Below are positions 1 to 64,000 of a DNA stretch of 64,000 nt, one piece after another. Where the stretch lies: contig CAVSBO010000003.1 of the NCBI GenBank assembly GCA_963726195.1, forward strand, positions 736,001 through 800,000, written 5' to 3'. The notes under the pieces are model-generated. The model saw nothing but the letters and a program-made list of their open reading frames with translations, had not been told where the DNA came from and ran no database searches. The DNA comes from Candidatus Thorarchaeota archaeon. GTDB taxonomy: Archaea; Asgardarchaeota; Thorarchaeia; Thorarchaeales; Thorarchaeaceae. How positions within the stretch are numbered: position 1 is the stretch's first letter; every line of letters begins with the position of its first letter. Both the position numbers and the translations under genes were made by a program.

Positions 1-653
1 GCGCCCTGCAGCTTTGCTCCGGTCACCTTGGCGGCCTCTCTGGCACATATTACCACACCACGGGAAGTGGCTTCGTTCCGACCGAGGGATCCCCCTAGGA
101 TGATAGGTTTGCCTGTAACAACTGCAGGCTCGACGATTCCCATAGCAGCGCTATAGGTATCCATGATCCAAGCCATGGTCTGAGGGTTCGTGTTCACGTC
201 CGGAGCGGGGATATCCCTCAGCGGTCCAATAATGGTACTAATCTCGGAGGTGAATCTGCGGGTGAGCCTCTCAAGTTCGGCGCTGCTCATCTCTTTTGGA
301 TTGCAGATGATTCCACCTTTTCCTCCGCCGTACGGAATATCCATTACTGCCGTCTTCATTGACATCCAAGTGGCGAGCGCCTTGACCTCATCGACGTTTA
401 CGTCGGGACCGTATCGGATGCCACCTTTGAAGGGACCGCGCGCATCGTTATGTTGGACTCTGTAACCGCGGAACACCCGCAACTGACCATTGTCCATCCT
501 TATGGGAACTGCTACTTCTAGGACGCGTTTGGGCTGCTTTATGATTTCAATTATTCCAGGATCGACTTTCAGCCGCTTAGCGACAATATCTATCTGATGC
601 TGAGCAATCTGAAACGGGTTGTTAGCTGTGATGCCTTGTGTTTCCTCTTCCAA
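1..653 (-). CDS. gdhA: Glutamate dehydrogenase (Glu/Leu/Phe/Val DH family), N-terminal part; runs off window start
   Basis: Not in ORF track. Manual translation from TTG at 653 (GGAGGA RBS upstream): MEEETQGITANNPFQIAQHQIDIVAKRLKVDPGIIEIIKQPKRVLEVAVPIRMDNGQLRVFRGYRVQHNDARGPFKGGIRY...WMSMKTAVMDIPYGGGKGGI...DIPAPDVNT...TGKP...GSLGRNEATSRG. Confidence 0.95.
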   Translation of the reverse strand, partial: MEEETQGITANNPFQIAQHQIDIVAKRLKVDPGIIEIIKQPKRVLEVAVPIRMDNGQLRVFRGYRVQHNDARGPFKGGIRYGPDVNVDEVKALATWMSMKTAVMDIPYGGGKGGIICNPKEMSSAELERLTRRFTSEISTIIGPLRDIPAPDVNTNPQTMAWIMDTYSAAMGIVEPAVVTGKPIILGGSLGRNEATSRGVVICAREAAKVTGAKLQG

Positions 654-989
654 GTTGAGTTCCTCCGTTGAGAAGTGGTAAGGAAGCCATCCGCGGCTTG
701 AAGCTCCACCTATTAAAGATGCACGGTCAAATAGCAATCGTGGACAATTAGGACCCTGTTTTTATGAACTTCTTGCATCCCGGAGAACGACTGAGTCCCA
801 ATGCAGCATTCACGGGTTGAATTGGTGTACTGATGTGTCCTTCTGGGAATCTCGCGCAGTCGCGGTCACGTAGAGAGCACACCACCTACGTTGATCCAAG
901 ACTAGGGAATTCGCTGTGAGCCCATTTCGAGTACGCTCACAATAGAAGACAGCATTGCAGTCTGCACTGGCCATTCGAGTGCTGGAATC

Positions 990-2072
990 CTACTGCTTTG
1001 GCTCAAGCAGCTCCCTGAGCTTTCTCCCTTTGTACATCTCCATTCTCTTTCGTATGAGCATTAGTGCAACGATGTTGTAACTAAAGGAAATCGTCATGCG
1101 AGGGGTCAGGTATGTGACGCTTGCACCACCAAATGCGCCAGAAAATCTCTCCCTGTATCCTTCATCCCACTGGAGATAGTCGCCTATGCTTTGATGGTTT
1201 CCGATAATCAAGAGATTGTATCTTCCTTGCACGGTCCTTAGAGCAACGGGAACATGAGGGTCAGCCACAATCTCGCGCACTATCTTCTCCCACTGTTTCT
1301 TCACCTCCACGAGTGACAACGTTAGTATATAGTCAGGAGGGACGAAGTAGTTGGGGAAATTGCATACCGGACGGGAGATGTATCCTTCTTCTATCATCGA
1401 TGCAATGCGTTTCTCGACAGTCTTTCGATGCAGGCCCGTCTTCTGGCACAGGTGCGCCTCATTGATCTTTAGACCTACGCCAGAAGTCAGGCATTTCAGA
1501 ATCTCGAAGTCGAGGTCGGAGAGATCTAGTCCGTTCAAATGCTGGGAATTGTTTTGGTGAGACTCTTGCATCATAAGAGTCAGTCCAGAAGAGGGCTCAT
1601 GCTTGATCGTTAGTTCATTAGAGTGATAGGACGAACTCGAAAGAAAAGACGTCATATCTTCAGGAATGTCATATTCTGTTCTCATAATTGCTGGAAGAGA
1701 CTCCCTCCAGCGAAGATAGCTTGTCAGGTCTTGGTGATAAACGAACAACAGAGTGTTGAAGTCTGATTGCCTAGTCCTGAATGCCGCGAATATGTAGGGG
1801 TCTTCCTTGATCCATCTTTCGAATCGGGCGTCATCCGGAGCTTCAAGATATAGAATCACAAAGAGCGGGTAGACCCTGCCCAGCCCGACAAACGGAACAT
1901 GCGGGACATCTAGAACTCCGTGGTCCATTAGAGCTTGGACCCTGCCTGCTATTGTGTGCCTGTGGTGACCCAGTACGCGAGACAATTCGCTAAGATTGAC
2001 ACTGACAGCCTGTCCCGATACCAACTCCTCAAGAATGGTGAGATTGCTCTTGTCCGATAGAAGATCTGGCAC
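990..2072 (-). CDS. Lrp/AsnC-like transcriptional regulator with internally duplicated wHTH + RAM-like units
   Basis: Two similar halves: VNLSELSRVLGHHRHTIAGRVQALMDHGVL and INEAHLCQKTGLHRKTVEKRIASMIEEGYI. Each is followed by a DPY/DPH...F/LRT...YNLL effector-like domain. Confidence 0.7.
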   Translation of the reverse strand: MPDLLSDKSNLTILEELVSGQAVSVNLSELSRVLGHHRHTIAGRVQALMDHGVLDVPHVPFVGLGRVYPLFVILYLEAPDDARFERWIKEDPYIFAAFRTRQSDFNTLLFVYHQDLTSYLRWRESLPAIMRTEYDIPEDMTSFLSSSSYHSNELTIKHEPSSGLTLMMQESHQNNSQHLNGLDLSDLDFEILKCLTSGVGLKINEAHLCQKTGLHRKTVEKRIASMIEEGYISRPVCNFPNYFVPPDYILTLSLVEVKKQWEKIVREIVADPHVPVALRTVQGRYNLLIIGNHQSIGDYLQWDEGYRERFSGAFGGASVTYLTPRMTISFSYNIVALMLIRKRMEMYKGRKLRELLEPKQ

Positions 2073-2327
2073 GCAGCTAGGGCCGTTGTGACATAATTAA
2101 TACTTTTGTGTGCATGCAATACCAAAAATGTCAGTAGGAAAGCGGCATGCTGTAAGTGTACTTTCTGCATTCATCACCTAGATGAACGGTACGTAAATGC
2201 ATTCTCTAGGCCACTTTGATGCATTCTTTGGCACAAGTTCCTAGTCGGGGGTCCACGGAGGTTAAGTGTACTCCACTTATCGCGAAAGGCACGAGCTTCA
2301 ACAAAGAAGCCAGAAGAGCGATGAAAA

Positions 2328-3555
2328 ATGGCAACATTGAAGGATGCATCGACAGAAGTTCAATCGCAGCAGATGGCTATGCTCGAGCGAATGCTCGAGG
2401 ATGTTAACGTTGCTGCTTTCAGTGACAAATGGGGCCCTGAGAAGGTCCTTCGTGTCTATGATCCCAGCCTCGGGATGGAAGGGGTGCTCATCATAGACAA
2501 TACTGCACTCGGCCCAGGAAAGGGTGGCTTCAGAATCAGAGCAGGCCTAACGCCGCTTGAAGTCTTCGGACTAGCGAGGACAATGACTTGGAAATGCTCA
2601 CTTGCTGGTCTTCCATTTGGAGGAGCCAAAGGCGGTATTAATGCAGACCCATATTCAATCGACAAGCTGTCCTACGTCAGGTCATTCGCAAGAGCTGTAT
2701 CAGCTCACGTACCAGACGAATGGGTTTCTGCACCTGACATGAACGTGGGTGAAGAAGAGATCGCCGCATTTGTCGAAGTCGTTGGCGATAAGAAGGCCGC
2801 TACAGGAAAACCCGAGAGAATGGGAGGAATTCCTCACGAACTTGGAACGACGGGTTTCGGACTTGGAGTCGGTATAGAGACAACGCTAAGCATACTCTCT
2901 GAGTTTATTCCGGTCCAAAACACGGTCGATGGTCTCACCGTCGCAATCCATGGATTCGGCAATGTGGGATCGGAAGTAGCTGAAGTATCTCGTTCGCAAG
3001 GGTGCGAAAATCGTAGCTATTGGAGACTTCTGGGGAGGAGCTTACAATGCCAAAGGCATTGACATTGACGTAGCAATGAAGCATGCCTACGCAACAGACG
3101 AGGCTCACTCCTGCAAACACTGCAAGGGAGCCAGAGAGATTGGCAGAGACGAAGTTCTCGAAGTGGAATGTGATGTGCTGATTCCGGCTGCAGTTGGGAA
3201 TGTCATCACAGAGCGCAATGCAAGCAAGGTCCGAGCAGGGCTCATAGTCGAAGGTGCAAACAACCCGACGACTCAAGCCGGAGAAGAGATACTCTTCAAG
3301 AAAGGTGTTCTGATTTTGCCCGATATGCTTGCTAACTCTGGAGGCGTGATAGGTTCCTATGCTGAGTATCTTGGGAAGAGCATCGATGAAGCGTTCGCCA
3401 TGATCGATTCGAAGATCAGGGAGAACACGAAGCTGGTGCTGACCAGCTCAATCAGTGGTGACGTCGTGATGCTTCCGAGGGCCGTCGCAATGATGATTGC
3501 AAAGGAAAGGGTCCTGAAAGCAATGGAGCGACGCATGAACAAAGGGAGTCATTGA
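2328..3555 (+). CDS. Second Glu/Leu/Phe/Val dehydrogenase, one frameshift near 2982
   Basis: ORFs 2328-3062 and 3076-3555 join. Motifs KGGFR, TMTWK..AGLPFGGAKGG, APDMN, GFGNVG | KYLVRKGAKIVAIGD, DVLIPAA, EGANNP, PDMLANSGGVIGSY. Removing one G after GTAGCT restores the frame. Confidence 0.9.
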
Positions 3556-3579
3556 TCAAGAACAAAATGAGGTGAAAGA

Positions 3580-3864
3580 ATGGATAAGAAAATGATTGCT
3601 ATACTACAAGCGCTGGATATGGCTAAGGGATCCTGCCCAATAGGCTTCGTGTCACTGCATACGAATATTGCAGAACCGTTGCCGATTCTTGAGTCTCTCG
3701 AGAAGGCAGGGCTTACTCGACGCGTCGAGTCTAGGGAATGGTCACTGACAGGCGGTCCTCGATTCGAGATTACCGAGAAAGCGCGCAAGCAGCTAAAGGA
3801 AATGGAGTCTGCAAGTCCGGAGGTCTCACTCAGCGTTGTTGAAGAGGCCCTGACTCATCACTAG
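3580..3864 (+). CDS. Small winged-helix protein
   Basis: ILESLEKAGLTRRV...RFEITEKAR wHTH pattern; GAGGTGA RBS; directly downstream of the second dehydrogenase. Confidence 0.6.
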   Translation: MDKKMIAILQALDMAKGSCPIGFVSLHTNIAEPLPILESLEKAGLTRRVESREWSLTGGPRFEITEKARKQLKEMESASPEVSLSVVEEALTHH

Positions 3865-3924
3865 GCAGATAGTGCCTGGCAAAAGCGGACAATTTCTGAT
3901 CTAGATTAACCAAAGACGTGCGGG

Positions 3925-3956
3925 CCTCCGTGATTACGGTATCGCCGACACGGAGG
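3925..3956. terminator. Inverted repeat between convergent genes
   Basis: CCTCCGTG (3925-3932) ... CACGGAGG (3949-3956). Confidence 0.35.
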
Positions 3957-4020
3957 ACACCGACGTCACACTGTTTCTTTTCAAGACGCTAGCAATCCCG
4001 TTAGCGAGGCACCTTGACAA

Positions 4021-4750
4021 CTATCGCCCGAAAGGTCCGTCGTGGTCAGCGCGCCCGTAGGCCCTTCTTTCAGACTCCTCCGAAGTCAAGCGATCCACCT
4101 CTGGGATGACACGAGAACATCTTGACATCGCACTCATCGCAGACCAGTGCGTGTGTCTCTTTGATTCCCACTATTCTTCCACACGAAATGCAAGTCCACA
4201 GGCCTCCTTGGTAGAGCTTGGTCTTTCGAAACACAGACCGGGCCATAGGTGCAAGGGACTCCGGACAGTCTGCAGCAACTCCCTGAATCCCATCATTCGA
4301 CCACTCACAAACGAGGGATACGAGTGTCGTAAGGAGTTCAATGACCTTGGTGGTGTCCTCATCCACTGCAGGGCTCCGTTCACTCGTAATATGTTGAGGG
4401 GTATCGGGAATGGCCGACAGTAGCTCAAGAAAGGCAAAGAAAGCAGGAGGAGGAAGAGCGTCCTTTGCCTCTGACTCTACCATTCGTGCTAAGACTGCAG
4501 ACATCATAAGGGTCTGCGAATAGTCTCGACGAAGTATTCTCAATGCCTCATCCACTATCAAGACGGGGTTCAGACGATACTGCTCAGGATTCAGTCCGAT
4601 CTGTTCGACGATTGTTCCCACTGAATGGAGAAACCCCTTGCCCTTGCTCATATCACGATTGACTCGCTTAGCTACCTCTGGGTAGTCTAGGCCCGAATCT
4701 TGGGCAACCTTTCGTAACAAATCACGGGCTGTCAGAATCACAAAGAGCAC
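4021..4750 (-). CDS. Hypothetical helical protein with C-terminal CxxC..CxxC zinc finger; probable frameshift near 4115
   Basis: WTCISCG...LVCDECD; the alternative frame continues MSRVIPEVDRL...GPFGR* to 4021. Confidence 0.6.
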
Positions 4751-4906
4751 GTACCTTTTCTACTAGGGCTCTTTCGTCACACAATTCATTTTAGGTTGTC
4801 GTACGTGTCGTAATGACACCGAAGAACGAGAATCCCCACGGAAGAGTTCCGAACAGTTCTTTACCAGCGGCAGGGGACAACTCTATTAAAGGGCGTATCT
4901 CGCGGC

Positions 4907-5902
4907 TTGACGACAATGAAGGAATACGATGTAGTTCTTGCCAGTGGTGCTGAACACCTTAGACAGTGTTTTGAGAAGCACGGATACCGTGTCTTCAGCT
5001 GTGCAATGAACTACGATGGCCGTCGTATGTTTCCCAATGCAGATGTATACGCTCGCATTCCAGACGTGGAGAAGCTGTCCGACCGTAGAGTGGTCGTGAT
5101 TCAGAGCTGCACCGGGTCTAGTCCATCCGACAAGGAAGCGTTCACCACGTCGGACCGTGTTGTGGAGCTGCTTCTCATTCTCGATATTCTCGCCCAGCCA
5201 TATAACGTGGAGGAGTTAAGTCACAAGCAGTATCGGTCCAAGCCGATTCTGCCTCCCTCTCATGTTGAAGTGGTTCTCACGTTTCAGCCATTTGGCCTCC
5301 AGGACAAGGCCTTCAAGACAGGCGAGGCGATATCTTGCAAGTGGGCGGCAGAGCAGATAACTCGAGCATGCAACAAGGTTTGGGTCGTGAACCCACATGC
5401 GAAGCCAAACCTTCCATGGGTTAAAGCAATCACTTCAAGGGGAGCCTACCAAGAAATCGACATCATGCCGGATCTGATTGAGTTCGCAGCTGCAAGGTTT
5501 GGGTTTGACAAGTATTCAGTCATTACCCCTGACGAGGGGGGCCAGGAGCGATTTGCTGTCGAAGGCTTTGGAAAGAAGCGCACCAATTCCTATTCGGTGG
5601 AACTTTCAGGAGACGTCAAGGTCAAAGCAAAGAGAGTCATCTTAATAGACGACCTCACAAAGAGCGGGACGACTCTGTTGAAGGCCGCCGAGAGACTTCG
5701 GGCCCAAGGTGCGTCCGATGTGGGACTAGCTGTAGTCCACGTGATGCCACTCGCCGACAAGGGCGAGCAGCTGCTTGAGAACCTAGTTGAAAAAAGCGGC
5801 GGACGTATTGTAACCTCCAACACTATACATACACGGATATTCTGTGAACAAAGACCCGAGAACACCTACAATGTCGTCGATTCGCTTGTGAAAATCATCT
5901 AG
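4907..5902 (+). CDS. prs: Ribose-phosphate pyrophosphokinase-like (archaeal class III PRPP synthase/PRTase)
   Basis: FPNADVYARI, QDKAFKTGEAIS, TPDEGG and the PRPP-binding loop VILIDDLTKSGTTL. Confidence 0.75.
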   Translation: MTTMKEYDVVLASGAEHLRQCFEKHGYRVFSCAMNYDGRRMFPNADVYARIPDVEKLSDRRVVVIQSCTGSSPSDKEAFTTSDRVVELLLILDILAQPYNVEELSHKQYRSKPILPPSHVEVVLTFQPFGLQDKAFKTGEAISCKWAAEQITRACNKVWVVNPHAKPNLPWVKAITSRGAYQEIDIMPDLIEFAAARFGFDKYSVITPDEGGQERFAVEGFGKKRTNSYSVELSGDVKVKAKRVILIDDLTKSGTTLLKAAERLRAQGASDVGLAVVHVMPLADKGEQLLENLVEKSGGRIVTSNTIHTRIFCEQRPENTYNVVDSLVKII

Positions 5903-5980
5903 TGCCAGGGTTTGGTGCCCTTTATCGGCAACACATAATTACTCATGTGTGCACTGAAGTCACTGCGTGAGGTGACCGGT

Positions 5981-7639
5981 GTGGTACATCAGATTCATCT
6001 GAGCTTCGCAAACTCAATGTTAGGTGGTCGACCCAAGAGCGAACCTAACCATATTGCATCGTCGCTTGGTTTCATTCTTGCAGATTCTTATGGCGGCAGT
6101 AAGAGACTAACTGGTCTTGCTCAAGTGTCTATCCCATTCTGGATCGTCCAAGTATCAAGCACTGAGTCTATAATCCTTACTGCGATTAGCGATAAACCCG
6201 CAGCTCTTGAGTCCACTGAGAACACGGCCCTAAGCTCAGTGAAGAAGTCGCTCGGCGAAGTGGCCGAACCACGTGATATTCCTGCGGCTGTAGAGAGGGC
6301 ATTGACGTACCTAGGCAGTGTTGAACGCAAGATGCAGTATGTCAAGCACTTGGATGAACCGGAGTCAATCGTCCGCGTTGCCAACTGGTTTGGGGAAACC
6401 GAACCCACTTCGAAACCCAATAGGCCTGAATTAAGAATCGATTCACAAGGAGCGCTCAGCATCAGCCAGCAGTTTCAACAGCTTCGAGAGTCCGCAGCGA
6501 GAAGAGTCGCCGAGTGTGAAGAACTTGAGAAATTCACGAAGGAGAGAATCGCGTCACGAGTGGATAACCTGACCGAATTGGTAAAGGCTGAAAGAGAACG
6601 GTGGAGGAGGAGGTCGCAGACTCTTGAGGAGATTGTGAACCTTGAATCGGCGGAACTCGCAGAGAAGAAGAGTGATGCGCTATCGGACATTGAGATGAAG
6701 TACAGAATGGGCCTCCGCGCTCTCACGGCAGAGTTCGCCAGAGACAGCACATCGTTGGAGCAATTCTTTGTTGAGCTTCTTGAACAGATAAGAGAAAGCC
6801 GCACATCAATTGGACAAAAGGGCGAGGACATAGACGGAGCAATCGATGAGTTCGATAACCTTGTCAACTTCCTCTCAGAACACGTCAGTCAGTACACCAA
6901 TAGCATCGAGGATATAAAGCTGAAAGCGACGCAAACCCTCGAGAGGGTTTCCACTCTCAGTCGAACAGCGGATGAAGAAAAGGCGAAGACGGCTGAATCG
7001 CTGGACTCGCAGATTAGAGAACATCAGCACCGCATTGTCGAATTTGACATGGAACGAACCAAGAATGAGAACGAGCTTGAGGAGATTTCAGATGCAGCGA
7101 CATCTTCAGCCAGCACATTAGAGAGAGCCATAGGGCAGCGGCTTGACGAGCTGAAGAGCGAACAGCGTAATCTTATGGCGTTCGCGTTTGAAAGTGACAA
7201 AATCAAGGAATTGGCTCCTCTTACGCTCCTCGACATCGATGTGTTTGTTGCCACGTATGAGACCGGAGAAGTCAAGGTCTTCGTACCCTCGGCCTTGCCC
7301 TCAGAACGCTTTTCGATGCCGCTCAGACAGGTTCCTGTTGACCAGAGCCTTGACGAGCACATCCGAACGATGATTTCAGACCTATCTGGAACAAGCTCGG
7401 CATTCAGGAATAGCTTTCAGAAGGTTTGTCTCGAGGGAAATATGCTGCTCGCAGGAGGAGCCCGAAACCAAGTCCAGTCAGGCCTCAATCAGATCCAGGC
7501 AAGGCAATTGCTGAAGGAAGGAGTTGCGGAACGTGTGACCGCGCAATGGGACAAGTATGCAGGTAAGTGTCCCAAATGCGGTAGCGAAATACCGGGTGCT
7601 AGCAAATCCTGTCCGAAATGCGGGACGAAGGTGGCCTAA
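5981..7639 (+). CDS. Long coiled-coil protein with C-terminal double zinc ribbon
   Basis: Heptad-rich central ~250 aa; C-terminal CPKCG..IP..SKSCPKCG; GTG start after GAGGTGA. Confidence 0.75.
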   Translation: MVHQIHLSFANSMLGGRPKSEPNHIASSLGFILADSYGGSKRLTGLAQVSIPFWIVQVSSTESIILTAISDKPAALESTENTALSSVKKSLGEVAEPRDIPAAVERALTYLGSVERKMQYVKHLDEPESIVRVANWFGETEPTSKPNRPELRIDSQGALSISQQFQQLRESAARRVAECEELEKFTKERIASRVDNLTELVKAERERWRRRSQTLEEIVNLESAELAEKKSDALSDIEMKYRMGLRALTAEFARDSTSLEQFFVELLEQIRESRTSIGQKGEDIDGAIDEFDNLVNFLSEHVSQYTNSIEDIKLKATQTLERVSTLSRTADEEKAKTAESLDSQIREHQHRIVEFDMERTKNENELEEISDAATSSASTLERAIGQRLDELKSEQRNLMAFAFESDKIKELAPLTLLDIDVFVATYETGEVKVFVPSALPSERFSMPLRQVPVDQSLDEHIRTMISDLSGTSSAFRNSFQKVCLEGNMLLAGGARNQVQSGLNQIQARQLLKEGVAERVTAQWDKYAGKCPKCGSEIPGASKSCPKCGTKVA

Positions 7640-7640
7640 T

Positions 7641-7865
7641 CTACTCTGCTTCTGACTGGCCTTTGGAAGTAGCCACAAAAGTCTTTGATGTGAACCTCTC
7701 AACTAGACCTTTGCTTTCAAGGTTCACAAGGGCTGCAACAACCTGATTCTGGTCGCATGAAAAATGACGGGCAATGAGAGCTTTCGCGATAGCTGAGGGC
7801 CTATGGCTATCCTTTGCCACGTAACTCAAGATTCTTCGTTCAAGCTCTGTAAGATCGCCGCTCAT
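7641..7865 (-). CDS. Small winged-helix DNA-binding protein
   Basis: LTELERRILSYV...PSAIAKAL...VVAALVNLESKGLVER. Confidence 0.7.
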   Translation of the reverse strand: MSGDLTELERRILSYVAKDSHRPSAIAKALIARHFSCDQNQVVAALVNLESKGLVERFTSKTFVATSKGQSEAE

Positions 7866-8016
7866 AGTCATCACTTCTCGGCGCCGCGTGAATGGCACTT
7901 TTAACTATGTCGATGCATTTCCTTGCGGCGCATGCCTTCCCATTGGTAGTATTGCGACCTCTCATAGGAAACGCTTTTTATCAGAGCCGTGCGTCAGCCC
8001 AGTCGTCGGTGATCGG

Positions 8017-8763
8017 GTGACCGCTGAACGTGAGTATCACATAGCAATCTCGCGGGGTGAGATTCCGCCGCTTGTTCTATTACCCGGGGATCCAGATAGA
8101 GCTCGTCTGATCGCAGAGGGTTTCTTCACCGACCCACAGGAAGTTGCTCGACACAGGGAGTACTGGAGCTACAAGGGTAAGTACCAAGGAGTTCCTGTGG
8201 GCGTCTGTTCAACAGGCATCGGGTGCCCGTCAGCTGCAATTGCCCTAGAGGAGCTAATCAGGGTAGGCTGCACGACTTTCATTCGAGTTGGCACGGCAGG
8301 TGCCATGGATCCTTCTCTCAAGGCCGGGGATCTCGTCATATTCACAGGAGCAGTCCGAGACGAAGGAACGTCCAGGCAGTATGCGCCAATCGAGTTTCCT
8401 GCAGTGGCCGATCCCGATGTTGTGAAGGCTCTGAGTGAGTCCGCACGAGAGAGGGGAGTCAGGTATCGTGTGGGGATTGGCCACACGAAAGACGCGTTCT
8501 ACAGTGAGTTTCCAGATCTGGTCTCAGATCCGGAAGGGATGCGTAACCACTGGCAACAGCTTCGGAACGCGAATGTGATTGCCACCGAGATGGAATCTCC
8601 CGCTCTTTTTGTCTTGGGCCAAGTCAGGCAAGTCAAAGTGGGAACCGCCTGCGTAATAGTGGGGGAATCGGTCGACAAGCAGGCGAAAATCGTCGGCAAA
8701 CCTAAGATAGAAGAGCTCACTCTTGTAGCGCTTGGTGCGCTGAAGAGATTGTGGAACCATTAG
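8017..8763 (+). CDS. udp: Uridine/nucleoside phosphorylase
   Basis: LLPGDPDRA, HREY, STGIGCPSAAIALEEL, FIRVGTAG, RDEGTS, ATEMES. Confidence 0.9.
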   Translation: MTAEREYHIAISRGEIPPLVLLPGDPDRARLIAEGFFTDPQEVARHREYWSYKGKYQGVPVGVCSTGIGCPSAAIALEELIRVGCTTFIRVGTAGAMDPSLKAGDLVIFTGAVRDEGTSRQYAPIEFPAVADPDVVKALSESARERGVRYRVGIGHTKDAFYSEFPDLVSDPEGMRNHWQQLRNANVIATEMESPALFVLGQVRQVKVGTACVIVGESVDKQAKIVGKPKIEELTLVALGALKRLWNH

Positions 8764-8908
8764 GTTTGCTTACCACATCGCATGGATTCCAATCCTGCCC
8801 ATTGCCGATTGACCCCGGGGCACCGCTCCTTTCATCGGCTATGTATCTTCGCAAATCTGCCCTGTTGGATTATTTGAAGAGTGCCTCGTGACGTGGTATG
8901 TTGGTCTT

Positions 8909-9691
8909 CTATATGCCACCAAACCAGACTCTCTTTTGAGCCGCCAATTGGAGATTCTCGGCGGTCTTCCTGTCCAGTCCTGTCATAGTCGCCAACTGGT
9001 CCGAAGTCGTGGAGACCAAGTCTGTCACTGTGGCAATACCTGCGCCCATGATCGCCTTTGTCATGGAATCGGTGGCTCCAATTTCGCTCAGCAAAGACTT
9101 GAGCTCATTGACGCTTCTCTCATCGGGAACCGGAGGAGCCACACCAGGCATTTCTGTCTCAATTGATTCGTCCTCTGGAGCTGGCTTGGCCTTCGGGGCT
9201 TGCACTTTACGTGACTCAGCGGGAAGGCTGTACCTCTCAATGAATGAAGGGCGCAGGAACAGTGTTCCGAAGAGAATCATCACAACAAACGATGGGACAA
9301 GTATTATTGGACCCACGTCCGCTCCGACAATCGTCCAACCCTCTCCAAAGACGGGGATTGCGCTCTTCGCCCCGGTCAAGAGAATCGCGACCAACGAGCC
9401 ACCCGATAACTCTGTTGCTAATGCGAACCACACGGGAGTGAATAGAGCCAGACCTCCGATCTCATATATCAGGACTTCTCTAAGCATCGCTTTGTTCATG
9501 AAGAAGACCGCGAGCGGTGGCGCGATCAGTATGACTACACATACACCTACCCAGATCAAGAAAATACTCCAAAGTCCGGCCAAAGCAGTCGGGTCGGTGA
9601 CGCCATAACTGACTATCTTGAGAACCGCTAACTCCGAGAATACTATGGCTGGAAGCATGGCGCCGAGGAAGACACCGTAGGCGTATCTCAT
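8909..9691 (-). CDS. Multi-TM membrane protein with C-terminal helix-hairpin-helix-like domain
   Basis: 4-5 hydrophobic segments, then IGATDSMTKAIMGAGIATVTDLVSTTSDQLATMTGLDRKTAENLQLAA (HhH_5/Rad51-N/NusA-like). Likely start is the ATG at 9691. Confidence 0.65.
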   Translation of the reverse strand: MRYAYGVFLGAMLPAIVFSELAVLKIVSYGVTDPTALAGLWSIFLIWVGVCVVILIAPPLAVFFMNKAMLREVLIYEIGGLALFTPVWFALATELSGGSLVAILLTGAKSAIPVFGEGWTIVGADVGPIILVPSFVVMILFGTLFLRPSFIERYSLPAESRKVQAPKAKPAPEDESIETEMPGVAPPVPDERSVNELKSLLSEIGATDSMTKAIMGAGIATVTDLVSTTSDQLATMTGLDRKTAENLQLAAQKRVWFGGI

Positions 9692-10437
9692 GTGTATACT
9701 CGACCTCTTCGTTTGGACGGTCCCTTTGAGAGGCCTTAAAGATATCTCGCGGAAACCTATCCTTCGAATGAACTGAGGGCTAGCCTGCGAAGAAACACCA
9801 CGGGAAGGGCTTGCAAAGTCACTCGACCAAGAACTGCTTACAGAATCTGTGCGATTGATTGTTCTTCTGGGTGACAACACGTAGGGAAATGGCGGGTAGG
9901 GTTTGCGTCTAGTCAGACTTCGCGAATTCCGAAAGTGCGAGAGTAGCGAGGACGCCAGAGCCATGGACATTTCGCCGCAATCACGAGAGTATTCCGCTCA
10001 GACTCGACCCAAGGACCGTTTGCTTCCAGACTGTCAGCACTGCGGCAGCGAATCAGAACAGAAGCAGGCGTTCATCGCAGACATGGAATCGCCCTTCTCG
10101 CGCCACGGATTCACGAGTGTCCTCGGACTTCGAATCAGCTTGCTTCTGTATCTAGCGAAACTCTTCGCGACTCCAATCAAAACGCCAGTATGGCATCATC
10201 TACCAACGTTACGAGCAACATACGCTTATCTATCATTATACCATATTCATATTCTGTCTGGGACCCAGTTCTCTCCGCTTGAACTCTCTCCTCCTTCACG
10301 AGCAAAGCATGCTCGACTCTCCTCCTTTCTCAAGTCCCAGGCACTTCCTCAAATCAGCGCTAGCTGGGCTTGCTCCAGCAGCCTGTTTTGGCAAAGTTTT
10401 AAAGGCAGACCCGGCGGGCCATCGCGAGGAGCAACAG

Positions 10438-10887
10438 ATGTCAACCGCCAAGAAATCAGCGAATAGCCCCGGAAGGCGCATTGTGGTAGACTTGGCTGAC
10501 GTTTTCACTTCAATAGTGTTGCTTGTCATCATTTCGGTGCCGCTTATCTTTGTGGTACCTATGTGGATTGAGTATGTTCTGCTTCGAATTCCAGCTTCCG
10601 CGCTCAGATTGAACCCGATTGTTCATTTTGGTTACCTCGGAGCGTTCGAAGTCACGCTAGCACTGGCCGCGGCAAGCGTTGTGATCGGCTACCTGTTTCT
10701 TATCAGGACGAAACCGAAGGCCGGAGCTAGGGATGAGAAGAAGGCAAAACGAGCGATTAGGGAAGAGGCAGAAATCGAAGCTGAAACCGCGACTGAAGTG
10801 GAGGCCGCAGAGGACCTCGAAGAAACCGAAGAAGAAGAGACGGAAGCTTCGGAGCCGGATCAAGAGAACGAGGACAGCGAGAGCTGA
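10438..10887 (+). CDS. Two-TM membrane protein with highly acidic C-terminal tail
   Basis: MSTAKK start after GAGGAG; two hydrophobic segments; E-rich tail. Confidence 0.65.
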   Translation: MSTAKKSANSPGRRIVVDLADVFTSIVLLVIISVPLIFVVPMWIEYVLLRIPASALRLNPIVHFGYLGAFEVTLALAAASVVIGYLFLIRTKPKAGARDEKKAKRAIREEAEIEAETATEVEAAEDLEETEEEETEASEPDQENEDSES

Positions 10888-10925
10888 ATCGTCCGCAGAG
10901 CGCTCAGTGCTGATACATTTTTGAT

Positions 10926-11750
10926 TCACGCTATGCGCCGCGTGCCTTGGAACAGGCCGAGTATCTGCTGAGCCAAATCCTTTGTAGATGCAGCAATGAA
11001 GTTCATTCTGACCTCGATGCGCAATGGCAGCCGCATGCGTTCGCCACTTGCGGCGAGAACAAACCCTCCAGCCTCAGAAACCATGTGTGTGCCAGATACG
11101 TGGATGATTGGCAGAATGTCTCTGAGGTCGACCATTGCGTCAAGTGCTCCACAAGCGGTCCAACACAGATCAAGCAAGTTGCTGCCGACCCTACGCATGT
11201 CTTTCACATGCCCTAGCACGCGAAGCGAACCGGTTGCGAAAGGCTCCACCCAAGGAGCTTTGGTGTCGTACGATACAACAGATTCTGAGACATGCTTTGG
11301 ACCGGCCACTCTCACGGTCTTCCCGTTCCGTCTTACTCCTTTGCCGCTTGTCGCGACATAGACTTCCTTTGTGAAATAGGAACTGATTACGCTAATTTCA
11401 GCATTATCCGTGGTCATCTCATCGGAAAAGGGTATGACCGATATGCCCCCGCAACATAACGGGAGCCCTCGTTCAAGATTCGCAGATCCATCAACAGGAT
11501 CCACAACGGCAAGGAACTCGGGTCGGCCCTTTGCCTGAACAAGGCCTCTCTCTTCGGTCAGGATGCTAAAGCTAGATGACGACTCACGTAGCACTCTGAT
11601 GATCTCATCTTCCGCCATCCTGTCGGTCGCCAGCGTCAAATCCCCAAACGGGTTGAGGCTTTCCGTGGACTCAGACGCGCGGTCTAGATTCTCAAGAACG
11701 ACCCTCTTTGCGGATTCCACAGCATCCTTCAGGATACTGAGCAACGTCAT
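10926..11750 (-). CDS. suhB: Inositol monophosphatase/FBPase (FIG family)
   Basis: TDRMAE, ILTEE, VVDPVDGS, RRVGSNLLDL. Confidence 0.85.
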   Translation of the reverse strand: MTLLSILKDAVESAKRVVLENLDRASESTESLNPFGDLTLATDRMAEDEIIRVLRESSSSFSILTEERGLVQAKGRPEFLAVVDPVDGSANLERGLPLCCGGISVIPFSDEMTTDNAEISVISSYFTKEVYVATSGKGVRRNGKTVRVAGPKHVSESVVSYDTKAPWVEPFATGSLRVLGHVKDMRRVGSNLLDLCWTACGALDAMVDLRDILPIIHVSGTHMVSEAGGFVLAASGERMRLPLRIEVRMNFIAASTKDLAQQILGLFQGTRRIA

Positions 11751-11866
11751 GTAGAGACCTCTGTTTCTTGAATCCCGTACAATTCCTCTGACCGGGAGCT
11801 GATGTGCAATCGTTTAAATGTGTCAGCTGAGGACCGCAGCTGGTTACCATAGGGACGGTGCACTCA

Positions 11867-12527
11867 ATGGGCTTTCTGAGCGGCAAGAAGAAGGTGGATA
11901 CCGAACGCGGCATCCTTGAGATCAAGGGGACCATGAACGCATTGACCCTCAGGATTCGCAGGCTTGAAACGCGAATGCAAGAGGAGCGCAAGTCCGCGAA
12001 AGAAGCCATGGCAGATGGTGAGAAGGCGCTTGCTAGGTCGCACCTCTCAATCATGTTGGATTTGGACAACCGCAGGGCAAGATACAGACAACAATTCCTG
12101 ACACTTGAGACTGCACTTCTCAACATCGAGGAAGCAAAGGACCAATCAGAAGTCCTCGGAGCGTTCAAGATAGCAAATGATGCGCTCTCCAAAGCACAAA
12201 CCATGGTTAGCCCGGCAGAGATACAGATGCAGCTGAGATCGGCTTAGTCAATCAATCGAACAGATATCCGAGGCCGGCGACCTGCTATCTGAAGACCTCT
12301 CTACCACCGGAACGACTGCCGAAATGGAAAGAAAGATTGATCAGCAGCTGGACGCAATGGAAGCGGAGATTCTGCTGGACAAGGAGAAAGTATTGCCGCC
12401 ACTTGCAAAGCAGAAGCAGAAGGAACCCGGCCGAAAACCAGCGACGGAAGAAAAAAGGATTGACGACCTTCTAGCCGACCTCGAACGAGAGGCTCAACAA
12501 GAGAAAGAGCGAGAGGCAGAGAAGTAA
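11867..12527 (+). CDS. ESCRT-III Snf7 (Vps20/32/60-like) protein, one frameshift near 12236
   Basis: MGFLSGKKK helix-0; AKEAMADGEKALARSHL; QFLTLETALLNIEEAKDQSEVLGAFKIANDAL; the join reads QL-DRLSQSIEQISEAGDLLS; then IDQQLDAMEAE..VLPPL and a C-terminal IDDLLADLERE helix. Confidence 0.85.
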
Positions 12528-12567
12528 CAAGGCCGGATCGCTTCACAATGACCTTGCAGGTGCTTCG

Positions 12568-13215
12568 ATGACAATCAGGCTTGTCGTGTTTGACGTAGAC
12601 GGAACATTGACGGTTCACACCAGCATCTGGTGGCGCCTTCACGAAGCGTTTGGCACCCAAGACGAAGGAAGAGTGTTCTTCGACAAATACTTCGCAGGAG
12701 AGATTACCTATCGGCAATGGGCCAACTACGATGCGAGTTTGTGGAAAGGCAAGTCCCTGAACCAAGTTATGGAGATAGTCCGGGCCACCGAGTTGATACT
12801 AGGCGCCAAGGAGGTAATCAAGTCCCTCAAGGACATGGGCGTTTCCGTTGCCATACTGTCAGGTGGTGTCGATCTTCTCGCGGATGATGTTGCGCGTCGC
12901 CTTGGGATAGATTATGTACTGACGAACAAGCTATGTCACACCAACGGCATCCTGACGGGCGATGTCGAAGTGCTAGTGGAATGGGGTCAGAAAGTGAGAA
13001 ATATCACTCAGATAGTAAACCACTTTGGAGTATCTCTCAAGGAGACCGCATTTGTGGGCGATGGTCTCAATGACATTAGCGTGTTTCGACGTGTTGGCCT
13101 ATCTATTGCGTTCAGACCAGAACGGCAAGAGGTCGCAGACGCGGCTCAGGCAGTAGTTCGTGATAAGGATCTCAGAGGCATTCTGAAGTTCATCACACCA
13201 CCTCGCCCCAAATGA
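12568..13215 (+). CDS. serB: HAD-IB phosphoserine phosphatase-like hydrolase
   Basis: FDVDGTL, ILSGG, K, VGDGLND motifs. Confidence 0.75.
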   Translation: MTIRLVVFDVDGTLTVHTSIWWRLHEAFGTQDEGRVFFDKYFAGEITYRQWANYDASLWKGKSLNQVMEIVRATELILGAKEVIKSLKDMGVSVAILSGGVDLLADDVARRLGIDYVLTNKLCHTNGILTGDVEVLVEWGQKVRNITQIVNHFGVSLKETAFVGDGLNDISVFRRVGLSIAFRPERQEVADAAQAVVRDKDLRGILKFITPPRPK

Positions 13216-14356
13216 GAATGGAGAACACGAATAACTGAAGAATCACTATCATGGCTCCCTCGAAAACGTCCAGCTCGTGATCGTCAGTAATTGCGTTAAG
13301 CAAGAACCACAGACTCCCCGCAATAGCCACTATCTGGAAAAGCACGTACCTATCCAGAGGAATCAAAACGAAGATTCCAACCACGCCCATTATGAGAAGC
13401 ACGATCTGGAGGACTCCTCCCAGAAGGTTTCCCAAGGCAATACTGGTCTTCCCCTTAGATGCAGCTGTCAGGGCAACACCATGCTCTGGGAGCGCGCCTG
13501 CCGCGCCTAGTATGATTGCAGCAATCGTGACGGGGTTACCCAGCATGCTTATGATGGGCTGATAGTCCTCAAGCAACCTTTCCGCGGAGAATGTCAGCAC
13601 CTCGCCAGCAAGAAAGACTCCTATGAAGCCAGCTGCGCAAAGGGCTAGAGCGCCCCGTTTCTGATGATAGGCAACTGCACGCTCGCTCTGATCCACTTGC
13701 GGCTTTCTTCCGAGTGCAAGTGCATACACTACGTAAGAGAAGCACATTAGGAAGGAAGCCTCGCGGGGAAAAGTGTCTCTACCAAACAGAAAGGCGATTT
13801 CGACGACTCCCAGTGCAAACATAATCGCTAAGGCCACGATTGTCCAGCGAGTTAGGACGAGGTCTTTTTTAATCGCTTCTTTGGGCACTTTCACGGAACC
13901 TGTCTTTCGCGACAACACGACGACAGTGAGTCCGAGCAATGACATGTTGAATCCGGCGCTCACTAGGACAGACAGCACGGCTATGTCGAGAAGTTCAGGC
14001 TTGTTGGCAGAGTACCCAATCCATGCTGCAAGACCACTTATGACAGCTTCCGGCATGTTGCTGGCCAAACTTGAGAGGATGCCAGCCATGTAGGTTGTAT
14101 GCCCCATGTGGCCTGATGCACTCTCGATTCCAGCAACGGCCCATTCAGAAGGTCGGAACGCCAACCAAGACCCCATCACCAACCCAAGCACGACAACCAC
14201 TGTGGGTTGCATGTTTGCAAGCCGGAGGTAGAAATACAATGCAATGAGCACAGACGCCAAGGCGAGTTCCTTCTTGCCCGCTCCGATAGACTCCCGAATT
14301 CCATGGTAGCTTTGCTTGGAATCCGTTCCATTGGGTAATCCATCGGTCTCCACCAT
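13193..14356 (-). CDS. Ca2+/cation antiporter (CaCA/CAX-like)
   Basis: About 10 TM segments; alpha-repeats SSLASNMPE and GAAGALPEH; IALGNLLG. Confidence 0.8.
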   Translation of the reverse strand: MVETDGLPNGTDSKQSYHGIRESIGAGKKELALASVLIALYFYLRLANMQPTVVVVLGLVMGSWLAFRPSEWAVAGIESASGHMGHTTYMAGILSSLASNMPEAVISGLAAWIGYSANKPELLDIAVLSVLVSAGFNMSLLGLTVVVLSRKTGSVKVPKEAIKKDLVLTRWTIVALAIMFALGVVEIAFLFGRDTFPREASFLMCFSYVVYALALGRKPQVDQSERAVAYHQKRGALALCAAGFIGVFLAGEVLTFSAERLLEDYQPIISMLGNPVTIAAIILGAAGALPEHGVALTAASKGKTSIALGNLLGGVLQIVLLIMGVVGIFVLIPLDRYVLFQIVAIAGSLWFLLNAITDDHELDVFEGAMIVILQLFVFSILIWGEVV

Positions 14357-14466
14357 AGCGGCCAGCTCCTTCTCCAGTTAAGTGATAGACTTGCCTTAGC
14401 CTCCCACTAGAATAGATGGCGACTTATCAACGCGATTCTCACTTATCGGCCTTGGTGCTCAATCCC

Positions 14467-15636
14467 TCAGAGCCGGTAGAAGCAGACTGTGTAGTAGCGG
14501 TATCCCGCGCCAGTGTTCAAGACGACTGCGTTATCGTCAGTTTCTATCGTTCCCATCTCAATCAATCTCTTAAGACCTAGGAACGCAACGGCTGTCTCCG
14601 GGCAAACGTTCAAGCCTTCTACCTGTGCGATTGTCACGCGCATAGGGTCAATCGCAGACTCTGGCACGCTCAATGCAGTTCCGCCAGAATCGCGAATCGC
14701 TCTTAGAATAAGTCGCCCTGCAAATGGTTTGGGTACTCTCAGGCCAAGTGCCTTTGTTCTACAATCCTGCCACATTTCGACATCGTCTTGTACCCGCTCG
14801 ATAGCGCGCACAACCGGTGCGCAGCCCTCGGCCTGGATTGCATATAGGCGCGGTCTCTTGCTTCCTACCAAGCCAATTTCTTCAAGTTCGTTAAATGCCT
14901 TCCAAATCCCAATGATGGCTGTGCCGCCGCCCGTCGGACAAACAACAGCATCGGGCACATCCCAACCTAGCTGTTCCGAAATTTCGAAGCCCATGGTCTT
15001 CTTGCCTTCAACCCTGTAAGGTTCTCTGGTTGTGGATAGGTCGACCCAATTATGCGGCGAACTCCTCATACTCGAACCAGAATCTGCAATCGTGCCCGGA
15101 ACGCCCACTGTGTCTGCACCATACATCTGACACTCCCTGAAGAACAGAGAAGGCGTGTCAGTGGGCATGAAGACGTGTGCCTGGACTCCTGCCGCGGCAC
15201 AGTAGGCACTCATGCTTACTGCGGCATTGCCCGCAGAAGGCAGTGCGAAAGACCGGCCACCCAGCTCAATGTGTTTCGAAATGGCAACACAGAGCCCTCG
15301 ATCCTTGAATGAGAAGGTCGGGTTCCGTGACTCATCTTTGATTAGAATTCTCCCCATTCCGAACTGCTTGACGAGTTCACGAGAGTCAAGCATCGGCGTC
15401 CAGCCTTCACCCAAGCTCACCACTGACGACGGCGACCTTACCGGAAGCAACTGGGCGTAACGCCACATCGAGTTGACGGATGAAGGGAAGTTATGGGAAG
15501 AAACATCCTCTCTTAGGGAGTCTGTGTCATACCTTGCCAGCAAAGGAGAACCGCAGGTACAGCAGCCGACGATTCTGTCTGCTGAGAACTCACGATTACA
15601 TTCAGGGCATTGAAGGTTTAGTATCCGAGAGCTCAA
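14467..15636 (-). CDS. thrC: Threonine synthase (PLP fold type II)
   Basis: N-terminal Zn ribbon, [38 protein letters not shown]. Confidence 0.85.
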
Positions 15637-15717
15637 CGATCATCATTCGAGGTTACACTGACACTCAGGCTTAAAGGTCACTATCACCAACCTATCGTCG
15701 TTCATATCCAAGTTGGT

Positions 15718-16926
15718 GTGCCCTTGACCGACCTCGAACGGTCCGTGATGCCATTCGCTGCCATAGTTGGACTAGATAGACTCAAGCTAGCCCTTATTCT
15801 CAATGGTGTTAACCCGAGGATTGGCGGCGTCTTGGTGTCGGGGCCCAAAGGAACCGGCAAGACTACGGCGGTCAGGGCGCTTGCGGACCTCCTGCCCGAA
15901 GTGAATGTTGTTGAGGGGTGTGTCTTTGGCTGCAAGCCGGCAAGTGATTTTCTCTGTCCTGAATGCCGAGATCGGCTTGAGAGACGAGAGGAACTCGAAA
16001 CACTGAGGCGAAAGATGCGTGTCGTGAATCTTCCGCTCTCGACCACAGAGGACCGACTCATTGGGTCTCTCGACATAGAGCGCGTTTTGAAGGACGGAGT
16101 TCAGGCACTGAGACCGGGTATACTAGCAGAAGCAAACCAGAACATCCTCTACGTGGACGAAGTGAATCTGCTACCAGACCACTTGGTTGACGACCTGCTC
16201 GACGCGGCAGCAACCAAGGTCAACGTGATCGAGAGAGAAGGCATATCGTTCGTACATCCTTCTGACTTTGTACTGGTCGGAACCATGAACCCGGAGGAGG
16301 GCGAACTGAGACCGCAGCTGCTCGACAGATTTCCACTCCACGTAGCCGTCGGTGGCGGTCTGAGTGTCGAGGACCGAATGGAGCTCGTCAGGCGGAATCT
16401 TGCCTTCGAAAAAGGCCCGAAGCAGTTCAGAGAGGATTGGTCAGAACGTCAATCCAGTCTCATGCAGAAGGTCATTCGCGGAAAGGAGATGCTCGATGAG
16501 GTTGTGCTTGCAGAATCGAGATTGAGGGCAATAGCGATGGCGTGTGACGCGCTCGAAGTGGATGGTGTAAGACCTGACATCATTATCAGCAAGACAGCCA
16601 TAACGAATGCCGCATTCGAAGGTCGAAAGGAAGTCACACTCGATGACATGAAGCTCGCTGCCCAGCTGGCATTGAGTCATAGAACAAGAAGGGGCGGTTT
16701 GCTGGAGCCTCCCTCTGCTGATGAGATAGACCGAGCAATCGCGAAGGCAGATGAGGTTGCACGCAAGCGAGATCATCGAGAGTCACCGGCAGAGGTTCCT
16801 CCCTCACCGGAGAGACAGACGGACCGAGCATCAGGGGGAGTCTTCGGCCGCCAACAGAAAACAGCTCAAGTTGGGGCCTCGGATGTAAAAAAAAGCTACA
16901 TCAGGGATAAGGAGACCGCGCGGTGA
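15718..16926 (+). CDS. ChlI/BchI-like AAA+ ATPase (chelatase small subunit or ChlD N-terminal part)
   Basis: [53 protein letters not shown]. Confidence 0.9.
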
Positions 16927-18388
16927 CCCCATAAGAGGAACCATGTGCGCTATCATGATGGTTGTGGCCTTCACCTTCTTGGCTTGGATATTCTTCAGTC
17001 CTATCAACTTCATGTTTGGAATCAGTCCCGCTAGCCCTCCAACTCTATTGGTTTTGGTGTTGGATACTCTTGTTTACATCCCTTGCATGTATTATCTGAT
17101 GCGAGCTTGGCTAGGGCGAATGATGAGGAGAAAGAGTGGTCCGGCTGCTGGCATTGATGTGGTGGAGCCCGAGGGTGCAACGCCAAGCCAAGGCGATGAG
17201 TGGGGAGAAGCAACGCGTCCCTACACGCAGGCATCAACACCCAAGATTACGGGTCCCAAGTCGGACATCCGAAGTAGCCCGGTCGGACTTGATATGGGTT
17301 TCTTCATGAAGCCCCCCGACATCACGAGTGGCGAAAGTCTGTTTGACCCGAATCAGCTCCAGTCGCGAGCCATGATGCGCTCGAGCGTATCATCAGGGAA
17401 CTGGCATCGGAAACGTGTGAGTTCCAGAGCTATGGGCTCGCTCAAGGCTTCTGAAAGCAGGCAGACAGGCAGGTGCCTACGTGCGAGAAAGCCTCATGGT
17501 GAGATCTCGATGCCAAGCCTCAGTTCCACGATAGCCGCTGCTGCATTGAGAACCGGCAGAATCGGAGAAGGGGAGAGACTCAAGATTCGACGTGAGGACT
17601 TGCGCGAGAAGGTTCTTGCTCAGAGAACGCCTCTCACAATCATACTTGTCGTCGACGTCAGTCTGTCAATGAAGGGCAGCATGAACGAAGTCCGCAAGCT
17701 ATTGGAGAAGGTTGAACAAGAAACGAGGGGCTCGAAAGACAGGATAGGAATCGTCGCTTTCAAAGACAGCGGCGCTGTTGAGGTCCAGACACCGACCTCA
17801 AACTGGAATAGGGTATACAGAGCACTCACTCGTTTGAGAATCTCAGGCCTCACACCGTTAGCAGACGCGCTAGCAAGGACTTTGGATACCGTGAGGCGGG
17901 AACGCATGAGAGGTGGAAATACCGAGTCCCTAGTCTTGATAATCTCAGACTTCTCGCCTAACATACCCTTGCTGGGCTCCTTGAGCTCTAACAACGTCAC
18001 CTATTCTCCGTTACAGGACATTGTCAGGACCGCGAGACTGCTGAGAACTCAGAGAGTGCGATTGGCAGCGGTCAACGTTGATCCAGAACAAGCAAAGTGG
18101 TCGAGATTCCTCAAGAGATCATACCACGAAGCGACAGAGGTCGCAGTAATGCTTAGGGCCAAGAAGGACGGCCTTCGGGACCCGATCGAGACTGTTCTCA
18201 GTATTCCCGAGTTTCGAAAGTCATTCGGTGCCTTTCTGGTCGCAAGAGCGGGCGGCGGAAGAGCATTCCTCTCCAGCGAACTTCTGAGAGAGAGGTCAGC
18301 ACTCGCCTCCCTTCTAAGAGGAACAGAACCTCAGAGTAGGCACAGTCTGGAGGATCTGGCTGAACCAGAGACATACGTGCGCAAGTAA
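16889..18388 (+). CDS. ChlD-like vWA domain protein with N-terminal TM hairpin; frame open from the A8 run
   Basis: [25 protein letters not shown] (MIDAS), [21 protein letters not shown]; two hydrophobic segments near 16950-17110. Confidence 0.8.
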
Positions 18389-18577
18389 TGCTGGCTTAGA
18401 GAATGGTTGACTCGATTGTTTTTTAACATAAGGCAGATTCACTCAATGGGCGCATCTAGTCAGAGAGCAGCCTGATGTCATAGTGAGTGAGGAGAGCCCC
18501 CAGCGGGTTTTCGATGAATCTACTTTTCATGCATCATGGCACAGGACTGGTGCGCCCCCTACCATGAGGAGCTGCGA

Positions 18578-19624
18578 ATGATGCTTCACGGGAAACTCCC
18601 TCCGGATGTGCTTGAGCGTCTTGTCTTCACACGACTGGGCAGTAAGGACCCAGACTTGATACTTGGTCCCGGCACAGGCCGCGATGCGGCGCTGATCAGA
18701 ATCGGGGATAACATACTTGTGGCATCCACGGACCCAATAACCGGTTCAATCGAAGATGTCGGTTGGCTTTCCGTTCATGTGAATGCAAACGACATAGCAA
18801 CGTTCGGAGTAACTCCGAGATGGTTCTTCGCGTCGTTAATGGTGCCAAGTGGCAGCACAGTTGCAGACGTAGGCCGAATCATGGAACAAATAGACGAGGC
18901 TTCCAAACCTTTGGGCATAGCAGTAGCTGGGGGACACACAGAGTTCACTGGCGGCATTGACAGACCAATCGTCGCGGGGTTCATGTTGGGAATCACCCGC
19001 GAAGGGCAGTACGTCACCTCTGCTGGAGCGCAGCCTAGCGACTCTATTGTCATCACTAAGACCATAGGTCTCGAAGGAACAGCCATCCTTGCGGCTGAAG
19101 GGGCCAAGGTTCTTTCCCGACGTGTCAGTGAAAGGGTTCTTGCTGATGCAAGACGACTTAGGGAACAGATCAGCGTTGTGAAGGAAGGCCTTGCAGCGTT
19201 CGAGACTGGTCATGTAACTGCGATGCATGACCCCACAGAGGGAGGTTTCGCCGGAGGGATACACGAAGTATGTGACGCAAGCGGTGTCGGATTTGAAATG
19301 GACCTCGATGCCATACCCATTCATCCTTCAACGCTATCAATCTGCCCGCGAACTCGACATAGACCCTCTTGAACTCATTAGCAGCGGATGCATGGTCGTG
19401 ACCTGCGATTCCAATCATACTGAAGAAGTCGTGGAGAGAATCAAGGGGCAGGGGTTGAAGCCAAAGTCATTGGCTCAATAGTTCAAAATCGAAACCAGCG
19501 GGATGTCATGTCAGGAGAGAAAAGAAGCCCTCTACCCCGTCCTAGAACAGACGCACTCTGGGGTGCGCTCACAAAGATAGAGACCTTACGAAATCCCTCA
19601 CGGGGTCGAGCTGGGCGTCGGTAA
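18578..19624 (+). CDS. AIR synthase-related (HypE/ThiL/PurM-like) protein, frameshifts near 19345 and 19452
   Basis: GKLPP, GPGTGRDAA, STDPITG, VNANDIAT, GGHTE, AMHDPTEGG, DPLELISSG, DALW. Confidence 0.85.
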
Positions 19625-20372
19625 CGCCCTCAATGATGATGGGCGAGAGAGAGATATTTCCTCTTGTCAGGACCTCATACACGTCCGTGCCCTTTGGTGG
19701 AACAATCTCAACGCCGCGAACCCAGTAGTAGGGACTGCCGTTCGGGTCAATCCTGCGTTCAATTTCGTCCTTCATGCGAGCTCTCGCGGGTTTTGTTACG
19801 ACTATCTGTGTCTTGTCCGTAATCTGGCGCGGGAAGTTCAGGTTCAACACGCTGGTGTTTCGCGGCATACCTGTTTCCAGAATATGCTTGATTACGCGCG
19901 TTGCCATCTCACATATCGCGTGACAGTCAGTGTCGTCTCCGGACTCTGAGAACCAGTCTTCTGACGAGGCCTCTCTAGATATCGCAACGGCTGGATAACC
20001 CCTGAGAGCAGCTTCGATAGCTGCTCCTGCAGTGCCACTAGTTAGAATGCTTTGATATCCCGCATTTGCACCGGCGTTGATTCCTGATACGAAAAGATCC
20101 AGCTTCTTCGCAAAGTACTGGGCTATGACAACAGAGTCGGCCGGCAGACCATCGTGAGCTATCAGCCTGTAGCCAGCTGACTGAGCATCTTGCGTCACTC
20201 GCAGAGGCCGATTCAATGTCTGTCCTTTTCCAGAGGCACTCCTTTGGCCGTCTGGCACCACAACAATCAGGTCTGCGATATCTTTCAGATGGTCTGCAAG
20301 ACTCAACAACCCGGGACTCACAGGACCATCATCGTTCGTTAGACATATCTTATGCAACACTGCTTCTTCCAA
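19569..20372 (-). CDS. surE: 5'/3'-nucleotidase SurE
   Basis: LTNDDG, QRSASG, DGLPAD, SGINAGAN, SGTAGAAIEA, LNLNFP. Confidence 0.95.
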   Translation of the reverse strand: MEEAVLHKICLTNDDGPVSPGLLSLADHLKDIADLIVVVPDGQRSASGKGQTLNRPLRVTQDAQSAGYRLIAHDGLPADSVVIAQYFAKKLDLFVSGINAGANAGYQSILTSGTAGAAIEAALRGYPAVAISREASSEDWFSESGDDTDCHAICEMATRVIKHILETGMPRNTSVLNLNFPRQITDKTQIVVTKPARARMKDEIERRIDPNGSPYYWVRGVEIVPPKGTDVYEVLTRGNISLSPIIIEGVTDAQLDPVRDFVRSLSL

Positions 20373-20423
20373 GCCTTACTGGCTCTAGCTTCGTTGGTAG
20401 GTGCTTCATAAGAGTAGCGGACG

Positions 20424-20468
20424 AAAAAGTATAGGGGAGGCTCGAAGCAGCGTAAGCTTGCCTCTCCT
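20424..20468 (-). terminator. Hairpin plus T-tract downstream of the histone gene
   Basis: Minus strand reads AGGAGAGGCAAGC-loop-GCTTCGAGCCTCCCCT followed by ATACTTTTT. Confidence 0.5.
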
Positions 20469-20485
20469 CCCGACGACCCCGCGGT

Positions 20486-20656
20486 TTACAAATCGTAATC
20501 CTTGAGGGTCTTGCGCTTGTTGCCTTCGGTCCTCTTCGCTGCGTGTTCAAGCACGTCGCGAACTTTCTTGTCGAGGGCCTCATAGAAGTCTGAGCTGACT
20601 TGTAGATCTTTGCTCTTAGCGAATTCCTGTACTTTTGACTTCACTATAAAGCTCAT
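20486..20656 (-). CDS. Histone-fold protein, short-alpha3 type (face-to-face/DUF1931-like), 56 aa
   Basis: Below the ORF-track size cutoff. MSFIVKSKVQEFAKSKDLQVSSDFYEALDKKVRDVLEHAAKRTEGNKRKTLKDYDL; GGAGTGA RBS; RKTxxxxD motif. Confidence 0.9.
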   Translation of the reverse strand: MSFIVKSKVQEFAKSKDLQVSSDFYEALDKKVRDVLEHAAKRTEGNKRKTLKDYDL

Positions 20657-20833
20657 TTGCACTTCACTCCACTATTAATGGTAAGGCAGAATGGCCTGTA
20701 GGTGGCTTTTAAACGTTATCTGAGAACGGTGCCGAGAGGCCGTTTTTGGGCCGTCTTTGGCGGTTTTCAGGTAAGGAAACTGGCTCCATATGCCCCCGGG
20801 CAGTCGATTATACTGCAAACACGACACAAAACA

Positions 20834-21916
20834 CTAGAATCTGTCGACCAACACGTCCATGATTCTCTTTGCAGCATCACCTGAGCCGTACGGGCAGGGC
20901 CTGTCTTGATGAAGGTCTGAGGCGACTGCCTCTCTAATCATGCTTGGGAATACAGTCGGGTTCACGCCAACGACTACAGCATGACCAGACTCGACCGATT
21001 CAGGTCTCTCCGTTGTGACCCGCAGTACAAAGACGCTCTTGTTCAGAGACGGGGCCGTGACCTCTTCCTGAATTCCACCTGAATCAGTTATTACGTAGGA
21101 ACACATATCCATGAGCCGAAGGAAATCGAGATACCCAAGTGGTTCGACTATCTGTATGGACCCACTGCTCCGAAGCAAGCTCATCAGGCCGAACTCGTTG
21201 AGGCGGGCGACAGTCCTTGGATGAGCGGGAAACACTATCTTTGTGTCGAGAGAAAGGAGTCCGCCAATGAGACCCTGAAGAGTGGCCTTGTCATCAACAT
21301 TCTCAGCTCTGTGCAGAGTCATGAGAGCAAAGGTCCCTGCCTTTAGACCTGGAACGGCACTCTTTCGCTTCCTTGCTTTTGGCAGAATCGTTTCAAGAGC
21401 ATCTATCACCGTGTTGCCGGTTACAAAGATTTCTCCCAGGACATGCTCTTGCCTGAGCGTATCAGCACAATGCTCAGTGGGTGCAAAAAGATAATCAGAT
21501 GCATGATCTGTCAGACGCCGGTTGTATTCCTCGGGCATCCTTTTGTCAAAGCTTCGGAGCCCAGCCTCGATGTGAGCAAAGGGCACATGCAGTTTGACTG
21601 CGGCCAAGGCCGCTGAAAGAACGGCGTTTGTATCACCTAGGGCAGCCACGAAACTCGGTTTTTCTTTGACCAGTTCATTCTCTATGCCAACAAGTGCTCT
21701 GGCAGTTTGCTCCCCTTGTGTTCCTGAGCCAATGTTCAGGTTCTTGTCAGGATTGCGCAGACCCATGTCTACGAAGAATGAATCACTCATATACTCTGTA
21801 TAATGCTGGCCTGTATGCAACAGATAGTACTCGATTCCTCTTCTATCACACTCGTGGATAACGGGCGAGATTTTCACTATCTCAGGCCTTGTCCCCACTA
21901 CGAGAAATGGTTTCAA
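20834..21916 (-). CDS. wecB: UDP-N-acetylglucosamine 2-epimerase (non-hydrolysing)
   Basis: GTRPEIVK, HTGQHY, GDTN, HIEAGLRS, MPEEYNR, TLHRAEN, TDSGGIQEE, TERPE. Confidence 0.97.
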   Translation of the reverse strand: MKPFLVVGTRPEIVKISPVIHECDRRGIEYYLLHTGQHYTEYMSDSFFVDMGLRNPDKNLNIGSGTQGEQTARALVGIENELVKEKPSFVAALGDTNAVLSAALAAVKLHVPFAHIEAGLRSFDKRMPEEYNRRLTDHASDYLFAPTEHCADTLRQEHVLGEIFVTGNTVIDALETILPKARKRKSAVPGLKAGTFALMTLHRAENVDDKATLQGLIGGLLSLDTKIVFPAHPRTVARLNEFGLMSLLRSSGSIQIVEPLGYLDFLRLMDMCSYVITDSGGIQEEVTAPSLNKSVFVLRVTTERPESVESGHAVVVGVNPTVFPSMIREAVASDLHQDRPCPYGSGDAAKRIMDVLVDRF

Positions 21917-22025
21917 TCAGTTCGACCGAAAGCAATTGGCTTGAACTGCTTCATAAGGATGGCGTCACTCCACACTATGAACAGAGATTAAGAACGGTCG
22001 AATCAAACGAGTCCGCATGCCATTC

Positions 22026-22775
22026 TTAATGACCTGAGGGCAGCCCGGCAGCACCCCGTGGTTTCCCTTTCGTGCGAGCATCAACAGACGGAATCATTTC
22101 GTTTAGAGAACCCGTAACAAGCTCGGCACCGAAAGACAGCAGAGTTTCTCTACTTGTCTCTCCGGTTGTTACACCCCAGAAGGTTATTCCGGCTCTCATG
22201 GCTGCAACTGCATCAATTGAAGCATCGCCGACATATACTGCCTCGGCCAATTTCACGCCCAGTTTGCTGACTACCGCCATCAGTCCATCTGGGAAGGGCT
22301 TCGGCGTTGGAGACTCGTTTCGGGTTTGGATTACATCAAACAGAGACGCCATCGGGATAATCTCAAGGACAATGTCCACAGCTTGACGACCATTATTGGT
22401 AAGTATAGCCGTCTTGAGACCCTTTGACTTCAGCACGTGCACAGCATCAAGTGCTCCATCAATGGGTCTGACATTTCGAGCTGCGCCGGCCTCATACTCG
22501 CTCAGCATCGACTCTATGTATTCCTCAATCTGTTGCCACTGTGCAAGAACCACGCCATGAGACAAGAAGTACGACTTTGCTTTGAATATCGAGTCTGAAA
22601 TGCCATCAGACGGATCGAGCATCTCTTTTGGTAAACCGTTGTCGTAGAGGTACTGCTTGGTTTCTCTACGCATTGCATCGAGAGGGACGGTCAGCATAGT
22701 CAAGGTGCCGTCCAAGTCAAATATGACAGCCTTGAGCTTCGGCCGTTCCTGTCGATTGTCACGGTCATGATGCAC
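22026..22775 (-). CDS. HAD-IA hydrolase (phosphoglycolate phosphatase-like)
   Basis: IFDLDGTL, LTNN, PKPFPDGL, YVGDASID. Confidence 0.85.
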   Translation of the reverse strand: MHHDRDNRQERPKLKAVIFDLDGTLTMLTVPLDAMRRETKQYLYDNGLPKEMLDPSDGISDSIFKAKSYFLSHGVVLAQWQQIEEYIESMLSEYEAGAARNVRPIDGALDAVHVLKSKGLKTAILTNNGRQAVDIVLEIIPMASLFDVIQTRNESPTPKPFPDGLMAVVSKLGVKLAEAVYVGDASIDAVAAMRAGITFWGVTTGETSRETLLSFGAELVTGSLNEMIPSVDARTKGKPRGAAGLPSGH

Positions 22776-22874
22776 CCGAGTCTAACCTCCTACTTCCCAA
22801 TGAACGAGCCTATCACTCAGACGACAGAGTTGAGCACACCTCGGGTAAAGCGGACCATATTTGTCAGGAGGTTT

Positions 22875-23375
22875 TCATTTGCTAGGCTGAGTGATGAGAG
22901 CCTTCACGCACGTTGCATCTTCGGTGGCGGCTCTTACAACCTCCATCTTCACGACCGGCGCGACGCCCTCTGCCAATGCCTTCATGTAAGGCAGGCATAC
23001 TACATCGCAATACACCTTTCCGTGGGCAACAAACGACTCATGCTGGGGGCAGTATGGATGGTGAGCTTCAACGCGATTCTTTGATACCCAATGAGGCTCC
23101 ATTTTTGCGCCCATAATGGGACCTATGATTTTCCAGGCATTTAGGGAGTCCTTCAGTGTATTCTTGAGACCGAGGCGAGCTTTCATGGTTTCAGCGTCCT
23201 GTTGACCAAGCCTTCGAAACACTTCGGAGACAGCCTCAAGACCTTCTTGGCCGAGCTTCTCTTCAAGAACGATTGGCATCTCAGTCATCAGCCGAACTAT
23301 GTTGCCCCTCAGCTCAGTGACCTTACTGCCGGCAGGTACCCAACCCCTGACCGCAGCCGCTTTTTGTATACCCAT
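22875..23375 (-). CDS. ATC-hydrolase/V4R-like (NO-signalling/TRAPP-fold) small-ligand-binding protein
   Basis: LEEKLGQEG...LG, YCPQHE, YCDVVC, DATC cysteine pattern. Confidence 0.55.
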   Translation of the reverse strand: MGIQKAAAVRGWVPAGSKVTELRGNIVRLMTEMPIVLEEKLGQEGLEAVSEVFRRLGQQDAETMKARLGLKNTLKDSLNAWKIIGPIMGAKMEPHWVSKNRVEAHHPYCPQHESFVAHGKVYCDVVCLPYMKALAEGVAPVVKMEVVRAATEDATCVKALITQPSK

Positions 23376-23644
23376 TTGTGAGCCTCCGATGCCTTACGAA
23401 AGAAGCAATCGGTTGAACAATGCCGGATGACAGGCATCTATTAGTCTTGTCATAGGTGTGCTGCCGAGAGAATAGGGCATCGCGAATGCCAGTATGGCCT
23501 CTGTTCTGATTCAGCCACTAGTAGCATCATTGAAGCTCTGAACTACACGTACGAATCATCCACGAAAGAGCGACGGAGAGCTTGTTGAATTGGTTCAGCA
23601 ATCTTCTTTAGGCTAGGCCAAACGCCTATGAACCGGGCTGTTCC

Positions 23645-24667
23645 ATGAAGGGAATAGAGGGAATAGACCTCGGCAGCATGAGAAGCATGGTAGCCGCATT
23701 TCCTCAGCTTTTGTCAGCTGGCAAGCTGGAAGAATCGCTAGAGGAAAAGGCATCAGAAGCTTTCCAGCATGGGATTAAGGGACTCTGTCTGTGCGGCATC
23801 GGCGGAAGTGCAATCGCAGGCGAAATCTCACGCAGTCTTGTGATTGATGAATCGCCAGTGCCCATCCTAATGGCGAGAGACTATTCAATTCCAAAAGCTG
23901 TTGGCAGGGACTGGGCAGTCATTGTCACTAGCTATTCAGGTGACACGGAAGAAACTCTGTCTTCGTTTGACGAAGCCATGGCGAGGAAAGCTACTGTCTT
24001 TAGTATCACTACAGGCGGCGAACTTGGGCGAAGGGCAAAGGCAGGAACTATCCATCTGATAGCAGAAGGACTCCAGCCACGTGCCGCACTTCCTTTGGTG
24101 TTCCGCGGGCTTCACACGCTGGTCGAGACTGCCTTGGGTCTCACCGAGACTGACTTTGACACGATCTCGAGAAGGCTATCAAGATTCGCGAAATCATGGG
24201 GAAAGACAGTAGAATCTCCTGACAAACTCGCGCGGATGCTCGGGAACTCAATACCTCTCTTTGCAGGATGGAAGCACCTAGGAGCGGTCGCCTACAGAGC
24301 TAAGTTTCAGATATGTGAGAATGCAAAGGGCGTTGCCATGTGGTGCGAAATGCCCGAGGCCAGCCACAACGAAATCGAAGCGTCGGCCTCCTATCTCGAC
24401 CACTCTGTAGTTCCCGTTTTCCTGCGCAGCAAGTATGAAGAGAAGCGAACAGCGAGAAGATTCGACCTTGTATCAGATGTATACTCGGACGCCGGCTGCA
24501 AGCCTCTGCACATCATGGTTGAGAGCGACTCCAGAGTGGAGGAGGCATTAAGTATGGCACACTACCTTGACACCGTATCGGTCGAACTTGCTGACTTCAG
24601 AGGCGTCGATTCCCTTCATGTGAACAAGATTGCAGAGCTTAAGGCTAGGCTGTCACGTCCATACTAG
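23645..24667 (+). CDS. Bifunctional phosphoglucose/phosphomannose isomerase (SIS)
   Basis: GIGGSAIAG, SYSGDTEET, TTGG, QPRAALP, QICENAK, PEASHNEI. Confidence 0.9.
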   Translation: MKGIEGIDLGSMRSMVAAFPQLLSAGKLEESLEEKASEAFQHGIKGLCLCGIGGSAIAGEISRSLVIDESPVPILMARDYSIPKAVGRDWAVIVTSYSGDTEETLSSFDEAMARKATVFSITTGGELGRRAKAGTIHLIAEGLQPRAALPLVFRGLHTLVETALGLTETDFDTISRRLSRFAKSWGKTVESPDKLARMLGNSIPLFAGWKHLGAVAYRAKFQICENAKGVAMWCEMPEASHNEIEASASYLDHSVVPVFLRSKYEEKRTARRFDLVSDVYSDAGCKPLHIMVESDSRVEEALSMAHYLDTVSVELADFRGVDSLHVNKIAELKARLSRPY

Positions 24668-24675
24668 GTGTCTTC

Positions 24676-25218
24676 TCAAATCGGAGTGTAGCCATCGTAG
24701 ACGAAAAGCAGCACTCGCCAAGACGGAAACTGACTCTGAAAGAAATAGTAGCTCAGAGTGAGCGTCACGGCGAATGTCCAGTTCCCACTTAGCGAAGCGT
24801 TGTACAGAATCTGCTTGTCAAGTAGCTCAGAAATCGTGCTGCCAACTGTGAAGTTCTTATCGTACCCTGCCGTAATACTCCTTTCAGAAGCAAGAATCAC
24901 ATCTTTTTGGAACGTCGTATACGCGATAAACTCCCCATCCAGGTACACAGATGCTGACAGGTGGGTGAGAGTCATTTGTCCATTCGTGAAGTAAGGGGCC
25001 TTCAGATTGAAGACCATGACAAGGGTTGGGTTAACAGATTCGTTTGACGGATTGAGGTCTGCAATCCTGACATCCTCAAGGGTCACCGCCAAGTACCTGG
25101 CAATGGTGTAGGTGCCAGTATAGTAGGAAGTATTCGAAATCAAAGATGTGCCACTCACGAGACCTGTAAGTATAATAAGAATGACAATTGCGTTCTGAGA
25201 TTTCGTGCTTGCTATCAT
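24676..25218 (-). CDS. Membrane-anchored beta-rich protein (LEA_2-like)
   Basis: N-terminal TM; beta-strand-rich remainder (ASVYLDGEFIA); several NxS/T sequons. Confidence 0.5.
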   Translation of the reverse strand: MIASTKSQNAIVILIILTGLVSGTSLISNTSYYTGTYTIARYLAVTLEDVRIADLNPSNESVNPTLVMVFNLKAPYFTNGQMTLTHLSASVYLDGEFIAYTTFQKDVILASERSITAGYDKNFTVGSTISELLDKQILYNASLSGNWTFAVTLTLSYYFFQSQFPSWRVLLFVYDGYTPI

Positions 25219-25293
25219 TGGATGTCAGGTTGTGACAGATTCACACGAGATATTTCCTTTCCGTTCAGCGCACAAGGTGCTTTGTAGACCGGG

Positions 25294-26155
25294 CTACAAT
25301 GCAAGAACACTCATGTGCACAAGCCATGGAAAGAGCGCAATCAGCGCCGGTAGGGGTATTGCCGGTAGAATGACTCCTTCTCGCACGAGTACGGTCACAT
25401 TGATTAATATCCCAAAAACCAGAAGGATGGCAGTCATTGCCCAAACATGAAATGGAAAGAAGACCACCGAATGCGCGGCTATCAAAGAGAATGTTATGTA
25501 GTCTCCTGCTCCAACTGCCCGCTCTGCTGGATTTGATTCGTGCGTAATCAAAGGGATCTGAACCAGCTGGTTCACTCATCTGTTCAGGACTTGCAGCTGA
25601 CGAATACCTCGTAAGAAGATAGTCTTCCACGGCTATCGATATTACAATCACGACAATGCTTGTGGTCACCATTGTGATTCCAAGGAAAGTACCAAACACA
25701 CTGCCGTAGAATCCCGCAAACGCACTGCGGACTGTGGGGGGAACTACGTCAATTACTATCAGCACTATCGAAAGCATTGAGATAGCCAGTGATAAAAGAA
25801 GAACCAAAGCCATCAGTATGTTCGTTGAACCTTTGAACATCACCAAGAGTAGTGATTCTCCAGAGAATAGCGAAATGAATCCAAGTATGGGTGACACGAC
25901 AAGTGCTACAACTAGTTTCCGTCCCCTCCGACCTCCCCTCTCCGTAATCCAAAAGAGAGCCAGCACCACTGCCATTCCAAGAAGAGTAGAGACGACAGCT
26001 TGCACAGCTATCTCTGCCACAGAGAAAGCGCGACTCCGTGCGATCAACTGGCCGATGAGCGAGGAACCTAGGACTGACACAGCGATTGCTGAGCCCAGAA
26101 TCAGCGGCAGCAGAGAAAGAACAAGAAGCGTACGGCGGTCCTTGTCAAGCCTCAT
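25294..26155 (-). CDS. Presenilin/SPP-like GxGD intramembrane aspartyl protease, frameshift near 25530
   Basis: Joining the two ORFs gives ~9 TM segments, AVEDYLL (first Asp), AVGAGDYITF (GxGD) and LPAIP (PAL motif). Confidence 0.75.
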
Positions 26156-26279
26156 TTTCAGGTTCCAACCGAAGACTTCGTACCGCCCGTTATATGGGAA
26201 TCCGTCAGAGCAATTTCTGACGAGAAGAAGACTTACCTCAGGCGAACTTAGAGACCACTTTGATTATGGAAAGGGCACG

Positions 26280-26311
26280 AAAAAAAGGAGGGGAGGGGAC
26301 TACTGTCCCCT
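26280..26311 (-). terminator. Hairpin plus T-run after the substrate-binding protein gene
   Basis: AGGGGAC-TACT-GTCCCCT and an adjacent A7 run on the plus strand. Confidence 0.55.
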
Positions 26312-26322
26312 GCTGAATCAGA

Positions 26323-28158
26323 CTATCCTACTTCTGTTCTCATTAGGACATATCCGCCAACGAGGATGACCACTGCGGCTCCGACAGCACCTGCGACAAT
26401 CGCCAATGTGATGTTCGGTCCGGCCTCAGGCGTTGTGGTAGTAGTCACAGTGTGTGGAACACCGTAGAAGTAATTCTTGTTGTAGGTTTGCTCAGTGAAC
26501 TCCCCTGCAACGAAGTTGGTCACATTGAAGGGCCCCGACGTTACCATCAAGTCAGTTGGTGGCTTGGGGTTCCAAGTGTTCCAGTTGGTGGTGAGTATCC
26601 CATTGCTGACGAAGTAGTGCTTCGGGATTATCGTTTGGTACCCACACGCATGCAAGTGCCAGTACGAGACTGTGGAGAACTCTACTACACACTGGTAGGT
26701 GGTCTTTGCATATGCTGCCGTCATGTCCTTGAGGACCGGTCCAAATGGATTGCCTGGTGCGTCTCGGTAGAAGTTGAGACTGAAGGCTACATCTTCTGCC
26801 GTTAGCGGCTGGCCATCAGACCATGTTGCGTTCTGAATCATGTTGAAGGTGATCCTCGTATGACCTGATGGCACAGAGGAATCGTCAGCATGTGTAGCAA
26901 CGGTCCATGTAGAGGCGAGCCATGGCAAATCAATGCCTTGGGAGTCTGTGGCAATCAACGAGTCATACATCTGGGCCAGAATGTTCCATGCGTAGGCTGA
27001 TGTGGTTGCCATTAGGTTGAAGGAGTCAATGTCCTGTGGAAGGCTCCAGATGAATGAACCACCAAAGGGTCCGCCTTGGGCAGCCTGCAAATGTACCTTG
27101 TAGTTTGTCCAGAAGCCGGGCACTCCGTGCATTGCATCGTTGACATATCCTTCGAACTTGTCAGTCCTGTAGGCTGACAACAGAGTGTTCTCGTAGAGGA
27201 TGATCTCAGGGCAGTTGTAAATGAAGATCTTCTGCATCTCTTGCGCCGCTTGGTACACTAGTGTGTAGTTCGTTGAGTGCAAGAGCTGCTCTCTCCACGA
27301 ATCGTAGGTCGAGTTGGCCCAGCATGGTTCGTTCTGGAACGGCTCGTTAACGTAGCCAGACCAGAAGTTGTAACCGAGCCAATCCACATCATAAGTGTAG
27401 AAGGATAGACCATGGAACAAGATGTCGTAGTCTTGGTGGTGTTCAGCTGCAATGTAGAACGTGTTGAAGTCGGCTGAGTTGAGAACTGCGTTTATGCACA
27501 GGGCCTTGAGGGTGTTGACAACTACTGTAGCAGTCGCAACGGCTATCGCGCTGGACCCAGAACACACCACAACGGGCTTAAACAAGGCGCCGTTGGGAGC
27601 CTCTCTCCATCCGTCAGCGTTAATATCATAGAAACCGGACTGGTTCAGAAGCTGATTGGCCAGTAGCATGTTCGACTCGTAGTAGGTGTAAGGCATTGAA
27701 CCCTCGACTGAGTATGGGTTGACTGCTGGCACACATGAGTCGAGTGGCTGTGACAGACCTGCCCACACCGTATCCGAGATCTCATTCTTGTCCACTGCGA
27801 AGGCGATCGCCCGTCTGAGGCCAGTGATGGTGAACGGGTACTTGTCACACTTCATGGTGATGAAACCGTAGCCATTTCTCGGCACGTTAACGACGTGGAT
27901 GTTGTCTGCCGCCTGTAAAGACGCCAGGAATTGCGGATCGACCATCTCACCGATTAGGTCGATCCCACTGTTTAACAGCGAGAGGACTTCTTGGTCACCG
28001 CCGACAATCACCTTGAAGACGATTTTGTCAACATACGGGCCGGTCTTTGCACCGCCGGGCACCGTTGCTGCCGATCCCATTATGGGAGATATCGCCATCA
28101 AGACGAAAGACAGGGCAAGGGTGATACCAAGTACCCTCTTCGCGCGACTAGTGAGCAT
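26323..28158 (-). CDS. oppA: ABC peptide transporter substrate-binding protein (SBP family 5) with C-terminal TM anchor
   Basis: Signal peptide, LRRAIAFAVDK, WSDGQPLTAEDVAFS, TSGPF, Thr-rich linker plus TM; domain order circularly permuted. Confidence 0.9.
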   Translation of the reverse strand: MLTSRAKRVLGITLALSFVLMAISPIMGSAATVPGGAKTGPYVDKIVFKVIVGGDQEVLSLLNSGIDLIGEMVDPQFLASLQAADNIHVVNVPRNGYGFITMKCDKYPFTITGLRRAIAFAVDKNEISDTVWAGLSQPLDSCVPAVNPYSVEGSMPYTYYESNMLLANQLLNQSGFYDINADGWREAPNGALFKPVVVCSGSSAIAVATATVVVNTLKALCINAVLNSADFNTFYIAAEHHQDYDILFHGLSFYTYDVDWLGYNFWSGYVNEPFQNEPCWANSTYDSWREQLLHSTNYTLVYQAAQEMQKIFIYNCPEIILYENTLLSAYRTDKFEGYVNDAMHGVPGFWTNYKVHLQAAQGGPFGGSFIWSLPQDIDSFNLMATTSAYAWNILAQMYDSLIATDSQGIDLPWLASTWTVATHADDSSVPSGHTRITFNMIQNATWSDGQPLTAEDVAFSLNFYRDAPGNPFGPVLKDMTAAYAKTTYQCVVEFSTVSYWHLHACGYQTIIPKHYFVSNGILTTNWNTWNPKPPTDLMVTSGPFNVTNFVAGEFTEQTYNKNYFYGVPHTVTTTTTPEAGPNITLAIVAGAVGAAVVILVGGYVLMRTEVG

Positions 28159-28332
28159 TGATCTCTCTATCTCCTCCGAGTCTAAAGCGGTTAGGCTTCC
28201 TGTCCGGACAGCCGACATAAAAGCGTTATGTTGAACGCCGAACACATCTGGTATTAGTATCTCATCAGATGGTCCCGGCCTAAGAAATGAAGTCTCAGGT
28301 TTTCACGGTCTCCAAGCGGCGCTTATCCCATG

Positions 28333-29898
28333 TTACCTTACCCTGAGCCGCGGGTTCAAAACCTCGTCCAACGTGTGACCAACAAAAGTGAAAGACAGCG
28401 AAAGCAACGTTATCATGAGACCTGGGAAAATCACCACCCACCAAGCTCCGTTAGAGAATCCTCCTGAGTTCTGAGCATCGGCAAGCATTCTTCCCCAGCT
28501 AGGCACGTTGGGATCGGTGAGACCCAGAAATGATAGACCCGACTCAGAGAGAATTGCGCCCACAACCCCCAACGTGATATCCGCGAAGAGGAGAGGAGTT
28601 ACATTCGGGAGTATGTGCCTCCACATTATGTAAGTGTCGGATGCGCCAATAGCCCTCGCGGACTCGACGTAGGCCTTGTGCTTCTCGGCCATGACCTGGG
28701 ACCGTATCAACCGAGACGTCCCAGTCCAACCCAGTATGGAAATCACTATGATAATATTCCACTGACTCCTGCCAAGAAACGCTGCCAACACCATCATCAG
28801 CGGAAGGCCGGGAATTACCAAGAGGAAATCGACACATCTCATCAAGATCTCGTCGACTTTGCCGCCGAAATAGCCAGCAGACAGTCCAACTGCTACCCCC
28901 ATAATGGAAGATAATGCGGTGGCTGTCACGCCAATCGTAAGAGAGACCCTAGACCCAAAGACAAGCTGGCTCCAGGCGTCAGCGCCCTTGTCCGTCGTTC
29001 CCAGTAGACCGAAATACTGCCCGTAAGTAATCATGCTGAGCCTCCGGACGCTGAGGCTCACTGAGCCGTTTGTACCTTGATTCAGCTGCATGAAATTGGT
29101 GGGAGCAAGTCCAACTGCGATTGTTAGCCTATCCGAAGGGTCCTCATGGTTGATTATTCCCTGCCAACCGTCTAGTATTGCAAAGTAGTTGAGGTATGTT
29201 CTCCGCTGCTGATACACTGTGGAGTACGGAGGATAGGACTGGTACACTTCTCTCCAATTACCAGACGAATCAATGAGCCAGACGTAGACTTTGAACAGGG
29301 GGCCGCCGTTCTTGGTTGAAGCGAAGCCGCCAGTCATGTTGACCGGGTAATCTATTGTCATATTCACACTTGACGGGAGCCTGCTGTATGTCCACTCGAA
29401 GGTATAGCCAAAGTACACGAAGTCTAGGGAGTCGGGGAGATTGCCTGTTAGATCAAGAGGTGTACGGAAATGCAGAGTCTGGTTGGCGAGATGGGTCCAT
29501 TTCAAATCAATGTTGTTGAAGTCAGATCCGTCTTGCGATAAGTGTTGATTGTAAGAAAACTGAGCAGGTGATGTCCCATTCACAATGAAACTCGGCGGTA
29601 GCCCCAATTCCGGGTCTTGAACTACGTCATGTGTCACAACTCCTCCGGGGTCGAAGACCTGCATCCAACCGGGGGCAAGGAAGTTTCCGCCAACCCTGTC
29701 GTTTGGGGAAGGACTGTATTGGACAAAATAGGGGGCTCCGATTGCCATACCGATGAAAAAGGCTAACCCAAGAATGCCGAGCAGCCCTATATTATGATGG
29801 GAGCATTCCTTTAGAAAACTTGAGACGCTGATGTACCAACCAGTGTCGCGCCAGCCTTTCTTTGCTCTCTTTCTGTCTGCTAAGTAAGACACCTGCAA
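28333..29898 (-). CDS. oppC: ABC peptide permease OppC/DppC, copy 1, with large extracytoplasmic insert
   Basis: LGTTDKGADAWSQLVFGSRVSL, AYVESARAIGA (EAA loop), HILPN, PSWG, LNPRLR. Confidence 0.9.
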   Translation of the reverse strand: MQVSYLADRKRAKKGWRDTGWYISVSSFLKECSHHNIGLLGILGLAFFIGMAIGAPYFVQYSPSPNDRVGGNFLAPGWMQVFDPGGVVTHDVVQDPELGLPPSFIVNGTSPAQFSYNQHLSQDGSDFNNIDLKWTHLANQTLHFRTPLDLTGNLPDSLDFVYFGYTFEWTYSRLPSSVNMTIDYPVNMTGGFASTKNGGPLFKVYVWLIDSSGNWREVYQSYPPYSTVYQQRRTYLNYFAILDGWQGIINHEDPSDRLTIAVGLAPTNFMQLNQGTNGSVSLSVRRLSMITYGQYFGLLGTTDKGADAWSQLVFGSRVSLTIGVTATALSSIMGVAVGLSAGYFGGKVDEILMRCVDFLLVIPGLPLMMVLAAFLGRSQWNIIIVISILGWTGTSRLIRSQVMAEKHKAYVESARAIGASDTYIMWRHILPNVTPLLFADITLGVVGAILSESGLSFLGLTDPNVPSWGRMLADAQNSGGFSNGAWWVVIFPGLMITLLSLSFTFVGHTLDEVLNPRLRVR

Positions 29899-30207
29899 CT
29901 AGTAAGGACATGAGGCAAGCATGAGTTAACTCACATATCCGATGTTCGTGTTTGACTGGACATACGGCACTGTGCTTCGGTTCGCGCAGTCGTGGCGCTT
30001 AATAACATTGCGAACAAAGTAACCTCTACCGCGCGTCAAGATGATGAAAGGATGCCCATACAAATCCTAGACGCAAACAACAAACCCCGAGTCTCTTCTT
30101 GGCAGAGTCTGATCACCTGAAGAGAAGCGTCACATAGGCTTGTGCATCTCACTGTCCCCAGCGACACTGCAATGCGGGAGCTTCAACCCCGCATTAGGCA
30201 TCGTGTT

Positions 30208-31269
30208 CTATCCGTACTTGATACGGGGATCGAGGACACCGTACAGCATGTCTGCCACAAAGTTCGCAAGAACGGCTGTTATGGCAATGATCATGAATAT
30301 GGCTTGCGACACTGGGTAGTCCATGGCGATAAGACTGGTGAAGATGTATCTGCCTAGTCCATACCAGTTGAATACTGTCTCTGTCATCGTCGCACCGTTG
30401 ATTAGAAAACCGAAAGTCATTGCGATTACAGTCACCATGGGCAACATGGCATTCTTCAGTCCGTGCTTGTACAGGACCTGGTTCTCATCAAGCCCTTTGG
30501 CGCGGGCAGTAAGAATGTAGTCTTCCGTCATCACATCAATGAGGTTGTTGCGCATGTAAAGGAAGTAACCGCCGTAACCTCCTACACCCAACGCTATCAT
30601 CGGCAAGAACAGATGTTGAAGTATGTTGCCGGCTACCATGAGCGCTCCGAATGGACTCTGTTGGGCGGCCACCCAAAGAGTGTAATCAATCGTGCCTCCG
30701 AGTGGGAAACCTATTGCGACACCGAATACAGCCCGCGTCAGGTTAGGCAACCAGAAGGAGAAAATCATCAACAACATGAGTCCGAACCAGAAGATCGGAA
30801 GAGCATAGAGAGCCAGCGCAACGGTCACTGCACCGACATCCTTCCTCGAGCCCGGATCAACAGCGACTTTCACACCAGTCCAAATGCCGAGGACAATCGC
30901 AACAATCGACGAGGTACCCATTAGGAGGAGCGTGTTTGGCAGACGTGCCATAATCTCGTCGACAACTGGTTGCTGGCTAACAAACGAGTAACCGAAGTTC
31001 CCGGTCAGCATACTGACTAAATATCTCCAGAACATGTAAATCCAGTCAAATATGTCCGGATTAGGAACAAGCCCAAACCTAGCATAAAGCTGCAGAAGCA
31101 ATTGACGCGACATGTTCCTACGCAACTGGTCATTAATCATCAAGTCTACAGGGCTCACGCCTAGCAGGAGTGTTGGAAGCCTGAAGAGGAAGAAGTTGAA
31201 ACAGACTACAGCTATGATAAGCAGGAACATGTAGAGGCTTCTTCTAATCACGTACTCACGAAGTCCCAT
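30208..31269 (-). CDS. oppB: ABC peptide permease OppB/DppB
   Basis: GNFGYSF, RLPNTLLL, EDYILTARAKGL, TETVFNWYGLG, LDPRIKY. Confidence 0.95.
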   Translation of the reverse strand: MGLREYVIRRSLYMFLLIIAVVCFNFFLFRLPTLLLGVSPVDLMINDQLRRNMSRQLLLQLYARFGLVPNPDIFDWIYMFWRYLVSMLTGNFGYSFVSQQPVVDEIMARLPNTLLLMGTSSIVAIVLGIWTGVKVAVDPGSRKDVGAVTVALALYALPIFWFGLMLLMIFSFWLPNLTRAVFGVAIGFPLGGTIDYTLWVAAQQSPFGALMVAGNILQHLFLPMIALGVGGYGGYFLYMRNNLIDVMTEDYILTARAKGLDENQVLYKHGLKNAMLPMVTVIAMTFGFLINGATMTETVFNWYGLGRYIFTSLIAMDYPVSQAIFMIIAITAVLANFVADMLYGVLDPRIKYG

Positions 31270-31461
31270 TGTTGATACTCCTGTTGATGATATTGAACCA
31301 GTGCATATCGTTCCTAAGTACTCGGTTCAAGTTTGGAACCCACTCGCTCTCCTAATAAGCCTGATGATTCGAGAAGCCCTCCTCGGCGAGTGATGAGCCT
31401 GTTTGAACGTGAATCCGCGAAGAATCCGATTCAGCCAGACTCATCATCAAGACGATTCGTG

Positions 31462-33036
31462 CTACCTCTCTCTCAGTCGTGGGTTAAGTACTTGGTCAAG
31501 TGTATGCCCTATGAATGTAAATGCTAGTGAGAGCATAGTGATGCACAAACCTGGGAAGAAGACCACCCACCAGGCTCCCACGCTGAAGGCACCATTCGTC
31601 TGGGCATCAGCAAGCATGATCCCCCAAGATGGAATGGTCGGATCTGTGAGGCCCAAGAAAGCTAGCCCGGCTTCAGACAGGATTGCTCCAACGACTCCTA
31701 GTGTGATGGTTGCAAAGAGAATGGGAGTCACATTGGGCAAGACATGCCTGAATATGATGTACGTGTCCGAAGCACCAATTGCTCTTGCAGATTCTACGTA
31801 CGCCTTGTTCTTTTCTGCCATGACCTGTGACCTAATCAGACGTGCCGTGCCCGTCCAGCCCAGTATTGAAAGCACGAGTATTATGTTCAAGGCGGACCGC
31901 CCAAGAAAGGCAGCCAGAACCATCATCAACGGCAAGCCAGGAATCACCAGCAGAAAGTCCACTATTCGCATGAGCAGTTCATCCACCTTGCCGCCTGAAT
32001 AGCCAGCGACCAAGCCGACAATCACACCGACGAGAGTCGATAGAGCGGTAGCAACGACTCCAATTATCAGTGACATCCTACTTCCGAACACCAGCTGACT
32101 CCAGGCATCAGCTCCCTTGTCTGTCGTACCCAATATTCCGTAGTAACCGCCGTAGCAAATCATGCTGGCTCTTAGGACTTGGACAGTAACCGACCCATTG
32201 TAGGTCTTCCAAGGATACTCACCGTTGGAATAGCGGAATTGGCTCGTTGGTGCAAGCCCAATTGCGACCCGGAGCTGATCCGTCGGGTCTTCCTGTACAC
32301 CGTTCTTGTCCTTTATCATTCCGGCCCATCCGTCCTGCATTTCAAATGAACTTAGCAAGACACGGCGGCCCTGAATAGTGGGGGTATATGGCGGAGATGA
32401 ATGGTAAATCATCGTCCAGTTACCTGAGGAGTCAATCACCCAGACGTAGACCTTAAACATCAGTCCCCCATTGGTCTGGTTCAGAAAAGATCCGGTCAGG
32501 GTCACACCATAGTCTATGCTGAAGTTGACTGCTGTCGGCAAGCGTTCTGCTGGCCAATCGAAAGTCTCGTTGACGTAGACGAAGTCACGACAGTCAGGAA
32601 GTTGACTGAAAGGGATTAACGGCACGATGAAACCAAGTGACGTGTTTGCAGTGTGTGCCCATGTCATGTTCACATAGCTTGTATCATTTTCGTTCGCTGC
32701 TGCGTGATGAACCACGCCGAACTCCGTTGAGTTACCCGCTATGACCTCACCTGGTGGGGAAGCGAAGTATGGATCGGGCATGTACTCTTTTGTCACTACT
32801 GCACCGGGGTCAAACACTTCTGTCCAACCGGGCGCTTGGAAAGGAGCTGCTATCCTCGCACTTGGAGATGGGCTGTTTACAACAAGATAGGGCGCGAACA
32901 CAGCCATTCCAACGAAGAAGATTAGGAGGATAAGCCCGAACATGCCTATGTGGTGCTTGCGATACTCCTTCGCAAACCCTCTAATGCTCACATACCAATT
33001 GCTGTCTTTCCAACCGGTCTTCTTACCTTGGGACAA
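31462..33036 (-). CDS. oppC: ABC peptide permease OppC/DppC, copy 2, with large extracytoplasmic insert
   Basis: Paralog of 28333-29898; TTG start after AGGAGGT. Confidence 0.9.
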   Translation of the reverse strand: MSQGKKTGWKDSNWYVSIRGFAKEYRKHHIGMFGLILLIFFVGMAVFAPYLVVNSPSPSARIAAPFQAPGWTEVFDPGAVVTKEYMPDPYFASPPGEVIAGNSTEFGVVHHAAANENDTSYVNMTWAHTANTSLGFIVPLIPFSQLPDCRDFVYVNETFDWPAERLPTAVNFSIDYGVTLTGSFLNQTNGGLMFKVYVWVIDSSGNWTMIYHSSPPYTPTIQGRRVLLSSFEMQDGWAGMIKDKNGVQEDPTDQLRVAIGLAPTSQFRYSNGEYPWKTYNGSVTVQVLRASMICYGGYYGILGTTDKGADAWSQLVFGSRMSLIIGVVATALSTLVGVIVGLVAGYSGGKVDELLMRIVDFLLVIPGLPLMMVLAAFLGRSALNIILVLSILGWTGTARLIRSQVMAEKNKAYVESARAIGASDTYIIFRHVLPNVTPILFATITLGVVGAILSEAGLAFLGLTDPTIPSWGIMLADAQTNGAFSVGAWWVVFFPGLCITMLSLAFTFIGHTLDQVLNPRLRER

Positions 33037-33196
33037 GTGCTGACCTCCTTGTGAAGAGTCGGGGATAGCCGGATGCACCCGTCTGATGCTCAGACACGTC
33101 ATTTCCTATGACTCTTGCGCATAGCGAAACCAAGCGAGCACCTAAAAAACAGTTTGGTTGGAGTAATGGGCCGCGCACTAGGACCGACTCCTCTTC

Positions 33197-33520
33197 TTAC
33201 TTGTCAGTCTCCAACTCATCTTCAAACGGGTCGAAAGCGGAGTTTCCGGCCCCCGCCTCAATTTCCGTGACCCCCTTTGATTTTGGGAGCGACTTGTTAA
33301 GACGGGCAGACGCCCAGAGATCAGCAAAGACCATCGCCACTAAGAAGAACGAAATGGCACCGGCAAGGGATATTATGATACCAAAGAAACCGGTCGACAA
33401 CCACGGATGCAGATACATGAGCAACCAACCGCAGATGATTAGGACAACCGGAATCATGAGAATTCGTTTCTTGGGCTCTTGCCGCGGACTTGGAAATCGT
33501 CTAGCTCGCATCTGAATCAA
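33197..33520 (-). CDS. Small two-TM membrane protein
   Basis: Two hydrophobic segments and an acidic C-terminus. Confidence 0.55.
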   Translation of the reverse strand: MIQMRARRFPSPRQEPKKRILMIPVVLIICGWLLMYLHPWLSTGFFGIIISLAGAISFFLVAMVFADLWASARLNKSLPKSKGVTEIEAGAGNSAFDPFEDELETDK

Positions 33521-33809
33521 TTCTACAACATCGCCCTCGACTTTTACTCTTTTTGAATTAAGCGGCTTTCAGACATCTCATGCAATCGTCGTCTGCATTA
33601 CACAATCGCTATGAGGCTCGGTCGTGCAATGCAAGAACAATGAAAACATGAACGACCGAGTCTAGTCGCTCGGCCGAAAGAGACTACCATTTACACACCT
33701 GTTGGCGCATGAACTGGCTCTTCTTTGAAAGGAACATATTTAAGCCCACTCAAGAGCATCGACACCCTAGAAGGGTGAGGAAGGACCACACCCCCACAGA
33801 TTCAGATGC

Positions 33810-34817
33810 TTGGCGGAGAACACAAACATGCCTTTGCTCGACATCAGAAACCTGCGCATGTATTACCAGACACAGAAGGGTTTGGTAAAAGCCGTGGATA
33901 ACGTTTCTCTCCAGCTGGAGCCAGGTGAGTCCCTCGGGCTTGCCGGCGAAAGCGGCTGCGGCAAAAGCAGTCTCGCATATTCCGTCATGCAGCTGCTGCC
34001 ACCAGCAGCCAACATCGTGGGGGGCAACTGTTACTTCAAAGGAGAAGACCTACTGCGCAAGACCCCAAGAGAGATGAGGGACATAAGATGGAAGAACATT
34101 GCGATTGTTTTCCAAGGCGCGATGAACGCTCTCAACCCCGTCTTTGAGATTGGAGACCAAATTGCGGAAGCCATCTTGATGCATGAGAATGTCACTGAAG
34201 AAGAGGCACTCGACAGGTGTGCCAAGCTTTTTGAAATGGTTGGCCTCGATCCGAGTCGAACGCGCAACTATCCACATGAGTTCAGCGGTGGCATGAGGCA
34301 GAGAGCCATGATAGCAATGGCCTTGGCCTGTAACCCCGACCTTGTAATTGCGGACGAGCCAACAACTGCTCTCGATGTAACAATTCAGGCTCAGATTCTG
34401 AAGCTCATGCAGAAGCTGCAGAAGGACCTTGGCTTGTCACTGATTCTAATCACCCACGACCTGAGTGTGATAGCAGAGACGTGCGATAAGGTTGCAATCA
34501 TGTATGCGGGACGAATAGCAGAACTCGCAGATGTCATATCGGTCTTCAAGGACCCAATCCACCCCTATGCTACTGGGCTCGTGGGCGCGATCCCGAGCAT
34601 GGTGAAGGCCGAGAAGAAGACGCTTTCGTCAATTCCTGGGTCACCGCCAGACCTCATCGACCCACCAACGGGATGTAGGTTCCACCCAAGGTGTCCCTAT
34701 GCTCAAGACATTTGCTCCAAAGAGGAACCAGCCCTTGACGAAATCGAACCGGGCAGGTTCGTATCATGCCATTTCGCGAAACAGCTCAAGGGGCAGATAA
34801 AGATAGAAATGGACTAG
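33810..34817 (+). CDS. oppD: ABC peptide transporter ATPase
   Basis: GESGCGKS, FSGGMRQR, IADEPT, C-terminal GCRFHPRC Fe-S region. Confidence 0.95.
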   Translation: MAENTNMPLLDIRNLRMYYQTQKGLVKAVDNVSLQLEPGESLGLAGESGCGKSSLAYSVMQLLPPAANIVGGNCYFKGEDLLRKTPREMRDIRWKNIAIVFQGAMNALNPVFEIGDQIAEAILMHENVTEEEALDRCAKLFEMVGLDPSRTRNYPHEFSGGMRQRAMIAMALACNPDLVIADEPTTALDVTIQAQILKLMQKLQKDLGLSLILITHDLSVIAETCDKVAIMYAGRIAELADVISVFKDPIHPYATGLVGAIPSMVKAEKKTLSSIPGSPPDLIDPPTGCRFHPRCPYAQDICSKEEPALDEIEPGRFVSCHFAKQLKGQIKIEMD

Positions 34818-34828
34818 GAGAACTGAGA

Positions 34829-35890
34829 ATGGCAACAATCACGAGCAGATATCTGACCCAGATGGAAGATGTGGCGGACGGCGAGACGCTGATTTCTGTC
34901 AGTAATATGCGCAAGTGGTTCCCCGTGAACACAGGTTTTCTTTCTTCGCTGCTCTACAAACAGGAGCTGTATGTGAGAGCGGTAGATGGTGTCACGTTCG
35001 ATATCAAGAAAGGGGAGGTCTTGGTCCTTGCTGGCGAGTCCGGCTGCGGCAAGACAACGACGGGCAGATGCATACTCTTCCTTGAGACTCCTACAGATGG
35101 CCAAGTTTCCTATGCTGGTTTGGATCTGGCAACACTGGACCGAAACGAGATGAAGGAACTCAGAAAGAGGATGCAGATTACTTTTCAAGATCCTTACGAG
35201 TCTCTGAATCCTAAACAGAGCATCTTCAGTATAGTGTCAGAGCCGCTCATGGTGCACAAGGTGCCGCTCTCACCAAGCCAAAGAAGGGAACGTGTGCTTG
35301 AGGTCCTTGAGAACGTATCGCTGACACCACCTGACGACTACATAGATAGGTACCCTCACGAGCTCTCAGGAGGCCAGAGGCAGAGAATATCTGTAGCTCG
35401 AGCACTGATTCTCCATCCGGAGTTCATGGTCGCAGATGAGCCTGTGTCAATGCTCGATGTTTCGATTCGTGCTGAAATCCTGAATCTGCTTCTTAAGCTT
35501 AGGAAAGACTTGGGACTGACTTACCTCTTCATAACACATGATTTGGCAGTGGCCACGTATATCGCGGATCGGATAGCCGTTATGTATCTGGGCAAGATCG
35601 TCGAGTTGGGACCATCTCACGAGGTCGCTTTCAATCCTGAGCATCCGTACACACGCGCACTCATCTCGGCAGTGCCTTCAGGAGACCCCACTGTGAAGCG
35701 TCGTATTGAGGCATTGAAGGGTGAACCACCGAGCCCTATAAACGTCCCTCCAGGTTGCAGATTCCACCCGCGGTGTCCCTATGCGCAGGAGATTTGCGTA
35801 CGAGAGATTCCTGAGGATAGAGACATGGGCAATGGACACATAGTTGCATGCCATTTTGCTGGTGAGCTTGGCGGACCAGTCGGATCTTAG
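34829..35890 (+). CDS. oppF: ABC peptide transporter ATPase
   Basis: GESGCGKT, FQDPYESLNP, LSGGQRQR, ADEPVSMLD. Confidence 0.95.
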   Translation: MATITSRYLTQMEDVADGETLISVSNMRKWFPVNTGFLSSLLYKQELYVRAVDGVTFDIKKGEVLVLAGESGCGKTTTGRCILFLETPTDGQVSYAGLDLATLDRNEMKELRKRMQITFQDPYESLNPKQSIFSIVSEPLMVHKVPLSPSQRRERVLEVLENVSLTPPDDYIDRYPHELSGGQRQRISVARALILHPEFMVADEPVSMLDVSIRAEILNLLLKLRKDLGLTYLFITHDLAVATYIADRIAVMYLGKIVELGPSHEVAFNPEHPYTRALISAVPSGDPTVKRRIEALKGEPPSPINVPPGCRFHPRCPYAQEICVREIPEDRDMGNGHIVACHFAGELGGPVGS

Positions 35891-35969
35891 AAACACAGCC
35901 TCAGCTCCAGCGTTCAAATGAAAGCTCAGCGCCTATTGCCCACGCCTAGCCTTACGAGAATTGTGAGAT

Positions 35970-36404
35970 GTGGGCATGTCGGACAGATCAAAAATCCTCA
36001 AGGGAATCAGGAGATGTCTCTCGGACGCATGCTCTCTGTTCCAAGAAACGATCGATACACTCGACAGAATCGGCAGGGCAGACCTGGGGGCTGGCCTGAC
36101 TACGCTCGTGGGTGGCTATGCCATGAAGAATCCACAGGAGGACTACAGAAGAGCTCTCATTATACTCGATTCCGCCGAGAAAGCACTTCAACCTCTTGCC
36201 GTCCGTCTTCGCGATGGAAGGGTCAATTCAAGCCACTTCGAGGACGAAAGGGCAATCGTCCTTCTGAGAGACGTAACTGAGTTTGACTACAACATCCTAA
36301 TCAATCTACTCAGCGAAAGGCGCGGCAGAGACTCTGTATCGTTTAGACTTATTGAGCTGAGGAAGAAGGCGAAGGAAGCCTACGACCTGGTCTCAAACGA
36401 CTGA
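35970..36404 (+). CDS. Hypothetical all-helical protein
   Basis: 144-aa ORF with protein-like composition; fills the gap between flanking genes. Confidence 0.6.
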   Translation: MGMSDRSKILKGIRRCLSDACSLFQETIDTLDRIGRADLGAGLTTLVGGYAMKNPQEDYRRALIILDSAEKALQPLAVRLRDGRVNSSHFEDERAIVLLRDVTEFDYNILINLLSERRGRDSVSFRLIELRKKAKEAYDLVSND

Positions 36405-36588
36405 CAGATAGCTTGGTCTCGTGTGCAACAATCAACAAAGCTAATAACAACAAGGCGAGCTTAGTAAGATGGTTTGAGGGCAGACACATGATGCCCACCA
36501 ACCAGCTCCCGCTGTCCAACATGACAAAGCAAAGCAAGCATGCGTGGAACCCAATCTCACATTTACCCCTCACCCTAGGTGCAGGAAT

Positions 36589-39500
36589 ATGCGGATCGAT
36601 TCTTCGGGACCAAGAGAGACCCCGCTCCCTTTTGCCCATGGCATAGAGATAGAACTCCAAGTCATAAGAAAAGACGGTACGTGGATGAGGGGAAATGAGA
36701 TACTCGAGGTCTTCGACAAGCTAGTTTCAAATGCGAAGAACCTGTTGGAGAAGAGAATTAGAACTGCCGAACTAGCATCAGTCAAGACGAAATACAGGCG
36801 GTCTCAACAGACAGAGGAGGGCGAGAGAGGCTCAAGGATTGTAACAAGCTATGTGGACCCTGAGGGTGAGGTGAGGAGCTTCACCCTCATTGGCCATGAT
36901 CCGAATGTCACTAGTTTGACATGGATTCTGGAAGTCTCAACGCCACCATGCACGACACTCGAAGAGCTGGCCTGGTGGGTCCAGACGCTTGTGGCAATTA
37001 GCTACGAATCGTTGCCCAGGGACTCCCACAGCATAATGATCTCGACGGGCCTTAATCCAACCCAAGAGTATCTGAGAAATCTTTCGTTCGGCGAACATCA
37101 TCATATTCTCAGCAAGTCAACAGATGACAAGACGCGCATCGCCGTCTATAATATGATACGCAATTTCATGCCCCATCTCATTGCATTGTCGGTCAACTCG
37201 CCCTTTGAAAACAAGAAGCCTACGGATGTTGTTACTATTGACGACCAAGGTCGTACCCGGGCTCCTCGATGCAAACGCTCGATTCGTCTTCTCAGAAATA
37301 CTACACAGATGGGACCGACCAACGAATTCGAGCTTATACCCTACATCACCAACTTGGACAAGCAGAGTTTCGCAAAGCGTGTCAACAAGAGCTATGCACG
37401 CATGGTGGATGTTTATCCTTTCACTGATTACGATACAATAGAGGTGCGCGTGTTCGACACTCAACTGTCTGTTCCCCGGAGAGTTGGAATCGCGCTAATC
37501 CTGCAAGCACTGGCACTCAAGGCAAAGCACATGGTCGAGAAAGGAGAACCTGTTCCTGACGTCGGTGCCAAGTGCTTGGCTGCCAACCGCGAATCTGCAG
37601 TCGCGGGCAGGTTTGTGGGGTCCTTTCAAGTCTGCTGAGACCCGCGAAAACAATCGCTACATTACAACATACAATTCCACCATAGGTGAAGACGGGTCTA
37701 TCATGGAATCGAGACCGAATCGGTTCATGGCAGATGCGGTTTCGTCCATGTTTTACCTAATCAAGAAGGAATTGGAAGATCTCGGAGCGATTGACAATTC
37801 CTTCATGCAACCCCTTCTTGTTTCTCTGTTCGGAAGCGAATCCACAGAACCAAGAACAACTGGCGCAGACTTTCAGCTGGACGTGTATGCCAAATCCGAC
37901 ATGAATATTGTCGTCTTGCTAAAACGCTTGGCAGACATTACTCGGGAATGCTGCACAAACTGGCTCTACGACCCACTCGAGGGCACACCTCATATGCCAG
38001 CCTGGCTTTGCTGGTGGAAGGGACTTGAACCGGAAATTACGGTAGACTCTGATAGAATCTTCGGAGGTCAGGACGGTGGATTTTCAATATCGCTCAGAAA
38101 CTCGACGAGCCATAATTTTGAAAACGTATCCGTCGGCTACACAATCGAAGACTCTGAAAGACATGTGACAGACCATAGGGTCTTCTCTGTCGCCAGAATG
38201 ACTCCCCGCCAGATCAACAGGACTAAAATCCCCTTCAAGACAACCATGGGCGCCACTGCTTACAACATTATCGTGACGCTAGGAATCGCCGGGAAGTTCA
38301 TCAACCTCTCGACCACAATCAATACATATTGGATGAAAACGACAATCCGACCATCCGCAACCACACAGTTTGCCGATGGCCGCGGACGAGTCTCTTTTTC
38401 GGGGGAAATAGAAACTAACTACCCAAGCAGTATCCGACTGAACATAGGAGTATCAGTACTGTCAATCAAGAAGGAAACAGCACTCGCCCAGACATCCCGT
38501 GTCCAAATGGTAGAGAAGAGTGAAACGCTTCTTTTCGATGAGTCAGTGTTTCCTTCGCTCACCATTCCTGCAGATGCCTCACAGGGTGTCGAAAGATGCG
38601 TGCTCAGGATCGAGCTGGTAGATGAGGCGGGGGTCTTGGTTTCGAGTTCCACATCAAGACCGTTCTACATCGGATTCGTGAGCCAAGGCCCGACGATTCT
38701 TCTTAGAACGAATGCTAAATCTGTCCACGCCTCAGGTGACATGGTGCACGGAGAAGTCGAGCTCAGAGGCAGAGGGGGGCCTCTGCCTAGAGATGCAAGG
38801 TTGGTTATCGCATTCGTGTCAGATTCCGGGACAGCCCTTGGAATTGGTGAATGCAATGCGTCTGAGCTTCTTCGTGATACCTACCGCTTTGATTGGACAG
38901 TACCGCATATGGAGTCCGAGGAAACATCGGACAGGTCCGGAGCAATAGTTGCTCAGCTTCTGGATCAAAGAGAGGAAATCTCCAGGGCTGAGTCCGCAAG
39001 ACTTCGGATTGCTTTGCTTAACATAAGAATGAGTATTGACTCACTAAGGGTTCCCGAAAGGTCAATGGTCGGAGAAGCCGTATCCGGCTGGCTAAGGATA
39101 GAGAGAAACACGGACCTAGGGGACCCTGCGACACTCGTGATGAAGCTTCAATTTCCTAATGGAGAGGAACATCACATTGTGGAACAACCAATTAAGCCAA
39201 ACAAGAACCTCTCAGTCGCGTACGGGCCCATCGTGATACCGAAACCGACCAACGTTCCAAGTCCGAAGCTTGTCACTCTCATCGCCGAACTGCATTACGG
39301 AGGGGCCGTTCTCGATCGCAAGTCCGTTGACATCAATTTGACAGCAGGCCAAAGAGATGAAACACTGGCCCTGAGTGTAAGCGGCGTCCCGCGATTCGCC
39401 GCTCCCGATGAACTAGTGCGCATGGCTGTTGTCATCAGCAACAACTCTCCGGACAACATCAGATGCAATTTGATTGCTAGCCTGGATTCCATATTGGGCA

Positions 39501-40031
39501 TGAAGGAAATCCTAAATCAAGACCTAGAGCTTTCTTCACAACGGGCGAGAACCTTTGACGTTCCCTTCAGAGTGCCACTTGCTGCTGAGATGAGCTCAGC
39601 AGAACTGATACTTGTCGCAGATCATGATGGGAGCAAATGCGAAGCAAGGCACATCATCAAGGTCAAACCAATAGAACAAGCTCTATTTCATGTGGATTTC
39701 TCTCTGAAGAATGAAAGAGGCGAGGAAATCCGGGGTCTGGTCCCGCGACAATCCCCCCTTGACATAACTCTCAAAGTCATGTGCCCAAGGAGTGGAATCG
39801 AGAGTCTCGAAGTCAGCTCTTCGCATTATGTCGAGAAGGCAAGTTGTGGAGGAGTTCAGAATTCCTATGCCACCCAGCAACACGCTCAACTTCGACACCC
39901 GCGTCGGATGGGTAACACCGCCTGTAGAACTCGTGACAGGCTACTATCTTGAAGCTGTGGTCTCAGCTGATGGCAGAGCTCTCCCAGGCCGTGCAGTCAG
40001 TATTGCCGAGAGGCAATTCACAGTCTATTGA
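36589..40031 (+). CDS. Glutamate--cysteine ligase family 2 (GCS2/YbdK-like carboxylate-amine ligase) fused to multiple Ig-like beta-sandwich domains; frameshifts near 37605 and 39820
   Basis: HGIEIELQV, LEVSTPP, FGEHHH, LIALSVNSPF, TIEVRVFD; then ~600 aa of repeated beta-sandwich patterns. Confidence 0.8.
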
Positions 40032-40316
40032 ATTGGCGTTCCCGGAACACAAGCATCGATTCCTAGAAAGTCTGTCGCCATCAACCAGCAAAGGCGGGCA
40101 GGCAGCCTGCCCAAGGCCACAGAACGGGACCATCCCCTCAAGAACGCCGAATTTGGCCTTCGGACCCTTGGAAAAGACATAATAAGGGCGTTTGGAATTC
40201 TGAACTAACATTTGACACGAAAATCGATACGGGATTTATGCTCATAGAATTCTCCCGTCTTGCACTCATACAATGACTCGTGCTTCGTAACACTAACAAA
40301 TGGATGGATGAGTCGC

Positions 40317-41234
40317 ATGTTCGAACTACTCTCGAACCCGGTTGTTTCCGGACTACTGATAATGACTGTGATTGGAGCGGTAAGCTACAAAGCGCACTTC
40401 GTTGACATATCTGGGTTGATTAGTGCTTTCATGGTTGGATTCATCATTTGGTATGCCGGCGGACCTGCAGCATTCACTATTATTCTGTTCTTCTTTCTAA
40501 GCTCAGGGGTAGCGACCAAGTTCAAGTACAAATCCAAAGCGAAACAAGGAGTAGCCCAAGAAGCGAAGGGAAGAAGATCATGGAGAAACGTGACAGCAAG
40601 CGGCATTGTTCCGGCACTCTTTGCAATCGGCATGTACCTTGCTCCTCGTCTGTCAACTAACCCAGACCTGCCCTTCTTCATGTTCGTAGGGCTCGTTGGC
40701 GCTATCGCAACTACTACCTCAGACAACTTGGCTAGTGAGATTGGAGTGTTCAGCAAGAAGACGCCACGGCTGATAACGAATCTCAGGAGGAAGGTTCCCA
40801 AGGGTACCATAGGTGGAGTCTCTCTCCTAGGGGAACAGGCCGCCTTGGCTGCCGGTTTGGCAATTGGTGTCATTCTGGTCCTATTCGCATACTTCCTGCC
40901 ATCGACTGTACCGATAACGAGGCCAGATCAGATTATGATGTTCATTCCCTTGGCGGCCCTAACAGGTTTTGTTGGCTGCAATATGGATAGTGTTCTTGGT
41001 GCGATGATTCAGAACAAATTCGTATGCGATATCTGTGGAGCAGTCACAGACAAGGAAGTCCACTGCAACTATGCGACCAAGTATGTCGGCGGCTGTACGT
41101 GGTTCTCGAACATGCATGTCAATCTTGGCTCATCAAGTATGGGAGCCGTACTGGGGATGGTCCTCGGCGTAGGCCTCTTTGTGTGGGTGTTCGGCGGGGT
41201 CTTCTTCTGGATACTCGCATCGTCGAGTAGCTAG
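40317..41234 (+). CDS. DUF92/TMEM19 family membrane protein
   Basis: FFLSSGVATK, RSWRNV, SDNLASEIG, GTIGGVSLLG, DSVLGAMIQ, CDICG..HC, NMHVN. Confidence 0.9.
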   Translation: MFELLSNPVVSGLLIMTVIGAVSYKAHFVDISGLISAFMVGFIIWYAGGPAAFTIILFFFLSSGVATKFKYKSKAKQGVAQEAKGRRSWRNVTASGIVPALFAIGMYLAPRLSTNPDLPFFMFVGLVGAIATTTSDNLASEIGVFSKKTPRLITNLRRKVPKGTIGGVSLLGEQAALAAGLAIGVILVLFAYFLPSTVPITRPDQIMMFIPLAALTGFVGCNMDSVLGAMIQNKFVCDICGAVTDKEVHCNYATKYVGGCTWFSNMHVNLGSSSMGAVLGMVLGVGLFVWVFGGVFFWILASSSS

Positions 41235-41347
41235 TCGCGACGCTCCTCCACCCACAAGTCCCCTTCTTTCCCAGTGTAGATATTCTCATATACGCCACAA
41301 AGGAGCACCCGAGCTCAAGTGCAATCGCACAACTAGGGGTCACAGAG

Positions 41348-42124
41348 ATGCCACCGGTCACGCATTCGCCTGTATATCCTTGGGCTCTCACGGGAGTATT
41401 CGCGGCGTTCCACCTAGTGGTCTCAATGTTACCTTACACGCCTGCAGGAGCCGGGATAATCACGTGGGGCATGGTCTCGGCTGTACTAGTCGGTCTCATT
41501 CTCGGGCCACTCTATGGCACGATCTCTGTTGGAATAGGCTCCATCCTGACAATGATTGCATTCCCGAGCGTGGCCGTCATATCGATATTCACTCCACTTG
41601 CGCCGATGGCCGGGGCCTTGACAGCTGGTGCACTGATAGCCCGCCGCCCGTGGATTCTGTACTGTGTCTTCAGCGCGGCAATTCTGCTCTTCGTCGCCGG
41701 GCCAATAGGATTCATGGCGATAGGATTCCTCTGGCTTCACTGCGCGACTCTTGTGTTCTCATTACTCTACGTTGTTCCCGGGACATCGAGAAAGCTTAGA
41801 AATGGTCTTGAACTATCTAAGGGGACAAGCGCTGTCGTTATTGGTCTGGCATACTGGTTCACAGGTTTCTGTGCACTTATCGCGGACAATCTTGTCGGCT
41901 CTGCCCTCTATCAGTACTATGCGTTTTCAATCGGCTTCGATGCCCCGACCTTGACTGGGATCTACTTGGCAATCATGTTTGTGTATCCTGTGGAGCGCGG
42001 GGTCGCATCGATTGTGCTTGCTGCGATTGCTATTGCCACGAGCAGAGCACTGGCCTCAGCCCACCTGAGTCTTCCCCTGATTGGACTTCACATTGAAGAG
42101 CAAACAGAATTGCTCCGCACTTAA
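41348..42124 (+). CDS. ECF transporter S-component-like membrane protein
   Basis: GLILGPLYG motif, 7-8 TM segments, YPVER. Confidence 0.65.
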   Translation: MPPVTHSPVYPWALTGVFAAFHLVVSMLPYTPAGAGIITWGMVSAVLVGLILGPLYGTISVGIGSILTMIAFPSVAVISIFTPLAPMAGALTAGALIARRPWILYCVFSAAILLFVAGPIGFMAIGFLWLHCATLVFSLLYVVPGTSRKLRNGLELSKGTSAVVIGLAYWFTGFCALIADNLVGSALYQYYAFSIGFDAPTLTGIYLAIMFVYPVERGVASIVLAAIAIATSRALASAHLSLPLIGLHIEEQTELLRT

Positions 42125-42309
42125 TAGAGAGCAGTCTGGGACCTCTCGGCTGGGTGCAGCTTAAACCGAACTGTCGGAGGACCCCTTCTCTCTTTCATAG
42201 GAGCGAAACTTCATATGCGTTCGCTGCGAGAAGAACCTGGGAATGGGGAATCAGGCCAGCTCTGGTGCCCGCACTGCCCATTTCATTCATGCAAAGGAGC
42301 TGAACTGAA

Positions 42310-43153
42310 TTGCAGTTCGAATTCCTGTTCAACAGCACGCTCTGGACATTCATGATTATCGTGCTCGCGTTTTTCGTGCTTATGTTCGTCGCGAGCGGAA
42401 TCAGGATCTTAAAGGAGTGGGAACGAGTCGCAGTACTTCGTCTCGGCAAGTTCAAGCATATAAAAGGCCCCGGCGTAATCTGGATTATGCCAATCCTCGA
42501 CAAGGTCGCGATGAAGGTTTCTCTTCGACTTCAAACCTACGCTTTCAAGACGGAGAGATCACTCACTCGAGACAACGTTCCAGTTGTCGTGGATGCAGTG
42601 ATGTACTTCAGGGTCATAGAAGTTGAGAAAGCAATCCTCAGCGTTGAGAGGTACGCTGTCGCCGTCGAGCTTGCTGCTCAGACGACACTCCGAGAGGTCA
42701 TAGGCAAGGCACCACTCGACGATCTATTGGCGGAGCGAGACAAGATTGCCGCACATCTGCAGGAAGTCATCGATCTCAAGACTGAACAGTGGGGTATCAA
42801 AGTAACGGCGGTCGAGATTAGAGATGTCGTCATTCCCACTCAGCTGCAGGACGCGATGAGCAGAGAAGCGCAAGCTGAGAGAGAGAAGAGCAAGGGTAAC
42901 GCTGGCTCAAGCAGAGCTGGAAGCCTCTACGGCCATGCTTCAGGCAGCTCGCATATACGAGGAATCGAGCGTCGGTTTTGCGTTGCGTATCTGGAACGTA
43001 ATCCAGCAGATTAGCACGAATGCCAGTCTGATTATGTTGGTGCCTACCAACATACCGGAAGTCGGTCTTAGTGCAGGCACTGCTGCTGCAATAGCGGCGG
43101 GTGCTGGTGGTCTCAAGCTTCAGAGGAAGAAGGCGGCTGAGACAGAGAGCTAG
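42310..43153 (+). CDS. SPFH/stomatin (slipin) protein, frameshift in a GA repeat near 42885
   Basis: EWERVAVLRLGK, GPG, LTRDNVPVVVDAVMYF, AQTTLR, WGIKVTAVEIRD, QAERE. Confidence 0.93.
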
Positions 43154-43188
43154 ACTACAAGCAATCGAAAAGAAGAGAGAGTGAGAAA

Positions 43189-43899
43189 ATGGACGCTTGG
43201 ATAAAGGTCATCGTCGTGCTGATGATGGTGTCGGCACTGAGCATGATCATAGGGGATCTAATGTTCGATCCATTTGTGGGCTTGATACTGTTGAGTGTCT
43301 TGCTCACATTGATGGTGGTGACCCTGGACCCAGCCACCGGAAAGGCGATGGCTCAGGTTACCATTCCAATCGTTCTCATTCTGTTCGCTTTTCAAGTATT
43401 CCTGAATCCGGGCTTCCAGTTCCAGATATGGATGCTCTTTGTGGTCGGCGCACTTCTGTACATGCTGTTCACCCTCTTTACTGGCGGTGGTGGAACTCTT
43501 GAAGGCGGAATCATCGATGCCAAGCTCTCTCTGAAGCTCTTTCCGCTCTATGGTCTGGCGATAATCATCTCGGTCATTGTGGACCCAACGCGCCGCACGG
43601 CAGTGTATATCATGGTCGGCACTGTGGGTTCACTGATGAGCCTGTACATGGTCTTCCTTCGCAACTACGACAAGTGGCCACAGTATACATACGGTAAGAC
43701 ACGCGATATCACCGCTCTCACAGACATCAATCCAAAGGGCAAAGTTGGGGTGGGATCGGAAATCTGGTGGGCCCGGACAACCGGCCCTCCCATCAGGCAG
43801 GGTGAGAAAGTCATTGTGAAGGCAATGACAGGGCTCACGATGATAGTCGCAAGAGATGAAGAGAGATACTCTCAGGCTGTAGAAGGCCGCAATGATTAG
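43189..43899 (+). CDS. NfeD-like membrane protein (stomatin operon partner)
   Basis: Six TM segments plus C-terminal OB fold INPKGKVGVGSEIWWAR..PIRQGEKVIV...GLTMIV. Confidence 0.8.
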   Translation: MDAWIKVIVVLMMVSALSMIIGDLMFDPFVGLILLSVLLTLMVVTLDPATGKAMAQVTIPIVLILFAFQVFLNPGFQFQIWMLFVVGALLYMLFTLFTGGGGTLEGGIIDAKLSLKLFPLYGLAIIISVIVDPTRRTAVYIMVGTVGSLMSLYMVFLRNYDKWPQYTYGKTRDITALTDINPKGKVGVGSEIWWARTTGPPIRQGEKVIVKAMTGLTMIVARDEERYSQAVEGRND

Positions 43900-43929
43900 C
43901 AAGATTGAGCCGTTGCTTAGCCGGCTCAA

Positions 43930-44744
43930 TCACTTCTTTTCCATCTTCCAGTTTCTCAGGAACACAAACAGGACTAGGAAGCCGAGGAGGAACCCGGGTA
44001 TAGTCGAAACGCCCCACTCAATCTGAAATAGCTCGGGGCGGCCACCGATGTATGTGGGTAGACAGGAAATAGCACGTATGCGATCATGTTCCAGACAAAA
44101 TGGAATGCAATGGGTGCCCATAGCCTGTTGCCGGACAGATAATAGGTGAGACCCAACACAACGCCGCCGAGAAACATGTTAAATGCAAAGATAGCCACAA
44201 GCAGATACGGGACCGACCCCAAGGGCAGCCACCAATTGAAATGAAGCAGGGAGAACACTAGCGAACTGGCACATACCCCTACTGGAAGCCCCCACAGTTT
44301 CGTCATTCGTGACATTAGATAGCCCCTGTAACAGAGCTCCTCGAACACTGCGACAGGAGTCGTGATGATGATTTCACCGGCCAAGAGGTCACCAGTGATT
44401 TCTGATGCTGAACGCAATTGCCCTCCAAACAGCAAAGCCACCAATAGTACGAAGCCTGCCGCTACGATGCCTGCGATTGCGCCAACTGCCAACAGCGAAT
44501 TGGTCTTTGAGTCAACGGTCAATCCCAGCTCCGTGACCGACCTGCCGCCCTCCCATCGTACGAAGATAACAGCTGCAAAGTACATCAACGCAAAGGTCGC
44601 GAAGAACAGGAGCGTGTTTACCATATCATATATGTCGGACCCATACACTGCCGCCGTCAATATAGGAGAGAGCTCGACAATAAGAAGCATGATCAGAGAA
44701 AACAGGACAACCCTGACGAACACAATGCTGCTGGCTCCACTCAT
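43930..44744 (-). CDS. CPBP/Abi (CAAX protease-like) intramembrane metalloprotease, frameshift near 44040
   Basis: FEELCYRG, FSLLH, PIAFHFVWN. Confidence 0.9.
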
Positions 44745-45023
44745 GCGTTGGGTTCACAGATAGCTGCTCATAAACCTCATCATGTTGGTCCCTTGCCTGA
44801 TGACGTGCCCAACGAAACCTCATCTTCAACTCGGACACGAGCTTTGCCATTGGACCACGCTCTTGTGTGGACGAGGCCATGTGAGTCCCGCTCGCGACAG
44901 GATACGTATGACGAACTCATTTAAGGAGCCAGAATATTCAGTAATCCGGATTACCTCCGTTTCACTCGGAGAGATATAAGACCGCTACCACGGTGTTGCG
45001 AGAATCAATAGGAGCGAGTCTGT

Positions 45024-46247
45024 TTGTCAGAAACACGGCGTCTGTTGTTGGATTACGAAACCGATGAAGTTGGTCGGCTGGCCAAGGATGATTCGAGAAT
45101 TCGAGCAGCTCTCATCCAAGCCTTTTCTGATTCATCTGAAATCGTTAGAGAGAGAGCCCTGTTGGCTGCAATCGAGCTCGGGGACCCTCATATTGTAACG
45201 GACGCGTCGAAGACCTTGACTGACGACGATGCTGATGTCAGAGTCGCAGCTGCTCAGCTACTGGCTTGGTATGGCCGAGCCGCGAACTGTTCCAGACCTC
45301 CTTAGGGGACTCAAGGACTCCAACACATGGGTTAGATCACACTGCGCTGCGGGGCTGTCAAAGCTCTTCCTGGCCCAACTTGGGCTCGTGTGCCCAGCAA
45401 GGACATCGACCTATTGGTCTCAGGCCTTCCCGGAATGAGTAATGACGACGTTAGCAGGTTCCTTACCGGACTGGGCATTCAATCCCAAGCGGCAGATCGG
45501 TTCATGACATGGCGCGATGCAAAGTTCAACGTCGAAATCGACATGAGAATAATGCTTGAGGAACTCGAGGGAAAACCCATCATACTGACCGAAGAGAGGA
45601 GGCCAACCAAAGGAAAGACGGTTGAAGCTCCGGGGCTAGCAAGAGGCCTCAGTTTGTCTCCGGGGGTTGAAGCAATACTGGCAGAGCTGCCGGAGCAAAT
45701 CAGAGCTACTCTGCCTCCTGAAGACTTGAGACGCCTGAATGCTACGACGGCTAGAGAACTGGTCGACTCACTCAAGGCGTCATTTCCACGCGAATCCAAG
45801 AAGCCCATCAAAGTTCGGAGAGTCAAGAGAGTCCGGAAGGTGGCGGTTGGACAGACACGAGAGGAATTGATAGGAAGTCTGCCCGACGAAGTGAAAGAGG
45901 AAGTTTCACCAGAGATAATGGACAGTTTGACCAAAGAGGAACTTGAAGCTCTGGTCGGCAAGTCCTCCGAGGAACAGGAGGTCGAGGTGGAGATCGGAGA
46001 GGAAGCCGCTCTGACAGAAGTCGCTGAAGAGCCAAAGGTAGTGGTCGCGAAAGTAGCTTCAGCACCGAGCACACAACAAGCTGATCCGCGTTGGCAGGAA
46101 TTGGTGACTGCTTACGGAGAGGCTAAAGCATACCTGCTCATACAAGTTCCACCCCACATGTTGGAAGGGCTACCGCCCGAACAGATACGGGAAATGGACA
46201 TGGACACTCTCAAGAGCCTCACTGACGCACTCAAGCCTAGGGAATAG
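45024..46247 (+). CDS. HEAT/PBS-repeat protein with repeated LP-x-E/Q helical motifs; frameshifts near 45270 and 45375
   Basis: DSSEIVRERAL, DDDADVRVAAAQLL, DSNTWVRSHCAAGL repeats; three LPxx(I/V/L)xxxxxPExxxx units. Confidence 0.7.
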
Positions 46248-46250
46248 GTA

Positions 46251-47522
46251 TCACTCTTTGCCGCGTATAACGATCGCAAACTCACTCGCAAGTCGCCCGT
46301 ACCATTCCAGAAGGTCCCGCATGTTGTCAACATGCCTGTAGGTACCATTGCCGTGGTCTGCCATAGCTAGCATGAGCTCTTCGTCAATCTCGCTCCGTTC
46401 ACCCAAGCCGATGCAATATACGACAAACTTCCTGTGACCAGAGAATCGTTCTTTCAGAATCTTCAGTGGAGCGGGCCCAGTAGTAGTCATTCCATCGGTC
46501 AGCATGATAAGCATAGTCGGTTTCTTGGGGTCACCAAAGGCGTCGAGTATCTCGCCAGCCTTCATCAGTGCATCTCCCATATTGGTGAGCGTGCCGCCCT
46601 CCTCCACCTTGTCGATGACATGCGTACTAATGACTTGTAGACCTAGGGCCTTGTTCTTTCCCGTGCATTCAACATACGGTCTTACGTCACCTGTGTCCGG
46701 GTCCATGAAAGTCATTTCACTTACTCCCTTTTCGAAAGTGATAACGGCCACTTTTTCACCATAGCCCCGGCCTACCTTTTCGGCAAGGTATAGTAGAACA
46801 GCCATCGCCGCGGCCTCGGCGCGGGTGACGCTCGTGCCTTCCTCGAATCGGTCTAGAAAAGCTTGGACGTCCGGATTGTCGCCGGCGAGGTCTTTGAGCC
46901 CCTCCCTTGCGTGAGCGATATCTTTCACGGGTACGTCGCCAGTCTTCATCGAACCGCTTGTATCGATGCAAAGGATTGCATTGAATGGCGTTGATATCCC
47001 CACAGTCTTGAACTGATAACCAGTCTTGTTCCTCAATGCCTCGAAGGCGAGCTTCGCGAAATTCCTGCCAGTAAGGGCCGGTCTTGTATTCAGTATCTCA
47101 ACCTTGACTCCTAGCTCGGGCCAGCTAAATGACATTCCCGGGTACACGAGCCGCCCTCCAATGAGCTTCTCAAGTGAGGACACTTTTTCCGCTGCGCGTG
47201 TCACGAGATCCTCGGTATTGGCATCCTCAGTTAGAGGCTTGAGGCCGAACTCGACGTAGTCAAGAGCAGTCATGGGGCGGTCGTACAGTGTCACATCAAC
47301 CCTATCGCCCTCCATCAACAAGGACGCTTCCAGCACAAGGCTGTCGACTATCATCTTGTTCTGAGGGACATCGGGGCTCTTTCGAATCTCGGCGGCGCCC
47401 CAGAAACCGCTCTCAGGATCTTCAAATAGCACGATGGAACCGATATCCGCTTTGAGAGTCTCAGCGGTTTTGGGATGAAGGCTCGCATAGCCCTTTAGCT
47501 CTCCGCCGTCGACGATTTCCAA
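46251..47522 (-). CDS. CDC48/VAT-N-like (double-psi barrel + beta-clam) domain fused to vWA domain with intact MIDAS
   Basis: ASLHPKTAETLKADIGSIV...MIVDSLVLEASLLMEGDRVDV; LIGGRLVYPGM; ILCIDTSGSM, TNMGDAL, LTDG, YCIGLG. The true start may be a few codons upstream. Confidence 0.75.
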   Translation of the reverse strand: MEIVDGGELKGYASLHPKTAETLKADIGSIVLFEDPESGFWGAAEIRKSPDVPQNKMIVDSLVLEASLLMEGDRVDVTLYDRPMTALDYVEFGLKPLTEDANTEDLVTRAAEKVSSLEKLIGGRLVYPGMSFSWPELGVKVEILNTRPALTGRNFAKLAFEALRNKTGYQFKTVGISTPFNAILCIDTSGSMKTGDVPVKDIAHAREGLKDLAGDNPDVQAFLDRFEEGTSVTRAEAAAMAVLLYLAEKVGRGYGEKVAVITFEKGVSEMTFMDPDTGDVRPYVECTGKNKALGLQVISTHVIDKVEEGGTLTNMGDALMKAGEILDAFGDPKKPTMLIMLTDGMTTTGPAPLKILKERFSGHRKFVVYCIGLGERSEIDEELMLAMADHGNGTYRHVDNMRDLLEWYGRLASEFAIVIRGKE

Positions 47523-47606
47523 GGTGAGTTTCTTAACGATACCGCGTTCCTCCGCCGAGATGACGGTGGATGGTCAGACTCTGATGTTATAAACAATTTC
47601 ACGCTA

Positions 47607-49121
47607 CTACTTCGTTTTGAGTGTCTCTAACACCTCGTCCGAGAGCGTATCAAACGAGTCTGCATACACAGTATGTTCATCGAGACTCTTTAGCAGAAGA
47701 GGCTCGGACCCCGGTAAGCCTAACCCGGTTGCGTTCGATCCCACGCCACCGCATGTGCTTGTCACTGCAAAACTGACGAGTTTGTCGGAACGGCGTCGCA
47801 CCCAAATGTGAAGCTCTTCAGCATCAGACCTTGACCTCAGCGTCAAGACGTAGCAATCAGCATCGACCCCACCTGCTGATGCCGTGGGTGACGCTTCAGG
47901 AGCCGCCGAGACACCCGGCGTTGGCAGAATGAGATCGAGAGACGAAACATCCCAATGCTCGTCTTTCACAACAGACATGAGGACATTCTCGAAACTATCA
48001 AGACCTTGACCCTTATCGTCTCTAAATGCGACCTGCTTAGGGCGCCGCCGACTCGTGCCACGTGTCGCAAAGGGCTTCTGTACTAAGTGGAGCGCGTTTT
48101 CTCCAAGTATTCTCTGGATATCCGATGAGTTTCCAATGAAATCCCTTGATAGTAAGTGCAAAATAGCTTCGGCCGCGTGAAGCGAGAAGAAACTGTAGTC
48201 AGTCCCAAAGAGGATTTTGCTGGACCAACTACTCGTGGACCCGACATTGTGTTCATGCGCCGTCTCCATCAACACCGGGAGGTCCTGACCATGAAGACCT
48301 GAAGTCTCAGTGAAGAAGACGGGGTCCATGAGAGTCTCATGGAGAAATGAATCGCCGGGACTCATGGCAGAATGTGCGACTATGATGTGCATTCCGGCCA
48401 GGCTTTCTGCGCATGATTCGTCTGAGCGCATTCCGTCCACGAGGTTCTTTATCCTTCTGACAGTCCTGATGTTCCTAGCGTCGAATATCACGGGAACTCG
48501 CAGCTCTCCGGCTTTTTTCACCACTCGTTTTGTTATGTCGTCTTCAATGTCATCCAGAAACAATTGAGCTAGCGGGTGCAACTTGAGACCGCGTAGTCCT
48601 AGCTGTGTGACTGCTCTCTGTAATTCTCGGACCGCTGTCTCAGCGCCAATTGTCCTCGCATCCGTAGGGTCAACGCGTGCAAAACCGATGAGCCGTGTTG
48701 AGTGAGGAGCTCTTGTCGTCCAGCTCGCGATTCTGTCATTTGAGAGCTTGAATGAGGCTACTAACTTGTTGTCGCTCTTGGCATAGTCGTCGGAGAAGGG
48801 AAACACTACTGTCCTATCGACAAGCCAGCCATGATTCATCTCAGCCCAGCTTTTTCTCAAATTGAAGCACTTTGAAACCACATGCAGCGGCTCGACATCC
48901 AAAGGCTCATAGAGGAGCTCATCCTTCTCAAGCCGCTCCTTGGCCATTCGCCGCAACTCGAACCAAAGAAGGGAGTAGAATGAGTAAGCTCCAGCAGGCG
49001 TGTTTTGGTGGCTGCCCTCACGTCCCATGTGATGATGAGCATCAACCACGTAGAACCGGAACACGTCTCCTTTCTTTATCCCATGCTCAGGTTGATCCTC
49101 AACGGCGCGGACAACGAGCAT
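47607..49121 (-). CDS. Amidohydrolase_2-family TIM-barrel metallohydrolase with C-terminal extension
   Basis: VDAHHHMG, IGFARVDP, LRGLKLHP, IVAH, ETS, ILFGTDY, ILGENA. Confidence 0.85.
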   Translation of the reverse strand: MLVVRAVEDQPEHGIKKGDVFRFYVVDAHHHMGREGSHQNTPAGAYSFYSLLWFELRRMAKERLEKDELLYEPLDVEPLHVVSKCFNLRKSWAEMNHGWLVDRTVVFPFSDDYAKSDNKLVASFKLSNDRIASWTTRAPHSTRLIGFARVDPTDARTIGAETAVRELQRAVTQLGLRGLKLHPLAQLFLDDIEDDITKRVVKKAGELRVPVIFDARNIRTVRRIKNLVDGMRSDESCAESLAGMHIIVAHSAMSPGDSFLHETLMDPVFFTETSGLHGQDLPVLMETAHEHNVGSTSSWSSKILFGTDYSFFSLHAAEAILHLLSRDFIGNSSDIQRILGENALHLVQKPFATRGTSRRRPKQVAFRDDKGQGLDSFENVLMSVVKDEHWDVSSLDLILPTPGVSAAPEASPTASAGGVDADCYVLTLRSRSDAEELHIWVRRRSDKLVSFAVTSTCGGVGSNATGLGLPGSEPLLLKSLDEHTVYADSFDTLSDEVLETLKTK

Positions 49122-49285
49122 CTACGCTCTTCTCCGTCAGACCTAATGCCAGTGTTCGTGATAAACATTTCATGTCAGTGACTCTGTCATCCGGACAAGA
49201 CCGGTTTGATGCGGTGCTCTCTGCATTAGGCATATATCGTTAGGCGCTGTGAACGATGCCATCGGCCAGAGTGGAGCTTGATTGA

Positions 49286-51947
49286 ATGATAGTCGTTGAG
49301 GACATCGAAAGCAGGGAAATCAAACCCTTGTTTATCGCCGACTCATTCGTTCAGCTCGGATTAGTCAGAGCCGGGACCGAAGTCCGTTCATTTGACCCCG
49401 GCAGGATACTATCCTTCTATGGCATGCTCGAAGGGCAGCTCCACGACTTGGCATCAAGGTATCCGGGGGCATTCAAGCATCTTCCTCGCAAAGCCTACGC
49501 CTATCTGAAGCGTCCCCCAATCTTGACCGAGATTCATTCCAGCGGCCTGGATCCTTCCAACACTAGCTGGTTTGTTGACCTGTTCTTTGCAAGACCCCTG
49601 ATATCCATTGGGGGGCAACAGACTTTCTGAACAGCATCAGAACAAGAATGCCGAACTAACCCGGAGGTGGTCTGAGCAGCTGCCTCACAGTCCTCGGTTC
49701 TACTATCTTCAGGATATGCGTCAAGGGAGAATCGGCTCACCAGGATGGGGTTGTGTTCTCAGTCCGACCGACTTGGGAAACTCACAGAGTGGGCCGAGTG
49801 GCTCGGAGCTCCGTCGATATGTGGAATCGGGATTACCAGTATTCATGGAGTGGACAAGTATGATGATCTGGATCTCTTGGTCAAGTGGTTAGTAGAGCTG
49901 AAAGAATGCCAAGATGGGCAGTCCAAATCTGATGCTTTCTGTACGGAGTTACAAGGAGTGGGGCGAGGGAATAACGAAGTTGCTCGAAATCCCGAGCGCC
50001 AGATTGCTGACCTCCGGGGCAACGATAGGGTTGCTCTCCACAGTAATATCACACCTTCGGAAGAACACTGACATCGTTCCATGGTCCAGCAAGCTCGTCT
50101 TCGGTAGCGGGTATCCTGAGACTCACACAGGTGATAGCATATCTGAGGTGTTGAGCTTCCTATTGAGTCGGAACTTGGCCGCTTCCACGGATGACCTGCA
50201 GCGGATATTTGCCACCAACTTGCTGTCAGTTCTGCCTCCGAGACCTCCTTTCCTCGACTACCGGAGCAGCAATGACACAGTGGTGTCAGAAGGAATGTTT
50301 GGTAAGGCATGTATCAAAGAACTGGCAAGAGTGCTTCTTTTGCTAGCGACAAAGGGAAGGCTCTATGTCTACTCTGTCGATCATATGCTGTCCAGTGACA
50401 GTGGCTCCGTAGACCTAAACTGCGGGATTGTTACTCTGAAGGACCCCGCCTCTTTGACCGCAAGTAGTCTGGCTATCCTCATCGAACGCGACGGCACTCT
50501 CAGGATTGCTGGTTGGCGAAACGCCTTTGGAGAAACTTCATCATCGAGAAGAAGCGAAGTTCTGGCGACACTGATCAGGGCCTCAACTCACTCCAGCGGT
50601 CCGATTCTGACTTCGCCGGCCCACTTGAGCCAATTCGATTGGGCGGTCCTAAGATGCCTTCAACTGAAGGATTCACAGGAAGTCCTCTCTTCTCTGCACT
50701 TCAAGGTGGAGCCAGATGATGTCCAGCCGCGACTTGTTGTTGTATCGCGTGATGATATGAATGCTCTCGGCCTATCTGAAGGGGATACTGTGCTAGCCCT
50801 AGTTGGAGGCACTGGAGAATGGTTATCGGCCAAGGCTGCACGGCACGAAGGCCCGAGCAGGCGGGTCCTGATATCCAGAAAGGACGCGCTCCTCTTTGGG
50901 CTCAGCGACCGGACTTTGGTAGATCTGGTGAAATACGAAGGCCATGTTTCTGAACTCGATGAGGCAGTGTTTTCATTCTCAATCTCCAAGCGATGGCCCG
51001 ATGGAGAACTCTCATCCTATATCTATCTGCATGATAAGCCTCTTAGAAGAGAACTTGAGAACCGAGCGTTAGGACTTGGCATGAAACTGAGGATCGGAAG
51101 AGGAGAGCACAAGCTAACCCTGAGCTTAGCTCATACAGAACCTGAACTTGTGCCTGGACAAGTTGGCGTCGCTCCTTCATCCGCAATATCATTCTGGCCA
51201 GCTCAGCTGCTCGAAGATGTGAATATCATCCTGTGTCTTCTAAATGACCAAAGCATGAAAACCAGAGACGTTAGAATAAGAACTGTGTCTTCTGCTCAGA
51301 GAAGGTTCACTCGCTTCTCTGGTCAAATGCCCGAGCTCGGTGCTTTCCTTTCCAGACTCGGAGCGCAGGCAACTCGGGCTGAACTGGCAGGCCTGATTTC
51401 CCTGTTGACAATCCAACAAATGTCTGCAAACCGTACCGAAGGACGCCTTGCCTTTGTAAGTATCTCGGACCAAGCACACAAGTACTGCATTCAGAAGGGG
51501 GGTCAAGTGCAGCCCTATGCCGAGTTCCTTCACGACCTGTCGACTCGCGAAGTCCTGATCTCACTTGTCTATTCTGTACTGGATTCGCTCGGTGAAGCTG
51601 ACAAGCAGTTAAACGTGGCGGCGGTCTATCATTCTGTTGCTGAGCTCTTGCAAGAATTCGGGACTGAAAGGCCTACTCTGGTCATAGTCATTGGAAATCA
51701 GCTGAAAGGCAATGAAGAAGAAGTTGAACCCTTCTTGAGCCGATTCTCGGAACTCGGCCGTTATCAGATGGACATTCTTGGCCTTGGAGATGACTTTGAT
51801 GCTAGGGAAACCCGCAAGATGGTCAAATCTCTGAACGCCCGCATAATCCCCATCAAGTCCTTCTCTGCGCAGCTCTATGATGATTACTTGCTGTCCGCCA
51901 TCGGTCGGCTATTGTCGGACAAGGCTCAAACCGGACCAAGTGACTAG
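49286..51947 (+). CDS. Fusion protein: degenerate amidohydrolase + CDC48-N-like + degenerate vWA; frameshifts near 49615, 49775 and 49910
   Basis: Four overlapping ORF pieces whose segments align by eye with the two minus-strand neighbours (see finding). Confidence 0.7.
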
Positions 51948-51975
51948 TTGCATTGCACTGACAGAGACAAACTCG

Positions 51976-53106
51976 CTAAGTGATCATAGTCTGGTAAGTC
52001 TGGACAGCTGCCGTCTTCGATCCACAGAGAACTTCCACTCTCAAACTCGCCTTGCCCTTCTCATCCGACATCGCGATGAGCCCAACGTTGATGGTCTCGT
52101 CTGCTCTCGGGTTGATTTCATGCAGCTCATTCGCTATCTCGGACACCCCGTCAGATGTGATGAGACTAGCGACGATTCGAATCCCGACGTGTGCAGGACT
52201 AGGGTTTCGCACTCTGATTCTGAATGGAAAAGACTTACCCGGCAGTATTGTGTTCGGCACGTTTCCAAGTTCCACGGTGAGGCTTGTTTGAGATGGTGTC
52301 AGTGGTCGGCCACTTGGCCAAGCAGGAATTCGTCCTCAGCTCAATGAGCCTCGACAACGAGGTCTTGAATGCCCTAACTTCCAGGCCAAGCTCAGTCGCC
52401 GCTTCGCCTATATCGAAAACACCATCGTGAGAGACGTAGTGAGCAAGAATGCGCCGGTCGACTTCGATAAGGTCGCCCAAGCCCTCAAGTATTGTTAGGA
52501 TTGCCTCGGGAAGCTGGTAGGCTTCCGTTAGAGAATAGTACTTTCCACCATCAACAGACTCAGCAATGCTTCTGAAAGATTGCTCCACTAACGGATTGCA
52601 GACCGCAGACAAAAACGAACATCGTGTCGCCGTGAAGTCTCTTCAGCGACTGGACCTCAGACCGAGGATCATGTCCGTCGGGGCATCCGTCAGGGAAGTA
52701 GTCATCTGCGAGTGTGTTGTAGGTTCTCCCGTGAGGAGGCGCATCACCCACCAGAAGGAGGACCTTGTATGAATCCTTCTCCCACGAGAGCTTGGTTCGA
52801 GCATCGTAGAGACCGTCAGCTGACTGCCTCTGGGATATCGCCACCTTCAGACGGATTCAACGCCGAGATTTCCTTGTATACTGACTTGATCTTGTCAGTA
52901 AAATCGAAGACGCGCGTGACGTATGTGTAATCTTGTGGTGGATGGTCGCGATAAGAAACAATCCCGAATCGGATGTGCAATCCCTTTGTCCTTTCCACAA
53001 CTTTGTCCACTATTCGGAAAAGACTGTCTCGTACTGCATTTATGTCGTCCTTCATCGACCCCGTGGTATCGACAACGAAGGCGATATCCAGGTTCGTTTC
53101 TGCCAG
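51976..53106 (-). CDS. vWA domain + wHTH + Ig-like domain protein; frameshifts near 52820, 52610 and 52320
   Basis: NLDIAFVVDTTGSM, FGIVSYRDHPPQD, GGDIPEAV-ADGL, VGDAPPHG, DGCP; then DIGEAATELGL wHTH; then LPGKSFPFRIRVRNP beta-sandwich. Start codon uncertain (CTG after GGAGTGA). Confidence 0.75.
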
Positions 53107-53215
53107 CCCAATTCACTCCGGCTGTGCGTCGAGGACCAGCCGCAATTAAGCCTTTGTAACCACAGGCCACAGCACATTTTAGGTCTGAAGCTAAACGTTT
53201 GCTGTCGTGAGTTTG

Positions 53216-53608
53216 ATGAGTGAAAGCGAAGTGCCCATAGAACTCGAATTCGGAGAAGGACTGGTTCTGAAAGGCGTACTGGACCGAATCCTTGGCCCAC
53301 TGATAGTCGAGGAAATCAAGTACCGGCTCCCAATCACTGGGAAGGCCGCCGTGATTGCCGGACAGGTGAAAATTACCGTGGGGTTGAAAGCCGGGAATCT
53401 GAAAGCATCGACAGATGCCAAGCAAGGGGACATAGCGTACAACCCGCTAGGAGACTCTCTCGATATCTACCTGAAGGACATGCATGTTACTGGTCGAGTC
53501 AACATAATCGGGAGGATAACATCGAGCAAGGATTCTCTGGAAAAGTTAGCGAGCATAAGACGAGGTGCCAATGTCCTTATCCGCTCCGCAAGTCAGGCAA
53601 AGCGATAG
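53216..53608 (+). CDS. Cyclophilin-like fold protein (DUF369/TM1367-like)
   Basis: LPITG...GQV, GDIAYNPLGDSLDIY, VNIIGRI. Confidence 0.7.
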   Translation: MSESEVPIELEFGEGLVLKGVLDRILGPLIVEEIKYRLPITGKAAVIAGQVKITVGLKAGNLKASTDAKQGDIAYNPLGDSLDIYLKDMHVTGRVNIIGRITSSKDSLEKLASIRRGANVLIRSASQAKR

Positions 53609-53635
53609 GCATAGAATTCCGCTCTGGTGACGACT

Positions 53636-54187
53636 CTATGTTCGTTCGAGGTTCCTGATAAGAGCCTCGACCTTGTCCGCCAATTCCTCTGACGGATCAA
53701 CTGTGATTCCGGGATCGTGTGTCTCGATGACAACTTCCATTCCCGAATCAGTGACTTTCTTGAACCCCATCCTAGACGTCGCTCTTACCCTCAACTGAGT
53801 TGTATCGAACTCTGTCTTGTGAGTGGTGCCGACGGTCTGGGATTCCCTCGGGGTTTTCGGTCTCATCAGCCGGAGTTGTTCCTTGAGCTCCGCAACTTCA
53901 ACCTGTAGCTGGTTCTTCATTGTTATGGCATCGCTCAATCTGCCCTTCACTGCTTCGTGCTCCGAACGCTGAACATAATCGGCAGAACGGTCAACCCACA
54001 TTAGTGTGGTTCCATCGGATTTCCGCTTGGTCGTCACAAGGCCCAACGTCTTGAGAACCGCGACTATGTCGTACACTCTTCTCTTGGGGCTTTCAAGCAT
54101 GCCAGCCAACACGTCACTGCGAATACCCTGGGGTCCGGCCTCTTCGATGAGCTCAATGGATTTGTGGGCCAACTCGACGAGCTTCAA
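53636..54187 (-). CDS. E2F/DP-like winged-helix protein with coiled coil and C-terminal beta region
   Basis: LAHKSIELI...LAGMLESPKRRVYDIVAVLKTLGLV...TLMWV matches the E2F/DP DNA-binding pattern (KRRIYDITNVLEGIGLI..W); TTG start after GGGGTGA. Confidence 0.75.
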   Translation of the reverse strand: MKLVELAHKSIELIEEAGPQGIRSDVLAGMLESPKRRVYDIVAVLKTLGLVTTKRKSDGTTLMWVDRSADYVQRSEHEAVKGRLSDAITMKNQLQVEVAELKEQLRLMRPKTPRESQTVGTTHKTEFDTTQLRVRATSRMGFKKVTDSGMEVVIETHDPGITVDPSEELADKVEALIRNLERT

Positions 54188-54494
54188 AGTTTCACCCCAA
54201 GTTCAGTGGCGGCGGTTCTCTCCTCAGACCAGCTCTTCTTGTGATACAGCCCATGTTGTATTTAGGTGTTTCGCGACTGGCCCATATCAAAAACAAACGC
54301 ACGCTTTTTCGAGTGCTCTCACTTGAGGAGGAGTGTCGTTTGCGCAATCAGTGCCCAAGGTATTTGCACTCAATGCATCAAGAGGATAGTGCGCAGTCAC
54401 CAGCAGTCAGCGTGAGTTGGCGACACCGATACTTTATTACGTAGTCACAAGCGCTCCACGCGCGACAACTACTACATGAAGGGCGGCATATAGG

Positions 54495-55827
54495 ATGAGC
54501 AAGATCAAAGTCATAATCATGGGTGCAGCAGGCCGTGACTTTCATAATTTCAACGTTCACTTCAGAGACAATGAACAGTACGAGGTTGTGGCCTTCACCG
54601 CAGAACAAATCCCGGGAATCGAAGACAGAATCTATCCTCCAGAGCTGGCTGGGAAACTGTATCCAAAGGGCATCAAGATATACCCTGAGCAGAAACTTCC
54701 GGAGCTAATACAGAAGTTCGATGTGCAGCAATGCATCTTGGCATACTCTGACTTGCCATACGACACAGTCGGTCACAAGATAGCTCTGGTCAACTCATCT
54801 GGTCCGGACATGCGTCTCATGGGCCCAAAGACGACCATGCTCAAGAGCACGAAGCCAGTGATTGCAGTCTGCGCTGTGAGGACAGGTTGTGGAAAGAGCC
54901 AGACGTCAAGAAAAGTGAATTCAATCCTCGTGCAAATGGGACTGAAGCCCGTCAACGTGAGACACCCCATGCCGTATGACCCTGACCTTAGAACTCAGAT
55001 TGCTCAACGATATGCCCGTCTTGAGGACATGGACAAATACAACTGTACAATCGAAGAGCGCGAGGAGTATGAGCCCATGATCAACGCCGGTGTCATACTC
55101 TACGCTGGCGTCGACTACGGGAAAATCCTTGAGATGGCGCAGAAAGAAGACTGATGTGATAACTTGGGACGGAGGAAACAATGATTTTCCATTCTACAAG
55201 CCAGATCTTCATATCGTGATTACCGACCCACACAGGCCTGGCCACGAGGTCAGTTACTACCCTGGCGAGACTAATCTCAGAATGGCTGACGTTGTTATAA
55301 TAAACAAGATTGACACCGCCAACTACGATAATGTTGAGAAAGTCAGAGAGAATATCATAAAGACCAACCCGCGCGCGATCATCATAGATGCCGCTTCACC
55401 CTTGACCGTCGGCGATGTTTCAGTCATCCGTGGCAAGAGAGTAATAGCCATTGAAGATGGGCCCACAGTCACTCATGGTGGCATGCCTTACGGAGCGGCA
55501 TACATTGCTGTGCGCAAGCACGGAGGAACAATCGTTGACCCAAGACCGTTCGCGGTCGGAAGTATTCGGGATACGTTCCAGAAGTACACGCACTTGAGAG
55601 AAGTGCTACCAGCTATGGGGTACGGCAAGAAACAGATACAAGAACTCGAAGAGACCATAAACAAATCTGATGTAGACTCTATTGTGGTCGGGACCCCCAT
55701 AGACTTGACACGTATTCTGAAGATGAACAAACCAAGCACGAGAGTGAAGTACGATCTTCAGGAGATTGGCAAACCGGACTTGACTGACGTATTGGCGGAT
55801 TTCGTGAAGAAGCACAAACTCAAGTAG
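54495..55827 (+). CDS. COG2403 P-loop ligase (cDPG-synthetase-like / arginine synthetase ArcE family), frameshift near 55150
   Basis: MGAAGRDFHNFN, AVRTGCGKSQTSR, RHPMPY, TIEEREEYEP, WDGGNND, EDGPT.THGGM. Confidence 0.85.
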
Positions 55828-55836
55828 AGTTCATTT

Positions 55837-55869
55837 GCACATGTTGGAACAGTCCCTACCAACATGTGC
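55837..55869. terminator. Perfect 11-bp inverted repeat between convergent genes
   Basis: GCACATGTTGG-11 nt-CCAACATGTGC. Confidence 0.6.
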
Positions 55870-55999
55870 TAATCTCATTCCGGCGTGACATGATTCTGGT
55901 GCTCAAAGACTTGAACAGAGAATCGTGCATCCGAGCATTTTCACTTCTGCACAATCGTGGATCTTCGGCGCCGCACCGGAGTTGACGTCGAATCCTTCA

Positions 56000-56938
56000 C
56001 TACCATAGCTGCTGTTGGGACTCCGTGGCTGCTCTCGACATGAGGTCCTTGTACAGTACTGCTTGAAAGATGTAGTCGAGTGGATTGAGCAGTAGTCCAA
56101 TCGTCACGCTGTATATAATCGTAATGAACAAACTCGAGAAGATAGTGAGCCCTAAGAAAACAATGTTGATGACCAGACTGCCAATCATAACCACGATCAA
56201 GAGCAGCACTCTTCCACCGAAGATATGCCAGAACCTGTGACTCGTAATCGAGAATGACCTCTTGAGGGACTGCACTGCAGAGAGATCCGTGCCAATCACG
56301 ACAGCGATTAGCGGGGCAAATCTAACAACGACATATACCACTGCAGCCAAGCTAACAATCATAACGGCAAGCAGTGTAAGTGCGAGGTTCGCCACCCCCG
56401 GAGTGTAAACGCCCACGCTAAGAACATAGAACGACATGAAGACAAGGGGAGCCAATAGCATGGCACTTATCAGGCCGAACGCAATCTGCGCACCGATGAG
56501 TGTCGGAAGACGCCCAAATGCGAACGAAACGCTCTCACCTACACTTCCGCTTCCGCGTGAACCGTAATTGTCCATGGCAAGCTTGGTCATGGCGCCCCCA
56601 ACAACACCGTACACAACCATCTCTACAAGCATCAGGACGGCCATGACAAAGAAAAAGGAATCTATGCTCGTCGCAGACAGAAGACTAAGCGCAAAGGATG
56701 CGGGATCAGTTGCTACCGTACCGACATTCGATAATCCATCTGGACCGAGCAGCAAGTAGAAGACAAGAATCTCCATCACAGTCAACCCGATTGCTGCGAT
56801 GGCTGATATGGAGATATAGCCAGCAAGTCTTCTGGCCCAAAGGCCAAACGTTCTTGAGACAAGGCCGACAGCATCAACTTTGAAATCGGGTTGGGTCGGC
56901 TCTCCTGGTGCTGGGCCGGGACCTGTATTCTCCTCCAT
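56000..56938 (-). CDS. Multi-TM membrane protein (GDPD membrane domain/DUF975-like)
   Basis: VSRTFGLW, SVGESVSFA, SAVQSLKRSFSIT..RFWHIFG, LYKDL. Confidence 0.65.
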   Translation of the reverse strand: MEENTGPGPAPGEPTQPDFKVDAVGLVSRTFGLWARRLAGYISISAIAAIGLTVMEILVFYLLLGPDGLSNVGTVATDPASFALSLLSATSIDSFFFVMAVLMLVEMVVYGVVGGAMTKLAMDNYGSRGSGSVGESVSFAFGRLPTLIGAQIAFGLISAMLLAPLVFMSFYVLSVGVYTPGVANLALTLLAVMIVSLAAVVYVVVRFAPLIAVVIGTDLSAVQSLKRSFSITSHRFWHIFGGRVLLLIVVMIGSLVINIVFLGLTIFSSLFITIIYSVTIGLLLNPLDYIFQAVLYKDLMSRAATESQQQLW

Positions 56939-57014
56939 GGCAGTTCCGCTAGGTGACGGGAACCGATTTTCTTCTTATAACCACTCCGATAATGGAACTG
57001 CTTCAACCTTCATT

Positions 57015-58607
57015 TCAAGCAGGCTTCGGCCGAACATCTGCAATCTCCATGAACTTCAGCCCGCCTGCCTTCTCCATCAGTTCTTCGAACGCAATTATGG
57101 AGACGGTCGGAGTGATTTCTGTACTACTCTTTGTGATGCGCTGAATCTCCCGTATCAAGGATCTGTAGTCGCCGCCTACCGACGCACTCGGAGCTACGTA
57201 CAGGTTGAGCGTATCCATACTATATGGATCACTCATGTCCTCCTTTGCGACTTCGACCTGTACTTCCTCTACGTCCGGCAGGTTCAGAATGTCTGTTCGA
57301 AGTGCTGTGAGGTTTACAGTGGCACCCTTGATCTTCTTCTCCTCGAAACCCATGATAGCAATCTGCGCCTGTGCATCGTTTGTGCGACCAACGTCCCAGA
57401 AGAACGGTCCGTCCATACCACATACGGGGCACTTGGCGTTTTCATGCTTGGACGCGACGTCACCGAGCAGGAAACCTTCGAACACAGTACCTGTGCCATC
57501 CATGTGAAAGAGAGTGACATGACCAGACTCAGTCTCGTCAACGAATTCATACGAACCGTCATCATTTACCCTCAGAAACTCGAAGGACATCTCAAGAGGA
57601 CTCACGTTATGATAAGGCCCGTGATAGTCACACTGCACCGCGAATGAAATCTTGCTCTCTGATGATGCGTAACCTCCGATGACTCTGACCTCCTTCGCAC
57701 CTTTGTCTGTCAGAATCTGAACCATGTCGTCAACTACTGGAGGATAGATTTTCTCACCTGCCAGCAACAATACAACTTTCTCAGGAGCCTGAAAATCAGT
57801 CTCAGCCATTGCCTTGAAGAATCGGTTTCGTAGATAACTCGGCATGCCAGCGAACCCGTTAGCCTTGAAGACCTTAGCCAACTCAACTAGCTTATCGCTT
57901 GGGATTGCACCGCCTGCACTTGTGGCTACATAGAACTTGGACATTTGTCTCAATCCAAGATTGACAGCCCACCATCCCAAATGAGGGGCGTAAGGAAACA
58001 GGTTCATGCTGACTAGTTCCCAGCCGCTTTTCACCCAAGGATCGACAGCCATCTGTCCCACCTTGACACAGTTGCTGTTCAGCAAATCATAGTCGTATCG
58101 TGTGAGAAAGACTGGTGATGGGAGGCCCGATGCCCTGCCAGAACTTAGCCAGAACTGCAGCGGAGAGTACAGGTAGGTTATCCGTTCCTTCAGTTCCTCC
58201 ATGGCCTTCTTAGCACCAGAGTGAAGCTTCACATGGATACCCCTTCCACGGATGTACTTGTAGTCCTCATCAAAGCCTGCGTTCTTCGTATAGGACATTA
58301 GATTTCTGATAATCTCTGCAGGCGGACGTGGAGCACCATCAACTTCGGAAGGGTTTAGCACGAAAGACTTCAGGTTGTCTTTGTAGTCAAGCTTCTTGAC
58401 AAGAGGAAGCTGGTACTTACCCCAGTCTTCAACGCACGTTATGTTGAAGGGGTCCACATTGAGGCGCTTGAACATCTGACGGTAGTAGGGGTGATTGGGC
58501 CAGACCTGGTACCTGATGAACGCCTTGAACTTGCGGTCTTGAAGTTCCTTTATCTCGCGGTGGTTAGTTCTCTTCAGTTCTTCGAAAGTATAGGTAGTGC
58601 GGGTCAT
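57015..58607 (-). CDS. Phenylacetate-CoA ligase / coenzyme F390 synthetase-like adenylate-forming enzyme
   Basis: HPYYR, LPLVKK, LSSGRASGLP, GMPSY, AGE, GYASSE, GD, GRT, KIKGATV. Confidence 0.75.
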   Translation of the reverse strand: MTRTTYTFEELKRTNHREIKELQDRKFKAFIRYQVWPNHPYYRQMFKRLNVDPFNITCVEDWGKYQLPLVKKLDYKDNLKSFVLNPSEVDGAPRPPAEIIRNLMSYTKNAGFDEDYKYIRGRGIHVKLHSGAKKAMEELKERITYLYSPLQFWLSSGRASGLPSPVFLTRYDYDLLNSNCVKVGQMAVDPWVKSGWELVSMNLFPYAPHLGWWAVNLGLRQMSKFYVATSAGGAIPSDKLVELAKVFKANGFAGMPSYLRNRFFKAMAETDFQAPEKVVLLLAGEKIYPPVVDDMVQILTDKGAKEVRVIGGYASSESKISFAVQCDYHGPYHNVSPLEMSFEFLRVNDDGSYEFVDETESGHVTLFHMDGTGTVFEGFLLGDVASKHENAKCPVCGMDGPFFWDVGRTNDAQAQIAIMGFEEKKIKGATVNLTALRTDILNLPDVEEVQVEVAKEDMSDPYSMDTLNLYVAPSASVGGDYRSLIREIQRITKSSTEITPTVSIIAFEELMEKAGGLKFMEIADVRPKPA

Positions 58608-58827
58608 TCGACAGCCTCCAAACGTGTTCTGGTACGTCGACTCTTCTCAAAGCCGGTTTCGACGATTACGATGGTAGCCTACAAGCCCGAGTTTTCCGGG
58701 TCATAAATGTTCCGAGCCACAAAACGGCCTACGCGATTCCTCTGAGGTCAAGCAGGTCGTAATAGCAACCATTAATAGCACAGGACGGTTTTAGCCTCGG
58801 GAAATCAGACGATAGGAGTATGCCGCG

Positions 58828-59256
58828 TTGTCCGAGACCGACGAGAAGTTGCAGAGGGGTATCATAGAGCTCGATCATGGGAATGATAAGAAGGCATTCG
58901 ATTACTTCAAGGAGGTGTTCGAAGGTCGTCAGGACAGACTGATAAAAAAGGTGCAGGAGAACCCGAAGTCACCAACGCTGATGCTCGATGCATTGTACAT
59001 GATTCATGCGCTCGTGTGGCTCAGGGTAGCCGAAGCGGGGATGAAGAAGGAGAATGGAACCGAACTGCTCGGAAAAGCGGTTGGAACCGTTGAAGCAGCA
59101 AGAACTGCACTGGGCCCACTCGTGACCGGCCTCGCCCAATGGGCAAAGGAGAAGAATATCAAGATAGTACAGAACAAGGCGCTTGGTCTTCTAGCCGCAA
59201 CCAAGGATTTGGAAGACATGGCCAAGAAGGCGCTTGAGGCTCACAAGTCGAAGTAG
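58828..59256 (+). CDS. Hypothetical alpha-helical (TPR-like) protein
   Basis: GNDKKAFDYFKEV helix pattern; GGAG RBS. Confidence 0.55.
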   Translation: MSETDEKLQRGIIELDHGNDKKAFDYFKEVFEGRQDRLIKKVQENPKSPTLMLDALYMIHALVWLRVAEAGMKKENGTELLGKAVGTVEAARTALGPLVTGLAQWAKEKNIKIVQNKALGLLAATKDLEDMAKKALEAHKSK

Positions 59257-59282
59257 GCCTTGGGCCACATTACCAGGACATC

Positions 59283-59630
59283 CTACTTCTTCTGGCGCCC
59301 TTCCATGTACTCAGACCACGCCTTCGCCGGGAATCTTTCTTTCATGATCTTCAGTTCTGAGAAGATGCTTTTCTCCAGGTCAATTTCGTAGTGGTTTGCC
59401 AGCTGGAACAGAAGCGAAATGACTTGAGCAAACTCTCGAGACAGTTCTTCTCTCTTGGGGGCTTGGTGACCGAGACCCACGACCTTGTATCCCTCCTCCA
59501 CGGTTATGTGTCGGGCGACCTCTCCGAGCTCTTCAATCAAGTGTGCGAAAACCTGTGATGCTGGAAACTTGTCCCAGCCACGTTCTTGCTCAAATTTGGC
59601 AAGCATTTCTTGAATCTTCGAAAGATCCAC
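59283..59630 (-). CDS. MazG-like all-alpha NTP pyrophosphohydrolase
   Basis: ERGWDKF, HLIEELGEVA, LANHYEIDLE; the second acidic motif reads EFAQ instead of the usual ELAD. Confidence 0.8.
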   Translation of the reverse strand: MDLSKIQEMLAKFEQERGWDKFPASQVFAHLIEELGEVARHITVEEGYKVVGLGHQAPKREELSREFAQVISLLFQLANHYEIDLEKSIFSELKIMKERFPAKAWSEYMEGRQKK

Positions 59631-60329
59631 TTAGACCATCCTCTTCAGTATGTTCATTACGTGAGCCCTTGCTTGATCGAGGGCCGATGGAGAGACCGCT
59701 AGCATTGGGCCCAGCTTCGCTGTTTCCGGTAGTGCTTCTTCCCCAAGGAACATCGCCTCACTGACTGCGCCCATCATTTCCGCCGGGGGAAGAACAGCAC
59801 ACGCTAGCTTCGTTCCTGACTTCAGGCCCTTGATGTTTGTGATGATATGCCACACTCGTGACCCGTCAGAACATCTGCACTCTGTGAGATTCTTCGAGGT
59901 TTCCAATGGATGTGCTTCACTTATCTGAACCGCCAAGATGTCTGTGGCGAATGCCGCATCATCTCCATATTCTCGGAGCCTCCGTTGAAAACCCTGCACA
60001 ACTCGCAATGCATAGCTCAGTTCAGACACGGCTTCTACTTCCTTCACAGTCTTCGGTTTGTACGAACTCGACTTGACCGCAGAATCATAAACCTGGCCAA
60101 CCTCGTTAATTGCTGCAACTAGCTTTGTCGTAGCGTCAAGGTCTGCAAGTGCCTTGGGTTCCACGTAGGAGTATTTCAGTTCGTAGAGGAGGGTGCCAGC
60201 GGTCCTTAGGGATTCTGTGAGTTTGCTGTAGTCTAGATGGACTCTAACCCTTCGGTTAGTGGTAATCTCATTCAGACGCTTGAGTGCGTCCTCGAGAACA
60301 AGAACTCGGGCATCCTTTGACGTGTCCAT
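59631..60329 (-). CDS. Archaeal tRNA-binding protein with C-terminal EMAP/Trbp OB domain
   Basis: MDTSKDAR, LKYSY, HP...NL..C, IITNI, LPPAEMMGAVSEAMFLG. Confidence 0.8.
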   Translation of the reverse strand: MDTSKDARVLVLEDALKRLNEITTNRRVRVHLDYSKLTESLRTAGTLLYELKYSYVEPKALADLDATTKLVAAINEVGQVYDSAVKSSSYKPKTVKEVEAVSELSYALRVVQGFQRRLREYGDDAAFATDILAVQISEAHPLETSKNLTECRCSDGSRVWHIITNIKGLKSGTKLACAVLPPAEMMGAVSEAMFLGEEALPETAKLGPMLAVSPSALDQARAHVMNILKRMV

Positions 60330-60496
60330 GCATCTTCACCGAGCGGTGTCAGCTTGTGTCGCCCCATTTAAAGGCTGACCAATTCGGAGGGCACTGTGAC
60401 AGAAAGAGGTTCAGAAGCGACTGAGTTGAACACGAGAAGTCATATAAAGCAAGAAGGAGTAGCGGCTTTTTAGAGCCAAATACGGGGAATATTGCT

Positions 60497-61135
60497 GTGC
60501 TCCAAGCCGTGTACATACTCATTGCGGACTCGGGACTTTGCGTGTTAGACAGGAAGTATGGTACCGCTGATATGGACCCGAACCTAATTAGCGGCTTCTT
60601 GACAGCTCTCATTCAGTTTGGGCGAGAGCTGAGCGACGGCAACAGAGTGCATGTCATAGACTTTGGAGCATTCGACATATGTCTATCATTGCGGGACAAC
60701 GTAATAGTCGCTGCCTCAGTGGATAAGACTGACGACAGCAACGCAGCAATGGCCGTGCTGTCTGATGTCAATCACGAGTTCGTCGAAACGTACAGTGATG
60801 TCTTGGCCAAGTGGGACGGCAACCTGGAACCTTTTGAGAAGTTCACCAAGAAGCTTGACGAAATAACTAAGGATGGTCGCGCCTCGGAGAAGAGAATCAT
60901 AGTGCCGGTGCTGAAGGGGAAGGTATCGCCTATGCTAGTAAGACTTGGACAATTGAGCCAAGAGTCCTTTCAGGTCGGGCAAATGTGCAAGGGAAAGCTC
61001 ACGACAAAGGCTATTGCTGACCAACTGGGCATGCCATTGAAACAGGTCCAGAAAGCGTTACAGACACTTGAGGACATGAAGATGCTCGTCTGGAAGCAGA
61101 TCGGAGAGTCAGCTTCCTATCCCGGCACGACATGA
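60497..61135 (+). CDS. Longin-domain protein with C-terminal wHTH
   Basis: VYIL..SGLCVL...DPNLISGFLTALIQFGREL...EFVETY...WDGNLEPFEKF; C-terminal TTKAIADQLGM...LQTLEDMKML. Confidence 0.8.
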   Translation: MLQAVYILIADSGLCVLDRKYGTADMDPNLISGFLTALIQFGRELSDGNRVHVIDFGAFDICLSLRDNVIVAASVDKTDDSNAAMAVLSDVNHEFVETYSDVLAKWDGNLEPFEKFTKKLDEITKDGRASEKRIIVPVLKGKVSPMLVRLGQLSQESFQVGQMCKGKLTTKAIADQLGMPLKQVQKALQTLEDMKMLVWKQIGESASYPGTT

Positions 61136-61204
61136 CCCGCCTGCTTGAAGAGCAACCCTATGTTGCCTGCGCTAGACGCCAACTGGTGAGCGTTCACCAA
61201 AAGG

Positions 61205-61921
61205 CTACTGAGTCTGCCCCCACTCATTCGCCACTGCGATTAGTATCAGGCTAATCACGATAAGGCCGGGAGCGAGAATCCCTGGAATCGTGTAGGACCC
61301 GAACACTGCACTAGCCAGAAAATGCCTTCCAGCAGAAACCACTTGCCCGGCAAACATTATCATGAAACCAAGGCCAAGCAACGCATTGGAGCGTCGGAGG
61401 ACGCCGCCTGATTGGTACGCCAGGTACCAGAACAACAGGGGAATGAAGAGAGCGTAGAGGATTCCCGCCCCACCTGAAAATATCATCCTAATGGTCGGGT
61501 CCATTGGTACAAAGGCCAGCACCAATGCAATCAAGAAGGCAGGTATGGCGAAAAGAATCTCTGCCAGCCTATTCCCGAAGATCATGAATGCAGCTGTCGC
61601 GGACAATACTGCAAGCCCAGACCATTGAAAGAATGCACCCGCGCTCAGCAACCAGCCCCCATTTGTAATCAAGGGCGAAATACCCAAGCCCGGCAGGCCG
61701 CCGTAAAGGGATGTAAGATCTGCATAGAAATCGGCTATGAAGTAGAAGACTCGTCCCACTGCTAGGAGAAGGAAGAACAATGACATGGCCAACTGGAAAG
61801 GATTTCGCGTCTTGCGATAGCGGAAGAAGAGGATGAACAGAAACAAGAAGAAATAGAGGCCTACACATAAGAACCAAAGGCCCACGTGAATTTCCCGGAC
61901 AACCATGTCTATTGTCTGCAA
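61205..61921 (-). CDS. Seven-TM membrane protein
   Basis: Seven hydrophobic segments; FFLLLAVGRVFYFIADFY. Confidence 0.7.
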   Translation of the reverse strand: MQTIDMVVREIHVGLWFLCVGLYFFLFLFILFFRYRKTRNPFQLAMSLFFLLLAVGRVFYFIADFYADLTSLYGGLPGLGISPLITNGGWLLSAGAFFQWSGLAVLSATAAFMIFGNRLAEILFAIPAFLIALVLAFVPMDPTIRMIFSGGAGILYALFIPLLFWYLAYQSGGVLRRSNALLGLGFMIMFAGQVVSAGRHFLASAVFGSYTIPGILAPGLIVISLILIAVANEWGQTQ

Positions 61922-62028
61922 GCCTTGTCTCTCTCCACAGATAGTTCAATCAGGGGCTGTTCATAGGCAACCTGCAGATAAATGTATTCTGAGCCGCTGA
62001 GTTCGCGATAGGTCTTCATAATCTCTAT

Positions 62029-62472
62029 ATGAGAACAGAAGGAAACATAATCGATGCTGTGATGAGTAGTGCGGGCGTGTGGAGACTGAAATCAGAGGAC
62101 GGGACTGTGAAGACATTCGTCGATATCCGTCGGAAAGTTGGGAACAAAATCGTGAGAGCCTACTTGCTCAAGCCCCTGCTTCAAGAGAGCAGGGTGCAGC
62201 TGATAAAGGCCACACTCAAAGGACCTAAGGACGAGTTCAAGGATTTTGCTGATTTCTTGGTCCTTAGAGCACATGGCGAACATGGAGACTTCGAGATGCT
62301 TGTGGAGGCAGGGGTTTACGATAACCTGCGAATTGTGGGAGCAGACAAGGAAGACATGAACCAACGCCCAGCTGATGAACTCATCGACATGTTCACGAGC
62401 GCTCTGAAGGATTCAGCCTCCTACGGTGCAATTATCCTTCTGAGTGTCGATTCTAGAGTTCGTTCGGGATAG
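62029..62472 (+). CDS. Hypothetical protein
   Basis: 147-aa ORF, ATG start, protein-like composition. Confidence 0.6.
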   Translation: MRTEGNIIDAVMSSAGVWRLKSEDGTVKTFVDIRRKVGNKIVRAYLLKPLLQESRVQLIKATLKGPKDEFKDFADFLVLRAHGEHGDFEMLVEAGVYDNLRIVGADKEDMNQRPADELIDMFTSALKDSASYGAIILLSVDSRVRSG

Positions 62473-62526
62473 GTTTAATAGAGTTGCGTCGTCTTCGTAG
62501 CTATTTGGCGTCTGGTGGCTTGTTCT

Positions 62527-62718
62527 ATGCTACAGAGGTATGCGAAATGTCCTGTCTGCAAGAAGAAGACCATCCTCAATGTATCACCAAACGACCTCAG
62601 GGGCGTGAAGCGCTACCCATTTAGCGTGAAGGTTAGGCACGAAAGCCACTACTTCTATATCAACCTGGACAGTCAAGGACGAATAACCGACATACTTCCT
62701 CCCGACCTAGTGGAATGA
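62527..62718 (+). CDS. Small CxxC...HxxH zinc-binding protein
   Basis: CPVC...RYPF...HESH.FYINLDSQGRI. Confidence 0.65.
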   Translation: MLQRYAKCPVCKKKTILNVSPNDLRGVKRYPFSVKVRHESHYFYINLDSQGRITDILPPDLVE

Positions 62719-62719
62719 G

Positions 62720-63583
62720 TTAGCCGATGTATCTGTCACTGCCCTTGAAGTCCGGGCTCTCACCGCCTTGGAAATAGGGTCCCTTCTGCGCTATCTCATT
62801 ACGAGCCCATTCGATGAACTGCACGACCTGAGATACATTATCTTCAATTACTGCGAAGTCTAGAGTGAGCCCGGCGATATCGGCCATGATCTCCAAGACA
62901 CGTTTTGCAGCTCGGTAGTCGAACTTGATAATCCCAAGAGTCTCACCGAGCAGGCACGCGCCCTCCATGTCATACATCGTCGCCGCCCACACGGGTATGA
63001 ATCCGTTCGCTCCATTGATGAGTCCCTCCTTTGTCGTGACGGCTCCTTCGTGCCCAGAGACACGCTCAAGAAGCTCGTCTGAACTCGCGGAAACGTAAAC
63101 ACGGGAAGGAGCCGGATATGAACCGAAGAACTCCTCATACCCCTGCTCATAGGCCGCCAGCGCGTACATCTCTCTGACATTCAGATTAACCATCTCTTTG
63201 ACAAAGAAGTCTGCATACTCAAATACGCCAGCAGTGGAGGTCGGCTGAAAGTCCGCACTGAGAACGAAGATGTCATGGGGCTCATCAGGTGCCGCATGAT
63301 ACAAATGAATGGACGACTTTGGGAAATGCGTAATCCCATCTTTGACGAATACACGTGGAGGAAAGTCGCTACTGTAGAAGTCCATGATGTGTTCAGCATC
63401 AAGAAGTCTGATGAGGGTCTCAACCGCGATTCGGCCCACGTTCGCAATTCCGGGCAGTCCAATGACTGCCATCGGCTTCTTGAGAGAAGCTGAATCTACG
63501 TCAACGAATCTCCGTACATTCATGGCAAGCAGCTCAATTGACATCTTTCCAAGAGCTTTTTTGAGTATTGGTTTTGCAGACAT
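62720..63583 (-). CDS. PAC2-family proteasome assembly chaperone
   Basis: GLPGIANVGRIA, FYSSDFPP, ADFQP, ACLLGET, DYRAAK, C-terminal YIG. Confidence 0.85.
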   Translation of the reverse strand: MSAKPILKKALGKMSIELLAMNVRRFVDVDSASLKKPMAVIGLPGIANVGRIAVETLIRLLDAEHIMDFYSSDFPPRVFVKDGITHFPKSSIHLYHAAPDEPHDIFVLSADFQPTSTAGVFEYADFFVKEMVNLNVREMYALAAYEQGYEEFFGSYPAPSRVYVSASSDELLERVSGHEGAVTTKEGLINGANGFIPVWAATMYDMEGACLLGETLGIIKFDYRAAKRVLEIMADIAGLTLDFAVIEDNVSQVVQFIEWARNEIAQKGPYFQGGESPDFKGSDRYIG

Positions 63584-63669
63584 GAGTCCCCAGAAACAGT
63601 TCCCATTCTAGGCCCCCTCAATGAGCGGCTCGGAATGAGAATGGGGAAAGGAAGAGACGGACGTATCTC

Positions 63670-64000
63670 CTATTTCTCATCTTTCTCGTTCGACGTGCGA
63701 ATGGCATCCCTTACATATGACCCAAAGTCCGAGGTCTCACCATCGCGCTGAACTCGTATCTTGGGTTCCTCCCCTTTCACTTGGCGCTCGATGTACATCA
63801 CGTCGATTTGGGTTACGACTTCCCGAAGCTCTTTGTAGACTATCAGGTAGAGCAGTACCTCTTCGATCTGAGCACCCACAGAGGGCTCTCGAGCTTTCAA
63901 GTCTTGTAGATAGGAATCCGCATCTGACGCTAGGAACCTTTTCAGGAGCTTTACCCGCTCAGCATCAACCTTCTGCTGGTGCTCTCGTATCTCATGGAGC
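63670..64000 (-). CDS. Divergent PDCD5/DUF122-like dsDNA-binding protein, 5' end outside window
   Basis: Open frame ...ERVKLLKRFLASDADSYLQDLKAREPSVGAQIEEVLLYLI...VTQIDVMYIERQVKGEEPKIRVQR resembles the PDCD5 pattern. Confidence 0.5.
   Translation of the reverse strand, partial: LHEIREHQQKVDAERVKLLKRFLASDADSYLQDLKAREPSVGAQIEEVLLYLIVYKELREVVTQIDVMYIERQVKGEEPKIRVQRDGETSDFGSYVRDAIRTSNEKDEK

Follow-up and report, generated by a model that had tools for sequence, protein, structure and literature searches.

Sequence comparison confirms that the plus-strand gene at 49286-51947 of the window (the whole 64,000-nucleotide stretch of Candidatus Thorarchaeota DNA analysed) is a fused copy, catalytically dead to judge by its residues, of the hydrolase and vWA protein encoded opposite it. 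Our preferred reading, to which we assign a probability of roughly 70%, is that this gene would encode an intact, single-chain dead paralogue acting as an autonomous binder, beside an active heterodimer that would operate with a ligase in a write/erase cycle. The features concerned are listed below; for the minus-strand pair and the plus-strand gene, positions and strands agree with those in an earlier note on this DNA.

36544-39952, plus strand: GCS2-family carboxylate-amine ligase, two ORFs here, with another frameshift near 37565-37638
45024-46247, plus strand: HEAT-repeat protein, fragmented in this genome, convergent with the vWA gene
46251-47522, minus strand: Cdc48N-like plus vWA protein with intact MIDAS, 423 aa (N domain about aa 1-175, vWA aa 176-423)
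47607-49121, minus strand: TIM-barrel hydrolase of the Amidohydro_2 type, metal-dependent, 504 aa including a C-terminal domain of about 150 aa
49122-49285, no strand: divergent intergenic region of 164 bp between the active pair and the fusion gene
49286-51947, plus strand: fusion pseudoenzyme gene, 886 aa with three apparent 1-nt errors read through
49328-50246, plus strand: dead amidohydrolase barrel of the fusion (approximate)
50280-50513, plus strand: beta domain of the fusion (approximate)
50520-50687, plus strand: helical linker of the fusion (approximate)
50700-51200, plus strand: Cdc48N-like domain of the fusion (approximate)
51213-51920, plus strand: MIDAS-less vWA of the fusion (approximate)

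A fused copy of two neighbouring genes

The plus-strand gene appears in this genome as four ORF pieces spanning 49286-51947. Pairwise BLASTP relates its vWA part to the vWA protein (E 2e-14, 24% over 197 aa), and the end of its barrel with the C-terminal domain to the amidohydrolase (E 9e-7), but the three N-terminal pieces gave no significant match to the amidohydrolase by pairwise BLAST or tblastn, and profiles were therefore needed. With orthologue profiles, hhalign aligned fusion residues 7-421 with amidohydrolase 1-451 (probability 99.6%, E 5.7e-25, 397 columns), and residues 474-873 with vWA protein 1-400 (probability 99.7%, E 2.1e-25, 397 columns). Pairwise alignment, proposed earlier as a check, is thus significant for two segments and not for the N-terminal pieces, full-length homology emerging with profiles; the profile alignments bear out the earlier claim that both domains are repeated at full length and in the same order, and all of the motif pairs then listed fall in aligned columns. 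Predicted folds confirmed a TIM-barrel amidohydrolase fold in the N-terminal half of the fusion, where Pfam Amidohydro_2 scores 11.4 bits, below the cut-off. Every active orthologue retains the hydrolase residues HxH, K180/H182, H250 and D308, which are replaced in 13 of 13 fusions (families f1, f2, f7 and f19), and the MIDAS residues are lost in all Thorarchaeal fusions examined. The metal ligands are to that extent lost, as the earlier note had it for the gene here; the f7 fusion retains a DxTxT motif with which metal could still be bound.

The active hydrolase matches Pfam Amidohydro_2 (PF04909) at 34 bits against a cut-off of 26.4; its H29/H31, K180/H182, H250 and D308 do not vary among 19 orthologues and are also conserved in f6, f7 and f19. 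Its neighbour matches Pfam VWA_2 (34.9 bits, cut-off 27) and contains a vWA fold with the MIDAS DxSxS, Thr and Asp, which are kept in every vWA protein examined; at 75-94% identity across a family, it must be under very strong constraint. The N domain of this protein has the p97/Cdc48/NSF fold (rmsd 3.4-4.0 A over about 180 columns) and Pfam CDC48_N matches 6 of 19 family members, but since the domain that follows is a vWA and not an AAA+ ATPase, the protein does not belong to the Cdc48 family. A sequence search of the PDB returned weak matches only, the ESM Atlas searched by features and by shape returned generic vWA clusters only and no IML1, and NCBIfam and PADLOC returned no informative family, hence no sign of a known defence system.

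The frame of the fusion gene is broken at three sites, as judged by alignment to the same-genus genome G002:

49620-49624, plus strand: extra base at 49621 (+1) inside AGACT
49848-49852, plus strand: base missing after 49850 (-1), G000 reading GAG-T and G002 GAGCT
49896-49901, plus strand: extra A (+1 at 49901) directly after AGCTG

Three frame breaks within 280 bp, splitting the gene into four ORF pieces, might suggest true and recent decay in this genome, a reading that we consider extremely improbable given that all three indels sit at AGCT-type sites, an error signature seen genome-wide and also at the frame junctions of neighbouring genes (the ligase included), and that the corrected gene is free of stops, has a dN/dS of 0.10 and is intact over its other 2 kb. 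The AGCT-type class that holds all three indels makes up about 6% of window positions, and in G002 the frame is open at the three break sites. The stretch read through the indels comprises 326 codons, and the 'shifted' segment has a dN/dS of 0.17. Absence or decay of the fusion in relatives, which the earlier note had named as grounds for rejecting its proposal, is not what we find: of 76 same-family genomes, 70 carry the gene intact and with a full-length frame (870-900 aa). The sequences make it most likely that 49286-51947 holds a single unbroken gene, whose product of about 886 aa is close to the length of about 880 aa first estimated, and the frameshifts once thought to call for repair would be assembly artefacts and not gene decay. 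The practical lesson is that frameshifts in this assembly are artefacts linked to AGCT and must not be mistaken for signs of pseudogenes.

Origin and genomic setting of the fusion

In phylogenetic trees, each half of the fusion groups as a single clade, separate from the active families (support 99/100 and 100/99), which supports a single origin by ancient duplication and fusion before the divergence of four families. The fusion has evolved faster than the active genes, yet under purifying selection. The earlier proposal of an ancient inverted duplication plus fusion is supported as to duplication and fusion but not as to inversion: the f7 and f19 fusions share a strand with the pair, at a distance of 10.7-12 kb, and in one f1 genome (G011) about 17 kb separate the two.

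The head-to-head layout of the triad is kept in 17 of 17 complete Thorarchaeal loci read (f1 and f2), and within the 164-bp intergenic region CTGCATTAGGCATATATCG is identical in G002. A HEAT gene is found next to the vWA gene in the relatives tested as well, and the gene that lies downstream of the fusion in relatives is missing from the 64-kb window. Open frames of 950-965 aa that seemed to join hydrolase and vWA in some genomes proved to be adjacent in-frame genes with stop codons between them, not fusions. A ChlI-like gene lies at 15718, about 30 kb from the triad.

The active pair and its proposed ligase partner

The hydrolase and the Cdc48N-vWA protein were predicted to form a complex at an ipSAE of 0.71 (runs of 0.71, 0.73 and 0.55; best control 0.00), a measure of model confidence computed here from our own alignments. 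Of 80 solved complexes 58 reach the mark applied to it, against 2 of 110 mismatched pairs; both counts are a rough guide given our use of own alignments. The runs agreed on at least 67% of contacts, with a partner pLDDT of at least 78, and interface residues 33-58, 184-189, 216-220, 250, 253, 275-280 and 313-317 flank or include catalytic positions in the predicted complex. The model supports a heterodimer in which loops of the N domain and part of the vWA domain would lie over the catalytic face of the barrel, with the N-domain loop of aa 61-73 predicted in the mouth of the active site. The Rosetta-stone argument of the earlier note, which makes functional partners of the hydrolase and the vWA protein, gains from this prediction and from the identical sets of families that encode the two; the fusion is natural evidence of which proteins touch.

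The ligase matches Pfam GCS2 (PF04107) at 29.5 bits (cut-off 21; 39.1 bits for the G030 orthologue), and in relatives it is an intact frame of about 1150 aa (1143-1185 aa) located 7-10 kb from the triad. The three components, vWA protein, hydrolase and ligase, share one distribution, each being found in the same 10 families out of 30 in Asgard archaea and in 0 of the 20 others, although the families are not phylogenetically independent. The three genes are neighbours in many genomes. In f9, f22 and f28 the ligase gene lies beside that of the hydrolase or overlaps it; a ligase match lies about 2.5-4 kb from the pair in f6, f7 and f19 (ORFs were read for f7), and a second ligase copy occurs about 3-6 kb from a second hydrolase or pair in f7 and f19. 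These patterns support an Asgard-wide three-component system comprising the pair and a GCS2-type ligase, and the shared family pattern together with the adjacency suggests that the system writes and erases an amide. The Amidohydro_2 family has decarboxylases, lactonases and hydratases among its members too. Our literature searches found no description of a ligase/hydrolase/Cdc48N-vWA system, which appears to be unannotated and restricted to Asgard archaea; what can now be defined is a conserved system of ligase, hydrolase and Cdc48N-vWA subunit, to which a Thorarchaeal lineage group adds a pseudoenzyme of the whole complex.

Possible functions and relation to known systems

In the cycle that we favor, the ligase would form an amide bond that the hydrolase removes, with the vWA subunit perhaps gating the active site or recruiting the substrate. 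The fused dead copy may then bind that same ligand or partner autonomously and without catalysis, whether as reader, decoy or scaffold. In Thorarchaeia its expression is probably coordinated with that of the pair through the shared 164-bp divergent region, a putative promoter, and it would not be an obligate subunit of the active enzyme. It is possible, if less expected, that the cycle is one of small molecules, a transient gamma-glutamyl-type ligation followed by amidohydrolysis (compare Puu and ergothioneine), in which the vWA protein is only regulatory and the fusion a ligand sensor. GCS2 and Amidohydro_2 families mostly act on small-molecule substrates, and ligase and hydrolase form a tight operon; however, the ligases of Thorarchaea, f7 and f19 are 1140-1400 aa long, with a long extension beyond the GCS2 domain, the predicted complex has the Cdc48N-vWA subunit capping the active site, and the conservation of the vWA protein (75-94% identity) is exceptional. 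These features point to recognition of a macromolecule, with none of them decisive.

The earlier note had instead suggested an enzyme/pseudoenzyme heterocomplex, in which the dead fusion would be an obligate regulatory or structural subunit of the active hydrolase, the vWA protein or both. The head-to-head layout around a shared 164-bp spacer in 17 of 17 complete Thorarchaeal loci is compatible with physical partnership, and fusion and pair occur together in most f1 genomes. An obligate complex is nevertheless unlikely, because the fusion persists where no active hydrolase or vWA gene was detected, in G007 (97% complete), G013 (98%) and G018 (95%), the latter two keeping the fusion alone with none of the three active genes (hydrolase, vWA and ligase) detected. 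Conversely, f6, f9, f22, f24 and f27 contain the active pair without the fusion, and in f7 and f19 fusion and pair are distant and on one strand.

The best whole-chain Foldseek match of both proteins is the NTD-SABA region of DEPDC5/Iml1 (GATOR1/SEACIT), with E 3.4e-12 over 426 columns for the vWA protein and E 2.5e-11 for the fusion, at a TM of 0.26 and with p97 N-D1 scoring nearly as well. A review (PMC8534245) likens the DEPDC5 NTD to the N domain of NSF, and SABA to a Sec23 domain, an order of domains that would be shared with the proteins here. It is tempting to speculate that the Asgard Cdc48N-vWA family, fusion copy included, is an archaeal counterpart of NTD-SABA, and that with ligase and hydrolase it formed a nutrient- or amide-sensing module predating eukaryotic Rag/TOR regulation; were the resemblance due to descent, the locus would bear on the origin of eukaryotic nutrient signalling. 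We hold this to be quite doubtful. The Cdc48N-vWA protein is without the SHEN, DEP and CTD domains, and Pfam IML1 (PF12257) has no match at E <= 10 in the whole genome and none among 19 family members. SABA is not known to have an intact MIDAS, unlike the vWA protein here. NPRL2-like proteins were reported from most Thor MAGs (Liu et al., bioRxiv 10.1101/2020.10.19.343400), a Pfam NPR2 search of this genome gave only a 10-bit match far away, and two papers on Asgard archaea and GATOR1 yielded no mention of a DEPDC5-like partner.

We also regard it as very unlikely that the Cdc48N-vWA proteins serve an AAA+ unfoldase (of the Cdc48, MoxR or ChlI type) as adaptors in a protein-remodelling module, as proposed earlier on the strength of their domains. 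The N-domain fold is indeed that of p97/Cdc48/NSF, and partnerships of vWA proteins with MoxR and ChlI are well known, but no AAA+ gene was found among the flanking genes tested in relatives or between ligase and triad here, and the conserved partner is the GCS2-type ligase.

The components can be compared with several known systems. Relative to PF04909 TIM-barrel enzymes (PDB 3cjp, 4dlf, 3nur and 2f6k), the hydrolase adds a C-terminal domain of about 150 aa and has a dedicated vWA partner, predicted over its active site, and also a fusion copy without any ligands and scoring only 11.4 bits. Related vWA/MIDAS domains include bacterial vWA 4fx5, ITIH1, TFIIH p44 and Rpn10, and by sequence the closest PDB entries are the Sulfolobus ArnB paralogue 5a8j and ArnAB 8s05; unlike these, the vWA domain here is preceded by a Cdc48N-type domain and contains a family-specific insertion after its first strand, common to the vWA protein and the fusion, whose own vWA is without a MIDAS. 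With the N domains of Cdc48/p97/NSF and with Ufd1 the family shares a double-psi barrel and a second beta subdomain, but no AAA+ follows. PafA/Dop, PuuA/PuuD and EgtA/EgtC amide cycles likewise pair a glutamine-synthetase-fold ligase with a hydrolase, although the hydrolase here is a TIM-barrel amidohydrolase and not a ligase homologue or Ntn hydrolase. As in Rosetta-stone fusions, the fused gene reveals the partnership of two separate proteins, and as in enzyme/pseudoenzyme paralogue pairs, a dead paralogue is kept under selection beside its active relative; the difference is that the dead copy here reproduces both subunits of a complex within one polypeptide, a clear example of the conversion of an enzyme with two subunits into a non-catalytic protein of a single chain.

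Reading frame of the fusion gene

It is important to distinguish the gene that encodes the single-chain paralogue (hereafter the fusion) from the minus-strand pair that it faces across a 164 bp spacer. The pair, the fusion and the genes around them are arranged as follows.

36544-39952, plus: GCS2-type ligase, split here into two ORFs by a frameshift; the junction, 37565-37638, contains AGTCT
42310-43899: SPFH/Band_7 gene, here with NfeD
45024-46247, plus: HEAT-repeat gene, fragmented here, convergent on the vWA gene
46251-47522, minus: vWA-domain protein, 423 aa (VWA_2, 34.9 bits)
47607-49121, minus: Amidohydro_2 protein (the hydrolase), 504 aa (34 bits, cut-off 26.4)
49286-51947, plus: fusion, four overlapping ORF pieces alternating between two frames
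51976-53425, minus: third vWA gene (Pfam VWA_4), convergent on the fusion gene, in at least three ORF pieces with junctions near CAGACT (52556) and TCAGCTGA (52818)
53636-54187, minus: E2F/DP winged-helix protein (Pfam E2F_TDP, E 6.9e-9)

Aligned to a genome of the same genus (G002, about 87% nucleotide identity) that has an open frame across the broken region of the fusion, the source genome differs there by exactly three single-base indels: a surplus base within AGACT (49621), a base absent after 49850 (GAG-T vs GAGCT in G002), and a surplus A immediately after AGCTG (49901). Since this AGCT-type motif class covers about 6% of window positions, finding all three indels within it is unlikely by chance, and the same signature occurs at frame junctions of the neighbouring VWA_4 and ligase genes. 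With the three indels read through, there is no stop in the first 326 codons, and dN/dS against G002 is 0.10, or 0.17 for the would-be out-of-frame segment; the gene is under purifying selection. On these sequence grounds the fusion is almost certainly intact at 886 aa. The earlier note was thus right to describe one gene of ~880 aa, but the frameshifts it ascribed to that gene are very likely artefacts.

It is uncertain where the vWA gene begins (47523-47606): a conserved peptide (..GIVKKLT LEIVDGG) runs upstream of the TTG at 47522, no ATG, GTG or TTG lies between that codon and the in-frame TGA, and an AGTCT motif is found just upstream.

Paralogy, lost sites and a single origin

The fusion is a paralogue of both neighbours, as the earlier note had read from short matching segments. 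In BLASTP its long ORF piece finds two partners, the vWA protein at E 2e-14 and the final third of the amidohydrolase at E 9e-7. Taken singly, none of the short N-terminal pieces has a significant pairwise match to the amidohydrolase. Profile-profile comparison aligns both halves at full length, fusion residues 7-421 with hydrolase 1-451 (probability 99.6%, E 5.7e-25) and 474-873 with vWA protein 1-400 (99.7%, E 2.1e-25). Family-specific features are also held in common: the MLVVED...VVD start; the WLVD, SPRL and WS.K..FG..Y motifs, the LLSR..../DIQRILGGN helix and the C-terminal beta domain of the hydrolase; and the long insertion after the first vWA strand.

The active sites of the fusion have been lost. 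Every active hydrolase examined, those of the Asgard families f6, f7 and f19 included, retains H29/H31, K180/H182, H250 and D308, and 13 of 13 fusions examined have other residues there. The MIDAS DxSxS, Thr and Asp do not vary across the vWA family (Loki-type long forms included) and are missing from all Thorarchaeal fusions; f7 fusions retain DxTxT. In maximum-likelihood trees a single branch, with support of 99/100 for the N half and 100/99 for the C half, sets the fusion apart from the active families, and the source genome's family (f1), its sister (f2), f7 and f19 are represented on both sides of it. The fusion has a single ancient origin, bearing out the ancient duplication and fusion first suggested from the sequence; the trees agree with one event of duplication, fusion and inactivation that predates the split of those four families. 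The branches of the fusion are several times as long as those of the vWA protein.

An intact fusion frame of 870-920 aa was found in 22 of 24 same-family genomes, and in a wider sample the fusion was present in 70 of 76, and also in f2. Its orthologues across f1 genera are 31-46% identical to the G003 copy (55% for that of the source genome), and identities to the source proteins across f1 are 75-94% for the vWA protein and 43-77% for the hydrolase. The order vWA gene, hydrolase gene, diverging fusion gene holds in 17 of 17 complete Thorarchaeal loci read; in the exceptional G011 the pair sits about 17 kb from the fusion. The head-to-head inversion noted earlier thus stands for Thorarchaeal loci, but in f7 and f19 fusion and pair share a strand and are 10.7-12 kb apart, so that the layout is a Thorarchaeal feature and not necessarily the original state. 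The paired genes are tightly coupled, with a single stop codon between them in four genomes; even so, no hydrolase-vWA gene fusion was seen among active pairs in the loci read.

Several neighbours recur. An SPFH/Band_7 gene is found near the system in relatives (L033:12987-13922; L043:350-1354), as the divergent neighbour of the fusion in f7 and f19 and about 2.4 kb beyond the vWA gene here. The HEAT-repeat gene holds its position in 5 of 5 relatives tested, and an intact VWA_4 + CARDB gene occupies the VWA_4 position in G017.

The ligase, the hydrolase and the vWA protein

Across 301 Asgard genomes in 30 families, the vWA, hydrolase and ligase families occur in exactly the same 10 families and in none of the other 20.

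Co-occurrence in selected Asgard families (genomes sampled; genomes with vWA, hydrolase, ligase)
f1 (76): 66, 65, 63
f9 (68): 61, 62, 61
f19 (6): 6, 6, 6
f22 (21): 16, 15, 16
f27 (11): 11, 10, 11
f5 (28): 0, 0, 0
f12 (19): 0, 0, 0
f14 (11): 0, 0, 0

In relatives the ligase gene is unbroken and encodes 1143-1185 aa, of which a long stretch extends past the GCS2 domain. Gene positions support its link to the pair: ligase and hydrolase are co-directional and adjacent or overlapping in f9, f22 and f28; the ligase starts 54 bp past the vWA gene, on the opposite strand, in f7 (G030); f6 and f19 have a ligase match about 2.5-4 kb away from the pair; f7 and f19 carry a second copy of the ligase, with about 3-6 kb between it and the second hydrolase or pair; and in Thorarchaeia the ligase is 7-10 kb from pair and fusion. 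The link is strong as a family-level pattern with repeated adjacency, in which kin do not count as independent, and a three-component system is supported. An exhaustive profile search gave 86 cluster representatives at E <= 1e-30, whose named members are without exception Asgard (Promethearchaeota or Hermodarchaeota) and carry no annotation beyond hypothetical or VWA-domain protein; our literature search found no paper describing the system. In four f9 and f24 loci (L041, L042, L044, L045) the vWA gene is not adjacent to the hydrolase gene and encodes 580-765 aa, with one or two extra N-domain-like repeats before the Cdc48N-vWA core.

Complex prediction supports a hydrolase-vWA heterodimer, with an ipSAE of 0.71 (runs 0.71, 0.73 and 0.55) against 0.00 for the best of three controls; the runs share at least 67% of their contacts, and partner pLDDT is 78 or higher. 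The mark passed here is met by 58 of 80 solved complexes vs 2 of 110 mismatched pairs, counts that apply only approximately because the prediction was run on our own alignments. No similar solved complex is known to us, which makes recall of a known structure an unlikely reason for the pass. The modelled interface is the catalytic face of the barrel (hydrolase 33-58, 184-189, 216-220, 250, 253, 275-280 and 313-317), met by N-domain loops (5-8, 38-39, 61-73 and 95-102) and vWA segments (175-179, 203-214, 250-255 and 287-291) of the vWA protein. We hypothesize an amide write/erase cycle, in which the ligase would form an amide bond that the hydrolase would remove. Proteins and small molecules are both conceivable as substrates; a large ligase and a vWA subunit predicted to cap the hydrolase lean toward macromolecular recognition without deciding it.

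The three active genes tend to vanish together, and the fusion can persist alone. No ligase, hydrolase or vWA gene was detected alongside the fusion in G013 (98% complete) or G018 (95%), and G007 (97%) has the fusion, directly adjoined by the HEAT gene, and only a divergent GCS2 gene; genera g12 and g14 lack all four. An enzyme/pseudoenzyme heterocomplex, as the earlier note envisaged, is therefore disfavoured if obligate. A role as AAA+ adaptor is not supported, no AAA+ gene having been found among the flanking neighbours tested. The fusion may instead act on its own, binding the same ligand or partner as the active system without catalysis.

Predicted folds and a possible likeness to DEPDC5/Iml1

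Confident AlphaFold models of the vWA protein (pLDDT 85) and fusion (pLDDT 86.4, pTM 0.75) match known domains: a canonical vWA (4fx5) at 174-423 of the former (score 21.7) and 657-888 of the latter (19.1), and an Amidohydro_2 barrel at fusion 31-333 (3cjp, 16.7; 4dlf, 16.3). The N half of the modelled vWA protein matches p97/Cdc48 N domains. Foldseek with either whole chain ranks DEPDC5 and Iml1/Sea1 of GATOR1/SEACIT first (E 3.4e-12 for the vWA protein, 2.5e-11 for the fusion), with p97 N-D1 behind them. A specific link is weakened because a Pfam IML1 search gave no match, TM-scores are low, and an Atlas search returned generic vWA clusters only, and we regard specific homology as improbable. 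A review (PMC8534245) likens the DEPDC5 NTD to the NSF N domain and its SABA to a domain in Sec23, an order of domains shared with the Cdc48N-vWA proteins.

What the first reader, a model, noticed from the sequence alone, without database searches (positions are those of the whole stretch)
53636..54187. Archaeal E2F/DP-like transcription factor with DBD, coiled coil and marked-box-like region
Seen: a 183-aa protein whose first ~65 aa read LVELAHKSIELIEEAGPQGIRSDVLAGMLESPKRRVYDIVAVLKTLGLVTTKRKSDGTTLMWV. Established: the E2F/DP winged helix carries the signature RRxYD recognition helix, then xxVLxxxGL(I/V), then a terminal W; E2F/DP is the eukaryotic G1/S cell-cycle regulator family. Seen: a heptad segment follows (AVKGRLSDAITMKNQLQVEVAELKEQLRLM), then a beta-rich block (TQLRVRAT...MEVVIETHDPGITV). 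Inference: this is the same order as the E2F coiled-coil/marked-box dimerisation region, so it may be a single-gene, homodimeric precursor of E2F/DP in an Asgard archaeon. I cannot tell whether such homologs have already been catalogued.
Basis: partly seen in the sequence, partly recalled or inferred. Interest (0 to 1): 0.9.

Follow-up and report, generated by a model that had tools for sequence, protein, structure and literature searches.

The report
Asgard E2F with conserved DNA targets
This archaeal gene is an already catalogued relative of the eukaryotic cell-cycle factor E2F, but related genomes keep textbook E2F binding sites in front of the genes that make DNA building blocks, which suggests part of E2F's job predates eukaryotes.

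Summary
Confirmed: an intact 183-aa Thorarchaeia protein with an E2F/DP winged helix (PF02319 35.8 bits, cut-off 25.7; TrmB 13.6), single copy, in 68/76 family genomes. Asgard E2F/DP homologues are already published (Eme 2023, Suppl. 4.1.5), described as lacking a dimerisation domain. Here a homodimer is predicted (ipSAE 0.52, best control 0.00; mark reached by 20/30 solved homodimers, 1/23 monomers) through winged helix, coiled coil and an intertwined beta domain conserved across Asgard. Whether that domain is the marked box is unresolved: same layout, no significant sequence or structure score. The stronger result is in DNA. The E2F-homodimer site (T)TTGGCGC(C/G) is conserved in the divergent thymidylate synthase / ribonucleotide reductase promoter (28/30 genomes), upstream of an unknown ~250-aa gene (30/30, nearly fixed spacing) and of sdhA/frdA (16/30), against 3.6-7% background and 2/30 for a control promoter. 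E2F-type sites also precede the E2F gene itself in four other Asgard families. Best reading: a homodimeric, probably activating, E2F-type regulator of dNTP supply; binding not shown. The scan noted the self-pairing tail and thyA site before on other genomes; the nrdD link, further targets and self-sites are added here.

The parts
53636..54187 (-). E2F-like gene, 183 aa, TTG start
53990..54187 (-). E2F/DP winged-helix DNA-binding domain, residues 1-66
   Evidence: PF02319 35.8 bits; E2F8 4yo2 E 3.2e-7 and E2F4 1cf7 E 0.005 by profile; model
54068..54082 (-). RRVYD recognition-helix motif, residues 36-40; the Asn that follows in all eukaryotic members sampled is Ala43 here
   Evidence: R36, R37, Y39, D40, A43 invariant in 42 Thorarchaeia sequences; residue table
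53864..53968 (-). parallel homodimeric coiled coil, residues 74-108
   Evidence: helix; symmetric contacts 77, 80, 84, 87, 91, 94, 98, 101, 105
53693..53815 (-). five-strand beta domain, residues 125-165, predicted to intertwine between two copies; candidate marked-box counterpart
   Evidence: (interface 119-166, cross-chain 132-154)
53642..53674 (-). C-terminal helix 172-182 (Thorarchaeia; absent in several other Asgard lineages)
54193..54198 (-). GGGGTG ribosome-binding site
   Evidence: conserved in orthologous upstream regions
54259..54264 (-). likely TATA box (TAAATA) of the E2F gene; this promoter has no E2F site in Thorarchaeia (0/79)
   Evidence: TATA assignment is inference from conservation

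Best explanation
The protein is the Thorarchaeia member of the Asgard E2F/DP family. Two identical copies pair through the winged helices, a parallel coiled coil and an intertwined beta domain. Each RRVYD helix reads half of a near-palindromic site, (T)TTGGCGC(C/G)AAA, the site known for eukaryotic E2F homodimers. The sites lie some 60-110 nt upstream of the likely TATA boxes, so the dimer most likely activates a small regulon: thymidylate synthase, the divergent thioredoxin-like / ATP-cone / NrdD ribonucleotide reductase operon, an unknown ~250-aa gene with a lysine-rich N-terminus, and in about half of the genomes sdhA/frdA. It would thus raise dNTP supply during growth, without DP, Rb or a transactivation tail. 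Shown: domain identity, copy number, conservation of the beta domain, conservation and placement of the sites. Predicted: dimer.
For: PF02319 over cut-off. One copy of both domains in the genome. Homodimer score 0.52, best control 0.00; mark reached by 20 of 30 solved homodimers and 1 of 23 monomers; runs agree in >=85% of contacts, pLDDT >=76. TTSGCGC upstream of thyA in 28/30 genomes, both orientations, in otherwise divergent DNA; the divergent operon is thioredoxin-like, ATP cone, NrdD. Gene X: 30/30, nearly all the full palindrome, 131-143 nt from a second promoter element. sdhA/frdA 16/30; APRT-like control 2/30. Background 3.6% of 1999 windows, full palindrome 0/1999; 7.4% of own-genome upstream regions. 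Morgunova 2015 (PMC4686757): GGCGCC is the E2F-homodimer site, TTGGCGGGAA the E2F/DP and E2F8 site. E2F-type sites precede the E2F gene itself in 13/32 non-Thorarchaeia loci from several families versus 8/469 background windows, including exact TTTGGCGGGAAA in Heimdallarchaeia.
Against: No binding experiment; another factor could read the site. The Thorarchaeia E2F promoter has no site (0/79). Orthologues of gene X, thyA-like genes and nrdD in other E2F-bearing Asgard lineages lack it (0/19, 0/12, at most one weak case in about 15), so the dNTP link is seen only in Thorarchaeia. No site upstream of MCM, Cdc6, PCNA or PolD in this genome. Four genomes where E2F was not found still carry the site (G063, G093, G134, G176; incomplete assemblies). 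The genomes are kin, so counts are not independent, and the self-site pattern was set after seeing the sequences.
Confidence: 0.72

Rival explanations
1. The beta domain is a true homologue of the E2F/DP marked box, so the whole DBD - coiled coil - marked box architecture predates eukaryotes and the heterodimer arose by duplication of a homodimer.
For: Same order and layout as DP: coiled coil, linker, short beta strands, final helix. Best local profile alignments fall in register on the fourth strand of both E2F and DP marked boxes; global score to E2F 4.56, like DP versus E2F 4.65. The E2F1 CC-MB chain 2aze_B is among only 92 of 350,542 chains returned by Foldseek (rank 34, E 7.8, TM 0.34, rmsd 3.9 A over 40 columns). 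Predicted intertwined dimer.
Confidence: 0.55
2. The beta domain is an unrelated archaeal dimerisation module (for example of the AbrB/VapB swapped-hairpin type) fused to an E2F-type DBD; eukaryotes acquired the marked box separately.
Confidence: 0.35
3. The conserved palindrome is read by a different Thorarchaeia regulator; the E2F-like protein has other targets.
For: No self-site in Thorarchaeia; site absent from the same genes in other E2F-bearing lineages; the promoters hold other conserved elements.
Against: The motif equals the published E2F-homodimer site; in other Asgard families the same motif class sits at the E2F gene itself, and in G048 and G036 the clearest intergenic match does so.
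Confidence: 0.2
4. The Asgard genes came from an early eukaryotic canonical E2F by ancient transfer and then lost their tails; they are not pre-duplication precursors.
For: In the unrooted DBD tree Asgard sequences join canonical E2F apart from DP and E2F7/8 (97/94); patchy presence (0/68, 0/28, 0/21 in three large families).
Against: Asgard sequences form one side of a branch (98/93), occur over the cut-off in at least 14 families with two paralogue classes, and lack the Asn shared by all eukaryotic members sampled; rooting on Asgard gives the same topology with DP derived.
Confidence: 0.1

Closest known systems
Asgard archaeal E2F/DP homologues (Eme et al. 2023, Nature 618:992, PMC10307638, Suppl. 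4.1.5; arCOG02749)
   Same: Same family; 151 sequence entries labelled PF02319 in their supplement; they already suggested similar DNA motifs.
   Different: They state that the dimerisation domain is lacking and name no targets; here a homodimer with a conserved beta domain is predicted, and conserved sites are located at thyA/nrdD, gene X, sdhA and at E2F genes of other lineages.
Eukaryotic canonical E2F1-6 with DP (PF02319, PF16421, PF08781; PDB 1CF7, 2AZE)
   Same: RRxYD winged helix, coiled coil and beta domain in the same order; same site class; thymidylate synthase and ribonucleotide reductase are classic E2F targets (own knowledge).
   Different: One gene, predicted homodimer; Ala for the invariant Asn; no PF16421 or PF08781 match; no transactivation / Rb-binding tail; no Rb pocket found; no sites at MCM, Cdc6, PCNA, PolD in this genome.
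Atypical E2F7/8 (PDB 4YO2)
   Same: Best PDB sequence-profile hit (E 3.2e-7); DP-independent; its preferred site TTTGGCGGGAAA occurs upstream of Heimdallarchaeia E2F genes.
   Different: E2F7/8 fuse two DBDs in one chain and have no coiled coil / marked box.
Archaeal TrmB, ArsR and MarR winged-helix regulators
   Same: Same winged-helix fold; they head the structure searches.
   Different: TrmB profile 13.6 bits, under its cut-off of 25.6, versus 35.8 for E2F; profile hits outside Asgard that were checked are eukaryotic E2Fs.

Membership tests
E2F/DP family (PF02319) | DBD score above the curated cut-off and above other winged-helix families | tested here: met
   35.8 bits vs 25.7; TrmB 13.6
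E2F/DP family (PF02319) | RRxYD recognition motif | tested here: met
   RRVYD 36-40, invariant R, R, Y, D
E2F/DP family (PF02319) | winged-helix fold | tested here: met
E2F/DP family (PF02319) | binds E2F-type sites | not testable with these tools
   conserved E2F sites in promoters are indirect support
Canonical eukaryotic E2F1-6 / DP | Asn three residues after the RRxYD aspartate | tested here: not met
   N in 100% of eukaryotic rows, Ala43 here
Canonical eukaryotic E2F1-6 / DP | dimerising coiled coil after the DBD | tested here: met
   helix 74-108 with symmetric heptad contacts in the predicted dimer
Canonical eukaryotic E2F1-6 / DP | marked-box domain (PF16421 / PF08781 fold) | tested here: inconclusive
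   no Pfam match; weak in-register profile and Foldseek signals, none significant
Canonical eukaryotic E2F1-6 / DP | separate E2F and DP partner genes (heterodimer) | tested here: not met
   one DBD and one beta domain in the 88.9% complete genome; single match in all 68 family genomes that have it
Canonical eukaryotic E2F1-6 / DP | C-terminal transactivation and pocket-protein-binding region | tested here: not met
   protein ends about 18 residues after the beta domain in Thorarchaeia orthologues
Canonical eukaryotic E2F1-6 / DP | Rb-family pocket protein in the genome | tested here: inconclusive
   RB_A and RB_B not found, but the genome is incomplete and no control rang
Atypical E2F7/8 | two DBDs in one chain | tested here: not met
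   one RRxYD domain
Asgard E2F/DP homologues (Eme 2023) | PF02319 protein of an Asgard archaeon, grouping with other Asgard copies | tested here: met
   closest relatives named Thorarchaeota; Asgard rows on one side of a branch, 98/93
TrmB-like archaeal regulators | PF01978 above cut-off | tested here: not met
   13.6 bits vs 25.6

The most novel reading that the evidence does not exclude
A complete single-gene E2F module existed before eukaryotes: a homodimer with DBD, coiled coil and true marked box that binds TTTGGCGCCAAA and already controls thymidylate synthase and ribonucleotide reductase, so that the dNTP-supply arm of the eukaryotic G1/S programme, its site and the dimer architecture are archaeal inheritances onto which DP and Rb were added later.
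Probability: 0.3. Interest if true: 0.88.

Novelty: new member of a known kind. Interest (0 to 1): 0.62.

Why it matters
Reviews cite Asgard E2F as a hint that cell-cycle transcription is older than eukaryotes (PMC7617429), but I found no paper naming a target, site or oligomer state, and the published view is that these proteins lack a dimerisation domain. Conserved E2F-homodimer sites at the thyA / nrdD promoter give named promoters and a 12-bp probe for a simple binding assay, and a 183-aa homodimer is an easy structural target that would settle whether the marked box predates the E2F/DP split. The caveat is that the dNTP link is so far seen only in Thorarchaeia and could be convergent.

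Full report
Observation. The ORF at 53636-54187 on the minus strand encodes 183 residues exactly as described, with a GGGGTG ribosome-binding site before the TTG start. Pfam PF02319 scores 35.8 bits against a cut-off of 25.7, and other winged-helix families, including TrmB, stay under 15 bits. A profile of 42 orthologues finds E2F8 (E 3.2e-7) and E2F4 (E 0.005) first in the PDB. Against 1.8 billion proteins it finds Asgard relatives and then eukaryotic E2Fs. Relatives are named Thorarchaeota. The gene is single-copy here, present in 68 of 76 genomes of the family and patchy elsewhere in the phylum.

What is known. Eme et al. 2023 (PMC10307638, Supplement 4.1.5) report E2F/DP proteins across Asgard groups. 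[quoted passage not shown] A review repeats the presence of E2F in Asgard (PMC7617429). The gene is therefore not a new family. My paper searches found nothing on targets or oligomer state, but the library lacks most subscription papers.

Protein anatomy. AlphaFold2 gives a winged helix (1-66), a long helix (74-108), five strands (126-164) and a final helix. Two copies are predicted to pair: score 0.52, best control 0.00, a mark reached by 20 of 30 solved homodimers and 1 of 23 monomers; runs agree in at least 85% of contacts, pLDDT at least 76. Likeness to solved E2F/DP complexes may contribute to the pass. The interface has three parts: helices 1 and 3 of the DBD, a parallel coiled coil, and the whole beta domain with cross-chain strand contacts. 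The beta domain is found in 82/82 Thorarchaeia loci and 39/48 other Asgard loci, sometimes without the coiled coil; the remaining loci are a second paralogue class with a different tail. So the statement that these proteins lack a dimerisation region is probably wrong in function, whatever the homology.

DNA sites. TTSGCGC lies within about 330 nt upstream of thymidylate synthase in 28 of 30 Thorarchaeia genomes chosen by protein match, in either orientation, consensus (T)TTGGCGC(G/C). That region is a divergent promoter shared with a thioredoxin-like, ATP-cone and NrdD ribonucleotide reductase operon (own genome C7:117284). A palindrome search then exposed a second target: an uncharacterised gene of about 250 aa with a lysine-rich N-terminus (own genome C4:278849-279643). 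All 30 orthologues checked have the site, nearly all as the full TTGGCGCCAAA palindrome, 131-143 nt from a second conserved promoter element, while upstream neighbours vary. The sdhA/frdA flavoprotein promoter has it in 16/30 and an APRT-like control in 2/30. Background is 3.6% of 330-nt windows, 0/1999 for the full palindrome, and 7.4% of own-genome upstream regions. Kin are not independent, so these are conservation counts, not probabilities. Morgunova 2015 (PMC4686757) gives GGCGCC as the site of E2F homodimers and TTGGCGGGAA as that of E2F/DP and E2F8, with A/T flanks.

Linking site to protein. The Thorarchaeia E2F promoter has no site (0/79). In other Asgard families, however, E2F-type sites precede the E2F gene itself: 5/8 Heimdallarchaeia loci (including exact TTTGGCGGGAAA), 4/4, 2/2 and 1/1 in three further families, 13/32 overall against 8/469 background windows (pattern set after inspection, some loci close kin). 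In genomes G036 and G048 the clearest intergenic match lies at the E2F gene. This self-regulation pattern, the palindromic site and the predicted symmetric dimer make the E2F homologue the likeliest reader. Against generality: gene X, thyA-like and nrdD orthologues in other lineages lack the site, and MCM, Cdc6, PCNA and PolD promoters lack it here.

Mechanism. Most likely a homodimer binds the palindrome some 60-110 nt upstream of the likely TATA box and, by position, activates dNTP-synthesis genes plus gene X and sdhA. No DP, no transactivation tail and no detected Rb pocket (weak test). What controls its activity is unknown; the coiled coil and beta domain are the available docking surfaces. 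Confidence 0.72.

Phylogeny. On 71 DBD columns Asgard sequences form one side of a branch (98/93) and join canonical E2F apart from DP and E2F7/8 (97/94) (without DP). The tree is unrooted, so it fits a pre-duplication ancestor but does not exclude an ancient transfer. All eukaryotic rows have Asn after RRxYD; none of the Thorarchaeia rows do (Ala43).

Verdict. The conserved E2F sites at thyA/nrdD and two further promoters, the self-sites and the predicted dimer go beyond what I found published and make the ancestral function of E2F directly testable. Part of this (dimer tail, thyA site) was noted before by this scan on other genomes. Interest 0.62.

Noticed in passing
window 54495-55827 (+) and 52235-53055 (-): The neighbouring GTPase-like gene (219+245 aa) and vWA gene (three pieces) are split here but intact in relatives (about 448 and 377 aa), suggesting assembly indel errors; the nrdD gene (C7:118261-120019) also appears split.
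   Followed up: partly
L260:4850-5644 (G000 C4:278849-279643, -): Gene X: about 250-aa protein with lysine-rich N-terminal tail, no Pfam or PDB match, in Thorarchaeia and three or four other Asgard families; complex conserved promoter. Pattern recalls RdgC/TBP-like folds from memory, untested.
   Followed up: partly
upstream of gene X, L261-L309: A second element, TTCCAnTGGAAnnnGAGGTnAGT, is conserved downstream of the TATA box across Thorarchaeia and other families, twice in one family that lacks E2F; a third (ATAC..GTAT-like) lies between the E2F site and TATA in Thorarchaeia.
   Followed up: no
upstream of the E2F gene, L003-L031, L181-L247; window about 54265-54320: TCGAAAAATCG-like motif just before the BRE/TATA in 48 of 79 Thorarchaeia E2F promoters, often repeated; degenerate or partly deleted in this genome relative to its genus-mate L012. 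Probably the site of an upstream regulator.
   Followed up: partly
L009, L015, L020, L163, L164, L168, L169, L174, L178: A second Asgard E2F paralogue class with the same RRxYD domain but an unrelated C-terminal domain; some genomes hold both classes, so heterodimers are conceivable there.
   Followed up: partly
L002 / P0156: An Asgard E2F (family f14, the Heimdallarchaeia group by its relatives) whose DBD is unusually eukaryote-like (LEGIGLIE after RRVYD) yet carries the Asgard beta domain; deepest Asgard branch in both trees. A good target for testing marked-box homology.
   Followed up: no
window 45024-51947: Cluster with a HEAT-repeat-like protein, two CDC48-N-like / vWA-like proteins (46251-47522, 49914-51947) and an amidohydrolase-like gene next to the vWA gene; partly syntenic in Thorarchaeia.
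   Followed up: no
window 60497-61135 (+): Longin-like domain fused to a C-terminal winged helix (weak Pfam hits).
   Followed up: no
G000 C10:98060-101707 (-): MCM of 1215 aa with the MCM domain in two pieces, probably intein-containing.
   Followed up: no
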